A stretch of 61,607 nt of DNA, the filler included, from Bdellovibrionota bacterium (GTDB lineage: Bacteria; Bdellovibrionota; Bdellovibrionia; Bdellovibrionales; JAEYZS01): NCBI GenBank assembly GCA_963169515.1. It is 5 parts of 5 records of this genome, joined end to end, with 100 filler letters (N's around TTAATTAATTAA, not from the genome) between each part and the next. Parts side by side here need not be neighbours in the genome. Positions count along the whole stretch, not along the records: positions 1 to 24,008 come from CAUJEF010000107.1; 4 more parts are not named here. The stretch is one strand, 5' to 3'. Below, piece after piece: positions 1 to 61,607 of the stretch. The stretch's first letter is position 1. Each line of letters opens with the position of its first letter. The position numbers and the translations under genes are program-made. The notes under the pieces are model-generated. The model was not told the origin of the DNA and did not search any database. It saw only the letters and a list, made by a program, of their open reading frames with translations.

Positions 1-109
1 CCGCAAACCATGCCACGCAACCACACAACAGGACCGCTTCAGCTCCTCTTATATTTTTGAATTTGGCGTCCATATCGTCCGGCATACGGACGGATGGAGT
101 CTGGCACCC

Positions 110-568
110 TTAGCGGCGGCCGGATCGAATTTTGGCTTGCATACGGGTAATCAAACTTACAGCCATGCGCTCGTGCATTTCGCACATTTTTAATTCATCC
201 ATTTTGTAAGACTTTTGTGATGGCGTTAAGGTATCCATTTCAAGCTCCATTTCATAATCCATTTTGCCTGAACGCACGCCCTCGAGTTCTTTTGTCTGTT
301 GTTTAAAAAGTTTTTTTACTCCACTCAATGGAGCTACTTCCAACCATTCTTGACGTTGCTTATACCAATTTACCATTCGCAAAAAGCGTGCTTTGTTTTT
401 TGCCAACGTAAATTGCGGGTATTCATTTTCACTCATCGCAAGAATGTTGTCGTCTTCCCATTTCCACTTTTTATTTTTTGCCAATGCATTCGCCAAAGCA
501 GGCGAAGTTGGCACTGTTGTGCCCATTTCTGTGTCCATCCCATTCTCCCAGTATTGTTTTCTATCCAT
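110..568 (-). CDS. hypothetical protein (152 aa, charged and helical)
   Basis: Clean ORF with protein-like composition; no recognisable motif. Confidence 0.7.
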   Translation of the reverse strand: MDRKQYWENGMDTEMGTTVPTSPALANALAKNKKWKWEDDNILAMSENEYPQFTLAKNKARFLRMVNWYKQRQEWLEVAPLSGVKKLFKQQTKELEGVRSGKMDYEMELEMDTLTPSQKSYKMDELKMCEMHERMAVSLITRMQAKIRSGRR

Positions 569-678
569 TAAAGGATAAACTACCTATAGCACAAAAAGTT
601 TTCTAATTAAATAGAGTTTTAAAATCTTTAATAAAATCAAATGTTTCGTGCTTTGCGCAATATATTCTTTACACTATC

Positions 679-2448
679 TTAAACAAAGTGTGGCCAGCTT
701 GGACTAAGCTCAAAAGCCGCATTTATCAGTCCGACATGAGAATAACCTTGAGGAAAATTACCAAGTTGTATGTTTTTAACGGGATCAAAGTGTTCAGAGA
801 TTAAACCCAAATGATTTTGGCACCGAAGCACTGATTCCATGAGCCCTCTTGCCTTTTCAAATTCGCCCAATCTGCACAATGCTTGAATGTGCCAGAACGA
901 ACAAATAATAAAAGCTGAATCCGGCACGCCAAAATCATCTTTCTTTTTATATCGAAGTAAAAAACCTTCCTCTGCAGTGCCGAATCCCAATCCAAACGCC
1001 ACGGCTTCAACGGTTTTTTTATTTATCTCGCTGTTTGGAAATTTCAGAATAGGAAGTTGCAAGAGTGAAGCATCAAAACTGGGATCGGCAGGACCATTTA
1101 CAAAAATTTGATCTACTACACAAGAATTTAAAACCGATTCGACCTTATAAAGAGCGGGTTTCAAATCGATCTTAAGATCTGGCAAAAAGCCGCGCTCTTT
1201 TATAGCCATAATTTTCTTTAAACCCACCCAATGCATCAACTGCGTAAACGAATTCACCTGTGCCTTGCTTCGAAATTCCCACAGACCGACGTCTTCAACG
1301 CCAATACAACCCACAATCGCTTCTGTTAACTGGATAAGAAGCTTTTCATAAACTGGAGTTCTCAGATGATAAAACCGTTCGTCTAGATATATTGGAAGCA
1401 AGGTCAGTATCATTTCACCATAAACATCATTTTGAATTTGTTCAGCCGCCTGATTATTATCTCGCACTGGTCGACTTTTTTGAAATCCACTCCAATTTGG
1501 ATGCTCCCTTTCAGGCAAAGGTAACCCCTGATCGAGCATATAGACAGGGGACAGGCGCCCTCGTTGGGTAAGGCTCGTGTCCGTAATTCCAAGCAAAAAT
1601 TTGAGGAAGGACTCCATTTCCTCGAAATGACCCAAATTGTAAAATGCAGATAAAACATAATAGGAATCGCGCAACCAACAGTGGCGATAATCCCAATTAC
1701 GGACACCGCCGAACGCTTCCGGCAAGCTTGTGGTAGTACTGGCAAGTATCGCCCCCGTGTCCTCGTAACAATGAAGCTTGAGACATAGGGCAGACCGAAT
1801 CACTTCCTTCTGATAAAGCGTCGGAATCTTGCAACGCTTAACCCATCGCTCCCAATATTTTAAAGTTTGTGAGAGAAAGTCTTCAGATATTTTTTTTAGA
1901 TCATCTTCAATGACCTGATCCCAAGTCAAAATAAAATATATTGGATCAGTCAAATTAAACGAGGTTCTTTCAATCAAATACGTCATGGGCATTGTCGTGT
2001 ACAAGCGTACATCAGTGCCACGAACATTAAATTTGATATGGCTGTTTCCACGGGCGGACTCTATATTTTTTTTATTCCATCCATCGATAACATCAATAAC
2101 GACCTTGATGTTAGGTTGTCCCATCATCGGCTCTACAATTCGGATCATATTCAACGGGTAAAAGATACGGCCAAACTGTTCAAAACGCGGAAAAAAGTCC
2201 GTAATTTTTATCCTTGTGGAATCATCAATTTGAATTTCTGTACAAAGCACGTTGGTGTTTGCAATGTAATATTGGAGCCCGCTCTTGCGGTCAGGGATTT
2301 CTACGCCAAACGCTCCACCAGCGGGGTCCAAAAGCTTACCAAAAATTGGTTCACTATCCGGTCGCGGCCAGCACAACCAATCGACTGAGCCATCCTCACC
2401 CACTAATGCGCTTGACTGACAATTTCCAATAAGGCCATATCCGTACAC
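679..2448 (-). CDS. glycoside hydrolase family 15 (trehalase/glucoamylase-like)
   Basis: YGLIGNC...DGSVDWLCWPRPDS N-terminus, TTSLPE, RNWDYRHCWLRD, GLWEFR, SEH, LGNFPQGYSHVGLINAA; GTG start. Confidence 0.93.
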   Translation of the reverse strand: MYGYGLIGNCQSSALVGEDGSVDWLCWPRPDSEPIFGKLLDPAGGAFGVEIPDRKSGLQYYIANTNVLCTEIQIDDSTRIKITDFFPRFEQFGRIFYPLNMIRIVEPMMGQPNIKVVIDVIDGWNKKNIESARGNSHIKFNVRGTDVRLYTTMPMTYLIERTSFNLTDPIYFILTWDQVIEDDLKKISEDFLSQTLKYWERWVKRCKIPTLYQKEVIRSALCLKLHCYEDTGAILASTTTSLPEAFGGVRNWDYRHCWLRDSYYVLSAFYNLGHFEEMESFLKFLLGITDTSLTQRGRLSPVYMLDQGLPLPEREHPNWSGFQKSRPVRDNNQAAEQIQNDVYGEMILTLLPIYLDERFYHLRTPVYEKLLIQLTEAIVGCIGVEDVGLWEFRSKAQVNSFTQLMHWVGLKKIMAIKERGFLPDLKIDLKPALYKVESVLNSCVVDQIFVNGPADPSFDASLLQLPILKFPNSEINKKTVEAVAFGLGFGTAEEGFLLRYKKKDDFGVPDSAFIICSFWHIQALCRLGEFEKARGLMESVLRCQNHLGLISEHFDPVKNIQLGNFPQGYSHVGLINAAFELSPSWPHFV

Positions 2449-2456
2449 AAAAAGTC

Positions 2457-2864
2457 CTAATGAAAAAGTGCGCGTATTGCTTCGATTTCATCTTTGAGCA
2501 TAGCCAAGTTCCCTATAAATCCGGATAACTCCTCTTCAAGCTGCTGATACGCATTGAACCCCTCTTTGGAAATCGAAATCAATTTTTGCCTGTTATCTTG
2601 TGGGTTCAAATTGATGTTGATAAAATTTTTTGCTCGAATTCGCTTTAACGATTGAGTGAGTGTGCTTGGATGAACACCAACCTTTCGCGCTAACTCAAAC
2701 GCAGATATCCCGGGTACATCTTTCAAAATCCCAATTACAACCCATTGGACAAGACTTAATCCAAATTTTTTCTCGTAGAGTTTGTTAAGATTATTTATTT
2801 GGTTATTCAAACGAATAATCTGATGTAGATATGTGAATTTATCGGGCATAACTTGATTGTTCAT
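2457..2864 (-). CDS. MarR-family transcriptional regulator
   Basis: GLSLVQWVV...ELARKVGVHPSTLT HTH and DNRQKLISISKEG wing. Confidence 0.9.
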   Translation of the reverse strand: MNNQVMPDKFTYLHQIIRLNNQINNLNKLYEKKFGLSLVQWVVIGILKDVPGISAFELARKVGVHPSTLTQSLKRIRAKNFININLNPQDNRQKLISISKEGFNAYQQLEEELSGFIGNLAMLKDEIEAIRALFH

Positions 2865-3648
2865 AACTTTGTCCTCTGTTTATTTTTTTTGATGCAATTA
2901 CCTTGATAAGTACGGAGAGAAGCTTGTTAATCTGAGACTGATTTTTAATATAAAAAAGGGCTTTCGAGTTCCGATTTTTTCCCACCCTCACAGAAAATAC
3001 CTTAATATCATTCATCCCAAAAACTGATTCATCAGTATGATCATCGCCAATGTAAAATACCTTTCTGCTTTTTTTTTGTTCCAAAAGCTTCATTATTGCA
3101 TTGCCCTTATGTGGACTGTTTTCTGGCATAATATTGATTACACACTTTCCAAAAACAATGCGTGGGTTGGGAACAAGGTTTGCGATAGCACGCAAAGCTG
3201 CTTTGCGCGCCACTTTTTTCCTACGTGACCTTCGATAATGCAGTGATAACGAATAGGTTTTATTTTCAAGCGAAACATAAGGGTCTCGGATCTCTTGAAC
3301 CCATGTCATCAGAAGAGCTTTGTACCAGTCCTTACAAATTGCGCTTATTTGATCAAGCTTGGAATTTGCTATACCAAAGCCCTCAATCCCATGATTCCCT
3401 ATCAGTGCCACGCCGTCTAGATTCAATCGAGCTTTCAGATCCTTTAGCCCGCGGCCTGATATGATCGCAACCTCACTCATGCGGGACAATTGTGACAGTA
3501 ACTTTTTCGTCTTTGGGGCTATTCTTGCTTGATCCGGATGCTTAGCGGTTTTAGACAAGGTTCCATCAAAATCAAACGCATAAAGTGTATTAGTAAATGC
3601 TAGGGATTCAAAAAACTTCATATTGCTATGTACGAACAAATATTTCAT
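2839..3648 (-). CDS. otsB: trehalose-6-phosphate phosphatase (HAD IIB)
   Basis: FDFDGTL, IISGR, GNHG, HYR, KGNA, YIGDDHTDE; follows otsA with ATGA overlap. Confidence 0.93.
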   Translation of the reverse strand: MKYLFVHSNMKFFESLAFTNTLYAFDFDGTLSKTAKHPDQARIAPKTKKLLSQLSRMSEVAIISGRGLKDLKARLNLDGVALIGNHGIEGFGIANSKLDQISAICKDWYKALLMTWVQEIRDPYVSLENKTYSLSLHYRRSRRKKVARKAALRAIANLVPNPRIVFGKCVINIMPENSPHKGNAIMKLLEQKKSRKVFYIGDDHTDESVFGMNDIKVFSVRVGKNRNSKALFYIKNQSQINKLLSVLIKVIASKKINRGQSYEQSSYAR

Positions 3649-5852
3649 ACGATATCCCTGTAAAGGAATTTTTTACTTCGTATCAAGCGAGCGGCATCAA
3701 GCAACATTCGTCCAGCCCAACGGTACACGTTGTACTCTTGAACAATGCTTTTCATATTTATCATACGCAAGCGTTGATCTTCAGGGTTCATTTCAAGCGC
3801 CATATTTATCGCAGACGCGCACTGGTCTACATTATAAGGATTTACGACAAGAGCCTCGATCAGTTCTAACGAGGCCCCGGTGAATTGGCTCAAAATTAAA
3901 ACCCCATCGTCATGCTCACGAGAGGCAATAAATTCTTTTGCAACAAGATTCATTCCGTCATGCAGTGAATTTACAAAACAGAAATCCGCTGCACGTAAAT
4001 ATCGGTACACCTCCTGTGCATCATGATGGCGCGACTGTAAAATGATGGGTTTCCACCCATCCTTTTCATATTTTTTATTGATTTGCTCAGCATGAAAAAT
4101 AATTTCATCATGGAATGATCTATACGTCGGGATACTGACTCGTGTTGGGGCGCCGACCTGGACAAACGAAAACTTTTTTATCCATCCAGGATTGATTTCA
4201 AACAATCGATCGATGGCATAAAACTTCTCTATAACGCCCTTTGTGTAATCCAATCGGTCCACGCCAATGCCCATTTTTACATTTGGCAAAAGTTCTGTGT
4301 TTTTTTCGACGTATTTTCGACACTCCCTTTGCGTTGGAAGAGATGATACAAACCGCGACGGATACTGAATTGAAATCGGATAGGCATGAATTGCCGAGAC
4401 CTCACCTTTAAATGAAATTGTAGAGCTGTCTCGACTGATGCGAGCTTCTAAGAAGCGATCAACCGTGTCCAAAAAATTTATGACATGATATCGGGTATGA
4501 AATCCAATAATACTGCTTCCAAGCAGTCCATCTAAAATCTCTTCTCGCCACGGACAAATGCTGTAAGACTCTGCGTTTGGCCATGGCACGTGCCAAAACG
4601 TAATAATCACTGCATTCGGATATCGGTTTCGAATCAGACGCGGCAGCAGTGCGAAATGGTAGTCTTGAATTAAAATGACAGGCGCATCCGTTTTCACCTC
4701 TTGAAAAAGCACGTCTGCAAATTTTTGATTTACGGCCTTGTATGTTTCCCAATCGTCATTGCGAAATATCGGACGAGTGTGCGCAATGTGGCACAATGGC
4801 CATAGTCCCTCATTTGAAAAACCGTAGTAGTATCCTTTTTCTTCTGCCTTCGACAGCCAAACCCGTCTTAACAAATAGCTTTTCTCTCCAGGTGGACACC
4901 AAACACGGTCGTTTTCGTCCACAACAAGCCTATCTGCATTGCCGCTCCCGTGAGCAATCCAAGTCCCGGAACACGCCCGCATAATCGGTTCCAGTGCGGT
5001 AACCAATCCACTCGCCGGGATTTGCACATCAGTGTGGGAATTATTTTTCACATGAATATAAGGCTCGCGGTTGGAAACGATAAGCACTTCGTTTCCAGCC
5101 AGTTCATTGTGAAGAATCTGCTTTAATGACTGGGACGTCCAGCTTAACTGGGATTCGTCCCGGATAATTCGATTCGCTTCAAGTTCATCAACCCAAAATC
5201 GCATATCTTTGATCAGGGGTCTTAACTCTGCCGGCCCATACGTTTTTTCGCGTATCACCGTGCTACGAAGCAAGGATTGCATTCCATGCACGAGCTCTTT
5301 TAGACTGATTCTGGAAATAATAAACACGACAGCCGACAAAATAACCATTACAACAATAAAAATTCCAAAAATATATTTTTTTGCTTCAGTTGTCCGACGG
5401 TTGACGTAACCCATATCATGCGCCGGTATAAGATAATAATTTTCATCGATTGAAACCGGAATCTTTTCGATAGATATATAAAGGGGCTTGTCCGCGTTCC
5501 TGATCACGCCGGCATTTTCAAAGCCTCGTTCCGCAAGCGCACGACAAGTCAATTGATCGGGAAAGTCACGGGATCTGGCAATTTCTCTGCCTTTTTCGTT
5601 ACAAAGTATCAGACCGGTAAGCCGTTCATCTTGTACGACGCGGGCAAACAGACTTTGGATTTTCTTGTTGTCTTTTTTTTGTACAGCCTCTGCGAGCGAG
5701 TCATGGATCGTGCGCGTGATCAAACTTCCCCGCAGCTCGAGATCCCGTGTAAACCACCTGACACTTAGCTTGTCAGTTACAACGGTTACAAGGACCGCAA
5801 GGGCGACAATTAAAATCAGAAGCGGAATAATGATTCTGGAAAAAAGTTTCAC
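3645..5852 (-). CDS. otsA: trehalose-6-phosphate synthase (GT20) with N-terminal 2-TM/extracytoplasmic module
   Basis: IVSNREP, SGLVTAL, YYGFSNEGLWPLCH, QDYHF, FWHVPWP, GVDRLDYTKG, DGMNLVAKEF; two hydrophobic helices in the first ~180 aa. Confidence 0.93.
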   Translation of the reverse strand: MKLFSRIIIPLLILIVALAVLVTVVTDKLSVRWFTRDLELRGSLITRTIHDSLAEAVQKKDNKKIQSLFARVVQDERLTGLILCNEKGREIARSRDFPDQLTCRALAERGFENAGVIRNADKPLYISIEKIPVSIDENYYLIPAHDMGYVNRRTTEAKKYIFGIFIVVMVILSAVVFIISRISLKELVHGMQSLLRSTVIREKTYGPAELRPLIKDMRFWVDELEANRIIRDESQLSWTSQSLKQILHNELAGNEVLIVSNREPYIHVKNNSHTDVQIPASGLVTALEPIMRACSGTWIAHGSGNADRLVVDENDRVWCPPGEKSYLLRRVWLSKAEEKGYYYGFSNEGLWPLCHIAHTRPIFRNDDWETYKAVNQKFADVLFQEVKTDAPVILIQDYHFALLPRLIRNRYPNAVIITFWHVPWPNAESYSICPWREEILDGLLGSSIIGFHTRYHVINFLDTVDRFLEARISRDSSTISFKGEVSAIHAYPISIQYPSRFVSSLPTQRECRKYVEKNTELLPNVKMGIGVDRLDYTKGVIEKFYAIDRLFEINPGWIKKFSFVQVGAPTRVSIPTYRSFHDEIIFHAEQINKKYEKDGWKPIILQSRHHDAQEVYRYLRAADFCFVNSLHDGMNLVAKEFIASREHDDGVLILSQFTGASLELIEALVVNPYNVDQCASAINMALEMNPEDQRLRMINMKSIVQEYNVYRWAGRMLLDAARLIRSKKFLYRDIV

Positions 5853-6002
5853 ATATTATTTTTATATAAATACTTTGATCGATTGAATAAAATTATACAA
5901 ATATGAAGAGATCTTCACGGAAGGTCGAGCTTCCTCTGCTTATATTGCTCAAAAATAAATTTTTTTTTATTTTGCAACGAGCTGGTTCGGCTTGAAGAAT
6001 TA

Positions 6003-6031
6003 AGAAAACGCCACCCCGAAAATGGTGGCGT
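6003..6031 (-). terminator. intrinsic terminator
   Basis: ACGCCACC/GGTGGCGT stem (6008-6031) with U-tract on the minus strand, after 6093..6494. Confidence 0.7.
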
Positions 6032-6092
6032 GATTTTTAAAATCAAAAAAATTTTGATTCGATTTAATTCAAGGCTGAATTATGAAAAATTA

Positions 6093-6494
6093 CTATTGCC
6101 CCTTTTCACAAACAACTGAATTTTTATCACAGAAAAAACCATTACTGTTTGATCCCTTTTGACAAGATCTTCTAGCGTTAGCGGACGCCTCAAGCTCTGT
6201 GTTTCCTTTGCCTGAAAACGGCCCATCAAACCTAGATTCTATGGTGCAATAATAAGTTGAACCAACACTTGTTACTGCCAAAATTTGTTGGACACGAGTG
6301 ATTCGCTCATCAGCGCTTCTTAGATTTTCGCCAAGAGTTTTTCTTAAAAACGATGGAAGTAGATTGTTCACCGAACTGATTTCAACCCGTGCCGCTTCCA
6401 ATTGTCCCAACACCTCTTGATGTTGTTCGACCGTAATTGCCATTACTGACTGAACACAAAACGTCAGCGCTAAAAGTATAATAATTTTTTTCAT
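6093..6494 (-). CDS. secreted hypothetical protein with C-terminal 4-Cys domain
   Basis: MKK-hydrophobic-VMA signal peptide; RBS AGAGGGG. Confidence 0.8.
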   Translation of the reverse strand: MKKIIILLALTFCVQSVMAITVEQHQEVLGQLEAARVEISSVNNLLPSFLRKTLGENLRSADERITRVQQILAVTSVGSTYYCTIESRFDGPFSGKGNTELEASANARRSCQKGSNSNGFFCDKNSVVCEKGQ

Positions 6495-6880
6495 CTTGTA
6501 CCCCTCTGCATTTAGGTAAGTTTTATTTTCGAGCTTTGTATCATGCCTGACTCATGGCGTCAACCTGTTGTTAGTTTAACGCCACTGAAACAGTAAAAGC
6601 TAGCTTATATGACTGTTGATGAGGAAAGTTTGGATAAAGATAACACATTGTTTTCATTAAAATAGTCGGTTCAATGTGATGGTGAATTGAGTAGTAAACA
6701 AGATTGCTTGAAAGCCATCCGAAATTTTTACAAAATACAGCTAGTTAATCGGCATTAAAGTTAATGCATCAACAATTATGGGCCAGCTCCTTAAATTTTT
6801 TGTATACAGAGCTTTTTCCTTCATATGATCAAAAACTTTTCTTGTATAGTCTCCGTTTCCAATAGCAAGAGGAGCGTTTT

Positions 6881-7612
6881 ATGAAGAAAGTTTTTATTCT
6901 GTGTAGTATTTTATTACTAGCTGGTTGCGGCAAAGAAGCCAATAAAGATGGTGGCCATTGTGATGGAGAATTAGTATCTGATTACAATCGTGCAATTTTA
7001 AATTGCGGTTATGGTGACACTGTTGCAAATTGCAAAAGCTCACTTCAATCATTTTTAAATAAATACCCTGGGGTCAATTGTACGGCAGCGAAAAACTCAA
7101 GCAGCTCAATTAATGATGTAACAGTAGCTATCACTGAATCATATATCCGTGGACTTATGGAACAAGCCGGCGGATCTAGTGGCTCTGGTGGCTCTAGTGC
7201 CCCTTCGCAGCCTTCAAAACCAGTAACATCATTTAAGTATGGTGCCGCCTGTAGCCAAGATGTACTTGATGACCAAAAAGGGGTAGCGAAATCTTGTGGT
7301 ACCACCCTAAAGGCCGACTCCGGCTCTTATGATGAAAATATTAAAAAGCTTAAATCCTGCCAATCAGCCGTAGATAAATTTCTTGGTAAATACGAAGGCA
7401 TAAATTGCACTGCTATAAATACGCAAACTTACCAAACCGTAAGACTTTTAGAAAGCGACCTGATTTCAACACGACAAGATTTAGATTCAGAAATTAAAGA
7501 ATTAGAGGAACTGAAAGCCTTAATAGACGATCAAGACAAAAAAGAGCAGAAACAGCCAGATCCCAAAAAAGAAGAACAGCCCGCTCCTGCCGCTGCAGAA
7601 TCATACGTTTAA
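6881..7612 (+). CDS. Cys-rich lipoprotein with internal duplication
   Basis: Lipobox LAGC; GAGGAG RBS; two copies of C..CG..C...FLxKYxGxNCTA. Confidence 0.85.
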   Translation: MKKVFILCSILLLAGCGKEANKDGGHCDGELVSDYNRAILNCGYGDTVANCKSSLQSFLNKYPGVNCTAAKNSSSSINDVTVAITESYIRGLMEQAGGSSGSGGSSAPSQPSKPVTSFKYGAACSQDVLDDQKGVAKSCGTTLKADSGSYDENIKKLKSCQSAVDKFLGKYEGINCTAINTQTYQTVRLLESDLISTRQDLDSEIKELEELKALIDDQDKKEQKQPDPKKEEQPAPAAAESYV

Positions 7613-7633
7613 GACTCATTATACTAAGAAACT

Positions 7634-7664
7634 AAAAAGGGTGCTTTAGCTGCATCCTTTTTTT
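7634..7664 (+). terminator. intrinsic terminator
   Basis: AAAAAGGGTGC/GCATCCTTTTT stem plus T-run after the lipoprotein stop. Confidence 0.75.
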
Positions 7665-7670
7665 ATTTTC

Positions 7671-7874
7671 TTGAAAAAAACTGACCCGCTATTTGGTATT
7701 TCTAAATCCCGCCTTAACGATATTGAAAAAGGTCGCAAAGTTGTAAGCCCCGAAAGAACTGCCCGCTATGCTACAACTTTGGGTTATTCGGAAGGTCGTT
7801 TTGTTGAATTAGCCCTACAGTCCATTGTCGATCATAGTGGATTGAAATTTAAGGTTGCCGTGAAAGTGGCTTAA
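7671..7874 (+). pseudogene. 5'-truncated XRE/HigA-like HTH antitoxin
   Basis: GISKSRLNDIEKGRKVVSPE is the second half of an XRE HTH; the first helices and an RBS are missing. Confidence 0.6.
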
Positions 7875-7887
7875 TAACAGGGGAAAC

Positions 7888-8145
7888 ATGAGGAAAATCA
7901 TGTCTAGAGATAGGAAACAAATATTTTTAATATTTATTCTTCTAGCCAGCGGATTTGGTTATGCTTCCACTCCAAACTCCGAATGCATCGAATGGTTTAA
8001 GAGGGGTAAAGTTAAACCGGAGGTCCCGGGTTGCGAAATAGGCTGCGCTATTCTCCCAGTTGATATGGGAACCTTCATTTGCTCGAGTCAATGCAAAAGG
8101 CTTTGTAAGGCTGCACCTGAAGAATCTTTAAGGAACCTGCTATAA
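7888..8145 (+). CDS. short secreted Cys-rich protein, possibly 3'-truncated
   Basis: Signal peptide (GYA/S), 6 Cys, abrupt end into AT-rich sequence. Confidence 0.55.
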   Translation: MRKIMSRDRKQIFLIFILLASGFGYASTPNSECIEWFKRGKVKPEVPGCEIGCAILPVDMGTFICSSQCKRLCKAAPEESLRNLL

Positions 8146-8231
8146 GTCTAATTAAATATTTAAATCCGAGAGGATTTTTATAACTTAAAAATGCGCAGTT
8201 CCTAACCATTTGCCAGCTATAGAGCTTAAAA

Positions 8232-8259
8232 TAAAACTTGCAGAATTTTGGAAGTTTTA
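8232..8259. promoter_or_regulatory. palindromic operator of TA promoter
   Basis: TAAAACTTGCAGAA|TTTTGGAAGTTTTA, 12 of 14 pairs, overlapping a TTGCAG -35-like hexamer. Confidence 0.55.
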
Positions 8260-8273
8260 GTGGGATTAGAAGT

Positions 8274-8590
8274 GTGTATAGGGTTCATCAGCTCAGAGTA
8301 ATTGTCAATGGTGTGGTTTTTAATGAGGTTGTGATTGATACCATTATGAAGAAAAACACAAGGATCACATTAATGATAAAGTTATTCTTGAGCTTGTGAA
8401 AAAACTGAACCACGGAATATTTCTGCCCGAAGTTATTAATGGGTCTGGTGTAAAATTTTTCGTGAACCATCCTTGGTATTACGAAGATAAATCGTATCGC
8501 TTGGTTTGGTTTATTCCACCCGATGAATCCTATCTGGGTGTACGAAACGCTTTTAGACTAAATGTAAGGAGAAGCAAACATGGCAAGTAA
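8274..8590 (+). pseudogene. frameshifted putative toxin of a toxin-XRE antitoxin pair
   Basis: The frame from GTG 8274 (VYRVHQLRVIVNGVVFNEVVID) joins the frame of 8342-8590 (HYEEKHKDHINDKVILELVKKLN...YRLVW...GVRNAFR) if one base is restored at ~8340. Confidence 0.65.
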
Positions 8591-8897
8591 AAAAATTAAA
8601 TGGCCCAGCGATACCGAACTAAAAGCAATGGATAAAAGACTTTCCAAAGCAACGGGCACGGCCGACCTCCCACCAAATGCCGACCTTTTAGATCGTATCA
8701 AATACGCACTTTGTGGCGAATTCATTAAATATTGCCTAGAGCACAAGGTATCGCAAAGAGAGCTTGCCGCCGAACTTGATATCAGCGAATCACGTATCAG
8801 CGAGATTGTGCACTATCGTATTGATAAACTCACCATTGATCGGCTGATCCGGTATCTCGGAAGGCTTAATCCGAAATTAAAGTTTAATGTGGTTTAA
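8580..8897 (+). CDS. XRE-family HTH antitoxin-like regulator
   Basis: VSQRELAAELDISESRISEIVHYRIDKLTIDRL; AGGAG RBS; overlaps the upstream ORF. Confidence 0.85.
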   Translation: MASKKIKWPSDTELKAMDKRLSKATGTADLPPNADLLDRIKYALCGEFIKYCLEHKVSQRELAAELDISESRISEIVHYRIDKLTIDRLIRYLGRLNPKLKFNVV

Positions 8898-8961
8898 TAA
8901 CGATCCAATTTTAGAACAGATTCGCGACTGCCCATACATTTGGTGAAGAACCTAAGATAAC

Positions 8962-9038
8962 TGGCCCGTTCGGAGAGACTCGAACTCCCAACCCTCAGAT
9001 CCGAAGTCTGATGCTCTATCCAATTGAGCTACGAACGG
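8962..9038 (-). tRNA. tRNA-Arg, anticodon TCG
   Basis: CCGTTCG acceptor, D arm GCTC/GAGC, anticodon arm TCAGA-CTTCGGA-TCTGA, GTTCGAGTC T loop, encoded CCA; 77 nt. Confidence 0.96.
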
Positions 9039-9043
9039 GTAAT

Positions 9044-9541
9044 TTATTCTCGAATAACATAGTCGCGGGTGAGAGGAAAGTAAAAATCCGCAGCCTCTTG
9101 AACCTCTGGCGAAGTTGATTCGGGCCAAGACCAAATTTCTGTACGACATCCCCGCGATTTCAGATACCAAATGAGCGGCAAATAATCCTTGTCGCCCCCA
9201 ATAATGATTGCAACATCTACTTTTTCCGCAAGTGTAACGGCATCGATAATCAAAAAACTGTCGGCGTTTTTTTGGGGCCTTCGCATCTCAGCTCCAAGGC
9301 TTGCCATAAAATCGTCAAAGCTTTTTGAAATTTCTTTGTAAATAGGCTTATAATACAAAATACGAATGATTTCTCGGTCGCCAACTTGGTTCAGGACCTT
9401 TTTATAGTCCGTGCGCCCCTCGTGATGTTTCAGACCGCTCATTTCAATGTTTTCTGCATCAATGAAAACGGCTACTTTCTGAAACAAAAGGTTTTTTTGA
9501 CGGAGCGAAGCGTGCTCTTTTTTGCCTTCACTTTTTCTCAC
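9044..9541 (-). CDS. NYN domain (LabA/DUF88, PIN-like) protein
   Basis: VFIDAENIE, QKNAD, IDA, GGDKDYLPL, EAADFYFPL. Confidence 0.9.
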   Translation of the reverse strand: MRKSEGKKEHASLRQKNLLFQKVAVFIDAENIEMSGLKHHEGRTDYKKVLNQVGDREIIRILYYKPIYKEISKSFDDFMASLGAEMRRPQKNADSFLIIDAVTLAEKVDVAIIIGGDKDYLPLIWYLKSRGCRTEIWSWPESTSPEVQEAADFYFPLTRDYVIRE

Positions 9542-9549
9542 TCTAATTC

Positions 9550-10182
9550 CTATTCACAGCTAAAAATGTCAAAGGTTCGATCCTTACCCAACGCCTTCAA
9601 TGCAGACCTAAAGATATGATCACTTCTGAGTACCTTTGTAAAGGAATCGGAAAGACGCAGAGCCACCCCTTCAAGCTTCCCGGCAGCCGTGATGACAGGT
9701 AAACCGCTACGCTGAATACGTTCTTTTATAAGGTGGAAATGAGGAGTCGGGCTTTGATAACTTTTGTCAAAGTAGCCCGTAATCCTATTTTTCACCTGAA
9801 TCAAAAGACCATCTTCTGTCCACACCTCGTCAAGTTGTGAAACCCTTACTTTGTCTGAAACAATATACATCTTTTGATTCTTAGCTACGCGGTACGGGTT
9901 CAGCGGAAGACAGAATTTGCTTTCAATTTGGATATGGATAAGAGCAAAGTTTCCATCTGGATCGGTGCGATCTCCGAGCATCATAATTTCATAAGGCACA
10001 TCAATTGAAAGCGGCGCTCCGTCGTCCAAGCAGTCCAATGTTGTTAGTGCGTCGCCGCTATGGGATATCCAAATGCCAACACATTCATGCTTCCCGTTAT
10101 CGTAAATGAATAGATTTTTTGTATAGTCTGGTGTCGCCCAGCTGACGTTAAGTAAAACGGCAGCCAAAGATAAGATCCCCAA
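9550..10182 (-). CDS. secreted trypsin-like protease homolog, degenerate active site
   Basis: Signal peptide; CVGIWIS...ALTTLDC, NFALI and RSGLPV..GKLEGV align to the S1 protease motifs. Confidence 0.6.
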   Translation of the reverse strand: MGILSLAAVLLNVSWATPDYTKNLFIYDNGKHECVGIWISHSGDALTTLDCLDDGAPLSIDVPYEIMMLGDRTDPDGNFALIHIQIESKFCLPLNPYRVAKNQKMYIVSDKVRVSQLDEVWTEDGLLIQVKNRITGYFDKSYQSPTPHFHLIKERIQRSGLPVITAAGKLEGVALRLSDSFTKVLRSDHIFRSALKALGKDRTFDIFSCE

Positions 10183-10327
10183 AATTTACTCCCTTGTTCC
10201 CTCTGAAAACGGATCTTTTAAACCCTATCCTCCGTCAAAAGGATATTATTTTGTAAATAAGATAATTTAGTAATTTCAATTGGTTAGAAAGAATTTGGTC
10301 GACGCTGCGAGTAATTAATATCAAAAG

Positions 10328-10342
10328 TGAAAGTCATTATCA
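10328..10342. promoter_or_regulatory. Fur-box-like 7-1-7 site upstream of fur
   Basis: TGAAAGT-C-ATTATCA versus consensus TGATAAT-n-ATTATCA (12 of 14). Confidence 0.6.
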
Positions 10343-10398
10343 TTTGCAATTGACGCTAGTCCTTCCTTTAAGTTACGTCTGACGGCTGTGAGGGACTT

Positions 10399-10890
10399 AT
10401 GAACAAATCTGTAAACTCAACACAGCTAAAAAAGATTATCCGTGAAATCGGTGTGAAGGTTACTCGACAACGGTTGATCATTCTAGAAAATATACTAACT
10501 GGTGATGAACACGTAACCGCCCAAGCCGTGTATGAAAGCATTCGACATATCGCTCCCGATATTGGTTTTGCCACGGTCTATCGATTTTTGAGAACCCTGT
10601 GCGATCATAAAGTTCTTACTGAAGTGCGTATGAGAGGCCTACCTGCGCGATATGAATGGGCACAAAAAAAACACCACGACCATTTGTCTTGTGTTCGGTG
10701 CAAATGCATCTATGAATTCGAAAACGAGCAAATCGAAGCCCTTCAGATTGAGATAGCAAAAAAATTTGGATTTAAATTAACCGAGCACATTTTAGAGTTA
10801 TACGGTGTATGTTCCAAGTGCCAGATTGAACAAAACATTCCTAAAGAAGTTTCAACCCCTTTGCAGACTTCACATGTCGCGCAGTTATAA
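10399..10890 (+). CDS. fur: ferric uptake regulator family protein
   Basis: [26 protein letters not shown]. Confidence 0.93.
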
Positions 10891-11254
10891 CTGTTTTGAT
10901 ATTTCCACGCACATTGAAATCGCCGATCACCTCAAGTTCATGGGGGTCTAACAATTTTATCAGATCGTCTAAAATTCCGTTCGTGACGTCCTCGTGAAAA
11001 ACATATTCATTGCGAAATTTATTGATATAAAGTTTTAAGGATTTGAGCTCCACACAAAATTCATCCGGAACATATCGTATTTTAATTGTAGCAAAATCTG
11101 GAAATCCGCTTCGGGGGCACAAACACGTGAACTCAGGACAAGTAAATTCAACAATGTAACGGCGATCGCGAGTTCGATTTTGGAAAGATTCGAGCCTTGC
11201 CTCTTCAACAATCTTTTCACCGTAGCGCTTTTTTTCCACTTTCTTTTTAGTCAT
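10841..11254 (-). CDS. queF: NADPH-dependent preQ0 reductase (unimodular QueF)
   Basis: [31 protein letters not shown]. Confidence 0.95.
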
Positions 11255-12261
11255 ATTTTACCCTTGAATTGATAAAGAATCTTATTAGCAAAAGTCGGCT
11301 TAAAAAGATAGGTCACAGAGGATTTTTTGAAATTTGAACGTGGATTTTGGTCCAATTTCCCCTGTGAAATGACCTTTTCGTACAGGCGTAAATAGTCTGA
11401 AGCCATTTTCGTAGCCGAAAAGTTTATTTTAACGTGCTCACGACATTTTTCTGGCAATAGGCTAGGAATCTTTGTCGCCGCTTGAACCATATCCCGATAG
11501 CTATGGCAAACAAATCCCACACTATCATTTACAAGTTCAGGCATTGCACCGTTGCTGGAAACGATGACGGGGGTTCCACACGCGAGCGCTTCCAATACCG
11601 CCAAACCGAACGGCTCGTCCCAATTTGTCGGATACAACAACGCTTTTGAGTTAGGTAAAATTTTATTTTTTTCATCCTCTCCGACAAGGCCATTGTAATG
11701 AACAAACCTTGAGTTTTTCCCAGTTCCGCCCAATACCTCTAATGGTGTGTTGAGATCATGCGCCAATTGAATTGCAGTTTTTAAATTTTTTACTCGCCAA
11801 GCCGCTTTGGCCAAAAAACTAAAATAGTTTTCTTTTTTATTTGAAAATACATAATCGTCAACGTCGATACCATTATAAACAAAATATTTTGCATTGTGAT
11901 TTTCTGCATGGCTTCGACTTATAAAACATGTGTTCGAATCGAAAGATTCTCCCGGTTTTCCGTTCCCATGGATTGTAATCAGGTAAGGAACTTTGGGTGG
12001 CGCGACTAGAGGCTGGTGACTGTGCAGAAAGTCAAGATCCTTAGGAAGGTGATTTGCATAATTTATAAAATCTTTGATCCCAATATGTTCATAGCCTGTA
12101 ATCTGACTTTCTTTGCGAGAAAGAATGACAATGGTATGTCCTTTTTTTTTGAGCTCACGGGCCAGCAGCATCACCACCCGCTCAATCCCCCCATAAGTTT
12201 TTGGGGGCAGTATGGAATCATGAAGAAGTCCAATTTTCACTATCTCTCCTGTGTACGCCAC
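11251..12261 (-). CDS. glycosyltransferase family 4
   Basis: [30 protein letters not shown]. Confidence 0.92.
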
Positions 12262-12463
12262 TTTGTTGCAAAACTAAAAATTGGTATAGCGTTTCAGAAT
12301 GAATATCAATAAATAAAAGTGCCTGTATAACCACTTGAAATTACTTATTAAAATTTATTGCAGAACTTACTGCCGCATGGACAAATTCACCTGGATTTGA
12401 TAGGCTGACTGTTAATGCCACAAGTAGCTCTGTGGCGAATTTTAGTTTTTTCAAATAGGAAGT

Positions 12464-13630
12464 ATGGAACCGCAGTCGGTTTATTTAGATTATAATTCTA
12501 CAACCCCCATTGACCCAGATGTTTTTGAACAGATGCGTCCATTTTTTACAGAACATTTTGGAAATCCTGCAAGTCGCTTGCACTCTTATGGTTGGATCGC
12601 TGACAAGGCCGTTCAGAACGCACGCAAACAGATCGCTACGCTAATCGGTGCCGAAGCCAAAGAAATTATCTTCACAGGGGGCGCGACAGAGAGCAACAAC
12701 CTTGCAATTCGCGGAGTATTTGAGGCCTACGGTTATGAGGGCGCACATATTATTTCGACACAAACCGAGCACAAATCTGTATTGGAAGCTCTCGAATACG
12801 TCGAAAAGCACGGCGCAAAGGTTACCTATATACCTGTAAATTCTTTCGGACAAATCACAGCAGAACAGATTGAAGAGGCTATCACTCCAGATACCATTTT
12901 GGTCAGTGTGATTTATGGTAACAACGAATTTGGCTCGCTCAACCCCATTGAGGAAATCGGCCATATCACGACAAAAAGAGAAATCTTTTTTCACACCGAT
13001 GCCGTTCAGGCCCTTGGCCGGACCGAAATTCATGTTAAAGATCTGAATATCGATCTACTTTCCATGACGGCACATAAACTGTACGGCCCCAAGGGGATCG
13101 GCGCACTTTATGTGCGACACATACCTCGTCGGGTGAAATTAGAGCCTTTGATTGTTGGTGGCGGCCAAGAAAAGGGCCTTCGCGCAGGCACGCTCAACGT
13201 CCCCGGTATTGTCGGATTTGGCAAAGCTTGCGAGGTAGCCACAAGCAACTTCCATGAAGAAAATTTTGCCTTAAATGAATTAAAAAATCTTTTTATAAAA
13301 AATCTTCTGGATATTCCCGGAACGGTCTTAAATGGTCACCCCACCCAAAGGCTGAATAATAATATCAGCGTTCAATTTGGCGGCGTAAAAAATACCGACC
13401 TTATCATCGCATTAAAAAACGTAGCCTGCAGTACGGGATCGGCCTGCAGCAGCGACAGCGCCAAGCCGAGCCACGTTTTGCAAGCGATTGGTTTAAATCC
13501 AGAACAAATTCAATCCACTATTCGTTTTGGAATTGGGCGCTATACCAATATTGAACAAATCGACTATGTCTGCTCTAAAATTAGAACCTATATCGAATCA
13601 GTCCAAAAACCGGAGCTCGAATTTATATGA
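12464..13630 (+). CDS. iscS: cysteine desulfurase (IscS/NifS class)
   Basis: YLDYNSTTP, FGNPAS, TAHKLYGPKG, RAGT, STGSACSS. Confidence 0.95.
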   Translation: MEPQSVYLDYNSTTPIDPDVFEQMRPFFTEHFGNPASRLHSYGWIADKAVQNARKQIATLIGAEAKEIIFTGGATESNNLAIRGVFEAYGYEGAHIISTQTEHKSVLEALEYVEKHGAKVTYIPVNSFGQITAEQIEEAITPDTILVSVIYGNNEFGSLNPIEEIGHITTKREIFFHTDAVQALGRTEIHVKDLNIDLLSMTAHKLYGPKGIGALYVRHIPRRVKLEPLIVGGGQEKGLRAGTLNVPGIVGFGKACEVATSNFHEENFALNELKNLFIKNLLDIPGTVLNGHPTQRLNNNISVQFGGVKNTDLIIALKNVACSTGSACSSDSAKPSHVLQAIGLNPEQIQSTIRFGIGRYTNIEQIDYVCSKIRTYIESVQKPELEFI

Positions 13631-13953
13631 TTTCTATTTCGGATAATGCCATTAAACACATTCAACGCGTGAAGCTCGAAGAGGGAACCAAAACGGACTC
13701 ATTCCTTCGAGTAAATGTGGCAGGCGGCGGCTGTTCTGGTCTGTCTTACAAACTTAAATTCGATCAAGAAGTGAAGCCCGATGACAAGGTATTTGAACAA
13801 AGTGGAGTTAAAATCGTGACCGATCCAAAAAGTTATTTGTATCTGATCGGGATGACTCTTGATTATGAAGGCGGACTAAACGGACAAGGCTTTGTATTTC
13901 AAAATCCCAATGCTAAAAAATCATGCGGTTGCGGATCCTCTTTTTCAGTTTAA
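13627..13953 (+). CDS. iscA: A-type Fe-S carrier (IscA/HesB)
   Basis: GGCSG, NPNAKKSCGCGSSF. Confidence 0.95.
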   Translation: MISISDNAIKHIQRVKLEEGTKTDSFLRVNVAGGGCSGLSYKLKFDQEVKPDDKVFEQSGVKIVTDPKSYLYLIGMTLDYEGGLNGQGFVFQNPNAKKSCGCGSSFSV

Positions 13954-14021
13954 GCTAGCCCCCTATTTAGATGCGATGCGAATAATTGCCACAGAAATTT
14001 ACCAGGTTTAAGATAATGTAA

Positions 14022-14486
14022 ATGGAAACTACCCCTTGGCGTAAGTGTAATGCCTGTAAAAAGCCAATAGGTCTTGGCAGCTTATATTACGTATGCAGCG
14101 TATCTACATGCAACGGCCAGCGGACAGGGTATGCTTTCTGTTCTGTTTCCTGTTTTGATACCCATGTCCCAGTTGCACGCCATAAAGACGCAGCTGCTAT
14201 TGAAATGAAAGCGCCTCTCGTACAACAAGTCATTCGAACTGTTTCCAAACCAGGAACATCGCCTGCGCCAAGATTGTCCAACGAAAACAGAGAGGCTCTC
14301 ATAATTGCTTCACGCTTAAAAGAGTACATAAGCTCACAATCGGATTTCAATACATCCGGCGGGGTGATTGATGTTCTTTCAGATCACATCCGCATTTTAT
14401 GCGAACGTGCAATCGACAATGCCCGTGCTGACGGCCGCAAAACCGTTATGGAGCGCGATTTTCAATTTATCAAAACTCTGAAATAG
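14022..14486 (+). CDS. zinc-finger + histone-fold protein (bacterial ZZ-type histone)
   Basis: N-terminal CxxC..CxxxxC..CxxxC..H..H; C-terminal LIIASRLKEYI..NTS..VIDVLS..AIDNARADGRKTVMERDF histone fold. Confidence 0.85.
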   Translation: METTPWRKCNACKKPIGLGSLYYVCSVSTCNGQRTGYAFCSVSCFDTHVPVARHKDAAAIEMKAPLVQQVIRTVSKPGTSPAPRLSNENREALIIASRLKEYISSQSDFNTSGGVIDVLSDHIRILCERAIDNARADGRKTVMERDFQFIKTLK

Positions 14487-14549
14487 CTACCAAATTTCTT
14501 TTTCGGCTCTTATAGTGGAGCAGCAACCGCTATGGAGTTTGGGGTGCTC

Positions 14550-15551
14550 ATGATAAAAACTATTATTCGATCTTTTGGTTTCAGCGTTCCTGACCGGGTC
14601 GTAACTAATCACGACTTGGAAAAAATGATGGATACTTCAGATGAATGGATACAGCAACGCTGTGGGATCAAAGAGCGCCGTTGGATCACGCCTGGAAAAG
14701 AAACAACTTTGTCATTGGCCGCAGAGGCCAGCCGCGACGCCCTAAAAAAAGCAAATCTCAAACCCGATGACATTGACGCAATTATTTTTGGATGCTTGGT
14801 TTCAGATCATATTTTTCCTGGAACTGGTTGTTTGCTTCAGGAAGCCTTGGGATTTTCAAAAACTATTCCCGCACTAGATATACGAAACCAATGTTCGGCT
14901 TTTTTGTACAGCCTAAGCATCGCCGATGCATGGATCCGTTCCGGCGTTTATCGACGTGTATTGATTGTCGGCTCAGAAATACACTCCACAAGCCTCGACA
15001 AAACTACGCGTGGGCGCGATGTGAGTGTTCTTTTTGGCGATGGGGCCGGAGCATGCATTGTTGAAGCTGGAACCGACAAGAATCAAGGCATAATCGAAGT
15101 TCAAATCGCAAGCGAGGGTAAATATGCTGATAAACTGCGTGTCGCAAAGCCGAGTTCAAATGATGATCCCCGAATAAAATTTGAGCCCGAATTTAATCCA
15201 CATCTGTTTCCATCTATGGATGGAAAATATGTTTTTAAGCACGCGGTGGAACGAATGACCCAATCTTTAACCGAAATCTGTAAGAAAAATAATATTACTG
15301 CTAACGATATTGATTTTGTAATTGCCCATCAAGCAAATGCCCGAATTAATTCTATGGTTCTTCAACAGCTGGGAATTCCAGAAACAAAGACACACAATAC
15401 CCTTCAAAAATACGGAAACACAACCGCCGCAACAATTCCTATTACAATGAGCGAAGCGGTTGATTTAGGGAAAATAAACCGAGGGAACCTCGTAGCCCTC
15501 GTAGCATTTGGGTCTGGCTTCACGTGGGGAAGCGCTTTGCTCCGCTTCTAA
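14550..15551 (+). CDS. fabH: 3-oxoacyl-ACP synthase III
   Basis: DTSDEWI, NQCSAF, LFGDGAGA, HQAN, GNTTAA, FGSGFTWG; start may be 14532 or 14550. Confidence 0.93.
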   Translation: MIKTIIRSFGFSVPDRVVTNHDLEKMMDTSDEWIQQRCGIKERRWITPGKETTLSLAAEASRDALKKANLKPDDIDAIIFGCLVSDHIFPGTGCLLQEALGFSKTIPALDIRNQCSAFLYSLSIADAWIRSGVYRRVLIVGSEIHSTSLDKTTRGRDVSVLFGDGAGACIVEAGTDKNQGIIEVQIASEGKYADKLRVAKPSSNDDPRIKFEPEFNPHLFPSMDGKYVFKHAVERMTQSLTEICKKNNITANDIDFVIAHQANARINSMVLQQLGIPETKTHNTLQKYGNTTAATIPITMSEAVDLGKINRGNLVALVAFGSGFTWGSALLRF

Positions 15552-15590
15552 GGAAATAAACAAGATTTGTATTCTGCTTAAGCCCAGACG

Positions 15591-16463
15591 CTAATTGATT
15601 TCTTTTACAATCGCCAATTTCTGTGGTGAAGCTTTAAAGAATGTACTGAGCACATTTATTACTTCGTCCGAACACTCACGCGAAATCAGGTGACCACCGT
15701 GAAGAATACGGGTCAGGTCGCTCTGGGGAAATGTTTTTGCAAGCTGGGTGTACGTATCTTCAGAAAACAGGTTATCACGCCCCCCGTACAAGATATGCAC
15801 AGGTGCCTTAATAAAACCAATCCGCGCCCGCCATACTGACCAATCTTCCGTATCACTAATCCAGGTAAATCTATGAACAACGTGAGTAATCATTTTTATT
15901 TTTTTTGAATTGAGCGCTATCAAACGGTTTTTTCGTGCACGATTTTGCAGCCAACTGACATTAAAAATATTTTGAATGTATGGAAGCGTAAGCTTTCCAA
16001 TTGGTGACATCAATAATAGAGCGAGAGCCGGCGTAATCCGCCCAACTTTAAAAAAGTATTTTAAAAGAGGATTTCTAATATGATCCTGAGGATTCGGGGG
16101 CATTGGACTTAAAAGGGCTGCACGATCCACGAGATCCGGTTCTTCAGACAACAAAGCATACACAAGAGCCGCACCGTAGCTTGCTCCTGCCAGGAATATA
16201 TTATCATTTTTTGATTTTCTAAATATTTGCAAAAATTCTTTTAAAATTGTTACCTGCTGAGAAAATGACATCGGCCGGTTCGGATCTAAAAACAAGCTAG
16301 AAAGATTGGGCGTGATTACGCGGAAATCTTTGGAAAGCGTATCGGAAACAGCGTTCCAATCACTTGTTGATCCGCCATAACCATGAAACAAAATTATAAT
16401 GGGTCCCTCACCAATGTCCCGATAGGATATCGTGTGACTTAAAATTTCAGCCCTCTTCACCAT
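15591..16463 (-). CDS. alpha/beta hydrolase
   Basis: FHGYGG, GASYG nucleophile elbow, D and GGH catalytic positions. Confidence 0.88.
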   Translation of the reverse strand: MVKRAEILSHTISYRDIGEGPIIILFHGYGGSTSDWNAVSDTLSKDFRVITPNLSSLFLDPNRPMSFSQQVTILKEFLQIFRKSKNDNIFLAGASYGAALVYALLSEEPDLVDRAALLSPMPPNPQDHIRNPLLKYFFKVGRITPALALLLMSPIGKLTLPYIQNIFNVSWLQNRARKNRLIALNSKKIKMITHVVHRFTWISDTEDWSVWRARIGFIKAPVHILYGGRDNLFSEDTYTQLAKTFPQSDLTRILHGGHLISRECSDEVINVLSTFFKASPQKLAIVKEIN

Positions 16464-16992
16464 CCTCCTCTTTTACATCATCCACTTTTTGTCGTCGCTT
16501 GATCTTTTCCAGAGCCAATCGTGTTTCTTCAGCCAAAAGCTCACGCTCTGCCCTGTTCAAATCTAAATCGATCTGTTTAATTTGGCCTTTTTGCACATCC
16601 TTAAGTTTTCCTTCTTCCAGGATTATGTTCCCCATAACCGCGCTGGATTCACCTTCTTTTTGCGCCTTTCCACGAGGCCTTTTTGCGATAGATGCGTTTT
16701 CCTTTTCGATTTGATGTGTAAGATCGACAGTGACATCACCAAAGCATTTCAGCTGACACGATAGTCGCCTGCGATCCACATAATACGCTGTTCCTATTAA
16801 ATTTAATTCCTTTTTCGTAGGTGGAAATACGTTATGCTCGCCATCGGCAAGATTTACACGACATTCCGCGCATGATGGAACACCTTTACAAACAGATTGA
16901 ATGTGAATTCCATTTGTATGGGCCAAATCCAAAATACTTTGATTTGGTTTAATTTCTAATTCAATGTTCTGCGGAATAAATTTTACCTTCAT
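16447..16992 (-). CDS. [2Fe-2S] ferredoxin with charged C-terminal extension
   Basis: CKGVPSCAEC...RLSCQ. Confidence 0.88.
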   Translation of the reverse strand: MKVKFIPQNIELEIKPNQSILDLAHTNGIHIQSVCKGVPSCAECRVNLADGEHNVFPPTKKELNLIGTAYYVDRRRLSCQLKCFGDVTVDLTHQIEKENASIAKRPRGKAQKEGESSAVMGNIILEEGKLKDVQKGQIKQIDLDLNRAERELLAEETRLALEKIKRRQKVDDVKEEDGEEG

Positions 16993-18212
16993 TAGCTAAC
17001 TACAATTCTCTTAAAATTTTTTTTACCCACCTTAAGTATATGGGAAGCGCCTTTTAATAGGCTCAATTTTAACTTTGGATCTGAAACCTTTTGAGAGTCC
17101 AACTCCACAGCCTTTTGTTCAACCATCCGTCTTGCATCGCTCGTGGATTTTGTCATTTCAAGATCCTTCAAAAGCTGGCAAATCCAAATTTCGCCTGCAG
17201 AAATTTTAGCCTCTTGGATATCGTCAGGCACACCCTTATTTACAAAAATTTCTTCAAACTCTCTTTCTGCCTTGTCTGCGGAAATCTTATCATGAAATCT
17301 TTCTACTAAAGTTTTAGCCAAATCGACCTTGGCCTTCTTTGGGTGCAATTTACCAGCCTTAACATCGGCTTTCATTTTTTCAATATCGTCAACGGTTAAA
17401 TCCGTCAGCAACTCATAATAGCGCCACATCAAAACATCTGACACACGCAGGGTCTTACCGAACATTTCTTTTGGTGTATCAAATACCGCAATATAGTTGT
17501 CTTCGCTCTTGGACATCTTTTTAACGCCATCAAGACCTTCAAGAAGAGGAGTGGTTATCACGACTTGAGGTTCCTGCCCGTAAGATTTTTGCACTTCACG
17601 ACCAACGATCAAATTAAACTTTTGATCCGTACCGCCCAACTCTACGTCCGCTTTCATTTCGACAGAATCGTAGCCTTGTACTAACGGATATAAAAACTCG
17701 TGAATATTGATTGGGGTTTCATTCTCATAACGCTTTTGAAAGTCGTCGCGCTCCAACATACGAGCAACGGTGTACTGAGCCGTCAATTTGATAAATTCTG
17801 CTGGCCTCATTTTGTTAAACCAATGGGCATTGTACATTACTTCTGTTTTTTTCTGATCGAGTATTTTGTAAACTTGTTTTGCGTAGGTTTTAGAGTTCTC
17901 TGCAACCTCTTGGTCTGTTAGGGGGGGGCGCGCTGAATTTTTTCCCGTAGGATCCCCGATACGTGCAGTGAAATCACCAATGAGAAACATTACATGATGA
18001 CCCAGTTCCTGAAACTGTCGCATTTTATTAATCAAAACAGTGTGACCCAAATGTAAATCAGGTCGCGAAGGATCGAATCCTGCCTTGATTCTCAATGGAG
18101 TACCTTCTTTGAAGCTTTTTTCCAGCTTTTTCAGCAATTCTGTCTCAGAGATTAAATCAACGATCCCTTTTTTCAGCAGCTTAAGTTGGTCTTTAGGTTC
18201 TAAAAACTTCAT
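16992..18212 (-). CDS. tyrS: tyrosine--tRNA ligase
   Basis: GFDPS, HLGH, GGTDQ, KMSKS, C-terminal S4 domain. Confidence 0.97.
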
Positions 18213-18215
18213 ATT

Positions 18216-19781
18216 TTATCGAGCGTAATCTATCGCTCGGGTTTCGCGAACAACAGTTACCTTAATTTGTCCTGGGTAATTCATTTCCCGTTCAATTTTC
18301 TTTGCAATGTCCCGGCTTAACAATAAAGACTGTTCATCAGTCACCTTGCTTCCCTCAACCAAAACTCGAACCTCGCGTCCTGCTTGGATCGCAAACGTCC
18401 GAATAACGCCGTCAAAGCTATTTCCAATAGATTCCAAATCCTCTAAGCGCTTAACATAGTTATCTGTCGATTGACGCCGAGCTCCCGGACGTGCACCGGA
18501 TATCGCATCGGAGGCTTGTACTATATATGCAATTGCCGTTTTAGGTTGCTCATCCTCGTGGTGCGCTCGAATCGCATGACAAACTTTTTCAGATTCACCA
18601 TGTTTTTTTGCGAAATCCGCGCCGATCACAGCATGGCTGCCTTCGATGCTGTGGTCGAGTGCTTTTCCTATGTCGTGCAGAACACCAGCACGGCGAGCCG
18701 CCTGCACATCTTCACCCATTTCTACGGCCATCATTCCTGCGATAAAGCCAACTTCCATACTGTGTGTATAATTATTCTGAGTATACGAGGTTCTAAAATT
18801 TAAACTTCCTAATAATTTAACAATCTCTTGGTGAACACCATGAAGGCCAAGATCAAAGCACGCTTTATCACCCAGCTCTTTTATGTATTTAAAAAGGTCG
18901 ACTTTTACCTTATCAACGACCTCTTCAATGCGAGCAGGGTGCACACGACCATCTTGTAGTAATGTTTCCAGGGTTCTGCGCGCGATTTCGCGTCGAACTG
19001 GATCAAACGACGATATCACAACAGCCTCTGGAGTTTCGTCAACAATCAAGTCCACACCGCAAGCGGCCTCAAGCGCACGAATATTTCGGCCCTCTTTACC
19101 AATCACGCGGCCTTTCATTTCTTCATTCGGGAGCGCAATCACACCAACCGTACGCTCAGAAGTATATTCACCTGCATAGCGGGATATTGCCATACTTATA
19201 ATTCGTTTTGCTTTTTTCTCGGCTTCTTCCTTCGCTTCATTCTCTATAATAATCGCCTTTTTCGCAGCTTCCATCGCAGCCTGCGATTTTACAGATTCGA
19301 TCAGTTCCCGCTTGGCTTCCTCTGCAGAATATCTGCCAACCTGTTCAAGCTTTTCCTGAAGTTTTAAAACCGATTCATCGACCTTTGTTTCCTTTTCTTT
19401 AATCCGGGTTTCTAAGGATTCGATATCTTTTGATCGAGCTTCTGTTCGACGAAGCTTTTCAGCCAGCTCTTCTTCTTTGGCTTTTGATTTTTGGTCTATT
19501 GTTCGAAGCTTATCGTCCAGCTGCTTTTCCTTTTGTCGAACTTGGTCTTGTTGGCGGCGAATATCTTGATCGACTCGTTTGCGCGCTTGATCTTCACTCT
19601 GTTTTGCACGCGTTTTCGCTTCACGATCAATCCTTTGGGCGTCGTTTTTTGCATTATTAATAATTGTTTGGGCCTCATTTCGAGCGCGGATCTTCTTTTT
19701 ATTATCTAAATGTTTTTTAATTAGATTATGTCCTATGGCTCCAACAATAAGGCTTATAATGGCGGCAATTGCAGTTATCAT
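18216..19781 (-). CDS. rny: ribonuclease Y
   Basis: N-terminal TM, coiled coil, KH (GRVIGKEGRNIR), HD (LHDIGK), SGARPGAR. Confidence 0.97.
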   Translation of the reverse strand: MITAIAAIISLIVGAIGHNLIKKHLDNKKKIRARNEAQTIINNAKNDAQRIDREAKTRAKQSEDQARKRVDQDIRRQQDQVRQKEKQLDDKLRTIDQKSKAKEEELAEKLRRTEARSKDIESLETRIKEKETKVDESVLKLQEKLEQVGRYSAEEAKRELIESVKSQAAMEAAKKAIIIENEAKEEAEKKAKRIISMAISRYAGEYTSERTVGVIALPNEEMKGRVIGKEGRNIRALEAACGVDLIVDETPEAVVISSFDPVRREIARRTLETLLQDGRVHPARIEEVVDKVKVDLFKYIKELGDKACFDLGLHGVHQEIVKLLGSLNFRTSYTQNNYTHSMEVGFIAGMMAVEMGEDVQAARRAGVLHDIGKALDHSIEGSHAVIGADFAKKHGESEKVCHAIRAHHEDEQPKTAIAYIVQASDAISGARPGARRQSTDNYVKRLEDLESIGNSFDGVIRTFAIQAGREVRVLVEGSKVTDEQSLLLSRDIAKKIEREMNYPGQIKVTVVRETRAIDYAR

Positions 19782-20338
19782 GATGCCTTCCTTTCAGTAA
19801 TATGGATAATTTCATTTTCAGTCACAACGATATCCATTTTTATATCGTGTGCTTCGGCCGGAAGATCGGTATCAGAAATCTGTACCGAATAGGCCACCCC
19901 AATTTTGGTTCCCTGATAATTTTTTAGTGTTTTATCAAAGAATCCCTTCCCAGATCCCAGACGATGACCTTTGCGGTCAAACGCGATCCCGGGAACTAAG
20001 ACGCCTCTTAAATTTTTAAGAGGGATTTTTATTGAATTTTGACCAGGTTCGCGAATGTTATATTCATTCTTATCCCAGCCAGATGTGGGCGTACAAAAAT
20101 CTAAGATTTCTCCGTTAATCTTCGGATAAGCCCATTTGACACTCCAAGACAACGATGCATCATCTGATTGCGGATCGGCCTCTGAGCCATAGGGCAAATA
20201 GCTGCCCCAAAAAGTATCCGCTGGACCGATGACCTGCATTAATTTTTGTGCTAATTTTTTCGATGCCTCTGGATGACTCTCAAAAAAAAGATCACGAACA
20301 TTTTTGAACCGCTTGCGCAGTTCTGACTTGGTTAACAT
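19778..20338 (-). CDS. ygfA: 5-formyltetrahydrofolate cyclo-ligase
   Basis: KSELR, IREP, LVPGIAFDRKGHRLGSGKGFFD, HDIKMD. Confidence 0.93.
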   Translation of the reverse strand: MLTKSELRKRFKNVRDLFFESHPEASKKLAQKLMQVIGPADTFWGSYLPYGSEADPQSDDASLSWSVKWAYPKINGEILDFCTPTSGWDKNEYNIREPGQNSIKIPLKNLRGVLVPGIAFDRKGHRLGSGKGFFDKTLKNYQGTKIGVAYSVQISDTDLPAEAHDIKMDIVVTENEIIHITERKAS

Positions 20339-20358
20339 GACAAACTCAAATTCCTACG

Positions 20359-20679
20359 TTAGTGGTCAAGCCCCAATTGGGACTCGTAGGAACTCTCGAA
20401 ACGAGTAAGAATGTTCGCGGCCTTTTCTTCGACTTTTTCCAGTTCAGATAATAGTTGTTTTTTAAGTAATAGCTGCTCTTCGGCAATGTTTAAACACGCG
20501 AGTAGCGCAGCTGTTTGAATGGAATCATTTTTTGTCAAAGGTAATGCTTCTTTAATCTTTTGATTAACCTGTTGGATTACTTTGTTTACGAATTCGGCGT
20601 CGTGGGAAGACTTAAGTCTTAAACGTATCCCCGCGATTTCAACATCATAAATTCTGTCTTTTTTTCCTGTAATCGCCAC
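20359..20679 (-). CDS. zapA: cell division protein ZapA
   Basis: VEIAG..LRLKS, ALLACLNIAEE; canonical position before ygfA-rny. Confidence 0.9.
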   Translation of the reverse strand: MAITGKKDRIYDVEIAGIRLRLKSSHDAEFVNKVIQQVNQKIKEALPLTKNDSIQTAALLACLNIAEEQLLLKKQLLSELEKVEEKAANILTRFESSYESQLGLDH

Positions 20680-20749
20680 GAATATATTCCCCGTATCAAG
20701 AGTCCTATTTATTTAATAAATCTCATGTTTTCCTAAAATTTACAACGAG

Positions 20750-20830
20750 CCTAAGGTACCCACTCACTTTTGGCGTAACGCCGCTTCATTATGGGGCGGC
20801 GTTACGCCAAAAGTGAGTGGGTACCTTAGG
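20750..20830. repeat. perfect inverted repeat, 35-bp arms with 11-bp spacer (REP/MITE-like)
   Basis: 20750-20784 CCTAAGGTACCCACTCACTTTTGGCGTAACGCCGC is the exact reverse complement of 20796-20830. Confidence 0.95.
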
Positions 20831-22436
20831 TCTTAGCTAAAGAATAAGCATAATTTGTTAAGAGCCCCACTATTCTTCTGAAATCACTTAACAAATCTAA
20901 ATGTATCGAGCTTGTGTTAATACTTTCAGCAAAGCCTCTGTTCAGACGATCGATGTGGGACTCTTTTAAATGCAATTCAAATTTTCTCAATTCACGTTTC
21001 TTTTCGATAACGCGAATAGCCAATTCTCTGTCTTGCAAGTGAAAACAAGATAGCGACATAGTTGCGGCCTCGACCACACGGGCATGCATTTCTTTAATCT
21101 CACTCCAACCTTCGCCACTAAATTCCAGCTTCAGTGCCTGCTTCTTTTTTGCCAGAACAAGAAGGCCATTATCAATAACATCGCCAGCATGTTCCAGATC
21201 GCTAATATAAGTAATCAAGCGCACTATCGGCTTACCCAAATCCTGAGACTTGTCTGCCATATGCGCAAGGTAAAGTTTGATTTCCCTTTGTAACATATCC
21301 ACCTGATTATCTCGATTTTTGATACTTTCATATAGGTCCGGATCATCTTCCCTGAAAAGCTCAATCGAATCCTTTAGCATCCCAAGAACGATATCCCCCA
21401 TTCGAAGGGCTTCACGGCGAGCTTGCGCGTACGCAAGTTCAGCGCTTTCGTAAGTTTCCATATTAATAAATTCGGTTTTAAAATCCTTTTCGTCTGAAGA
21501 TTTGGGAAACATATTTTGAATCAACCGAGACGCAGGGTTAATCAATGGATAAAATATTAATGCTGACAAAATATTTAAAAATGTATGTGCGTTTGCGATG
21601 CCTCGGACAACATCAGTATTCCATTGCAAAAAAAACTCAGCGATATATGGGGTGAAAAAGAAAAAAATAAAAAAGGCACCAAATTTGTAAAAGAAATGGG
21701 CCCAAGCAACTTGCTTACCAATGTAATTCGATCCCACTGCAGCAATCAATGCCGTCGCCGTGGTACCAACATTTGCCCCGTATATCCAGTAGAGGGAGTC
21801 GTGAAAAGTGATTACATCTGATGTTGCTAAACTCATCGCAAGGCCGATCGTAACCGCACTGCTGTTCACAAGCGCCGTAAAAAGTGTTGTGACGATAACG
21901 GCCGCCAAAGGGTTTTTATTCAGCTCAATAAAGGCGTCCATTACATAGTGATAATTCTTTAAAATAGCAGTTCCCGAAGCCATCAGCTCAAGACCATAGA
22001 AAACCATTCCAAATCCAACAAAAATCCCACAAATATCTTTGAAAATCCTTTTTTTTGCCGCGAAATAAAAAATGTAAGCCACGGCGAAAATTGCCAACCC
22101 ATATTGATTAATATCAAAAGAAATCAGCTGTACAGTAAAGGTACTGCCGATCGCAGTACCTACGATAACTCCCATCACTTGGGTCAGCGTACAGACTTCG
22201 GCGGTTCCCAAACCCACAAGCATACTCGTAACTGCGCCCGAGCTTTGCAGTATTAGGGTCATGGTGATTCCAACAATTATGGCAAGATACTGCCGGTCTG
22301 ATATTTGGTTAAAAAGTTTTCGAATTCGATTTGATCCCAAGCGCTGAAGGCAATCCCCCGCAAAAATCATTCCGAAGCGAAATAATGCCAACCCACCTAA
22401 AATAAATCCAACCGCACCGTGATTTTCAAGGTTCAT
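20826..22436 (-). CDS. Na+/phosphate cotransporter with PhoU-like C-terminus
   Basis: QSSGA and NSSA repeats, GANVGTT, AHTFLN, TSSIHLD. Confidence 0.92.
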   Translation of the reverse strand: MNLENHGAVGFILGGLALFRFGMIFAGDCLQRLGSNRIRKLFNQISDRQYLAIIVGITMTLILQSSGAVTSMLVGLGTAEVCTLTQVMGVIVGTAIGSTFTVQLISFDINQYGLAIFAVAYIFYFAAKKRIFKDICGIFVGFGMVFYGLELMASGTAILKNYHYVMDAFIELNKNPLAAVIVTTLFTALVNSSAVTIGLAMSLATSDVITFHDSLYWIYGANVGTTATALIAAVGSNYIGKQVAWAHFFYKFGAFFIFFFFTPYIAEFFLQWNTDVVRGIANAHTFLNILSALIFYPLINPASRLIQNMFPKSSDEKDFKTEFINMETYESAELAYAQARREALRMGDIVLGMLKDSIELFREDDPDLYESIKNRDNQVDMLQREIKLYLAHMADKSQDLGKPIVRLITYISDLEHAGDVIDNGLLVLAKKKQALKLEFSGEGWSEIKEMHARVVEAATMSLSCFHLQDRELAIRVIEKKRELRKFELHLKESHIDRLNRGFAESINTSSIHLDLLSDFRRIVGLLTNYAYSLAKT

Positions 22437-22482
22437 CCTATAATGAGGTTAATTTTATTGCGTTAGGCAAGCAATGGTTTTG

Positions 22483-23526
22483 TTAGATTATAGAGTTGAT
22501 AAACTTTTCCGATTCAAATGGGCGCAAATCTTCCATCTTTTCGCCGACGCCAATAAGCTTGATCGGCACTTTGAGTTCATTAACAACTCCAATTGCAACG
22601 CCGCCCTTAGCGGTGCCGTCAAGTTTAGTTAAAATCACACCCGTTAGGCCCAAGGCCTCATGGAATTGCCGCGCTTGCATCAGTGCGTTCTGGCCTGAAT
22701 TTGCATCCAATACGATCAACACCTCATGAGGCGCACTCGCGTTTTGATTTGACATGACTCGCTTTACCTTTTTCAGCTCTTCCATCAAATGACTTTGCGT
22801 ATGAAGACGACCAGCCGTATCAACAAGCAAAACATCCATGCCCTTTTGCATGGCCACTTTCACGGCATCAAATGCCACTGCACTAGGACTATCCACACCA
22901 GGAGGCGAAAAATACTCCACGCCCGATCGCTCAGCCCATACCTGCAGCTGATCTTTTGCTGCAGCCCTAAATGTGTCACCCGCTGCAACCATTACTTTGA
23001 GCCCTGCGGAAGAAAGTCTATGGGCCAACTTTCCAATCGTCGTTGTTTTGCCCGCGCCATTAACCCCAACAATCATCCAAATTTGCGGAGTGGGCGGCTT
23101 ACCGCCGTCTAAATAATTTAGATGCGGGTTTACGCTCTGAAAAATCTCCTGCATTTCATTTTTGAAGGTGGCTTTTATTGCCTCAAGAGAAATTTTATTT
23201 TCTGATCCCAAAACACCAAGGAATCTCTGAACTGTTTTTGGGCCCAAGTCGCTTGTATAAAGAACTTCTTCAATTTCTTCGAGTTGATTTGATGACACCT
23301 CTGGATTTTCAAAAATATTTTTAATTTTACCAAAAAAGCTGGAGCGTGTGTTTTTTAATGCTTCTTCAAGCGTAACAAGTTTTTCACGTTCCTTAGATGT
23401 CGGCTTGCTTACTTCTGGTGGACGCTTTTTTTTAAGCCAAACGAAGCCAACTATTAAAGCAGCTATTAAAATGGCTATTAATACCAGCAGTGCTGCCACA
23501 TAAAACTCAAACGGGTAATTTCCCAT
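22483..23526 (-). CDS. ftsY: SRP receptor FtsY with N-terminal transmembrane anchor
   Basis: GVNGAGKTT, DTFRAAA, DTAGR, TKLDGTAKGG, GVGE. Confidence 0.96.
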   Translation of the reverse strand: MGNYPFEFYVAALLVLIAILIAALIVGFVWLKKKRPPEVSKPTSKEREKLVTLEEALKNTRSSFFGKIKNIFENPEVSSNQLEEIEEVLYTSDLGPKTVQRFLGVLGSENKISLEAIKATFKNEMQEIFQSVNPHLNYLDGGKPPTPQIWMIVGVNGAGKTTTIGKLAHRLSSAGLKVMVAAGDTFRAAAKDQLQVWAERSGVEYFSPPGVDSPSAVAFDAVKVAMQKGMDVLLVDTAGRLHTQSHLMEELKKVKRVMSNQNASAPHEVLIVLDANSGQNALMQARQFHEALGLTGVILTKLDGTAKGGVAIGVVNELKVPIKLIGVGEKMEDLRPFESEKFINSII

Positions 23527-23655
23527 GCATGAGACTTATCTTAGTTAGGCCAACTTTTCAATTGCGAATGCTGAGAACAGGTGACGACCCGAAAGCCTGT
23601 TTACCCAGTCAAGCGCTGACAGCCGTGCAACTCTCTCTAGAGACGAAGCTTTGCA

Positions 23656-24008
23656 TTATTTGTGGAGCTCGCGCCAGGAATTGAGGTTCTCTTGCGAAAC
23701 AGGTTTTCCGTTACCCCAACGCAGGCGGAGAAAGGTCAAAAGACTTAGAACTTCTTGATCAGTCAGCTTGTTTTGAAATGCAGGCATCTCTGGATATCCG
23801 TCATTAGCAGGAACTCCAATCAATACAACATTCAATAAATTAGTTGGATTTTCATTCTGCAAAATCGAATTATCCACAAAAGCTGGCGCCCATCCTGGGC
23901 GACCAGCGCCGTGGGGGTGATGACATCCAGCACAGTTTTGAAGAAAAAGTACACGGGCTTTCCTTAATTGATTTCCCTCATCTGTTATCTCTACAGGCAT
24001 TGATTTAA
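23656..24008 (-). CDS. c-type cytochrome, C-terminal part (5' end lost at contig edge)
   Basis: CAGCH heme motif, MPAF distal Met, LTDQEV...WGN. Confidence 0.8.
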
Positions 24009-24108
24009 NNNNNNNNNNNNNNNNNNNNNNNNNNNNNNNNNNNNNNNNNNNNTTAATTAATTAANNNNNNNNNNNNNNNNNNNNNNNNNNNNNNNNNNNN
24101 NNNNNNNN
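24009..24108. other. artificial contig linker
   Basis: N44-TTAATTAATTAA-N44 (stops in all six frames). Confidence 0.98.
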
Positions 24109-24109
24109 T

Positions 24110-24877
24110 GGAGCCATCAATAATTTCCCATGGTTTGATTCAAACTTTGAAATAATCGAGCCCCAACACATTGACAATTCTGCGTTTGGAAAAACAATTT
24201 TAAAGCTTGATGAGCTTGCGTTTGGTATGGCGGGGATGACAACGCCACCTTGGGTTTTTTATGACTGCGGGGTAATGCCAGGGATTGTTGTGGGGTATGC
24301 GGCTAGAACGGCTTGGCTTCCAGATACGTTTCGGACCAAATTGAATATCCTGCCGGGGCAGGAATGGGCCCCAATATCATTGTTCATTGCAATTCCAACT
24401 GTGTCACCGAACACATGGATGTCACACAATCTGGCATCGACAAATAGTTTTATGGAAAAAGAAGAGCAGTTTAAGCATTTAGGTTTTTTCACAAAAGCGT
24501 TTGGCTTGTGGTATGCCAACATTGAGCGTTCTTATGGGATTACCCAATGGCATAGCCCCGCGTTGAAACTTCACCCCAACTATGGCGATTTTGAGCTATG
24601 TACGACCTATACCCCGCTACACGATTATCCAAACTCTGTGACTTATTGTTTAACTGTAAATTCAGCGGATTGGTTTCGAATCGTGGATCGTGATAAAATC
24701 CCATCTCGGTTTTTAGAAAGATTCGAAGCGGCCAGGACGCTTGACCCAAAAGACCATGAAGCCCTAAAAACCGTACAGAGGACATTAGAACAAAAAAAAC
24801 ACCGTTTTTATCTGTGGGGTCGGGAAATCTTGCAAAAAAAAATCGGTGACCCACTTACACTTTACACAAAAAAATGA
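24110..24877 (+). CDS. hypothetical protein, 5'-partial
   Basis: Frame is open from the contig edge (24110) through ATG 24227; ATGA overlap with the helicase. Confidence 0.75.
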   Translation, partial: GAINNFPWFDSNFEIIEPQHIDNSAFGKTILKLDELAFGMAGMTTPPWVFYDCGVMPGIVVGYAARTAWLPDTFRTKLNILPGQEWAPISLFIAIPTVSPNTWMSHNLASTNSFMEKEEQFKHLGFFTKAFGLWYANIERSYGITQWHSPALKLHPNYGDFELCTTYTPLHDYPNSVTYCLTVNSADWFRIVDRDKIPSRFLERFEAARTLDPKDHEALKTVQRTLEQKKHRFYLWGREILQKKIGDPLTLYTKK

Positions 24878-26841
24878 ATCTAACGACTGAGCAGCAAAGG
24901 GCTGTGAATCATAACTACGGGCCTATGCTTATATTGGCTGGTGCTGGGTCAGGGAAAACTACAACTTTGGTTTCAAGGGTTATAAGGTTGGTTAAAGAAA
25001 AAATTGCAAAGCCACAAGAAATCTGTCTTCTGACATTTACAAACAAAGCGGCTAGGGAGATGAGGGGACGGATTGAAGCCCGCGTGCAGGGACAAAGCAA
25101 TATATGGGCGGGCACATTTCACTCATTCGGGCTTGAAATTTTGAGACGGAATTACAAGGTGGCGGGACTTCCAAAATATTTTGGAGTGCTGGACACAGCT
25201 GACGCTAGCCAGATTGTACGGGAGCTTTTGAGGACCCTGAGTGTTCCTAATAAAAATGCGTTCGACGACAAAAGATTGCTGACATACATGAGCCGAGCCC
25301 GGGAAGGCATATCGTATATAGCCGAAGATGATTATAAACTTGCAGTCGAATGGCTTATGCCAAAATTTGAAAAGAAAAAGGCGATATTGGGTGTCGTTGA
25401 TTTTGATGATTTGATTATAAAACCGTATCAGCTATTGCGGAAAAATATTGCCGTATTGGAGACTGAGCAAAACCGTATAAATCAGCTGATGATTGATGAA
25501 TTTCAAGACACAAACACAGCGCAAATGAAATTGGTCGATCTGTTAGTGGCCCCACATAAAAACCTAACAGTAGTTGGCGACGACGATCAGTCTATTTACG
25601 GGTGGCGGGGGGCACAAGTTTCAAACATCTTGGGGTTTCCTAAAAAATTTAAAGACTGCATTACTGTTCGGTTGGAAGAAAACTATCGTTCTTCAAAAAC
25701 AATCATTGATCTGGCAAACCATGTTATCCAACAGAACAAAAAACGGCACGAGAAAATTTTAAAGCCAATGCGTGATTTTAAGCCGCAGGTCCCAGAAATT
25801 TTTGCTTTTGAAACAGACAATGATGAGGTCGATGGTGTAATTCGAGAAATTTATAACTTTAAAAACGTGGATAATTTTGAATTCAAAGATATTGCGGTTT
25901 TTTACCGCTCCAATACCCAAGGTGCAGTTTTAGAGGGTGAACTTAAAACTAAGGGAATTCCCTATACCATTAGCGGCGGGACAAGTTTTTTAGAGCGGAA
26001 AGAGGTTAAAGACACCTTGGCCTATATTCGTTGCGCTTTTAGGCCTAACGACGTCGCATATAGAAGGATTTTTAATACACCAGCACGGGGATTGGGCGAT
26101 GTTACATTTGAAAATCTCCATGAACTGTCCCAGAGGCGAAACATAACATTTTTTGAGCAAGCTCGAAATTGGAAATCCGCAGGAATTCCAGACCGTTCTG
26201 GCGCCAGTATCGAAAAACTCAATATTGCTCTTAGAAACTTGAAAGATGAATTACTAAATCCAAACAATCAAAATGTAGGGGATATCCTGGTTCGCTTTAT
26301 GAGAGAACTGGGTTTTCGAGAAATGATTTATAACACAACAAAAGAGCCTCTTGTTGCCCAGAAAAAATGGCAGTGGATTGAAATATTAGGAACAATTTTA
26401 ACCAAATCAATTAAAAATTTTCCGCCGAAGCAAAAAGACTATGATGAATTTTTATCGTACATGGAATTAAGGGATACAGAAGATGAGAAAAGCAGCGGGG
26501 TGAATTTGATGACTCTCCATTCATCCAAGGGGCTTGAATTTCCTGCGGTAGTGATTGTTGGCGTTGAAGAAGATCTAATCCCACATAAAACTTTAGGGAC
26601 AGATATTGATGAAGAGCGGAAGCTTTTTTACGTGGGCATTACACGTGCGCAGAAACGGTTAATACTGACACATTCTAAAAAAAGAAGTGTTCACAATCAA
26701 CTTAAGCCTCGAATCCCATCACGTTTTATTAGTCAATTAGACAAGAATCTCGTCCACTTCTTCCCTGAAGGCATCCGCCCTGTCAGCGGTGCTGAGCGGA
26801 AGCAACTGCTTGCAGATTTGTATAAGAAACTAGATGGATAA
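24874..26841 (+). CDS. UvrD/Rep/PcrA superfamily 1 DNA helicase
   Basis: AGAGSGKT, TFTNKAA, DEFQDTN, VGDDDQSIY, NYRS, TLHSSKGLEF, YVGITRA. Confidence 0.95.
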   Translation: MNLTTEQQRAVNHNYGPMLILAGAGSGKTTTLVSRVIRLVKEKIAKPQEICLLTFTNKAAREMRGRIEARVQGQSNIWAGTFHSFGLEILRRNYKVAGLPKYFGVLDTADASQIVRELLRTLSVPNKNAFDDKRLLTYMSRAREGISYIAEDDYKLAVEWLMPKFEKKKAILGVVDFDDLIIKPYQLLRKNIAVLETEQNRINQLMIDEFQDTNTAQMKLVDLLVAPHKNLTVVGDDDQSIYGWRGAQVSNILGFPKKFKDCITVRLEENYRSSKTIIDLANHVIQQNKKRHEKILKPMRDFKPQVPEIFAFETDNDEVDGVIREIYNFKNVDNFEFKDIAVFYRSNTQGAVLEGELKTKGIPYTISGGTSFLERKEVKDTLAYIRCAFRPNDVAYRRIFNTPARGLGDVTFENLHELSQRRNITFFEQARNWKSAGIPDRSGASIEKLNIALRNLKDELLNPNNQNVGDILVRFMRELGFREMIYNTTKEPLVAQKKWQWIEILGTILTKSIKNFPPKQKDYDEFLSYMELRDTEDEKSSGVNLMTLHSSKGLEFPAVVIVGVEEDLIPHKTLGTDIDEERKLFYVGITRAQKRLILTHSKKRSVHNQLKPRIPSRFISQLDKNLVHFFPEGIRPVSGAERKQLLADLYKKLDG

Positions 26842-26873
26842 ATGTAAAAGTTTGTAAGCGAAAATTCCGTGTT

Positions 26874-27431
26874 TCATGTTGTATTGTTTGTCATGACAAA
26901 TTGGTCTAAAAAAGTGTAAATATTTGATCGCGGAGAATATGGCAGATATCCAACAGCCTCTTTAAAATTCTTGGTGATATAGTTACACACTCTTTGGAAG
27001 TCTCGTCCCCAGTTAACCAATCGTGTGAACGGGCGCAAATCCCAAAAATTTGTAGTTTTGCATTTCATCTTAAATTTTAAAGCAATCGTACCCGTGAGTG
27101 CCCGAATAAATCCATTGTATTGTCGGCGGTCTTTAATTCGAATCACCAAGTGAATATGATTTGAATTGATCGCATGCTTATATACTTTCAATCCAAAGCT
27201 TTCAGAAAATGTAAAGATATGCTTGTTTATTGCAGATGTTTCACTTCGAAGGCTAATGCCATTTTTGCAAGCTTTGGATCGTATTGTAAGGTGAACAGCT
27301 TTAGTGGTGCTAAGTGGGCGTTCGAGCTTTCTGTACTGCAGGCTTCCACCGTACAAACGCTTTAGCATAACAATATCCTTTTTAGTCCAGTTTGAATTTT
27401 GTTTGTGGGGGAATAGATTTGTTTGTTTCAT
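26874..27431 (-). mobile_element. Y1 HUH transposase (IS200/IS605 TnpA or REP-associated RAYT-like)
   Basis: VHLTIR, NSNHIHLV HUH motif, FW..RPFTRLV, YI..N catalytic Tyr; no tnpB adjacent. Confidence 0.85.
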
Positions 27432-27738
27432 TCACGGGCAGATTATCTAAAGTATCAATTCAATTCAAGAAAAATGTAGCGATGGTGCTGGATAACGCAT
27501 TGTTTTTGTGAAAAAAACGTTTTGGGAGCATAGATATGGATAATGACAATAAATCTGGCGTGCGATTAGCTCAGTCTACTATCCGCAGTGTTGATGTTCT
27601 CTTGTCCACTTGTCTGTTGAAATGAAATATCAACATGAAGTTCTTCAAAATTGGCTTTCTTTGTAGTAGCTCTTCCCGCAAGGTACTTCTCTGAGAGCTA
27701 CTCGAGATTTTTATAGGGAAACAACTGATTATAGATCT

Positions 27739-29085
27739 CTAAAGATGCTGCTTCAACATGAAACTGAGACGGCTTCTGCGGACTAAGATAAAGAATCTAG
27801 TACTGAGCAAAATGGACGACACCAGCAAAGACAAGGCCAGACCCACCCAAACACCAAGGTGCCTCAGGTTGAAATGAAATGCTAAAATGTAAGCCGTCGG
27901 AAGTCCAATTGCCCAATAAGCAATAAATGTCAAAACTGTCGGCGCACGAACGTCGGACATTCCACGAAGCAAGCCAAGTGCAACCGATTGGACGCCATCA
28001 AACATTTGGAAAAGAGCGGCAACAACAATTAACTGAGATGCGATATGAATCACACCCACTTCTGTCACAAATAACGTAGGCAAAAAATCTTTAAGTACGA
28101 TAAAAGCTAGGCCAAAGAAACCCATCACGCAAATTATAAACACAATAGAACTTTTTCCAATTTCTCTTGCTTCTTGGATATCATTTGCGCCGTGCGCTTG
28201 CCCCAGACGAATGCTTGATGCAATAGACATCCCAAGGGCAAACATAAATGTGATCGAGGCTAAATTAAGTGCAATTTGGTGAGCCGCAAGCTCCGCAGTC
28301 CCCACCCATCCCATTAAAATTCCAGCGCCTACGAAAGCTCCCACTTCAAACAAATATTGGGCCCCGCTGGGCAGGCCAATTTTAAGCGCAAGGATTGCTT
28401 TCTTAAAATCAATGCTTTGTTTGAAATGAGTGAGATAAGGTTTATACCTTGGGCACTTCAAAATATAAATTAATAAGATCAAAGCAGAAATGGTACGGGC
28501 CAAAAAGGTACCGATCCCTGCGCCCACAAGCTCTAAACGCGGGAAACCAAAGTGTCCATATATTAAGAGGTAATTTAATATGACATTAACTAACAGTCCT
28601 GCAATCAAGCACCAACTTCCGGGCTTGGTCATTCCAAGCCCGTCAGAAAATTGCTTTAGAGATTGGAAGATGCAAAGCGGGATAAAGGACCAAATAAGAA
28701 GTTCATAGAAAGGGCGGGCAAGGGTGGTGACTTTTGGCGGCTGCTTGAAAATATCCAGATGAGGCGTCAGCCCTAGCATAAGGATTAGTGTGCCGGCAGT
28801 AATTAATGCCACAATAAAAAAGCCATTCCACAAAACTTTGCCACATTCTTTATGTTTTCCAGCCCCATAGTTTTGCGATACTAATACTGATATGGAAACA
28901 GTAACACCAATTAAAAATACCATTGGGATTTGAAAAACCATGTTTCCAAAGGCGCTGGCTGCTAAATAAGTTGCTCCGATGTGGCCGACCATCACAGAGT
29001 CTATGAAGTTCATTAGCATCTGCCCGACGTGGCCAATTATAATAGGAATTGCCAGCGGAACGGTCTTCTTAAGTTGTTGAAGCAT
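27739..29085 (-). CDS. MATE-family efflux transporter (NorM-like)
   Basis: DSVMVGH, LAAHQIALN, DGVQ...LRG; about 12 TM helices. Confidence 0.93.
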   Translation of the reverse strand: MLQQLKKTVPLAIPIIIGHVGQMLMNFIDSVMVGHIGATYLAASAFGNMVFQIPMVFLIGVTVSISVLVSQNYGAGKHKECGKVLWNGFFIVALITAGTLILMLGLTPHLDIFKQPPKVTTLARPFYELLIWSFIPLCIFQSLKQFSDGLGMTKPGSWCLIAGLLVNVILNYLLIYGHFGFPRLELVGAGIGTFLARTISALILLIYILKCPRYKPYLTHFKQSIDFKKAILALKIGLPSGAQYLFEVGAFVGAGILMGWVGTAELAAHQIALNLASITFMFALGMSIASSIRLGQAHGANDIQEAREIGKSSIVFIICVMGFFGLAFIVLKDFLPTLFVTEVGVIHIASQLIVVAALFQMFDGVQSVALGLLRGMSDVRAPTVLTFIAYWAIGLPTAYILAFHFNLRHLGVWVGLALSLLVSSILLSTRFFILVRRSRLSFMLKQHL

Positions 29086-29169
29086 AAGTTTACTTTTGGT
29101 TGCGGATTATTTATATTAATGCAAAGGTATCTGTCCTACTCGATTGCACAGTGAGTAACAAGGAAAAAT

Positions 29170-29487
29170 ATGAAAAACTTAGGGTTGAAAATTAAAATAG
29201 ATTTAGAGCTTGAATTTGCTCCCTATTTTATGAAGGTTGAAAATATTAGCCATATGCACAGTACACCTCACGGGGCGGAAACGCATTTTGCTATCCACGT
29301 GGTATCAGACAAATTTAACGGAAAAAAAAGAATAGAACGGCAGCGGCTAGTGCATGATGTTTTGCTGCCTTTGCAAATGCTCATACATTCAACAACCCAA
29401 AAACTACAGACCAGGGATGAATGGCAAAATATGGGCAGCCCCACAGAGTTTGATCTGCCCGATTGCTTTGGTGGTAGCAAAAAATAA
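29170..29487 (+). CDS. bolA: BolA-family protein
   Basis: ENISHMH, ETHF, VVSDKF, RQRLV, IH. Confidence 0.88.
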   Translation: MKNLGLKIKIDLELEFAPYFMKVENISHMHSTPHGAETHFAIHVVSDKFNGKKRIERQRLVHDVLLPLQMLIHSTTQKLQTRDEWQNMGSPTEFDLPDCFGGSKK

Positions 29488-29566
29488 ATTTTGTCGATTT
29501 CTTCATTGTGGGTTCATCACCCGTTCATTGTACAAATGATATTTTAACCTCAAATGAGGAGGTAAT

Positions 29567-30082
29567 ATGTCTGGCGACACTGAAAAACCATCGTTTGTAC
29601 CAGAGGGCGAGCTTGTTTACTCAATCGAAAAACAAATTCTTTGGAATGAAAATCACATTAATGAAATGGACTCCTATGAGCCAGAAAAAGCCAAGTTCCT
29701 GGTTGTTGAGGATGATCCTGTCACTCAAAAAATTTTAAAAGAGTTCGTGCAAAGCACTTATCGCGATGTTGAGTGTCTAACTGCTGAAAGTGCGGTTCAA
29801 GCATTAAAAATCTTAGACAATAATCAAATCGATCTTGTGATCTGTGATTATTTTCTTGAGGGACATTATACAGGGCTGGACTTGTGGCATAGCGCTGTTG
29901 CTCTTTACCCTGAGACCGAATTTGTCATTACATCGACTATGAATCTGCCAAAATATTTGGATATTGTATCGGGCATCAGATATCCGCCCAATTTTATTCC
30001 AAAGCCAGTAGAGTTTGAGTCATGGAAGAAGTTGATTGATGAAACAAACGCTGGGGGTAAGTATGAGAAGTCTTATCAATAA
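29567..30082 (+). CDS. stand-alone response-regulator receiver with N-terminal extension
   Basis: LVVEDD, DLVICD, TGLD, PKP; GAGGAGG RBS. Confidence 0.88.
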   Translation: MSGDTEKPSFVPEGELVYSIEKQILWNENHINEMDSYEPEKAKFLVVEDDPVTQKILKEFVQSTYRDVECLTAESAVQALKILDNNQIDLVICDYFLEGHYTGLDLWHSAVALYPETEFVITSTMNLPKYLDIVSGIRYPPNFIPKPVEFESWKKLIDETNAGGKYEKSYQ

Positions 30083-30144
30083 CCGTTCAAGGCACCCCGC
30101 GGTGAAGTCATATCACTTTAGTAATGCTCAAATCACGGTCGAGT

Positions 30145-30244
30145 NNNNNNNNNNNNNNNNNNNNNNNNNNNNNNNNNNNNNNNNNNNNTTAATTAATTAA
30201 NNNNNNNNNNNNNNNNNNNNNNNNNNNNNNNNNNNNNNNNNNNN
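30145..30244. other. artificial contig linker
   Basis: N44-TTAATTAATTAA-N44. Confidence 0.98.
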
Positions 30245-30357
30245 TTTCGTTCAAGCAATGGCGTGTTCATTCGTGATGACGTGGACGTGGCAGTGGGCCT
30301 CTAAGGGCACAACACAAGCTGTCCGCTAGATTTTTACCCTTGCGTTTGCTGCGAAAA

Positions 30358-30392
30358 GCCCACCTTATATGAGCCAGGGTGGGCATTTGTTA
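30358..30392 (+). terminator. probable intrinsic terminator of an upstream partial gene
   Basis: GCCCACC/GGTGGGC stem followed by ATTTGTT. Confidence 0.5.
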
Positions 30393-30530
30393 AATTGCCA
30401 TAATGTTTAAATCTTTCCAGTAGTTATTGCTCTTAAGTCTATTAAATTAATTTAATTTGAGGTTTACCTGCGAATTGATTAGATTCTTTTCAAAGACCAT
30501 TTTGCATAATGGCAAAACGATCGAGGGTGT

Positions 30531-31205
30531 ATGAGAATTTTGGTTGTCGAAGATCAAAAAAAAATGGCTGAATTCGTAAAAAAAGGACTTGTCGAGGCCG
30601 GCTACCTTGCGGACGCAGTGGAAACTGGCGGCGCAGCCGAATCCATGGTTGCAGATAACCCATATGATCTCATAATTTTGGACGTAATGCTGCCGGACCA
30701 AAATGGATTTGATACCGCAAGGCACTTAAGGTCTGACGGTTACTCAAACCCAATCCTTATGCTTACAGCGGTTGCCAGCACAAAGGATAAAGTGAATGGA
30801 CTTGACGCCGGTGCCGATGATTATCTGACAAAGCCATTTGAGTTTGATGAGCTACTTGCCCGCGTTCGAGCTCTATTAAGAAGAAAATCCAGCGCAGAGA
30901 AAATCCCGATCTTAAGATATTCGGACTTGGAAATGGATTTGACCACGCGCAAAGTGGCCCGTGAAGGCCAAGCGATCAGCCTAACGGCGAAAGAATTTTC
31001 TCTGCTTGAATACTTATTGCGGAACGCTACTCGGCCTGTAACCCGCACATCGATTAGTGAGCATGTTTGGGATATCCATTTTGATACCGAAAGCAATGTA
31101 ATCGATGTTTATGTGAATATGTTGCGAAAGAAGGTTGATGCACCATTTGGACGAAAGCTTATCCACACAGTGATTGGATATGGGTACGTTCTGAAAGAAG
31201 AGTAA
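30531..31205 (+). CDS. OmpR/PhoB-family response regulator (CusR/CzcR-like)
   Basis: MRILVVED, LDVMLP, GADDYLTKPF, SNVIDVYV..LRKK, IHTVIGYGY. Confidence 0.95.
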   Translation: MRILVVEDQKKMAEFVKKGLVEAGYLADAVETGGAAESMVADNPYDLIILDVMLPDQNGFDTARHLRSDGYSNPILMLTAVASTKDKVNGLDAGADDYLTKPFEFDELLARVRALLRRKSSAEKIPILRYSDLEMDLTTRKVAREGQAISLTAKEFSLLEYLLRNATRPVTRTSISEHVWDIHFDTESNVIDVYVNMLRKKVDAPFGRKLIHTVIGYGYVLKEE

Positions 31206-31206
31206 G

Positions 31207-32643
31207 GTGTTCTTTCGCGGTCTTAAATTCAGGCTAATTTCTTTGTTTGTTTTATTTTTTGGTAGCACCCTCATTTTATTCAGTTATTTTTTATATAATT
31301 CTTTTGAAAAGAACCAATCGCAAGATTTGGACGTCTCTCTTTATAACTATACGGTTGATATAGTGAACTCGGTTAAGGTTGACTTATTTGGCTCTGCATT
31401 TTTAAGCCCAGATTTTACCCGTAACGCGGACAAGATTTTTCCGTTCTCACTTGGGAAAACATTTATTTTATTTCGGGATCCATCAGGGCAAATATTGGTT
31501 CGATCAAAAAATTCATTAAAGCATGAGTTTCCATGGACAGATAAGGCAGCGGAAATTGTTAAAAATTATGGAAAAATGTACCAGACCATTTTACTTGATG
31601 CGGATGAAGATTCGCGTACTCCCATGCAAAGATATCGCATGATCACACACAATATTGATGCGCCAGGGGGGCAGCGATTGGTGATTCAAGTTGCGGCCCC
31701 ATTGGATTTGCTTGAACGACAGCAACGCAGGCTTCGAAATTTTTTCTTCGTATCTATTCCGGTAGTGTTAGTTTTGGCATCCCTTATGGGCTGGCTATTC
31801 ACACGAGGGGCCTTGCAACCTGTTACAGATATCATTACCAAAGCGAAAAAAATCAGCGTTGGAAATTTGTCAGACCGTATTCCAACACCCAAAATAAAAG
31901 ATGAAATCCATATGCTCGTAGGAAGCTTGAACGATCTCTTGAGTCGGCTCGAAGGGGCGTTTACCAGCCAGGAAAGGTTCATTGCGGATGCATCTCATCA
32001 GCTAAAAACACCGCTTGCAATTTTAAAAGGTGAATTGGATCTGATTAAAAATAAAAACTTAAGCGCGCAAGAAACCAAAGAATTTTTGAAGAGCATGGGA
32101 GAAGAAGTAGAAACTTTATCAAAAATCGTAGAGAATCTATTGCTTTTGGCACGAGTGGATGCGGGAATTGAGAAGTTTAAATTTGAACCTGTCCGTATGG
32201 AAGAGGTCTTGTTAAATCAAATTTCAAGACTTGAAAAGCTTGCGCACACACGGGAAAATAAAATTATTTTCAATATGTCAGAAAAAGAAGGTGGCTACGA
32301 GATTTTAGGGGATGACGAATTATTGGGTTGCCTGTTTCATAACTTGATTGAAAATGCTATTAAATATTCTCCAGAGGGGAAACAAATAGAAATTAATTTA
32401 TTCGAACGTCAAAACGAATTAAATGTCGAGGTTCGCGACCATGGCTCTGGTATCGCAGAAAATGAAAAAGAAAAAATTTTCGACCGCTTTTATCGTGCGG
32501 GGAGTAATGGAACAAAAGCAACCGGCTATGGCCTCGGTTTAGCGCTTGCAAAAAAAATATCTGAAATATTAGGCGGTTATATTACTGTGTCAAATGTAGT
32601 TGATGGTGGAGCCGCCTTTTCTTTTATTATTAAAAAGAATTAA
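31207..32643 (+). CDS. sensor histidine kinase (2 TM, HAMP, HisKA, HATPase)
   Basis: DASHQLKTPL, NLIENAIKY, DHGSGI, IFDRFYR, GYGLGL. Confidence 0.95.
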   Translation: MFFRGLKFRLISLFVLFFGSTLILFSYFLYNSFEKNQSQDLDVSLYNYTVDIVNSVKVDLFGSAFLSPDFTRNADKIFPFSLGKTFILFRDPSGQILVRSKNSLKHEFPWTDKAAEIVKNYGKMYQTILLDADEDSRTPMQRYRMITHNIDAPGGQRLVIQVAAPLDLLERQQRRLRNFFFVSIPVVLVLASLMGWLFTRGALQPVTDIITKAKKISVGNLSDRIPTPKIKDEIHMLVGSLNDLLSRLEGAFTSQERFIADASHQLKTPLAILKGELDLIKNKNLSAQETKEFLKSMGEEVETLSKIVENLLLLARVDAGIEKFKFEPVRMEEVLLNQISRLEKLAHTRENKIIFNMSEKEGGYEILGDDELLGCLFHNLIENAIKYSPEGKQIEINLFERQNELNVEVRDHGSGIAENEKEKIFDRFYRAGSNGTKATGYGLGLALAKKISEILGGYITVSNVVDGGAAFSFIIKKN

Positions 32644-32682
32644 TTCCAATTTAATATTTGTTTAAATGCAGTATGCGAGACT
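32640..32682 (+). promoter_or_regulatory. putative OmpR-family binding site and promoter
   Basis: TTAA at 32640, 32651 and 32662 (11-bp period), then a TGcGAGACT extended -10-like element. Confidence 0.45.
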
Positions 32683-32688
32683 GGTATC

Positions 32689-32774
32689 CAGTTAATGAGA
32701 TCCCCCTCTAATTACTTACGAACCTCTCGCAATGAGAGCGAAGGGTAGGCCGAAAGCCTACCCTTCTTCCTTTT
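32689..32774 (+). ncRNA. candidate small regulatory RNA
   Basis: C-rich single-stranded TCCCCCTCT, CTCTC/GAGAG hairpin, strong terminator, no ORF. Confidence 0.45.
32740..32774 (+). terminator. intrinsic terminator
   Basis: GAAGGGTAGGC-CGAAA-GCCTACCCTTC 11-bp perfect stem followed by TTCCTTTT. Confidence 0.85.
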
Positions 32775-32824
32775 GACGGTTTCTTCTAACCTTCGCGTTT
32801 TGTAAAATTAAGCTAATTTGATTA

Positions 32825-33946
32825 ATGTTTAAAACGATGTTTTTAAAAGACATTCAATCAATTCGGCCGGAGAATGTTTTGTCGCAAGAGCAAGCAATTG
32901 AGTGGCTGTCCTGCGCCCATGCACATTCTGAATTTATAGAGAGAAACAAAGATTTAGATAAAGAAGCATTTTATATCAACATAAAGACATTCTTTGAGCG
33001 CTTTGGAATAGATGAAACTCAAATTTTTAGACGCGGAACTGTATTGAAAGACTTGACTCACACGAACTGGGAAGCGATGGACATATTTAAAATTGAATTA
33101 GATCCTCGCGGGATATCAAATGAAGATAGATTGGCGGTCTACTCTATTGAGGCCGAAAAGGTGATAAATGAGTTTTACCAGAATGTGATGGAAGCGCCTG
33201 CAAATATATTTCATGTGACATGTACGGGCTATGCTTCTCCAAGTTGCGCTCAAAAAATTGTGGGCAGTAAACACTGGGGAGATAGAACTCAGGTTATGCA
33301 CATTTACCATATGGGGTGCCATGCTGCGATCACGGCAATACGGATTGGGTTGGGACAGACAGAGAAAGGAAAATCAACTGACGTTATACATACGGAAATT
33401 TGTAGTCTTTATTTGGACCCGTCACTTCATGATCCGGAACAATTAATTTTACAGAGTATATTCGCAGATGGATTCATCAAGTATTCGTTTGATTTTGAAC
33501 AGCCAGAGAGAGGCTTTCGCGTTGTATCGGCCATGGAAAAAATCGTATCTGATTCCGAGGGCGTAATGACATACGTTCAGGCCAGTCCTGGAATGGCAAT
33601 CATGCTATCCCAGGGAGCGATGGATTTAATGTCTGAATATGTATTAGAGTTTGTAGTTAAAGACTTAAAACTTGCATTGCACGAATTAAAGGACTGTGTT
33701 TTTGCAATCCATCCTGCTGGGCCGCGGATAATTGAAAGCTTACAGCAGCTTTTGCGGCTCAATGAAAATCAGGTAATTCACAGCCAGCAAGTATTATTTG
33801 AAAATGGGAATATGGCGTCTGCGACGCTGCCATACATCTGGAAAAATATTTTAGAGGATAAAAACGTCAAATCGGGAACAATTGTTATCAGCTTGGCAAT
33901 TGGCCACGGGCTTACTGTTGCGGGGGCGATTTTTGAGAAAATTTAA
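32825..33946 (+). CDS. type III polyketide synthase (chalcone synthase-like)
   Basis: HVTCTG, HMGC (Cys), FADG, HPAGPRI (His), GNMASAT (Asn), GHGLT. Confidence 0.88.
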   Translation: MFKTMFLKDIQSIRPENVLSQEQAIEWLSCAHAHSEFIERNKDLDKEAFYINIKTFFERFGIDETQIFRRGTVLKDLTHTNWEAMDIFKIELDPRGISNEDRLAVYSIEAEKVINEFYQNVMEAPANIFHVTCTGYASPSCAQKIVGSKHWGDRTQVMHIYHMGCHAAITAIRIGLGQTEKGKSTDVIHTEICSLYLDPSLHDPEQLILQSIFADGFIKYSFDFEQPERGFRVVSAMEKIVSDSEGVMTYVQASPGMAIMLSQGAMDLMSEYVLEFVVKDLKLALHELKDCVFAIHPAGPRIIESLQQLLRLNENQVIHSQQVLFENGNMASATLPYIWKNILEDKNVKSGTIVISLAIGHGLTVAGAIFEKI

Positions 33947-35235
33947 TCAATCCAAACCGTTTTTATATTTACAAATTCGCGTATGCCCACGGTTGAAAGC
34001 TCTCGGCCGAACCCACTTTGCTTGATTCCGCCGAATGGCATACGAGGGTCTGATTTGACCATAGAGTTTACAAAACAAAGGCCGGCGTTTAGATGTTCTT
34101 TGGCGATCTTTTCCCCCGTTGCTCTGTTTGCGGTAAAAACAGTCGCGCCTAATCCATAAATTGAGTCATTGGCAATTTTAAGCGCCTCGTCGTCACTATT
34201 TGCTGCAATTATCGCTGCCACTGGACCGAAGAGCTCTTCATCATAGGCAGGCATTCCTTTTTTAACTTCGGTTAAGACGGTCGGGGGATAAAAGGCACCT
34301 CCTGCATTATGGATTTCGCCCCCACAAAGGACTTTTGCGCCCATTGCGATGCTCTTAGTGACCTGCTTATGTAGCTCATCACGCAGATCGATTCGTGAGA
34401 GAGGGCCAATGTCGGTCTTTGGATCTAGAGGATCGCCGACAACGAGGTCTTTCATCTTTTTTACAAACTTTTGCTCAAAAACATTTTGAATAGATTTCTC
34501 AACAATAAAGCGTTTGGCGGCAACACAGCTTTGACCGGCGTTGATGGTTCGGCTTCGAACTGCCGTTTCAACGGCCGTATCAATGTCGGCATCACTCAAA
34601 ATGACAAAGGGATCGCTTCCGCCGAGCTCCAAGACACATTTTTTTAAATACTGCCCGCAAAGCGCTGCGACTGCGCGACCCGCCGGGGTGCTTCCGGTTA
34701 AGGTTACGGCTGCGATTAATGGATCTTGAATCAACTTTTGGGCGTCTTGAGCAGAAATTAATAAAGACGTGAAGACTCCTTTTGGGAAGCCTGCCTCTAG
34801 AAATGCGGACTCAATGGCTTTGGAGCATTTTGGAACATTGGATGCGTGTTTTAATATGGCAACATTACCCGCCATAAGCGTGGGTGCTGCAAAACGAATG
34901 ACCTGCCAGAAGGGAAAGTTCCACGGCATGATGGCCAAAATGATTCCAAGCGGTTGGTAACTAATAAAACTACGACTTGCTTCGGTTTCAATGACTTCGT
35001 CTTGAAGGAATTTTTCGGAATTTTGCGCATAATAAACACAGTTCAGAGCGCATTTTTCGATTTCGGCGACAGCTTCGCGCAGTGGCTTACCCATTTCTTC
35101 GACTATTATACGCGCATAGCTCTGCTTATTTTTTTTCAGAACTTCAGACAATTTCAAAAACAAATCTGATCGTTCAGAAAAAGAACATCTACGCCAATTT
35201 TCAAAAGCCACTTGAGAATTTTGGATTTCTTTCAT
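33943..35235 (-). CDS. NAD(P)-dependent succinate-semialdehyde dehydrogenase-like ALDH
   Basis: MPWNFPFWQ, LKHASNVP, TGS, LELGGSDP, GQSC, EELFGP, PFGGIKQSGFGREL. Confidence 0.92.
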   Translation of the reverse strand: MKEIQNSQVAFENWRRCSFSERSDLFLKLSEVLKKNKQSYARIIVEEMGKPLREAVAEIEKCALNCVYYAQNSEKFLQDEVIETEASRSFISYQPLGIILAIMPWNFPFWQVIRFAAPTLMAGNVAILKHASNVPKCSKAIESAFLEAGFPKGVFTSLLISAQDAQKLIQDPLIAAVTLTGSTPAGRAVAALCGQYLKKCVLELGGSDPFVILSDADIDTAVETAVRSRTINAGQSCVAAKRFIVEKSIQNVFEQKFVKKMKDLVVGDPLDPKTDIGPLSRIDLRDELHKQVTKSIAMGAKVLCGGEIHNAGGAFYPPTVLTEVKKGMPAYDEELFGPVAAIIAANSDDEALKIANDSIYGLGATVFTANRATGEKIAKEHLNAGLCFVNSMVKSDPRMPFGGIKQSGFGRELSTVGIREFVNIKTVWID

Positions 35236-35247
35236 ACCAACCTTGGC

Positions 35248-35280
35248 GGGTGCCAGGCACCCAATGTCCGAATTTCGGAC
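35248..35280. repeat. two adjacent 15-bp palindromes
   Basis: GGGTGCC-A-GGCACCC (35248-35262) and GTCCGAA-T-TTCGGAC (35266-35280). Confidence 0.8.
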
Positions 35281-37148
35281 TAGTTTAGCAGTGTTCTTAC
35301 CTTTTGTTCAAGTAGAGGTGCGTTTGCTGAATGCGGCGGTATCGAGGAGCCTATTTTAATCCAAACGGGAAACCAAATTCGACGAGGTAAATGTCCCAAG
35401 GCTTTTCCGCCCTTGCGGCTAAAGACACTTCCCCATATTCCCTTGAGTGCAACAGGGACGACGGGCACAGGATCACGCGCGATAATGTGTTCAATGCCCT
35501 TTCTAAATATCTTCATTTGACCATCATCGGTGAGCCCACCTTCTGGGAAGATACAAACTAGGCCTCCAGATCGAAGCCGTGTGGATACAGTGTCAAATGC
35601 TTTTGCAAAAATAACTGGGTCTTCGTTCTTTCCTGCAATTGGAATCACATTGGCATTTTTAAAAAGGTAGCGCACAAGGGGAATGTTGAAAAACTTGTAG
35701 TACATCACAAAAGAAATTGGCCGTTTTATTCCAGCAGATAAAATGAGCCAATCAATGAAAGTCACATGGTTACAAACCAGAATGGCGGCTCCTTCTTTGG
35801 GTATATTGGAGTGCCCTTCCACGCGAATGCGATAAATCATACGAGCCAAGATCCACGCCAAAAAACGTAGAGTGAATTCAGGGACAAGGTGATAAATATA
35901 AACGGCAACAATCAGGTTAAAGGCTCCATAGATAAGAAAAATTTGTGGAATTGTTAGTTTGATTGCATAAAACCACATCAAAAGTACAGACGACACCACC
36001 ATAAAAAGCGAGTTCAAAATATTGTTACCAGCAACAATTCGTGATCGTATTTCGCGTGGGGTTCGTTCTTGGATAAGTGTGTACAGGGGCACATTGAAGA
36101 GCCCCCCGGAAAAGGCAATCCCAAAAAGGTCCAAGACAATTCGAAATGAGCCTGGCGTATTCAAAAATTCTTCAAGACTAAGCAAACTGGATGGCTGGGC
36201 GGACCATTGTGAGCTGGAGAAAGCCATGTCCACTAAAAAAAGTGTCATGCCGAGGGATCCAAAGGGCACGAGTCCTATCTCAACACGATTAAAAGAGAGC
36301 TTTTCACAGACAATCGATCCAGCAGCAATTCCAATTACAAAAACAGCCAAGAATGCGGTTACAACGTGTTCGCCTCCAGACAAAACATTTTTCGTTAAAA
36401 TGGGAAGTACAGATAAAATTGCAGCACCTAAAAACCAAAACCATGAAATGCCAAGAATAGAATTAAATACGGCTTTGTTTGGATAGGCCAACTTTGTTGT
36501 TTTTAACATTTGAGGGAATGGATTTTTTTCTAAAATTAAATTTGGATCAGCGACAATCACTTTAGGAACAAATTGGGATGTAACAATTCCGCAAACGCTT
36601 AAGAAAAGTAATCCAGCAATCAGGTACATTTCGCCGCCGGGCAACGACACAACGACGCCGCCACAAATGGTCCCTATAAGAATCGCCATAAAGGTACCCA
36701 CTTCGACGTATGCATTTCCAGAGACAAGTTGCTCTTCCCTCACAAGCTCAGGAATTATACTGTACTTGATTGGTCCAAAAACGGTGGAGTGCAGACCCAT
36801 TAAAAACAACGAAATCATGAGTATTGCATAGTGATGGGAGTAAAAAGCAAAAGCAGCGATCAGCATAATTGCCAGTTCGGCCCACTTTACGGCTTTAATT
36901 AGGTGGGACTTTTCAAATTTGTCTGCGATCTGTCCGGCCATAGATGAAAATAGAAAAAATGGCAGAATAAATATACCGCTTGCAAACGCCACAAGCTGCT
37001 TGTCGTCCATCCCCCATAAGACAATTCCTTTGTATGCCACCAACATGACCAAAGCATTTTTAAAATAGTTATCGTTAAGAGCTCCGAAAAACTGCGTCCA
37101 AAAGAGTGGCCAAAATTTTTTGTCTTTGTAGATCAAGTCAATCGACAT
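35280..37148 (-). CDS. LplT-like MFS lysophospholipid transporter fused to PlsC-type acyltransferase
   Basis: TQFFGALNDN, FGPIKYSIIP; C-terminal NHVTFID and FPEG. Confidence 0.9.
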   Translation of the reverse strand: MSIDLIYKDKKFWPLFWTQFFGALNDNYFKNALVMLVAYKGIVLWGMDDKQLVAFASGIFILPFFLFSSMAGQIADKFEKSHLIKAVKWAELAIMLIAAFAFYSHHYAILMISLFLMGLHSTVFGPIKYSIIPELVREEQLVSGNAYVEVGTFMAILIGTICGGVVVSLPGGEMYLIAGLLFLSVCGIVTSQFVPKVIVADPNLILEKNPFPQMLKTTKLAYPNKAVFNSILGISWFWFLGAAILSVLPILTKNVLSGGEHVVTAFLAVFVIGIAAGSIVCEKLSFNRVEIGLVPFGSLGMTLFLVDMAFSSSQWSAQPSSLLSLEEFLNTPGSFRIVLDLFGIAFSGGLFNVPLYTLIQERTPREIRSRIVAGNNILNSLFMVVSSVLLMWFYAIKLTIPQIFLIYGAFNLIVAVYIYHLVPEFTLRFLAWILARMIYRIRVEGHSNIPKEGAAILVCNHVTFIDWLILSAGIKRPISFVMYYKFFNIPLVRYLFKNANVIPIAGKNEDPVIFAKAFDTVSTRLRSGGLVCIFPEGGLTDDGQMKIFRKGIEHIIARDPVPVVPVALKGIWGSVFSRKGGKALGHLPRRIWFPVWIKIGSSIPPHSANAPLLEQKVRTLLN

Positions 37149-37166
37149 GTTTCATCGAAACATGTC
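37144..37166. promoter_or_regulatory. inverted repeat over start codon in a divergent promoter region
   Basis: GACATGTTTC-ATC-GAAACATGTC, 10-bp perfect arms. Confidence 0.5.
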
Positions 37167-37217
37167 TGGTTATTCTTGGCAAGTTGACTTTGTTTTTTCA
37201 AGCCCTACCATGTAAAG

Positions 37218-38447
37218 ATGAATAAATGGATTTTGGGCATTATCTTGTTAGGAATGATTTTGCGCGGGGTTTTGATTTTGAGGCAGCCCTATCCGTTGGT
37301 GGCACATGAGGCCAGCAATTTTGTTGAGTATGTCGAGATAATAAAAAAAGAATGGCGTATTCCAGATCCAAATGAGTGTTGGGTGTGTTATCATCCGCCA
37401 TTATATATGTTGTCGGCCACAATATTTTCTGAAAGTGCTGACAAATTATTTGGCGGCTCAACCTCAACACACGTTCAAATATTTAGTTTTTTGCTCTCGA
37501 TTGTATTTATGTTTCTTTCGCAGGCCTATTTGCGGATGCTTTTGAAGCCAGAATCAAAAAATGAAATGAAGATATTTTATTTGATTTTTTCTTTTTTGAT
37601 TTTTTGGCCTTCGGTCGTGATGAATACGGTTCGAATCGGAAATGAAAGCTTAAATTATATTTGGCTTTTATGCTTTTTAATTTACTTTCAAAAATGGATT
37701 GACACAAAAAATAAAAAGTTTTTGGCTGGAGCGCTTTTGGCTATCGTATTGGTATACTTCACAAAAAGCTCTTGGATGATTCCGGTTGGAATAATTTCTG
37801 GATATTATTTTTTGAAACGTATTCGGCTGCGATGGCTGATTTTTACTGGTTGTATGATTATGGCATTAGAGGCCGGTATGCAAGCCCATGGGAAGGGAGT
37901 TTTTCCGATTATCGGAACCAAGCTCGTCCCTAATATGGCGGGATTGCCCAATGATCTTAGGGTGAGCAATTCAATTGGAACACTTTTTGGATTCAGTTTT
38001 CCATTTTATTTCAACACGGCGATTTCTGATCCATTAAAACACCCAGGACGAGATTATTTTTGGTCTTTTTTCTTTCGGACAGCGCGGACAGGAGAGTTTT
38101 CCTATGAAAAATCCAATCATGAATCTGCCTTCGCGCTTATGATTTTTTTTCTAATGATTGTTTTAAGATTTATTGAAACGGCCATTCGCCTTTTTAAAGA
38201 AAAATGGCCGCCGATTCCGGCGTTGGATTTAACAATGTCATTATTTGCGCTTATGGCGATGCGGTTATCTGTCCCGTACGCTTGCGCGCAGGATATGCGT
38301 TACATCACGGTAAGTTTTGTTTCATTTGTGGCGCTCATTGGTTGGGTTATGATAAAGCTTCAAAACAGAAAGTGGCTACTGAATAGCTTTTCTGTCCAGC
38401 TTGTTATACTGATCGCAAGTTCAATAATTTTTTTGTTTAGTATCTGA
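37218..38447 (+). CDS. polytopic membrane protein, GT-C (ArnT/PMT-like) glycosyltransferase
   Basis: First-loop YHPPLY motif, NE, K.S, RY; about 10 TM helices. Confidence 0.7.
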   Translation: MNKWILGIILLGMILRGVLILRQPYPLVAHEASNFVEYVEIIKKEWRIPDPNECWVCYHPPLYMLSATIFSESADKLFGGSTSTHVQIFSFLLSIVFMFLSQAYLRMLLKPESKNEMKIFYLIFSFLIFWPSVVMNTVRIGNESLNYIWLLCFLIYFQKWIDTKNKKFLAGALLAIVLVYFTKSSWMIPVGIISGYYFLKRIRLRWLIFTGCMIMALEAGMQAHGKGVFPIIGTKLVPNMAGLPNDLRVSNSIGTLFGFSFPFYFNTAISDPLKHPGRDYFWSFFFRTARTGEFSYEKSNHESAFALMIFFLMIVLRFIETAIRLFKEKWPPIPALDLTMSLFALMAMRLSVPYACAQDMRYITVSFVSFVALIGWVMIKLQNRKWLLNSFSVQLVILIASSIIFLFSI

Positions 38448-38486
38448 TTGGGGGCGGGGATAATTCATTAAAAAAATTGGAAAATA

Positions 38487-38771
38487 TTATTCGTCATAAA
38501 CATACTTTCGATGCTTTATCAGTATTACTGTCACTGTTTTACTATCATTATCTACACGATATATAATTCTGTAATCGCCGACGCGAATTCTTCGATGTCC
38601 CTTGAAACTGTAACGTAAAGGTTTGCCAAGCCCGACGGGGTCCGCACTCAATCTTGTTTCAATTGCCCTTTTAATGCGATCACGCATGGTGCGTGGCAGG
38701 GTAGGAATATCTTCGTCCACCACTGTATCGAGATACTCGATCTGAAAAACGCTATTTCCAGGCTTTATCAT
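38487..38771 (-). CDS. RelE/ParE-family toxin
   Basis: GKPLRYSFKGHRRIRVGDYRIIY...IKHRKYVY; start uncertain (38771 preferred over 38801). Confidence 0.92.
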   Translation of the reverse strand: MIKPGNSVFQIEYLDTVVDEDIPTLPRTMRDRIKRAIETRLSADPVGLGKPLRYSFKGHRRIRVGDYRIIYRVDNDSKTVTVILIKHRKYVYDE

Positions 38772-38973
38772 GCGGGACTGTTTTTTTAGACTTCGCTTCA
38801 CGCTTCATTGCAATTTCTGAAAGCAAAAGATCTTCATGTTTCTCTAGAGCGTCTTCGATAAGTTCTTTGGCTACCACAGACATAGATTTTTCTTCTTGTT
38901 TGGATATTCTTTCAACCATTTCATATAGTTCAGGGTCTAAAACGACATTCAGGCGGGGGTTTTTTGTTGGCAT
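38752..38973 (-). CDS. ribbon-helix-helix antitoxin
   Basis: PRLNVVL..SMSVVAKELIEDALE..ED..VPHDKAWK; AGGAGG RBS; overlaps the toxin. Confidence 0.9.
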   Translation of the reverse strand: MPTKNPRLNVVLDPELYEMVERISKQEEKSMSVVAKELIEDALEKHEDLLLSEIAMKREAKSKKTVPHDKAWK

Positions 38974-39004
38974 AAGGCCTCCTTTAAGGACCTATTTGAA
39001 GTGT

Positions 39005-39016
39005 ATCACTAGTGAT
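39005..39016. promoter_or_regulatory. probable TA operator
   Basis: Perfect palindrome ATCACTAGTGAT about 30 bp upstream of the antitoxin start. Confidence 0.6.
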
Positions 39017-39130
39017 GAACCATGTAAAGAGGTTTTTAAACAAATGCTTTCCGCGCAGAGGATGACTCAAAATGCCTTGATTCCTGTGACGCAGCTTTTC
39101 GTCTCCATGATAGGCTTGAGAGGGCAAAAG

Positions 39131-40492
39131 CTATACGTCTTTCCCAACAGCTCGTTCCACTGGCCTTTTCAATAGGAAGAAGATGATGCCTGTGATTGCG
39201 CCCATTGCAAAAAGCATTAAAAAGTAATCGCTATGGCTCATTTTTGAATAAAACGTACCAATGTAGCCAGTCATATAGTTGCCAAAGAAACTCGACAAAA
39301 ACCACATACCCATCATTGTAGAAAGAATTGGTTTTGGAGCTACTTTGTTCACCAGTGAAAGCCCGATTGGTGACAAGTATAATTCACCCATTGTGAAAAC
39401 AAATACAGTACCTACAAGCCACATAACATTGGCTTTATCAGTGGAGCCTACCATCACATGAGCTGCAGCAACCATAATGATATAGGCCGCGCCGCAAAGA
39501 ACGCAGCCGATACCCATTTTTACAACGGAAGAGGGTTCAGATTTTTTTGCCGCTTGCTTTGTCCACAGAATATTCAAAACAGGAGCGAACAAAAAAATCA
39601 TAAGTGGGTTGAATGATTGGAACCAAGATGAGGGTATAATACCCCAATGTACTTTTTCGTCAGCCCAAATCTGTAGAGTGTTGCCTTGTTGTTCGTAAAC
39701 GGCCCAAAAAACAATATTGAGGAAGCAAAGAATTCCAAGGGCGACAACCGCGTTCCACTCTTGCTTTGTGAGTGGGCGCTTTTCAGCAACCACCGCGTCT
39801 TTTTTGACATCTGTCTTGGGAACAAGATCGCTACCCAGCCAATAAACCAATACTCCAACCAACATACCTACGCCGGCAGCAGCAAAGCCGTAATGCCATC
39901 CCACTTTTTGCCCAAGAGTTCCGCAAACAAGTGGAGAAAAAAATGCGCCAAGATTAATGCCCATGTAAAAAATTGTATAGGCGCGGTCTTTGCGAGAATC
40001 GCCCTCAGGGTATAAATCACCCACTTGGGTTGAAATATTCGGTTTAAATGCGCCATTACCCAAAATTAAGAACAGCAAAGCTAATAGGAACATTTTTTCC
40101 GAAGCCATCAAGAAATGACCAATCGCCATTAAAAAACCGCCCAAGTAAACGGTACGGTAGCGGCCCAAAACTTTATCTGCGAGCATTCCCCCAAGCAGTG
40201 GGGTAAAATAAACGAATCCAGTGTAGAGACCGTAAATCTGCGAGCTCATTTGTTGGACATTCATTTGGCCGAAAATGCCGATAAGAAACTGTTCCAGGCC
40301 ATTATAACCAAGAACTTCTTGGGCCCTGACCGGGTCGAATAACAAGTATTGGGTCATGTAAAGGACAAGCAGGGATCTCATTCCATAGTATGAAAAACGC
40401 TCCCACATTTCGGTGAAAAACAGAACGAATAGGCCTGATGGATGCCCGAAGTACTCTTTGCCAGTAAATTTTGCGGTAACTGCATTTTTCAT
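39131..40492 (-). CDS. POT/PTR proton-dependent oligopeptide transporter
   Basis: EMWERFSYYG, FYMGINLG, ELYLSPIGLS; ATG 40492 follows a GGGGA RBS. Confidence 0.95.
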   Translation of the reverse strand: MKNAVTAKFTGKEYFGHPSGLFVLFFTEMWERFSYYGMRSLLVLYMTQYLLFDPVRAQEVLGYNGLEQFLIGIFGQMNVQQMSSQIYGLYTGFVYFTPLLGGMLADKVLGRYRTVYLGGFLMAIGHFLMASEKMFLLALLFLILGNGAFKPNISTQVGDLYPEGDSRKDRAYTIFYMGINLGAFFSPLVCGTLGQKVGWHYGFAAAGVGMLVGVLVYWLGSDLVPKTDVKKDAVVAEKRPLTKQEWNAVVALGILCFLNIVFWAVYEQQGNTLQIWADEKVHWGIIPSSWFQSFNPLMIFLFAPVLNILWTKQAAKKSEPSSVVKMGIGCVLCGAAYIIMVAAAHVMVGSTDKANVMWLVGTVFVFTMGELYLSPIGLSLVNKVAPKPILSTMMGMWFLSSFFGNYMTGYIGTFYSKMSHSDYFLMLFAMGAITGIIFFLLKRPVERAVGKDV

Positions 40493-40591
40493 TAATCCCC
40501 ACCTTGTCAGGTTAAAATGTTGTAAGGCCTGACTTTTAATCAACTTCCTGCGCCTGTTCAAGAACACATGTTTAATGACATGGCTTGTCGG

Positions 40592-41266
40592 CTAAGAATA
40601 ACGAGTAGGTATTACGTTATTGTGGACTTTTGCCAAACGATCAAGAGACTGAAAGCCGTCAGCAATTAGAAGTGACCCTATTCCCAGGGCCATTGCGACC
40701 TCACCGTCGTGATCGGTGTCACCAACCAGTATTGTTTTGGTTGGTGAAATTTTTGAAACCTCGATAAGCTCACGTCCACGATCTAATTTGCTAGCAGCCC
40801 GCAGGTCATTGATGCCAAAAACATGGTCGAACAGGTGGTGCACGTCGAAGTGCTTAGCGGCGGCCTCAATTTGCCACTGAATACCGGCAGAGAGCACAGA
40901 CTGGGTTTTGCTCAAGCCGATATCTTCTAAAAAATCACGTATACCGTCATGCAATTGGGCTTCATGTGCACGCACCCCCCAAATGTCTGAATAGCGCTGG
41001 CAAAGATAATCAAAAGAATTTTTTTCGAAGTCAAATCCGATTTTTATGTAAAAGTTTTGTATTGGAAAACAGAATTCCTCCCGATACTGTTGTTGAGAGA
41101 TTCGAGGAAGATCGCATTCCTCCATTAGATCACCAAGCGCTTGCACGCCTTTTTCAAGGTCATTCACTATGGTTCCATTCCAATCCCAAATCACGTGATC
41201 GTAAGGTTTTAGTCGTTCATATAGATCTTGATGGAACTTCCGCATTCTTAATGCCATAGCACCCAC
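40592..41266 (-). CDS. HAD-family phosphatase
   Basis: IWDWNGT, VLSA, K, VGDTDHD. Confidence 0.9.
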   Translation of the reverse strand: MGAMALRMRKFHQDLYERLKPYDHVIWDWNGTIVNDLEKGVQALGDLMEECDLPRISQQQYREEFCFPIQNFYIKIGFDFEKNSFDYLCQRYSDIWGVRAHEAQLHDGIRDFLEDIGLSKTQSVLSAGIQWQIEAAAKHFDVHHLFDHVFGINDLRAASKLDRGRELIEVSKISPTKTILVGDTDHDGEVAMALGIGSLLIADGFQSLDRLAKVHNNVIPTRYS

Positions 41267-41363
41267 TGAAACTGCTGGTCAAAATATAATTTAATATTCA
41301 GCATCCTTCAGTTCGGGTATTCTGTATTAGATACGGCAAAATTAAAATTCGCGGAGGTAATTT

Positions 41364-42641
41364 GTGCAAATGCGTCCTGTTTATATCATTGGTAGCCAAC
41401 GAACACCGTTTGTAAAATCATTCACATATTATACTCGTACCACCAATCAAGATATGCTGACCGAAACATTAAAGAATTTGGTTAATAAGTTTCAGCTTGA
41501 TGGGAAAATTTTAGGAGACATTGCCCTGGGCGCATTGATTAAACGCTCATCTGATTGGAATCTTGCGAGGGAATCGGTTCTGGGAACCTCCCTGCATCCA
41601 AGCACGCCTGCTTATAATGTGCAGAGGGCTTGTGGGACCAGCCTTGATACGTCTTTACAAATTGCATTGAAAATAGCCGCCGGCCAAATTGATGTAGGAA
41701 TTGCGGGTGGCAGTGATACGAATAGCGATTTGCCCGTTATGTTTTCTAGAAAATTTGCATGGAAGCTTTTAGAAGCTCGGGGCGCAAAGGGCGTTGGAGA
41801 TCGAGTGCAAAAATTTTTGAAAATGAATTTCACAGACCTGAAACCTGAATTCCCTGGAGTAATGGAGCCGCGGACAGGTTTGTCGATGGGTCAACACTGT
41901 GAAAAAATGGTGAAGGAATGGCATATCAGTCAACGCGAGCAAGATGAAATCGCTTTAATGAGCCACAAAAATGCAGCAAAAGCACAGGTAGAAGGATTTT
42001 TTGACGATCTCGTTTTTGAATTCAAAGGCCTAAAGAAAGATCCATTGGTTCGAGGGGACACAACGCTTGAAAAAATGGCCAAATTGAAGCCAGCATTTGA
42101 TTTTTCGGGCAATGGAACTCTAACAGCGGCGAACAGTACTCCGCTTACCGACGGTGCGGCCGCGGTTTTAATGTGTTCATCCGAATATGCTCAAAGCAAT
42201 GGTTATAAACCCCTGGCTAAATTTGTCGATGCGCAGTCGGCCGCAGTGGATTTTGTAAATGGTGAAGGTCTACTGATGGCGCCGACGCGAGCCGTATCTG
42301 ATTTGTTGAAACGAAATAATTTGTCGCTGCAAGATTTTGATTATTATGAAATTCACGAGGCCTTTGCTGGCCAGGTAGCCTGCACATTAAGGGCATGGGA
42401 GTCGGCTGAATTTTGTAAGAAAAAATTGGGACGTGACGCGCCTATGGGCAGCATTGATCGCACAAAAATGAATATAAAAGGGGGCAGTGTTGCCATCGGG
42501 CATCCATTTGCGGCTACGGGCGCTCGAATTGTGGGCGGACTTGCGAAAATGTTGTCACAAAAAAAGAATGTGCGTGGATTGATTTCCGTTTGCACTGCTG
42601 GCGGCATGGGTGTTGCAGCTATTTTGGAATCGGTGAATTGA
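41364..42641 (+). CDS. acetyl-CoA C-acyltransferase (thiolase)
   Basis: RACGTS, EIHEAFA, GHPFAATG, CTAGG. Confidence 0.95.
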   Translation: MQMRPVYIIGSQRTPFVKSFTYYTRTTNQDMLTETLKNLVNKFQLDGKILGDIALGALIKRSSDWNLARESVLGTSLHPSTPAYNVQRACGTSLDTSLQIALKIAAGQIDVGIAGGSDTNSDLPVMFSRKFAWKLLEARGAKGVGDRVQKFLKMNFTDLKPEFPGVMEPRTGLSMGQHCEKMVKEWHISQREQDEIALMSHKNAAKAQVEGFFDDLVFEFKGLKKDPLVRGDTTLEKMAKLKPAFDFSGNGTLTAANSTPLTDGAAAVLMCSSEYAQSNGYKPLAKFVDAQSAAVDFVNGEGLLMAPTRAVSDLLKRNNLSLQDFDYYEIHEAFAGQVACTLRAWESAEFCKKKLGRDAPMGSIDRTKMNIKGGSVAIGHPFAATGARIVGGLAKMLSQKKNVRGLISVCTAGGMGVAAILESVN

Positions 42642-43513
42642 TGTCGAATATTGAAACTGTAATTGAACCTCGCAAGCGGGACCTTGGCGGATTTATGGTC
42701 GGGCGGTTGCTGCCCCATGCGCATAAGCGAATGGTCGGGCCGTTCATATTTTTCGACCACATGGGGCCAGCACAATTTAAACCGGGGCAAGGAATGGATG
42801 TTCGACCACATCCACATATTGGCCTATCAACGGTGACCTATTTGTTCGAGGGTGCAATCACCCACCGCGACAGTCTAGGTTACAAACAAGATATATTGCC
42901 GGGTGATATAAATTGGATGACTGCGGGAAGCGGAATTGTCCATTCGGAGCGGACCCCAGAGGAATTGAGAAAGAATGGACATAAAGTGAATGGTTTGCAA
43001 ATCTGGATCGCTCTTCCAAAACATTCAGAAGATATTGCCCCAAGCTTTAATCATTTCCCGGGAAAGAATCTTCCCCTGATTGAAAGCAAGGGGACCAAAA
43101 TTAAATTAATTGCTGGAAAAGCATTTCTGCGGAACTCGCCAGTTCCAGTGTTTAGCCCGCTTTTTTATTTTGAAGTATTTTTAGAGGCTGGAACAAAATT
43201 TCACTTTCAACCAACTACAAATCATGAATCAGGTTTATATCTGTTGAGGGGAAATATGTGTATAGAAGGCAAGACCTATTCGAATTTGGCCATGCCCATT
43301 TGGAAGCCCGGCTCTCCGGTTGACGTTACGGCTGAATCGGATAGCCATTTTGTAGTTTTTGGGGGCGAGCCATTCGAGGAACCGAGAGAGATTTGGTGGA
43401 ACTTTGTTTCAAGCTCAAAAGAAAAGATAGAGGCGGCCAAAGAACGTTGGCGGCAACAAAAATTTTCAAAAATACCAGGGGAAACAGAGTTTATTCCGCT
43501 ACCGAACGAGTAG
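42641..43513 (+). CDS. pirin-family protein
   Basis: GPFIFFDH, HPHIG, HRDS, MTAGSGIVHSE, WWNFV; TGATG coupling to the thiolase. Confidence 0.95.
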   Translation: MSNIETVIEPRKRDLGGFMVGRLLPHAHKRMVGPFIFFDHMGPAQFKPGQGMDVRPHPHIGLSTVTYLFEGAITHRDSLGYKQDILPGDINWMTAGSGIVHSERTPEELRKNGHKVNGLQIWIALPKHSEDIAPSFNHFPGKNLPLIESKGTKIKLIAGKAFLRNSPVPVFSPLFYFEVFLEAGTKFHFQPTTNHESGLYLLRGNMCIEGKTYSNLAMPIWKPGSPVDVTAESDSHFVVFGGEPFEEPREIWWNFVSSSKEKIEAAKERWRQQKFSKIPGETEFIPLPNE

Positions 43514-43550
43514 AAATGTGAAAAAAATATTTGAAACGAAACGACTTTTT

Positions 43551-43650
43551 NNNNNNNNNNNNNNNNNNNNNNNNNNNNNNNNNNNNNNNNNNNNTTAATT
43601 AATTAANNNNNNNNNNNNNNNNNNNNNNNNNNNNNNNNNNNNNNNNNNNN
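43551..43650. other. artificial contig linker
   Basis: N44-TTAATTAATTAA-N44. Confidence 0.98.
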
Positions 43651-43706
43651 AACCCGCGACAACCGGAATCACAATCCGGGGCTCTACCAGCTGAGCTACG
43701 ACCGCC
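43651..43706 (-). tRNA. tRNA-His (GTG), 3' end cut by contig edge
   Basis: GGCGGTCG-TAGCTCAGCTGGTAGAGC-C-CCGGA-TTGTGAT-TCCGG-TTGTC-GCGGGTT; G-1 encoded. Confidence 0.92.
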
Positions 43707-43802
43707 ACAAGCGTAACATATAAACAGAGACGTAAAATTAATATTTAAAATTGCCATTTTCAAGAATTAGGTGCCCGCATATGCTATGGCCCGACGCATC
43801 AG

Positions 43803-45011
43803 TTATGTCTCAAGCTGAATGTCATCTTTCACCTTGGTTTCGGGTTCAACTAATTCCGGTAACTCTTCCCGATCATTCAGACCAATCTCTTTTAACCGCT
43901 TCACTGATGGCAAAACCCGACTTTCGAGCGACCCCAAAGACTCGTTGTAGGCCTTCACAGCACCTTCCAACTGACCACCCACACGGCTTAAATGTTTCAG
44001 CCACGGGGTCAATCGATCATAGAATTCCTTTGCGTATTGTAAGACACTTTGTGCATTTTCAGCCATTTGATTGTGTTGCCAACCATAGTAAATCGCTTTC
44101 AATAACGCGACTAATGTCGTTGGCGTCGCAATCACAACCTTTTCTTGCAAAGCATCTTCGATCAACGCTTTATCAATACCAACAGCGGCACCCAAAAGCG
44201 CTTCGTTTGGAACAAATAAGACGACAAACTCTGCAGAGCCGCTGAACTGCTCCCAATAGCTTTTTCGTGCTAAATCTTGAACACGCATTCTTAAATTTTT
44301 TGCGTGCCTTTGCAACGCCGCCTGTTTTTGTTCTGGATTTTCTGTCTCAACAGCATCCAAAAAAGCATCCAACACAGCCTTTGAATCGACAATGACACAC
44401 CTGTTATTTGGCAAACGGACTACCAGGTCGGGTTTTTGTAAATTTTTATCAGCATCACGAACACCCACTTGTTCCTCAAAATCACAATAGGCACTCATTC
44501 CCGCAAGTTCCACGACGCGCTTTAATTGAATCTCCCCCCAACTGCCACGGACCTCAGGACGGCGCAGGGCTTTTGATAACGATGAAGCCTCGTGCTTTAA
44601 CCTTTCACTCGTTTGGGCGACCAACAAGAGCTGCTCGGAAATTCTGCCAAACTGCTCGCTGCGGTGTTTTTCTACTTTATCAATTCCCAATTCCAATTTT
44701 GACATCGTTTCTTTTACAGGGGCTAGAATTTTTGAAATTTCCAAAAGCTTCTCTTGCATTTGTGCAGAGCCTTGGACGTTTTTTTTCTCTAATCGTTCCT
44801 CGGCCAGCCGCAGGAATGATTCGCTTTGTGATTGCAAGGTCTCGGATGCCAATGCTTTAAATGTTTTTTCAATCTGATCTTGGGATGTTTTTGTAAATTC
44901 TTTTTGATCAGCGACTGCCTTTTCCAAAACCTTGCATTGCTCAGTCTTTCGGACAAGCATAACCAAAGCACCAACAAACAACACCCAACCTGCGACCAAT
45001 GCGTAAATCAT
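43803..45011 (-). CDS. rmuC: DNA recombination protein RmuC
   Basis: RGSWGE, PDLVVRLP, IVDSK, FVVLFVPNE, ATPTTL. Confidence 0.93.
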   Translation of the reverse strand: MIYALVAGWVLFVGALVMLVRKTEQCKVLEKAVADQKEFTKTSQDQIEKTFKALASETLQSQSESFLRLAEERLEKKNVQGSAQMQEKLLEISKILAPVKETMSKLELGIDKVEKHRSEQFGRISEQLLLVAQTSERLKHEASSLSKALRRPEVRGSWGEIQLKRVVELAGMSAYCDFEEQVGVRDADKNLQKPDLVVRLPNNRCVIVDSKAVLDAFLDAVETENPEQKQAALQRHAKNLRMRVQDLARKSYWEQFSGSAEFVVLFVPNEALLGAAVGIDKALIEDALQEKVVIATPTTLVALLKAIYYGWQHNQMAENAQSVLQYAKEFYDRLTPWLKHLSRVGGQLEGAVKAYNESLGSLESRVLPSVKRLKEIGLNDREELPELVEPETKVKDDIQLET

Positions 45012-46663
45012 TCCCCCACCTCGCTCAATAACGCTTTTAGCTGACCATAATATCTATGGGTTCGAATCTGGGTTGAATTTGGCAGAACAATTTTTGAAAG
45101 TGTGTCAACAATGGTCTTTTTAGCAATATTCATCTTATTCATTTTCATTTCTAATTTGGCCTTTAAAGTGGCTGCGCGAATTAAATTATCCCCATATGCA
45201 TTTGTGTAAGCCGTCTTCACATATTTGTAAGCATCACCCAACTGATTCAAATCCATCAAAGCCCGGGCAAAATTATAGCTGAAGACAAATTCACCATGAT
45301 AGGTTTGCGCCATTGTTTTATACAAATCTTTCGCCTTCTGAGTTTCGCCACTTTTAAGCAAACAATAAGCACGCTCAAGATTCACTCCCCGGGCGACCTT
45401 CAGAGGAGATTTTGCAGACAATGGCTCATAATAGGCTGCGCAACGAGCATATTTTTCTTTTGCTTTACCAGGCTGACCAATCGCCTCAAAGATTTCCGCC
45501 TGTATCGTTCGCAGATCTGCTTCATTGGGGTCTTCGAAATCTATCTTATCTGATCCGGCCCAGGTCGATACATTTTTTTCGACCATATCGACGTATTTGC
45601 TTCCCTTGTCTTTATCAAGTTCAATCAAATTTAGAACCCATGACGCAAATTCAATTTCCTCTGGATATTTTGCAATTAGATCTTCGTACGCAGCGATAAG
45701 TTTTACCCTGTCGTCGGCAACTTTTGCCAATTCAATTTCAGCCATCGCTTTTGTCTTCATTGCTTTTGGCAGATTAATATTTTCTAAATAAGAAACAGCC
45801 TGTTCATATTCCCCTCGTTCAAAGTAGTGCAAACCCACCCTCAAACGGCGCTTTGTATTTTGTTCTTTTTCTGCTTCGACTGGATTCTTATCAAAAGCGC
45901 GAATTTTTGTTTCTGCAAGGTTGATGGGTTCGCCCTGAACGTCCATTGCCTGATCAAGCCATGCGTCAACGGCCTTCAGGGGGCGATATCCAACCAAACG
46001 ATCAATTTCATTTAACTCACTATCCGTAACAACCGTCGTGGGGTAGCCGCCAATTTTAAACTTTTCTTTTAGTTCCCACGATATATCAGAATCCGCATCG
46101 AGCTTTAATTTTATATAGGATTTTGTTTTGTCTTTAAATTCTTTTTCGTTGAACACATATTCTTCGAACATATTGCAGTACGGACACCACTGCGTGCTGA
46201 AATAAATATATAAAGACTTTTTCTGTCGCTTCGCCTGTGCCAATGCAGCTTTGGGATCGTTTGAGAAAAAGCCTGCGGGGGTCTGACGCTCACCCTTTGG
46301 AACATACATCATTGTTTCTCGGCTTGATTTGGTCAGGGATGATTTTTTGAAATTCTTAGGCCCAGAAACTTCGACTTGAAATTTTTCAGGTTTACAGAAG
46401 CTCTCTTTATCATCGCAAACATAAAGCGTAACTTTCTGTGGGCCAGTCGAACGAAATCGGCACGTGATTTCCATGGCCGTTGTTTCGACAACACTATCTT
46501 GACCGCATTGCTGTGGCGATTTGATATTGAAATGATAATTTGTAAGGGGTTTAAACTTTACCGCCTCGTTTACAACAATAATTTGATCGTTTCTTATTAC
46601 CAAAGATTGTGTTGGAATTTGTACGGCCAACACAAACTGAAAAAGAATAAATAAAAAAATCAC
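45008..46663 (-). CDS. secreted thioredoxin-domain protein with TPR-like C-terminus
   Basis: Signal peptide, WCPYC, GYPT cis-Pro, helical repeats. Confidence 0.82.
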   Translation of the reverse strand: MIFLFILFQFVLAVQIPTQSLVIRNDQIIVVNEAVKFKPLTNYHFNIKSPQQCGQDSVVETTAMEITCRFRSTGPQKVTLYVCDDKESFCKPEKFQVEVSGPKNFKKSSLTKSSRETMMYVPKGERQTPAGFFSNDPKAALAQAKRQKKSLYIYFSTQWCPYCNMFEEYVFNEKEFKDKTKSYIKLKLDADSDISWELKEKFKIGGYPTTVVTDSELNEIDRLVGYRPLKAVDAWLDQAMDVQGEPINLAETKIRAFDKNPVEAEKEQNTKRRLRVGLHYFERGEYEQAVSYLENINLPKAMKTKAMAEIELAKVADDRVKLIAAYEDLIAKYPEEIEFASWVLNLIELDKDKGSKYVDMVEKNVSTWAGSDKIDFEDPNEADLRTIQAEIFEAIGQPGKAKEKYARCAAYYEPLSAKSPLKVARGVNLERAYCLLKSGETQKAKDLYKTMAQTYHGEFVFSYNFARALMDLNQLGDAYKYVKTAYTNAYGDNLIRAATLKAKLEMKMNKMNIAKKTIVDTLSKIVLPNSTQIRTHRYYGQLKALLSEVGE

Positions 46664-47424
46664 GATCCCCCCTTTTTTTCAAGTTCCCGTAGTTTTGCAA
46701 ACTTGAGAAACACAGAATAACTTGCCCCCACAGAAATAATAAACCCGGGCATACCATCTAAAAAACCACGTTTAAACAAATAGGTTTCAAAAAATTTTGA
46801 TATTGGTTTCAAAACGAGCTTCAAAAAAGAAAATTTCTTGCCCCTTTGATGCAGATCCATTGCCCCCAGGGTTGAATACCTGTTATTGGCGTCAACCTGA
46901 TCTGCTAGGCTGTCAAAAACATGATGAAGAATCTCACCCCGCAATCGCTTTACCGTCTTTGTGTCAACGCGCTCGTGAACATTGCCGCCAGTCCATTTGC
47001 CGCGGGTTTTATCAAACAAACGCAGTTGATAATCCGGATACCACCCCCCGTGCAAAATCCACTGTCCCATGTGGTAACTTTTGCGTGGCATTTCGTACCC
47101 ATCAAAACGGGAAACCCCATTTTGGAATAAACGCTCAATTTCTTGTGCAAGGTCTGGGCTTAATACTTCATCAGCATCTAGCGATAAAACCCAATTGTTT
47201 TTTGCAAGGTCGGTGGCATACTGCTTCTGTCCGCGATAGCCCCGGAATTTTTCCACAACGACTGTTGCGCCCATCTTTTTGGCGATTTCTACGGTGCGGT
47301 CCTGGCTGCCACTATCCACAACCACTATTTCCGAAGCCCATGGGCAGCTTTCTATGCAGCGCCCTATCTTGGATTCTTCATTCATGGTTATGATAGCTAG
47401 AGTTACCGGTAATCTATTCCCCAT
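46660..47424 (-). CDS. GT2 glycosyltransferase (WaaE/KdtX/LgtF-like)
   Basis: VVDSGSQDRT, LSLDADE, WYPD, VHE, GFLDG. Confidence 0.9.
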   Translation of the reverse strand: MGNRLPVTLAIITMNEESKIGRCIESCPWASEIVVVDSGSQDRTVEIAKKMGATVVVEKFRGYRGQKQYATDLAKNNWVLSLDADEVLSPDLAQEIERLFQNGVSRFDGYEMPRKSYHMGQWILHGGWYPDYQLRLFDKTRGKWTGGNVHERVDTKTVKRLRGEILHHVFDSLADQVDANNRYSTLGAMDLHQRGKKFSFLKLVLKPISKFFETYLFKRGFLDGMPGFIISVGASYSVFLKFAKLRELEKKGGS

Positions 47425-47509
47425 TAAGGTAAATTCCCCGTACTATAATGCCCTGTCAAGAATCTTTAAGTTTTGATTTTTGAAGAAAAAGCACTTAGGA
47501 TTTGAGCCT

Positions 47510-48124
47510 ATGAAACGGATTGCTTTATTAACCGCATTATTACTTACAAACCCGGCATATGCCTTTTATTCGACACTTGATAACGGGAATATACTAAAAG
47601 CGGGCCAGTATCAGTTATTGTTAGCGCCCCAATTTATTTTGAGCAATGACACAGGTGTAAACATATCTGGCCGGTTTGATTTTGGTTTTGACGAAAGCTC
47701 AAATTTTCGAACCATCGTAGGCACGGGAACAACAAATTTCTTTGCTGGTGTCATGTACAAGTGGATTCCAATTCCTGATTTTGAAAGCCAACCAGCTATT
47801 GGGTTATTAGGTGGTATTATTTATGGTGTCATTAACAACAACAGCGCTTTGGGGGCGCGGATTCACCCGCTTATCAGCAAAAAGTTTGATACTGATGCTG
47901 GGGAACTCACCCCGTATGGCGCAATTCCTTTTGGCTTCCAAACGGCAAACGACGAAACCACGTTTCCGATTCATCTAACTTTAGGGACTGAATACAAGCC
48001 CGTTGGATTCAAAAACATAAGCTTCATGACCGAGGTTGGGTTTAATCTGCATGAAGCATTTAACTACATCACACTGGCGGCTGTGCTCCAGTTTGACGAA
48101 AATGCCGGCCTCAAAATCGAATAG
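47510..48124 (+). CDS. putative outer-membrane beta-barrel protein
   Basis: Signal peptide ending AYA; alternating amphipathic strands. Confidence 0.65.
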   Translation: MKRIALLTALLLTNPAYAFYSTLDNGNILKAGQYQLLLAPQFILSNDTGVNISGRFDFGFDESSNFRTIVGTGTTNFFAGVMYKWIPIPDFESQPAIGLLGGIIYGVINNNSALGARIHPLISKKFDTDAGELTPYGAIPFGFQTANDETTFPIHLTLGTEYKPVGFKNISFMTEVGFNLHEAFNYITLAAVLQFDENAGLKIE

Positions 48125-48127
48125 AGA

Positions 48128-49744
48128 TTAAGGCTCTCCTCTTCCACCTTTTGGCCAATCTGAAGGCTTATATGGTCTTGCTGTTTGATCTTGCGAACAT
48201 TTTTGCAAACCCTCAACCAGTTTGTTGTGGCTGTCCGCATATTGGCTATCTGTCGGTGAAAATGCAGCTACGGTTGCACGGCCGCTGGAAGGGTTTTTAA
48301 TTTTGTGAAGCTTATAGCCTGGCTTTAGCAGCTTTCCATCGGAAGACATCGGCCTTGCAGCGGGATCCCATTCGTGTGTGATATGAAGTGCGTCGTCATA
48401 CGAAACACCCTCTAAGATATCACGACCCTGCTTTAATTGAATTCCCGCATCGCATTTTGCCCAACCGGTTGCATCCCTGAAATTCATTTTTTTGATTTTT
48501 CCATTTACATCGATGCTTTCATAACCACTACCCCGGTTGCCTCGCATAGCCTTATTAAATGTTTCTTGCATTGCAGTCGGGTTATCCAGATTTCCACAAA
48601 ATGCTTTGTCGGCGTCGCTTGGCCGCATTCCAAAAGCCTTTTCAAACGCAAAATCGCTTGAAGTATTGCCACGGCCTTTTCTTGTTTTTCTCATCCACGC
48701 ATCTTCAAAATCGGTTGCTTCAGTGGCAACGCCCGGGCGGATTTTCAGCTCTGGCTGGGAACAATATCCCAAACTCGAAAGGGCTTTTATTTGAAAATCT
48801 TGGACACTGGCCTGGTCGAGCAGCTTACCTTTTTGAGCCTTACATCTGTGTGCCATAACCGTTAATAAATTCATATAACGAGCATCTGGTTCTGGCATTT
48901 TTAGATCTTCAGTTAGCACGCATGAAATACAGTTCGGTTCTTTTGCACAGTCTTTCGCAACCACTACAGGCGGTTCATTGACCGCTGGCGCAGGTTTTTC
49001 GATCAGGCCTGCAACGTGGCCGATAAGTTTTTGAATTGCTTTGCACTCGCTTCTTTGTCTTGTAATTTTATTTGCAAGCTCACCATCTTTTCCAGGCGCA
49101 TAACAAAATTGATTAAACGGCAGTTGTCCTTGCTCTGCCCTTTCGGCAAAGTCTTTTAAACCTGCCGCTATTTTATCAATTTTTTCTTTATCCAGCTTAC
49201 CCGCAGCTTTAAGATTATCGATTAGGGGAATTACGTTATCAATACAACGCTTTGTTAAGCTTGCAAGGGTCTCATCCGGCGGAGTATTTTTCGGGACACA
49301 AACTGTGCTCTCTAGGCCATATACGTTACATGAAAATCCTTGAACTTTTTTGCCTGCACGTGAAACGGCCTGACAGGCTTTGCCCGCTGGCGCTGGACAT
49401 TTTGGACCTGCGCTGGTTTTGACAACGGTGCTTTTATGTCCGCCGTACAAACACATTTGCCCCGGAACAAAATCAGTCAGAGTGTCTGCAGCCTCTGCCG
49501 ATGAAAATTTTAAGAAAAACGGCGGGCCAGTTTTTGCAACGACGTCCTCATGTGGGCCCTGCAGGGCTTCGATGCTGTACATGATCTGGTTAACAAGCTT
49601 TATGTACTCAACCTGCTGCTCGAGGTTCATGGACTTAAATTTCGTAGGACTGATTACAATAGATTTCAAATCCATAGATGCTGCCTTTGAATTTGAAACA
49701 ACAAATACAATCAAAAAAGACAAAAGAAATTTTATCATTTTCAT
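48128..49744 (-). CDS. large Cys-rich secreted hypothetical protein
   Basis: Signal peptide, many Cys, AGGAG RBS. Confidence 0.8.
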   Translation of the reverse strand: MKMIKFLLSFLIVFVVSNSKAASMDLKSIVISPTKFKSMNLEQQVEYIKLVNQIMYSIEALQGPHEDVVAKTGPPFFLKFSSAEAADTLTDFVPGQMCLYGGHKSTVVKTSAGPKCPAPAGKACQAVSRAGKKVQGFSCNVYGLESTVCVPKNTPPDETLASLTKRCIDNVIPLIDNLKAAGKLDKEKIDKIAAGLKDFAERAEQGQLPFNQFCYAPGKDGELANKITRQRSECKAIQKLIGHVAGLIEKPAPAVNEPPVVVAKDCAKEPNCISCVLTEDLKMPEPDARYMNLLTVMAHRCKAQKGKLLDQASVQDFQIKALSSLGYCSQPELKIRPGVATEATDFEDAWMRKTRKGRGNTSSDFAFEKAFGMRPSDADKAFCGNLDNPTAMQETFNKAMRGNRGSGYESIDVNGKIKKMNFRDATGWAKCDAGIQLKQGRDILEGVSYDDALHITHEWDPAARPMSSDGKLLKPGYKLHKIKNPSSGRATVAAFSPTDSQYADSHNKLVEGLQKCSQDQTARPYKPSDWPKGGRGEP

Positions 49745-49802
49745 GCTTACACTCCTGTATCTACACAGGAATATTTTAATTTGAAATGATCAGATTGTTG
49801 TC

Positions 49803-49839
49803 AAAAAACGAAACACTCCTGGTCCGAAGGCCAGGAGTG
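49803..49839 (-). terminator. dnaK terminator
   Basis: CACTCCTGGCC-TTCG-GACCAGGAGTG followed by TTTCGTTTTTT. Confidence 0.88.
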
Positions 49840-49860
49840 AATGAACTATTCTTTGATGAG

Positions 49861-51783
49861 CTATTCTTTCTCATTTACGTCTTTGAATTCGGCGTCGATG
49901 ACGTCTTCACCTTTGGTTGTGGATTCGTGTTGCCCGCCGCCGGCTGGACCGCCTGCTGCACCCCCATTTTGACCTTTGCCTTGGGCCGTTTGAGCTTTAT
50001 AAAGCTCAGTGCTCAATTCATGGGATGCCTTTGTTAATTTATCAAAAGCATTTTTCAAAACAACAGCGTCTTGCGAATCCAAAACTTTTTTCGCATCGGC
50101 AATTTCAGTTTCAACGTGTGTTTTCATTGTTGCTGGAATTTTGTCACCGTTTTCACGAATGATTTTTTCTGTTTGATAAATCAAGCTGTCCAAATTGTTT
50201 TTAGCCATGATTTGTTCACGTTTTTGACGATCTTCCTCTGCATGGGTTTCAGCATCGTTAACCATATCTTTGATTTCTGTTTCAGACAGGTTCGATCGGG
50301 CAGTGATTTTCACGGTTGCCTCTTTACCTGTTCCCAAATCTTTTGCCAGTACATTCAAAATTCCGTTGGCATCAATATCAAATGATACTTCCACTTGTGG
50401 AACCCCGCGCGGAGCTGGCGGAATTCCGGATAGCTCAAATCGACCCAGCGTTTTGTTGTTTGTAGCCATCTCACGCTCACCTTGCAGGATGTGGATGTCC
50501 ACGCTTGGCTGATTGTCAGTAGCGGTCGAAAATACTTGTGATTTTTTTGATGGGATTGTGGTGTTGCGTTCGATCAATTTTGTCATAACGCCACCCAAAG
50601 TTTCGATACCCAAAGAAAGCGGGGTCACGTCCAACAACAGAACGTCCTTCACTTCGCCACCCAAGACACCGCCTTGAACCGCGGCACCGACGGCAACCAC
50701 TTCATCCGGGTTCACAGAGCGATTTGGTTCTTTGCCAAAAAATTCTTTTACTGCTTTTTGAATTGCAGGCACACGCGTTGAACCGCCGACCAACACGACC
50801 TCGTCGATATCTTTTGCTGTCATGCCTGCATCTTTCAATGCTTTTCTGGCCGGTTCAATTGATCGCTGAACCAGCGGATCAATCATCTGTTCAAATTTGG
50901 AACGTGATAATTTCATAACAAGATGCTTCGGTCCCGATGCATCCGCCGTAATAAACGGAAGATTGATTTCTGTTTCCATTGTTGATGACAATTCGATTTT
51001 TGCTTTTTCAGCCGCCTCTTTCAGTCGCTGAAGAGCCATTTTGTCTTTTGAAAGATCGATCCCTTGATCTTTTTTAAACTCTTCAAACATCCAATCCAAA
51101 ATGATCGAGTCAAAATCATCGCCGCCAAGATGCGTATCGCCGTTTGTTGATTTTACCTCGACAACATTGTCGCCGACTTCCAAGATGGAAATATCAAACG
51201 TACCGCCCCCGAAGTCATATACTGCGATTTTTTGATCTTTCTTTTTATCTAAACCGTACGCAAGGGCTGCCGCCGTAGGTTCGTTGATGATCCGCTTCAC
51301 GTCAAGTCCGGCGATTCGACCCGCGTCTTTTGTAGCTTGTCTTTGGGAGTCGTTAAAATATGCGGGAACTGTAATCACCGCCTCGGTCACCTCGTGCCCA
51401 AGGTAATTTTCAGCCGTGCGTTTTAATTTCATTAAAACTTCTGCAGAAATCTGCTCCGGGGCGTAATCTTCATTGCGAACTCGGAAGGCCACGCCGTTGC
51501 CTTTTGCGACTACTGTATAAGGAATCCGTTTCATTTCAGATTGAACTTCACCGAGTGCCCGGCCAATGAACCGCTTTGCAGAGTAAATCGTATTTTCAGG
51601 ATTGGTCACCGCTTGACGTTTTGCCAATTGACCAACCAGTCTTTCGCCGTCCTTTGTAAAAGCCACAACAGAAGGGGTCGTCCGTCCGCCTTCTTCATTT
51701 GTTAAAACCTTTGGTTCGCCGCCTTCCATAATTGCAACGCAAGAGTTTGTTGTACCTAAATCGATTCCTATAATTTTGCCCAT
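49861..51783 (-). CDS. dnaK: chaperone DnaK
   Basis: [42 protein letters not shown]. Confidence 0.99.
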
Positions 51784-51820
51784 CTGAATACTCCCTAAAA
51801 AGTATAAAATTCTGATCTAA

Positions 51821-51849
51821 ACATGTGTTTCCGGGTTTGAAACGTCAAG
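51821..51849 (-). promoter_or_regulatory. possible sigma32-like heat-shock promoter for dnaK
   Basis: CTTGAC-N15-ACACATGT versus consensus CTTGAA-N13-17-CCCCATNT. Confidence 0.35.
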
Positions 51850-51858
51850 CCCTTCCCA

Positions 51859-52956
51859 CTAACTAAATATGCCTTTTTTGCCCTTCACTTTGTCTCCACG
51901 TAACTTTGCGATTTCCCTTAGCATTTCCTCTTCGTCTTTTTTTAATTTTTTGGGGATTTCTACTTCCACTTCAAAATAAATATCGCCTCGGGCTGAAGAC
52001 TTCAACGACGGCACACCCTCGCCCTCTAATTTGATCTGTTCCCCTGTTTGGGTTCCAGCTGGAACTTCGACCTTGGATTTTCCAGTCAATGTATCAACTT
52101 CGACTTCACTACCCAACAAGGCTTGAATGTAATTAATTTTTAATGTTCCAAAAAGATCTTTTGATTGGCGCTGGAACTTTGGGTGATCATGGACACGAAT
52201 TTCTACGTATAAATCACCCGGCCCGCCACCATTGTAGCCACCTTCACCCTCGCCCGCGACACGCAATCGCACGCCCGTGTCAACACCGGCAGGGACTTTG
52301 ACTTTGATTTTCTTTTCGTTAACAACACGGCCGTTTCCACGACAATCCGCACACGGCTTTTTGATTTTTTGACCACGGCCACGACAAGCTGGACACGCCG
52401 AGGCCATTTGGAAAAAACCCTGGGATTGAATTACCTTGCCCCGCCCACCGCACATAGCACAGGTTTCCGTTCCGAATTTTGGATCAGCGCCACTTCCTTC
52501 GCAAGTTTCGCAACCATCTTCTGTTTCAAAACGGATGTCTTTTTCAATTCCCGTAAGTACCTGCTTTAAATCAAGCTCCAAAAGATATCGTAGATCAGAA
52601 CCGCGCTGATTACGTGAACGACCTGAACGAGTTTCACCAAAAAAATCGCTAAAAATATCCCCGAAGGCTTCGAAAATATCGTTTACATCTGTAAATCCGC
52701 CACCAAAACCCCCGCCCCGACCATTCCGAGTAAAAGCCGCATGGCCAAACTGGTCATATTGGGTTCGTTTTTGGGGGTTTCCCAGAACTTCATAGGCCTG
52801 AGCCGCTTCTTTAAATTTACTTTCGGCCTCTTTGTTGTCAGGATTTTTGTCCGGATGAAATTGTAACGCAAGCTTCCTATAAGCTTTCTTAATTGCATCC
52901 TGATCGGCGGTCTTTGTGACGCCGAGAATTTGATAGTAATCCCGCTCCTCTGCCAT
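51859..52956 (-). CDS. dnaJ: chaperone DnaJ (class A)
   Basis: J domain HPD, G/F region, four CxxCxGxG; start placed at MAEERDYY. Confidence 0.97.
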
Positions 52957-53048
52957 TGCGGTAATTTGGATACGAAGGCGCCTTTTGTCAAATTCAAACA
53001 CTTTTGAAATGACAAACAATCGGGGGGCGATAAACTAATTTATAAACT

Positions 53049-54452
53049 ATGGTTTTTACACGTTTTTTAATAAAACACATTTCATGGGCGACCGTTGGAC
53101 TGTGTGCTTTTTTATTAGCAATTTTCCAGTTTCGAGATGGAACCTTTGGTTTTCCTGCCTCACTTTTTGATTATGGGGCCCACATACATCTGCTTTCTTT
53201 CATTTTTAACAACGATATTCTGTATATGGGACAAATATCAGTTTTCGGATACGTTCTGAAATTGCCGATGGCCGTTTATAATGGAATGTTGGGCTCGCAT
53301 TTTTTAGCCGCTCCGTTTATTTGGGCCGGCCTTACCATTCCGACGGCCATGCTGTTGGTTTCCAACTTATCCTTGTTACTTTTAATTTATGTTTCGATTC
53401 AACTTTATAGGCAGAAAAAAACTTTCTTTGGGGGCGCCACCAGCTTAGTTGCTATGATTGTTTTTACCTTACCCGCATTTTTTTATATGGCGTGGATGGG
53501 CTGGTATTCCCAAGTGGTTAGCACCGGGTTTTACGCCCTCAGTTTATATCTTTTGTTAAATCAAAAAAATAAATATGCACTTGCAGCCCTTTTTGTGGCG
53601 GCCTTCTGTTATCCAGACGCGCTTTTATGGATATTGCCAGTGATTACATTCAATTTGTATCAAGCCCGCAAAAGCATATTTCGAACTATTTCCGTTTTAT
53701 TTTTAGTGTTGTTTCAGGCGATTCTGCTCTATGAACACTCGCGAAGGATTGGACAGCCTGGTACGGCAGACTCAATGATCACCGTCCATTTTTTATTTGC
53801 CATGGCCTTCGTTCTTTTTGGCTTAAAAAAATGGAGACTGATGAATTCAATAGAAAGAATTTCTCTTTTTTATTTGTTCTATTCTTTGTTTCTATTGAAT
53901 TTAGGAATTCTAACTTCAGGCGAGCTTACCTATCGCGCATTAAAAAATACATTTTGGGTGGCTATTATATTGCCCATTTTTCTAAGCCAATTAGCTCAAA
54001 CCACAATTTGGAAAAAAGCTGTTTTTGTGACGATACTAATTGTCGCAATATTCATAGCAAAAAATGAATTCTGGTTCTCTGGAAAGCGCTATGTGAATTA
54101 TATGCGCGCTGACTCAATTTTTTCAAACAAAGACGAAGAGGTTGTAAAACTCAAAGGATGCAAAAATCAAATTGTCCTTCCCAAGTGGGATGACAACAGA
54201 AAGCTTTTAATTCTTAGCGCAAACCGTTATTCAAAATACAGTTCTAAGTTTCTAAAGAACAGCTCAAACGCGTATCGTGATCTTCGCGAAAGCGAGCCAG
54301 TAGTTATTGGAAAAATCAAATCATTCAACGCATCCCTGACAGACCAGGAGCAGCTTCGGTGCATTATTACTAACAATGAAAATTTGAATCAATACTTTCC
54401 AGATGCAAAAAAAAGCTCAATAGACTCTAGATGGTACCGCTTAGATCTATGA
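53049..54452 (+). CDS. polytopic membrane protein, possible GT-C glycosyltransferase
   Basis: About 12 TM helices, D..H in the first loop, YP motif, soluble C-terminus. Confidence 0.6.
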   Translation: MVFTRFLIKHISWATVGLCAFLLAIFQFRDGTFGFPASLFDYGAHIHLLSFIFNNDILYMGQISVFGYVLKLPMAVYNGMLGSHFLAAPFIWAGLTIPTAMLLVSNLSLLLLIYVSIQLYRQKKTFFGGATSLVAMIVFTLPAFFYMAWMGWYSQVVSTGFYALSLYLLLNQKNKYALAALFVAAFCYPDALLWILPVITFNLYQARKSIFRTISVLFLVLFQAILLYEHSRRIGQPGTADSMITVHFLFAMAFVLFGLKKWRLMNSIERISLFYLFYSLFLLNLGILTSGELTYRALKNTFWVAIILPIFLSQLAQTTIWKKAVFVTILIVAIFIAKNEFWFSGKRYVNYMRADSIFSNKDEEVVKLKGCKNQIVLPKWDDNRKLLILSANRYSKYSSKFLKNSSNAYRDLRESEPVVIGKIKSFNASLTDQEQLRCIITNNENLNQYFPDAKKSSIDSRWYRLDL

Positions 54453-56185
54453 CAGGCGAGCGACGAAATATCACCATTTTATTTTTTGTTTGGGTTTGCG
54501 TTGTTATTTTTTATTTACCCGGGATAAGCGATGGATTTTATACCCTGGATGATCTTTCCCTTGTTGACATTCCCGTTTTTCACTACCCATTCGATGCTCA
54601 GACCCTCTGGACGCTTTTCACCCCCGGGTGGCACATCGATTTTTATCCTATTCGGGATTTAAGTTACGCCATTGACGTTTATGCCTTTGGCGCCAGCACC
54701 AATATTGCAAATGGATTTATTTTTCGTATGCATAACTTTGTGCTTTTTCTGCTGAGCGCTCTTTTGTTATATAAAATATTAAGCCGATACCACAAGCCCG
54801 GCGCGCTGTTGTTAACGCTTTTTTGGATTTTAAATCCCTATCATGCAGAAATACTTATGTGGATTTCAGCACGAAAAGATATTTTGGCTATTTTTTTCTT
54901 TCTGCTTTCTGTTCTACTTTTTCAAAAAAAATGTTTTCTTTTATCAGTCGGAAGTTTTCTGCTTAGCCTTTTATCAAAAGCAACCTTCGGCTTGGTCCCA
55001 GCCCTTGGTTTGATTTATTTCTATTTCAAAAAACCGCGTCAACTTCAAAGACAGCGGCTTGCATCGCTCGGATTTATGTTGGCGCTTGGGCTTGCATCCT
55101 CAATCTTTCAATCTTGGTTTTATACCGTCGTACATGACATGCGTATGAATTACGAATGGGGTTATAGATTGAAAGCGAGCCTTGCAGCTCTGGGCAGAAT
55201 GGCAGTGGGTCTTCTTGCCCCGACGGTAAATGCGATTGACACCGACAATTGGGGAATGTGGCTTGAATGGAACAAGCAGTTTATTCCTATTGGGATTTTT
55301 GTAATCATTATTTTTCTTGGATTGCTTATGATCGCATTTCGACAAAAAAACTGGGGCCGCGTTTTTATACTGATCGCGCTGGTATTGCTATACATCCCCA
55401 TATCCGGCCTGATTTTCCCACACCGACAGTTTTATTCTGTTAGGTATTTTGAGCCCGTTTTTCTTGGACTTATTTTTTATTTTTCGACATTTAATATGGC
55501 AAAATATAATATTTCAAAATACAAATATCTGCTTTATTTCTTCTTTGCCACCATGTCCATTTTGGCCTGGAATGAAAGTAAAAACTGGCACTCTTCGCTC
55601 GCCGCAGAATCAAAAGAATTAAAGCGCACCCCAGAAAACACCGCAGTCCAGAGCATCCATCTGGCGGGACTTATAAATAACCTAAGCAATTTGTCAGACG
55701 CCGAGAAAACATCTATGCAGGCAATACAAAAACAACTGGTTATGACTTGCGAGCATGAAATTTTACCGAGCCGAAACGGTCACTCTTGCATTAATTATTG
55801 GTTGCAATTTGGAAGTCGAAGCAAAACACACATTGAGAGCGGCATTAAAGTTAGCCTTTCGGATTCTAATCTACTTCAACTGAGTAGCAAAAATTTTGAT
55901 CCATCATATAAACGACGTCAATTGAAGTTAAAAATTCAAGAACCCGGTTATCCAGATCCCGGCGTTGCGAAAGAGGCGCTGGCTCTGCCATCAATGCAAA
56001 TTACAGAGTTAGACCGAATATACATTGGGAGATATCTCTGTTTTCTGAATAATGACCAAGGCACAAACTACCTGAGAAAATTAGTTAAAAACAAAACGGT
56101 CCGCAAGCAGGGTATTTCACAGCTCATGGCTGAAGCACATAATTTAAAAAAATGTCTTTTTATTACTTTGCAAGAATCGCTCTGA
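54449..56185 (+). CDS. TMTC/PMT-like GT-C membrane glycosyltransferase
   Basis: FYTLDD, FYPIRDLSY, HNF, PYHAE..WISARKD, LLSK, RY, W; ATGA overlap. Confidence 0.75.
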   Translation: MTGERRNITILFFVWVCVVIFYLPGISDGFYTLDDLSLVDIPVFHYPFDAQTLWTLFTPGWHIDFYPIRDLSYAIDVYAFGASTNIANGFIFRMHNFVLFLLSALLLYKILSRYHKPGALLLTLFWILNPYHAEILMWISARKDILAIFFFLLSVLLFQKKCFLLSVGSFLLSLLSKATFGLVPALGLIYFYFKKPRQLQRQRLASLGFMLALGLASSIFQSWFYTVVHDMRMNYEWGYRLKASLAALGRMAVGLLAPTVNAIDTDNWGMWLEWNKQFIPIGIFVIIIFLGLLMIAFRQKNWGRVFILIALVLLYIPISGLIFPHRQFYSVRYFEPVFLGLIFYFSTFNMAKYNISKYKYLLYFFFATMSILAWNESKNWHSSLAAESKELKRTPENTAVQSIHLAGLINNLSNLSDAEKTSMQAIQKQLVMTCEHEILPSRNGHSCINYWLQFGSRSKTHIESGIKVSLSDSNLLQLSSKNFDPSYKRRQLKLKIQEPGYPDPGVAKEALALPSMQITELDRIYIGRYLCFLNNDQGTNYLRKLVKNKTVRKQGISQLMAEAHNLKKCLFITLQESL

Positions 56186-56891
56186 TTTCTTTTAGCTTCT
56201 GCTCAGCGCGTTGTTTTGCATATCCTGTTGGTTCTGTTCTAAGGAAATCTTCTAATAAAACTTTGGCTATTTGCGTCTGCCCTGATTCCGTATAAATTCC
56301 AGCAATCAAAGACGCCAACCACCCCGCACCACCATTTTTCAAGCTCACATTAAACAATTCTGCCGCACGTTTTTTGTCTTGAATTTCGTAAAGGTAATGG
56401 TAGCCTGCTCGAAAATTTAAGTTTTGATCGTTGGGGAAATACTTAAGCCCCTTTTCAAAAATTCGACGAGCACCCTCTCGATCATCCACGATAACACTTA
56501 GAACAACACCACCTAAGATATAAATTGAACGAAACCGTGGAACCATTTCAGAGATCACATCAAGCATATGATAGGACCAGGAAAGATTACAACGTGAGGG
56601 TGGCATATCAAAATCTAGAATATTACCCAGTGTATTGCCCTGATTATTAGAGGGCGCCTGCTCTGGATTTTGTTCACAAATGCCAGAGTACTGAAGATAA
56701 TTTAGATAAAAGCTTCCTGCGACCGAATTTTTATAACCTAACGTAAAATTCAAAATAGTTGTCGATGGGTTGATTCGCCTTACCTCAAAGATCATTGGGG
56801 TTGCCCCTTTTTGAGTGTAGTAAACGCCCCAAATGCTAATGAAAAAGAGTGTTAAAAAAGGTAAAATATCTAAGGACTTGAGCTTAGTCAT
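56163..56891 (-). CDS. membrane-anchored TPR-like protein downstream of pilin (PilG-like by position)
   Basis: N-terminal TM; GARRIFEKGLKYFPND..FRAGYHYLYE helical repeats. Confidence 0.65.
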   Translation of the reverse strand: MTKLKSLDILPFLTLFFISIWGVYYTQKGATPMIFEVRRINPSTTILNFTLGYKNSVAGSFYLNYLQYSGICEQNPEQAPSNNQGNTLGNILDFDMPPSRCNLSWSYHMLDVISEMVPRFRSIYILGGVVLSVIVDDREGARRIFEKGLKYFPNDQNLNFRAGYHYLYEIQDKKRAAELFNVSLKNGGAGWLASLIAGIYTESGQTQIAKVLLEDFLRTEPTGYAKQRAEQKLKEIRAILAK

Positions 56892-56899
56892 CAAAAAAT

Positions 56900-56927
56900 A
56901 AAAAAGGCGGCTATCCCCGCCTTTTTT
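56900..56927. terminator. terminator/attenuator after pilin
   Basis: AAAAAAGGCGG-CTATCC-CCGCCTTTTTT. Confidence 0.85.
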
Positions 56928-56944
56928 AGACAATTGCAAATTAT

Positions 56945-57324
56945 TTAGATGCCGTTTGTTGCATTTGTTAATATCTTCTGATGGGTCATATCCCAAACAT
57001 CATTACGGCCATTTGTTCCGATGTTTCCAAAAGCCCGGATTGTGAAAACACTGCCATCTGGATTGCCCGCAGGATTGTTCAATGTTGCCCCTGTTACAGC
57101 GACAACCGCGCCGAAAGCACCCGGCCAACGGCAATTAGACGTACTGTACGGAGCAGACGTACAAATTTGGTTCGTGGTATAGTGCAATGCTGCCGCAGCA
57201 CCTAACGCAAGTGGATCGCGCGGACCTTGATCTTCACCGGCATTACCTGAGTCCCCTGCCGTATTGAAGCCCGAGTTGTAAAGTATATCGCCTTCAGGGA
57301 TGTAGTTTACGCGAATCAAATTAT
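56945..57324 (-). CDS. pilA: type IV major pilin, C-terminal part
   Basis: Y.PEG..LYNSGF, Cys pair, and a FTIRAFGNI...DVWDMTHQKILTN.TNGI ending typical of deltaproteobacterial pilins; strong terminator; the prepilin N-terminus is lost in the gap. Confidence 0.7.
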
Positions 57325-57424
57325 NNNNNNNNNNNNNNNNNNNNNNNNNNNNNNNNNNNNNNNNNNNNTTAATTAATTAANNNNNNNNNNNNNNNNNNNN
57401 NNNNNNNNNNNNNNNNNNNNNNNN
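57325..57424. other. artificial contig linker
   Basis: N44-TTAATTAATTAA-N44. Confidence 0.98.
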
Positions 57425-58406
57425 GCGGCTTACGAACGGGGAATCGCACGCCACAGATGTGACAAATGCGTCGCGTACTCAACTGATGAATATTAAAACC
57501 GGAAAATGGGACAAGGAACTTTTGAAAATTTTTAATGTTCCAGAGTCCCTGCTACCCGAAATCAAACCTTCCAGCGGCTTATTTGGAAAAACAAAAAAAT
57601 GTCACGTATTGCCCGATGGTATTTCAATCTCGGGAATCGCCGGAGACCAACAGTCCGCGCTTTTTGGTCAAGCGTGCTTTGCTGTCGGTGAAGCAAAATG
57701 TACCTATGGCACAGGGAGCTTTTTGTTGATGAATACGGGATCAAAAATGGTGTCTTCCAAATCAGGAATGCTTACGACTGTCGCGTGGCAATTACGAGAT
57801 GAAAAAAAATTGACTTATGCGCTCGAGGGCTCCGTTTTTGTTTGTGGTGCGGCTGTTCAGTGGCTTCGCGATGGTTTAAAGTTTTTTAGAAACTCAAATG
57901 AAATTGAAGAAATGGCGGGATCCGTCCCAGATTCCGGTGGTGTCGAATTTGTTCCCGCCCTGACAGGCTTGGGTGCCCCTTATTGGGATCCTCGTGCTCG
58001 CGGTTTAATCTGTGGCATGACGCGGGGGACGACCCAGGCGCATATCGCAAGAGCAACACTTGAAGCGATTGCATTGCAAAACGCAGAGCTATTATTGGCG
58101 ATGGAAAAGGATTTGAGAAAAAAACTAAAAATACTCAAGGTTGACGGCGGCGCGTGCAGAAATAATCTTTTGATGCAAATCCAAAGTGATTATTTGAACG
58201 TACCCATTTTTAGACCGAAGATGATTGAAACAACTTCGCTTGGCGCTGCCTATCTCGCTGGGCTGGGTGTCGGGTTATGGAAAAGCACCGAAGACATCAA
58301 AAAGATTTGGAAAATCGACCAGTCGTTTAAATCCCAAATGATTGACAAGGATCGCAAAGCGCGATTTGCTTCTTGGAAAACCGCCATTAAACGAACATTA
58401 TCTTAA
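57425..58406 (+). CDS. glpK: glycerol kinase, 5'-partial
   Basis: TDVTNASRT, AGDQQSALFGQ, TYGTG, YALEGS, GLGAPYWD, VDGG. Confidence 0.96.
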
Positions 58407-58419
58407 GCGAGGTCCAGTT

Positions 58420-59262
58420 ATGAAAAAAATTCTATTTGTAGTTGCTATTGCTGCATTGGCTGCATCCGTCACAGAAGCCGATTTCAAAATTAAAAGTGTT
58501 TCAAAAGAAAAAAATATGGTGTCGGTTGACATTGGAGCTGATGCCAATATCCAGCCAGGCAATGACCTGACGGTCCAATGGCGCGACAAAGAATGTACAC
58601 TGAAAGTTTCAAAAATCAATGGAAACTTGGCGCTCGCAGATGGCCGCGAATGTGAAATTATGGATAAATTAAAAGCGGGCGACACAGTTACGCTTTCTGA
58701 TTTCCAACATGGCGGTAAGTACATGGAAACGGCACCTGTGTCTAACCCAGAGGTGGGAAGAAAGAAAACCACTTGGGACAATGACAGTGATCTAAAAGGA
58801 TTTGGTGTGACGTTGGGATACAATACCGCAGGCGAATTAAAAACTAAAACAGGTGCGGGGGAGTCAACGTCCGATAGTTCTGGCGCAGTTGCGATAGGTG
58901 TTCGTTACGTTGCAGCTCCAGAATATGGAACTGGATTTTTGATTGATTTGTCATACGAACTTTCGCGTGAATTTGAATCAGTTGGTAGCCCTAAAATGTC
59001 TCTTATTCCAATCGAGCTAAGCGGGTTATTTCGTAATGATAAAGTTTATGGTTTTGCTGGTGTGAATCTGCCGATTGTTGCATCAAATTCGGGATGGGCC
59101 TCATCACCTTCTGGCCAAATTGGCATTCAATTGGGAGTGGGCGTTCTGGCTATTCCGAAATTATCATTTGAATTATATTACCGGACTTTGAATTTTGATG
59201 TTGGAAATGCTGACTTTGCTCGTTTGTGGGGCGCTGGTCTACGTGCGGCTTATCACTTTTAA
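58420..59262 (+). CDS. outer-membrane beta-barrel protein with N-terminal extra domain
   Basis: Signal peptide; C-terminal GLRAAYHF beta-signal; GAGG RBS. Confidence 0.8.
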   Translation: MKKILFVVAIAALAASVTEADFKIKSVSKEKNMVSVDIGADANIQPGNDLTVQWRDKECTLKVSKINGNLALADGRECEIMDKLKAGDTVTLSDFQHGGKYMETAPVSNPEVGRKKTTWDNDSDLKGFGVTLGYNTAGELKTKTGAGESTSDSSGAVAIGVRYVAAPEYGTGFLIDLSYELSREFESVGSPKMSLIPIELSGLFRNDKVYGFAGVNLPIVASNSGWASSPSGQIGIQLGVGVLAIPKLSFELYYRTLNFDVGNADFARLWGAGLRAAYHF

Positions 59263-59363
59263 GAGTGTAAATTCTCTATTTACTATGTCTTAAAATCATC
59301 ACACTTCAGGCGTCCTATCGTAAACCTCGCAAACTACAAATAAATAGCTTGCGAGGTAACAAT

Positions 59364-59873
59364 ATGACAAAAAAAATCTTAATTACGTTCAGTTTAATAC
59401 TTTTAACAGCATGTGCTTCACCGAGGAAACAAAAAGAGGCACGCCTTGAGGAACAAAAGCGCAATGCATATTCTCAAACCTACTGTAACTACAACGGCGC
59501 TTATCGCAAGGGTTATAACGATGCTCAAACCCAAAAACCAATGAGCGTTGATTTGGAGCAAAATTGTGTTCCTGAAAGACGAACCCAAGTGTCGACAGGG
59601 TACATGGACGGATACCAAGCATATATAAAATCAAAACCGATGGAGTTTAATATTGGCAGTCAACCGCAGCAACAAACTCAAGTGACAGGGTTCACGTGCC
59701 TTGAATCCTACGGCAAAAAAGAATGTGGGTTTGATTGTAAGCAGGCTTATGGCACTATCAAATGCGCTAAATCTGCTGGTGAAAATTGTGTTGAAAATGC
59801 TGGGAATATTTATTGTGGCTTAAATTGTCAAATTCAGAATAATCAGGTTGTATGCAAACAAGGTCCTTACTAA
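59364..59873 (+). CDS. Cys-rich lipoprotein
   Basis: Lipobox LTAC; GY..G repeats; C-x3-[YAN][GN]-x3-C repeats. Confidence 0.82.
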   Translation: MTKKILITFSLILLTACASPRKQKEARLEEQKRNAYSQTYCNYNGAYRKGYNDAQTQKPMSVDLEQNCVPERRTQVSTGYMDGYQAYIKSKPMEFNIGSQPQQQTQVTGFTCLESYGKKECGFDCKQAYGTIKCAKSAGENCVENAGNIYCGLNCQIQNNQVVCKQGPY

Positions 59874-60268
59874 AAATTATTTTTATTGGAATTCTCTTAT
59901 GCCCCACATTTGGGTACGCGATGGCTTTGGAAGAGAGCCCCTTTGTCTTACGATGGTACCATATCGAAATGGACCGGATAGACATCAATGAATCTTACAC
60001 AGAAAATCCAACCATATTTGAATTGTGGAAGGTCGGTCATATTTTAGAAAGCTTGATCCAATTTCGTAAAGTTTCCGGTGGCGTTGAAATTGACAATCAA
60101 ATTTCTGAAGCTGCACGGGAATATATCAGTCTTGAAGACGCTTTTTATGACTCTGAGGGAACCATCGTGCCAAAAAATTTTAATAAGTTATGGTCAATGG
60201 ATTTTAGACGTGAGTTGATTAGCATGAACTTAATGCTTTTGCGCAATACGTGCGCGGACCTTTTCTGA
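59852..60268 (+). CDS. secreted hypothetical protein (paralog A)
   Basis: Signal peptide ending GYA; similar to the next ORF. Confidence 0.72.
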   Translation: MQTRSLLKIIFIGILLCPTFGYAMALEESPFVLRWYHIEMDRIDINESYTENPTIFELWKVGHILESLIQFRKVSGGVEIDNQISEAAREYISLEDAFYDSEGTIVPKNFNKLWSMDFRRELISMNLMLLRNTCADLF

Positions 60269-60292
60269 TGGATATTGCTTTGAGAATGTACA

Positions 60293-60715
60293 ATGATACT
60301 GATTGTCGCAGCTTTAATTAATCTGACCAGCATCAGCGAAGCGAATGACCTTATTTATGGTCAATATGTAGCACAAATGCTGCGCTTGAATGTTACTGCG
60401 GATGAAATCAGAAACCCTCAGCTGTATAAGCTTTGGAAGACAATTCAAGCTATAGAATATTTTTTAAGCTTAAGAAAGGCGATGGAAACACGTTCTTTGG
60501 ATTTTCGAATTGAGCAGACGGTGCGATTGTATTTAAAAATGGAAGCCTCTTTTTTTCATGAGGGAAAGGCGAATTTGTTAAGCAAGCTCCATGAGCTGCT
60601 TTCCGAAGACGCCTCTAATGAGTTGTTGGTTCAGATAAATATAGCGGATCATCAGCCTAGACTTGTAGTCGACAATTCCTGTGAGTTTTTGTTTGATGAG
60701 GTCAGATGGTTTTAG
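60293..60715 (+). CDS. secreted hypothetical protein (paralog B)
   Basis: Signal peptide ending SEA; NP..LWK motif shared with paralog A. Confidence 0.72.
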   Translation: MILIVAALINLTSISEANDLIYGQYVAQMLRLNVTADEIRNPQLYKLWKTIQAIEYFLSLRKAMETRSLDFRIEQTVRLYLKMEASFFHEGKANLLSKLHELLSEDASNELLVQINIADHQPRLVVDNSCEFLFDEVRWF

Positions 60716-61607
60716 TTGTGAAGATCGGCTAGATCCCGGTGCGCCTGTTTGGTATTGTTGCCAAACAGAATTTTTGGAAGATCTTTGATATGTTTAATCC
60801 AAGTCACAAATTTCAAACTGTCTGAAGGCAAATCTTTTAAATGTTTTTGATTCGATAACGGAATAATAAATTTATTAAAACCCAACTTCAGAGCTTCTTT
60901 TAATCTGGTTTCGGCTTGTGCGACAGCGCGAACTTCTCCAGTCAAGCCAATCTCTCCAAACAAACACAGTTTTGGGTTCATTTCTTGAAAACCTTCAGAC
61001 GAAATTAAACTTGCAGCGACAGAAAGATCGGCCGCAGGTTCTGACACCTTTAATCCGCCTACAATATTTACATAAATATCTTTGTGGGAAAAATCCATAT
61101 CCAAATGCTTGTCCAGAACAGCTAATATTAAATGAACCCGTTGGGCATCAAATCCGATAGCTGTTCTACGTGGCATGGCTAGGTTTGTTGAATTAGTGAG
61201 AGCTTGAATTTCACAAAGTATAGGTCGACTTCCCTCCATTGATGCAAAAATGGATGAACCGATGAGCTCTTCACCACGTTCTTCTAAAAACAATTCTGAA
61301 GGATTCGTAACCTCAACCAGGCCCCCCTGATGCATTTGAAATACCCCAAGTTCGTTCGTCGTTCCGAATCGATTTTTTAACGCTCGCAGCAGGCGAAATT
61401 GATAATTGACGTCGCCTTCGAATGATAAAACAGTGTCGACCATATGTTCTAGCGTCCGAGGGCCGGCAATGCTCCCATCTTTTGTTACATGGCCGATTAA
61501 AAATACAGACATATTCGATTTTTTTGCAAGGGTCATCAGACGTGCGCTACATTCGCGCACTTGAGACACAGTTCCGGGTGCCGATTGAATTTCAGGCAAG
61601 TAAACTG
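60712..61607 (-). CDS. radA: DNA repair protein RadA/Sms, 5'-partial
   Basis: GHVTKDG, LEHMVD, KNRFG, EPAADL, GEIGLTGE. Confidence 0.96.
   Translation of the reverse strand, partial: VYLPEIQSAPGTVSQVRECSARLMTLAKKSNMSVFLIGHVTKDGSIAGPRTLEHMVDTVLSFEGDVNYQFRLLRALKNRFGTTNELGVFQMHQGGLVEVTNPSELFLEERGEELIGSSIFASMEGSRPILCEIQALTNSTNLAMPRRTAIGFDAQRVHLILAVLDKHLDMDFSHKDIYVNIVGGLKVSEPAADLSVAASLISSEGFQEMNPKLCLFGEIGLTGEVRAVAQAETRLKEALKLGFNKFIIPLSNQKHLKDLPSDSLKFVTWIKHIKDLPKILFGNNTKQAHRDLADLHN

Follow-up and report, generated by a model that had tools for sequence, protein, structure and literature searches.

The 154-aa product of a gene lying between iscA and fabH on contig C107 of this 2.38-Mb Bdellovibrionota genome (positions 1-24008 of the window, that is, of the whole 61,607-nt stretch of DNA analyzed) is, judged by its sequence, a ZZ histone in the sense of Schwab et al. 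(2024). This assignment rests on the metal-ligand pattern, the fold, and 59% identity over 155 aa to a protein of B. bacteriovorus Bd5 (locus L070). The gene is real, and it is a further member of a catalogued family from predatory bacteria. As to what the protein does, we give an even chance to the view that it works as a low-copy accessory chromatin protein, whose histone fold would dimerize and hold DNA weakly while its basic finger would grip a polyanion. Bacterial histones are a young topic, and the literature searched, which consisted mostly of papers outside subscription, yielded no experiments on any ZZ histone.

Architecture and predicted fold

The ORF translated into the same 154 aa that the initial annotation had quoted (Table 1). 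That annotation had read an RKTV and RD histone-fold signature in the C-terminus and a finger of six Cys plus His, followed by a linker, in the N-terminus, and both readings were borne out: R139-K-T-V, R145, and D146 are all present in the histone fold, and six Cys and two His fall within residues 5-65. In a PDB sequence search, residues 90-147 matched the HBb/Bd0055 chains 8cmp and 8fvx (E = 1.7e-11 and 2e-11), in keeping with the closeness to Bd0055 that had been proposed, and weaker matches to Leptospira HLp and archaeal HTkC followed. Among 799 homologue candidates, 790 lay at E ≤ 0.001, well above chance, and the best named genomic relatives belonged mainly to Bdellovibrionales, the others being a few Myxococcota and a single Spirochaetota. 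A Pfam scan of the protein returned no family at cut-off, and its sole NCBIfam match was a sub-threshold one to archaeal histone. An in-frame TTG at residue 85 was considered as an internal second start but gained no support, since inspection by eye showed no clear ribosome-binding site at a normal spacing from it. Three expression runs yielded only short contigs at a depth of 2-5, one of which reaches the first 11 bases of the gene.

Table 1. Positions in the window of the ZZ-histone gene, its domains, its neighbors, and other features.
Feature	Position	Strand	Basis or remark
ZZ-histone gene (P0001), 154 aa	14022-14486	+	ORF translation and homologue search
ZZ-like finger, residues 5-65, net charge +5	14034-14216	+	Homologue alignment, predicted fold
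Variable Pro/Ser/Thr linker, residues 66-90	14217-14291	+	Alignment, AlphaFold2
Bacterial-dimer histone fold with short alpha3, RKTV, and RD clamp, residues 91-147, net charge -2	14292-14462	+	
iscS	12464-13630	+	Upstream neighbor, outside the system
iscA/erpA-type gene	13627-13953	+	Upstream neighbor, outside the system
fabH	14532-15551	+	Downstream neighbor; directly behind iscA in family relatives
Sigma-70-like site, 9/12, ends 7 bases before ATG	13986-14014	+	Promoter scan against shuffles
Small overlapping ORF pair, with 7671-7874	8396-8897	+	
Small overlapping ORF pair, with 8396-8897	7671-7874	+	Second member of the pair weakly HigA-type HTH antitoxin-like, below cut-off
tRNA gene	8965-9038	-	
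NYN-domain gene	9044-9541	-	
2Fe-2S ferredoxin-like gene	16447-16992	-	N-terminal likeness below cut-offs

The finger ligands are C9, C12, C25, C30, C40, C44, H48, and H54, of which seven are invariant in the query and its best 119 aligned homologues (120/120). At the position of the remaining ligand, C40, 110 of these 120 sequences have Cys and 10 have Asp. According to the accessible text of Schwab et al. (2024; PMC11390915), a ZZ histone has a bacterial-dimer-like fold preceded at the N-terminus by a ZZ finger, whose C4 and C2H2 sites are predicted to hold two zinc ions. The query has the same C4 plus C2H2 complement, and by analogy with the published pattern its ligands would sort into two sites, C9/C12/C40/C44 and C25/C30/H48/H54, with two zinc ions predicted to be bound. 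The finger is basic in all 38 aligned members (net charge +3 to +8, mean +5.5); positions 13 and 55 are basic in each of them, with Ser, Asn, or Thr at position 10 and Lys at position 13 in 38/38. By sequence, the finger matched no PDB chain (best E = 1.1) and did not match Pfam ZZ at threshold.

An AlphaFold2 model built on a 68-row alignment (mean pLDDT 76.9, pTM 0.46) showed two separate domains, a small beta/alpha finger and three helices (94-106, 113-136, and 142-152), joined by a floppy linker (pLDDT <50 at 78-94); the helices form a C-terminal bacterial-dimer-like alpha3 fold with RKTxxxD. Searched with the whole model, Foldseek ranked HBb chains and the ZZ entries of p62, HERC2, KCMF1, and BIG highest, with nothing at E ≤ 0.001 (best 0.018) and with probabilities of 0.8-0.99 for the p62 and HERC2 ZZ rows at E > 0.001, and VIA gave Z scores up to 4.6, with histones mixed among ZZ-bearing entries. 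For a separate model of the finger (pLDDT 85.2), the highest VIA score was that of 6tda_L (Z 5.3, with 49 aligned at rmsd 2.3), and Nbr1, the SAGA HAT module, ZZZ3, p62, BIG, HERC2, and CPEB1 reached Z 3.9-4.8; CYLD, a B-box protein, and an archaeal ribosomal protein also scored less than 1 Z unit below 6tda_L. These chains presumably aligned via their ZZ or B-box parts. The scores are modest and those of B-box proteins are close, and both Foldseek and VIA lean toward a ZZ-like fold for the modeled finger, structurally akin to eukaryotic ZZ domains. The ligand pattern, this predicted fold, and the likeness to the Bd5 protein upheld the further suggestion that the architecture is that of Bd3044, the longer histone of B. 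bacteriovorus. According to the accessible text of Hocher et al. (2023; PMC10627809), HD100 carries a pair of histones, HBb and Bd3044, the latter found in 37% of Bdellovibrionota genomes, and the corresponding text of Schwab et al. names an HD100 ZZ histone without a locus tag, from which we infer that Bd3044 is the ZZ histone of B. bacteriovorus.

Charge, DNA contacts, and the proposed role

The linker is 24 aa long in the query and 14-64 aa among fused loci, and basic character is conserved in it at a single site, residue 72 (Arg in 109/120). For the histone fold, we mapped the ten DNA-contact residues of HBb listed in the accessible text of Hu et al. (2024; PMC11317129) through the query-HBb search alignment, and assessed conservation over 113 fused rows. 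Of these contacts in alpha1, L1, and L2, the query keeps seven (S97, K100, N110, S112, K140, T141, and R145), has a conservative replacement at one (K10 by R98), and departs from HBb at two (T8 to A96 and K16 to S104); the retained residues are nearly invariant across the 113 rows. The acids E101, D121, and E144 stand in place of K13, K33, and A56 of HBb, and Asp or Glu occupies these positions in 95, 108, and 103 of the 113 rows. Over the same columns, the net charge is -2 in the query, averages -1.2 in fused folds of the same order (n = 20), and reaches +2.85 in HBb-type singlets (26 distinct of 29). This acidity does not extend to the whole family: the mean charge is +1.9 for fused folds from other orders (n = 13) and, measured on HMM envelopes, +1.7 for the 67 fused cluster representatives.

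From these features, we propose that the histone fold would form a dimer, HBb-type folds being described in the literature as dimerizing and binding the minor-groove backbone. It would likely hold the DNA backbone weakly, because it keeps eight of the ten HBb contacts but is acidic. The finger, tethered to it by the flexible linker and predicted to carry two zinc ions, would likely grip a polyanion, be it DNA, RNA, or an acidic protein patch, since it is basic and lacks the acidic peptide pocket of ZZ domains (see below), although a basic surface does little to establish nucleic-acid binding. An accessory role would fit the distribution: the finger is patchy, occurring in 159 of 301 genomes of the phylum and nearly always once per genome, while a histone fold is present in 71/71 genomes of the order. 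The finger was found in 6 of the 18 genomes of genus g10. The ZZ histone of HD100 shows low expression according to the accessible text of Schwab et al. (2024; PMC11390915). A review states that Bd3044 is essential (PMC11318664), a point on which we do not rely: deletion attempts were found for bd0055 only in the accessible text of the primary study (PMC10627809), and 12 of the 18 g10 genomes gave no match to the finger.

A more specific role, which we regard as a rather doubtful possibility, is that of a variant-histone adaptor whose fold heterodimerizes with the abundant HBb-type histone, thereby spacing fingers in HBb-coated chromatin and loosening or marking it. The genome does hold an HBb-type singlet that is 47% identical to the query fold over 57 aa, the acidic fused fold and basic singlet of this order would suit a mixed dimer, and according to the accessible text of a preprint (bioRxiv 2025.09.24.678257), the two histone genes of B. 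bacteriovorus, HBb and the second one, share their expression maximum at one time point late in growth. However, the two genes are unlinked here (C107 vs C68), a second histone occurs in only 50% of ZZ-histone proteomes (PMC11390915, accessible text), and many genomes of family f15 with both finger and fold give a single match. The singlet, a 64-aa HBb/Bd0055 orthologue (L131:2053-2247, minus strand, G000:C68), lies tail to tail with a gene that by eye resembles NAD-dependent DNA ligase.

Finger-only genes and the reach of the finger

The finger also occurs as a gene of its own. We fetched 66 regions, selected for a short frame or a match confined to the finger and including two contig-break checks, and counted a gene as finger-only where its ORF stops with no histone fold either inside the frame or in the 0.8-2.5 kb retrieved downstream. 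The 66 comprised 46 finger-only, 17 fused, 2 that run off the contig, and 1 without a finger; G137 and G266 (ORF off the contig) and G046 (frameshift) were left out of the finger-only count. The finger-only genes therefore belong to at least 46 of the 159 finger-positive genomes, a lower bound because the fetched regions come from part of these genomes. They are found at loci L031, L033-L043, L045, L046, L048-L050, L198-L223, L225, L226, and L228, in 46 Bdellovibrionota genomes, and take two forms: a finger with at most 11 further residues, and a finger with a charged helix, whose tail of 42-63 residues usually ends near an I/L-R-R motif by eye (the strict I/L-R-R pattern is present in 11/46). 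We did not find such proteins in print; supplements may mention them. The frameshift in G046 (L160, contig G046:C437) falls between finger and fold of a ZZ-histone gene and marks either a pseudogene or an assembly error. One genome, G191 (73% complete), has both a finger-only gene (L215) and a fused ZZ histone (L141), which may be a binning effect.

With a singlet query, a histone fold was detected in 39 of 45 candidate genomes, in most cases on a different contig or at a great distance. In these genomes, which had been picked for finger-only matches, many unlinked singlets are closer to the fused fold than to HBb and have acidic N-terminal tails; stand-alone ZZ-histone-like folds with such tails are seen at L136-L138, L140, L143, L146-L148, L150-L159, and L161. 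The same query found no histone match in any of the six finger-bearing genomes of genus g39 (G004, G013, G022, G077, G151, and G163; completeness 83-98%), and in five of them the histone profile and PF00808 also came back empty, with one partial match (E = 0.087) in a 496-aa frame. In an unrooted tree of 61 columns, built from 35 of the 113 fused and 17 of the 32 HBb-type rows, the HBb-type folds formed one clade (100/97), and the fused folds and ZZ-like singlets were intermingled, with 5-6 label changes. The intermingling indicates that fusion or separation of finger and fold took place repeatedly. The sole recurring partner of the finger that we saw is the histone fold, fused to it in 67 of 150 cluster representatives; the other 83 lack a histone fold, and most of these look like fragments or chimeras with unrelated tails and were not counted. 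A search of longer proteins for other partners gave one match, a ZZ histone with a long linker. Ligands and core of the finger are invariant across fused and unfused cluster representatives.

Finger-only genes fit both a two-part system and a finger with a job of its own. Under the former, the finger would be a self-standing regulator that acts in trans on chromatin by docking on DNA coated with histones, and the window would hold the fused form of a two-part chromatin-reader system. We consider this unlikely; it is a Rosetta stone argument, drawn from the occurrence of the finger as its own gene in dozens of Bdellovibrionota genomes with the ZZ-type histone unlinked. Because of the 46 finger-only loci and the 6/6 g39 genomes in which no histone was matched, the job of the finger need not concern chromatin. 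These two observations, together with the constancy of ligands and core whether or not a fold is attached, are what favors a finger that serves a protein machine or RNA, with the histone fold only dimerizing or localizing it. We regard this as distinctly unlikely, since the fused fold keeps its L1-L2 and alpha1 DNA contacts nearly invariant, which mere dimerization does not need, and since no fusion partner other than the histone fold recurs. Whichever holds, the natural finger-only proteins offer a ready way to examine the finger apart from the histone fold.

The initial annotation also had the finger reading proteins, and eukaryotic ZZ domains read N-terminal tails or N-degrons. To place query positions against p62, we matched the two by motif position, not by structural superposition, using what we take to be the p62 ZZ motif. 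The groove of p62 for N-terminal amines consists of D129, N132, D147, and D149 (PMC6197226, accessible text); matched in this way, the query family lacks acids there, with Ser, Asn, or Thr at finger position 10, Lys at 13, and no conserved acid at 31-39 in the 38 aligned members, and the accessible text of Schwab et al. likewise describes the eukaryotic ZZ pocket as not conserved in ZZ histones (PMC11390915). Despite the similarity in predicted fold to the ZZ domains of p62, HERC2, and ZZZ3, tail reading in the eukaryotic manner is thus very improbable, the acidic pocket being absent. We had considered p62 ZZ as a precedent for RNA binding and dropped it, as the effect of R139/K141 was reinterpreted by its authors as indirect (PMC9014876).

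Genomic neighborhood and relation to known systems

As the initial annotation stated, the gene lies directly behind iscS-iscA; it starts 68 bases behind iscA and ends 45 bases before fabH, and a fur gene lies about 3 kb upstream. A Sigma-70-like site precedes it, which is a weak hint of an own promoter only, because the region holds fewer such sites than its shuffles (3 against 6.3). A metal or Fe-S link had been suggested from this position. We used eleven locus proteins as tblastn queries against homologous loci and found none of the neighbors, iscS, iscA, fabH, fur, and queF included, at 0 of 29 loci with 1.5-kb flanks (the gene's own locus serving as positive control), at 0 of 80 with flanks up to 5 kb (50 of the 80 loci being ≥9 kb), and at 0 of the 46 finger-only loci; because the sets of 29 and 80 partly overlap, and Bdellovibrionales make up most of both, these two counts are not independent. 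The 80 loci had no conserved neighbor of any kind except within clusters of close relatives. Finger-only genes of family f15 have two neighbors in common, which we took as lineage synteny.

Among relatives of the same family, the finger was found in none of six, and iscA in four of the five searched, with fabH directly behind it and no histone between in 4/4, so the family order is iscA-fabH and the histone gene is a passenger here. Unrelated small genes lie just upstream of iscA in three of these four relatives, from which it appears that the spot takes up passengers. At L193, L194, and L196, these are one or two secreted-looking small genes on the opposite strand, situated between iscA and iscS where the locus includes iscS. 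The order iscS-iscA-histone-fabH is therefore private to this genome among the loci examined. Cys-rich fingers can be redox-sensitive, and the gene shares its strand with iscA just upstream and has fur nearby, but an Fe-S or metal/redox sensor co-regulated with iscS-iscA is scarcely probable, given that linkage to these genes is not conserved, that the spot takes up passengers, and that zinc is the metal suggested by a ZZ-like fold with C4 plus C2H2 ligands. The genomic neighborhood says nothing on ZZ-histone function.

Two further features of the window were noted. About 2.5 kb from iscA, a gene with a 2Fe-2S ferredoxin-like N-terminus has a long charged C-terminal extension. A small overlapping ORF pair adjoins a tRNA gene and an NYN-domain gene, and this region looks like a small mobile or toxin-antitoxin patch.

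Among known systems, the eukaryotic ZZ domains of p62, HERC2, ZZZ3, p300, and Nbr1 are similar to the query finger in predicted fold and differ from it in giving no sequence match; the query has FCSxxC as its second knuckle, no acidic amine-binding pocket, and a basic domain. HBb/Bd0055 (8cmp, 8fvx, 9ezz, and 9f0e) is 47% identical to the query over 57 residues, and the RKTV, the RD clamp, and most DNA contacts are kept. It has no finger, is abundant, and is probably essential, whereas the query carries a finger and falls outside the HBb clade, whose folds are about five charges more basic than that of the query. The closest likeness is to the ZZ histones themselves (minor alpha3 histones, for example D0LYE7), which, like the query, combine an N-terminal C4 plus C2H2 finger with a C-terminal bacterial-dimer-like fold. 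Ligand spacing is the same except at the last C4 cysteine (C51/C53 in a figure legend in the accessible text of PMC11390915, C40/C44 in the query). Nothing substantial differs between them; the query has a fairly short linker and its private place between iscA and fabH.
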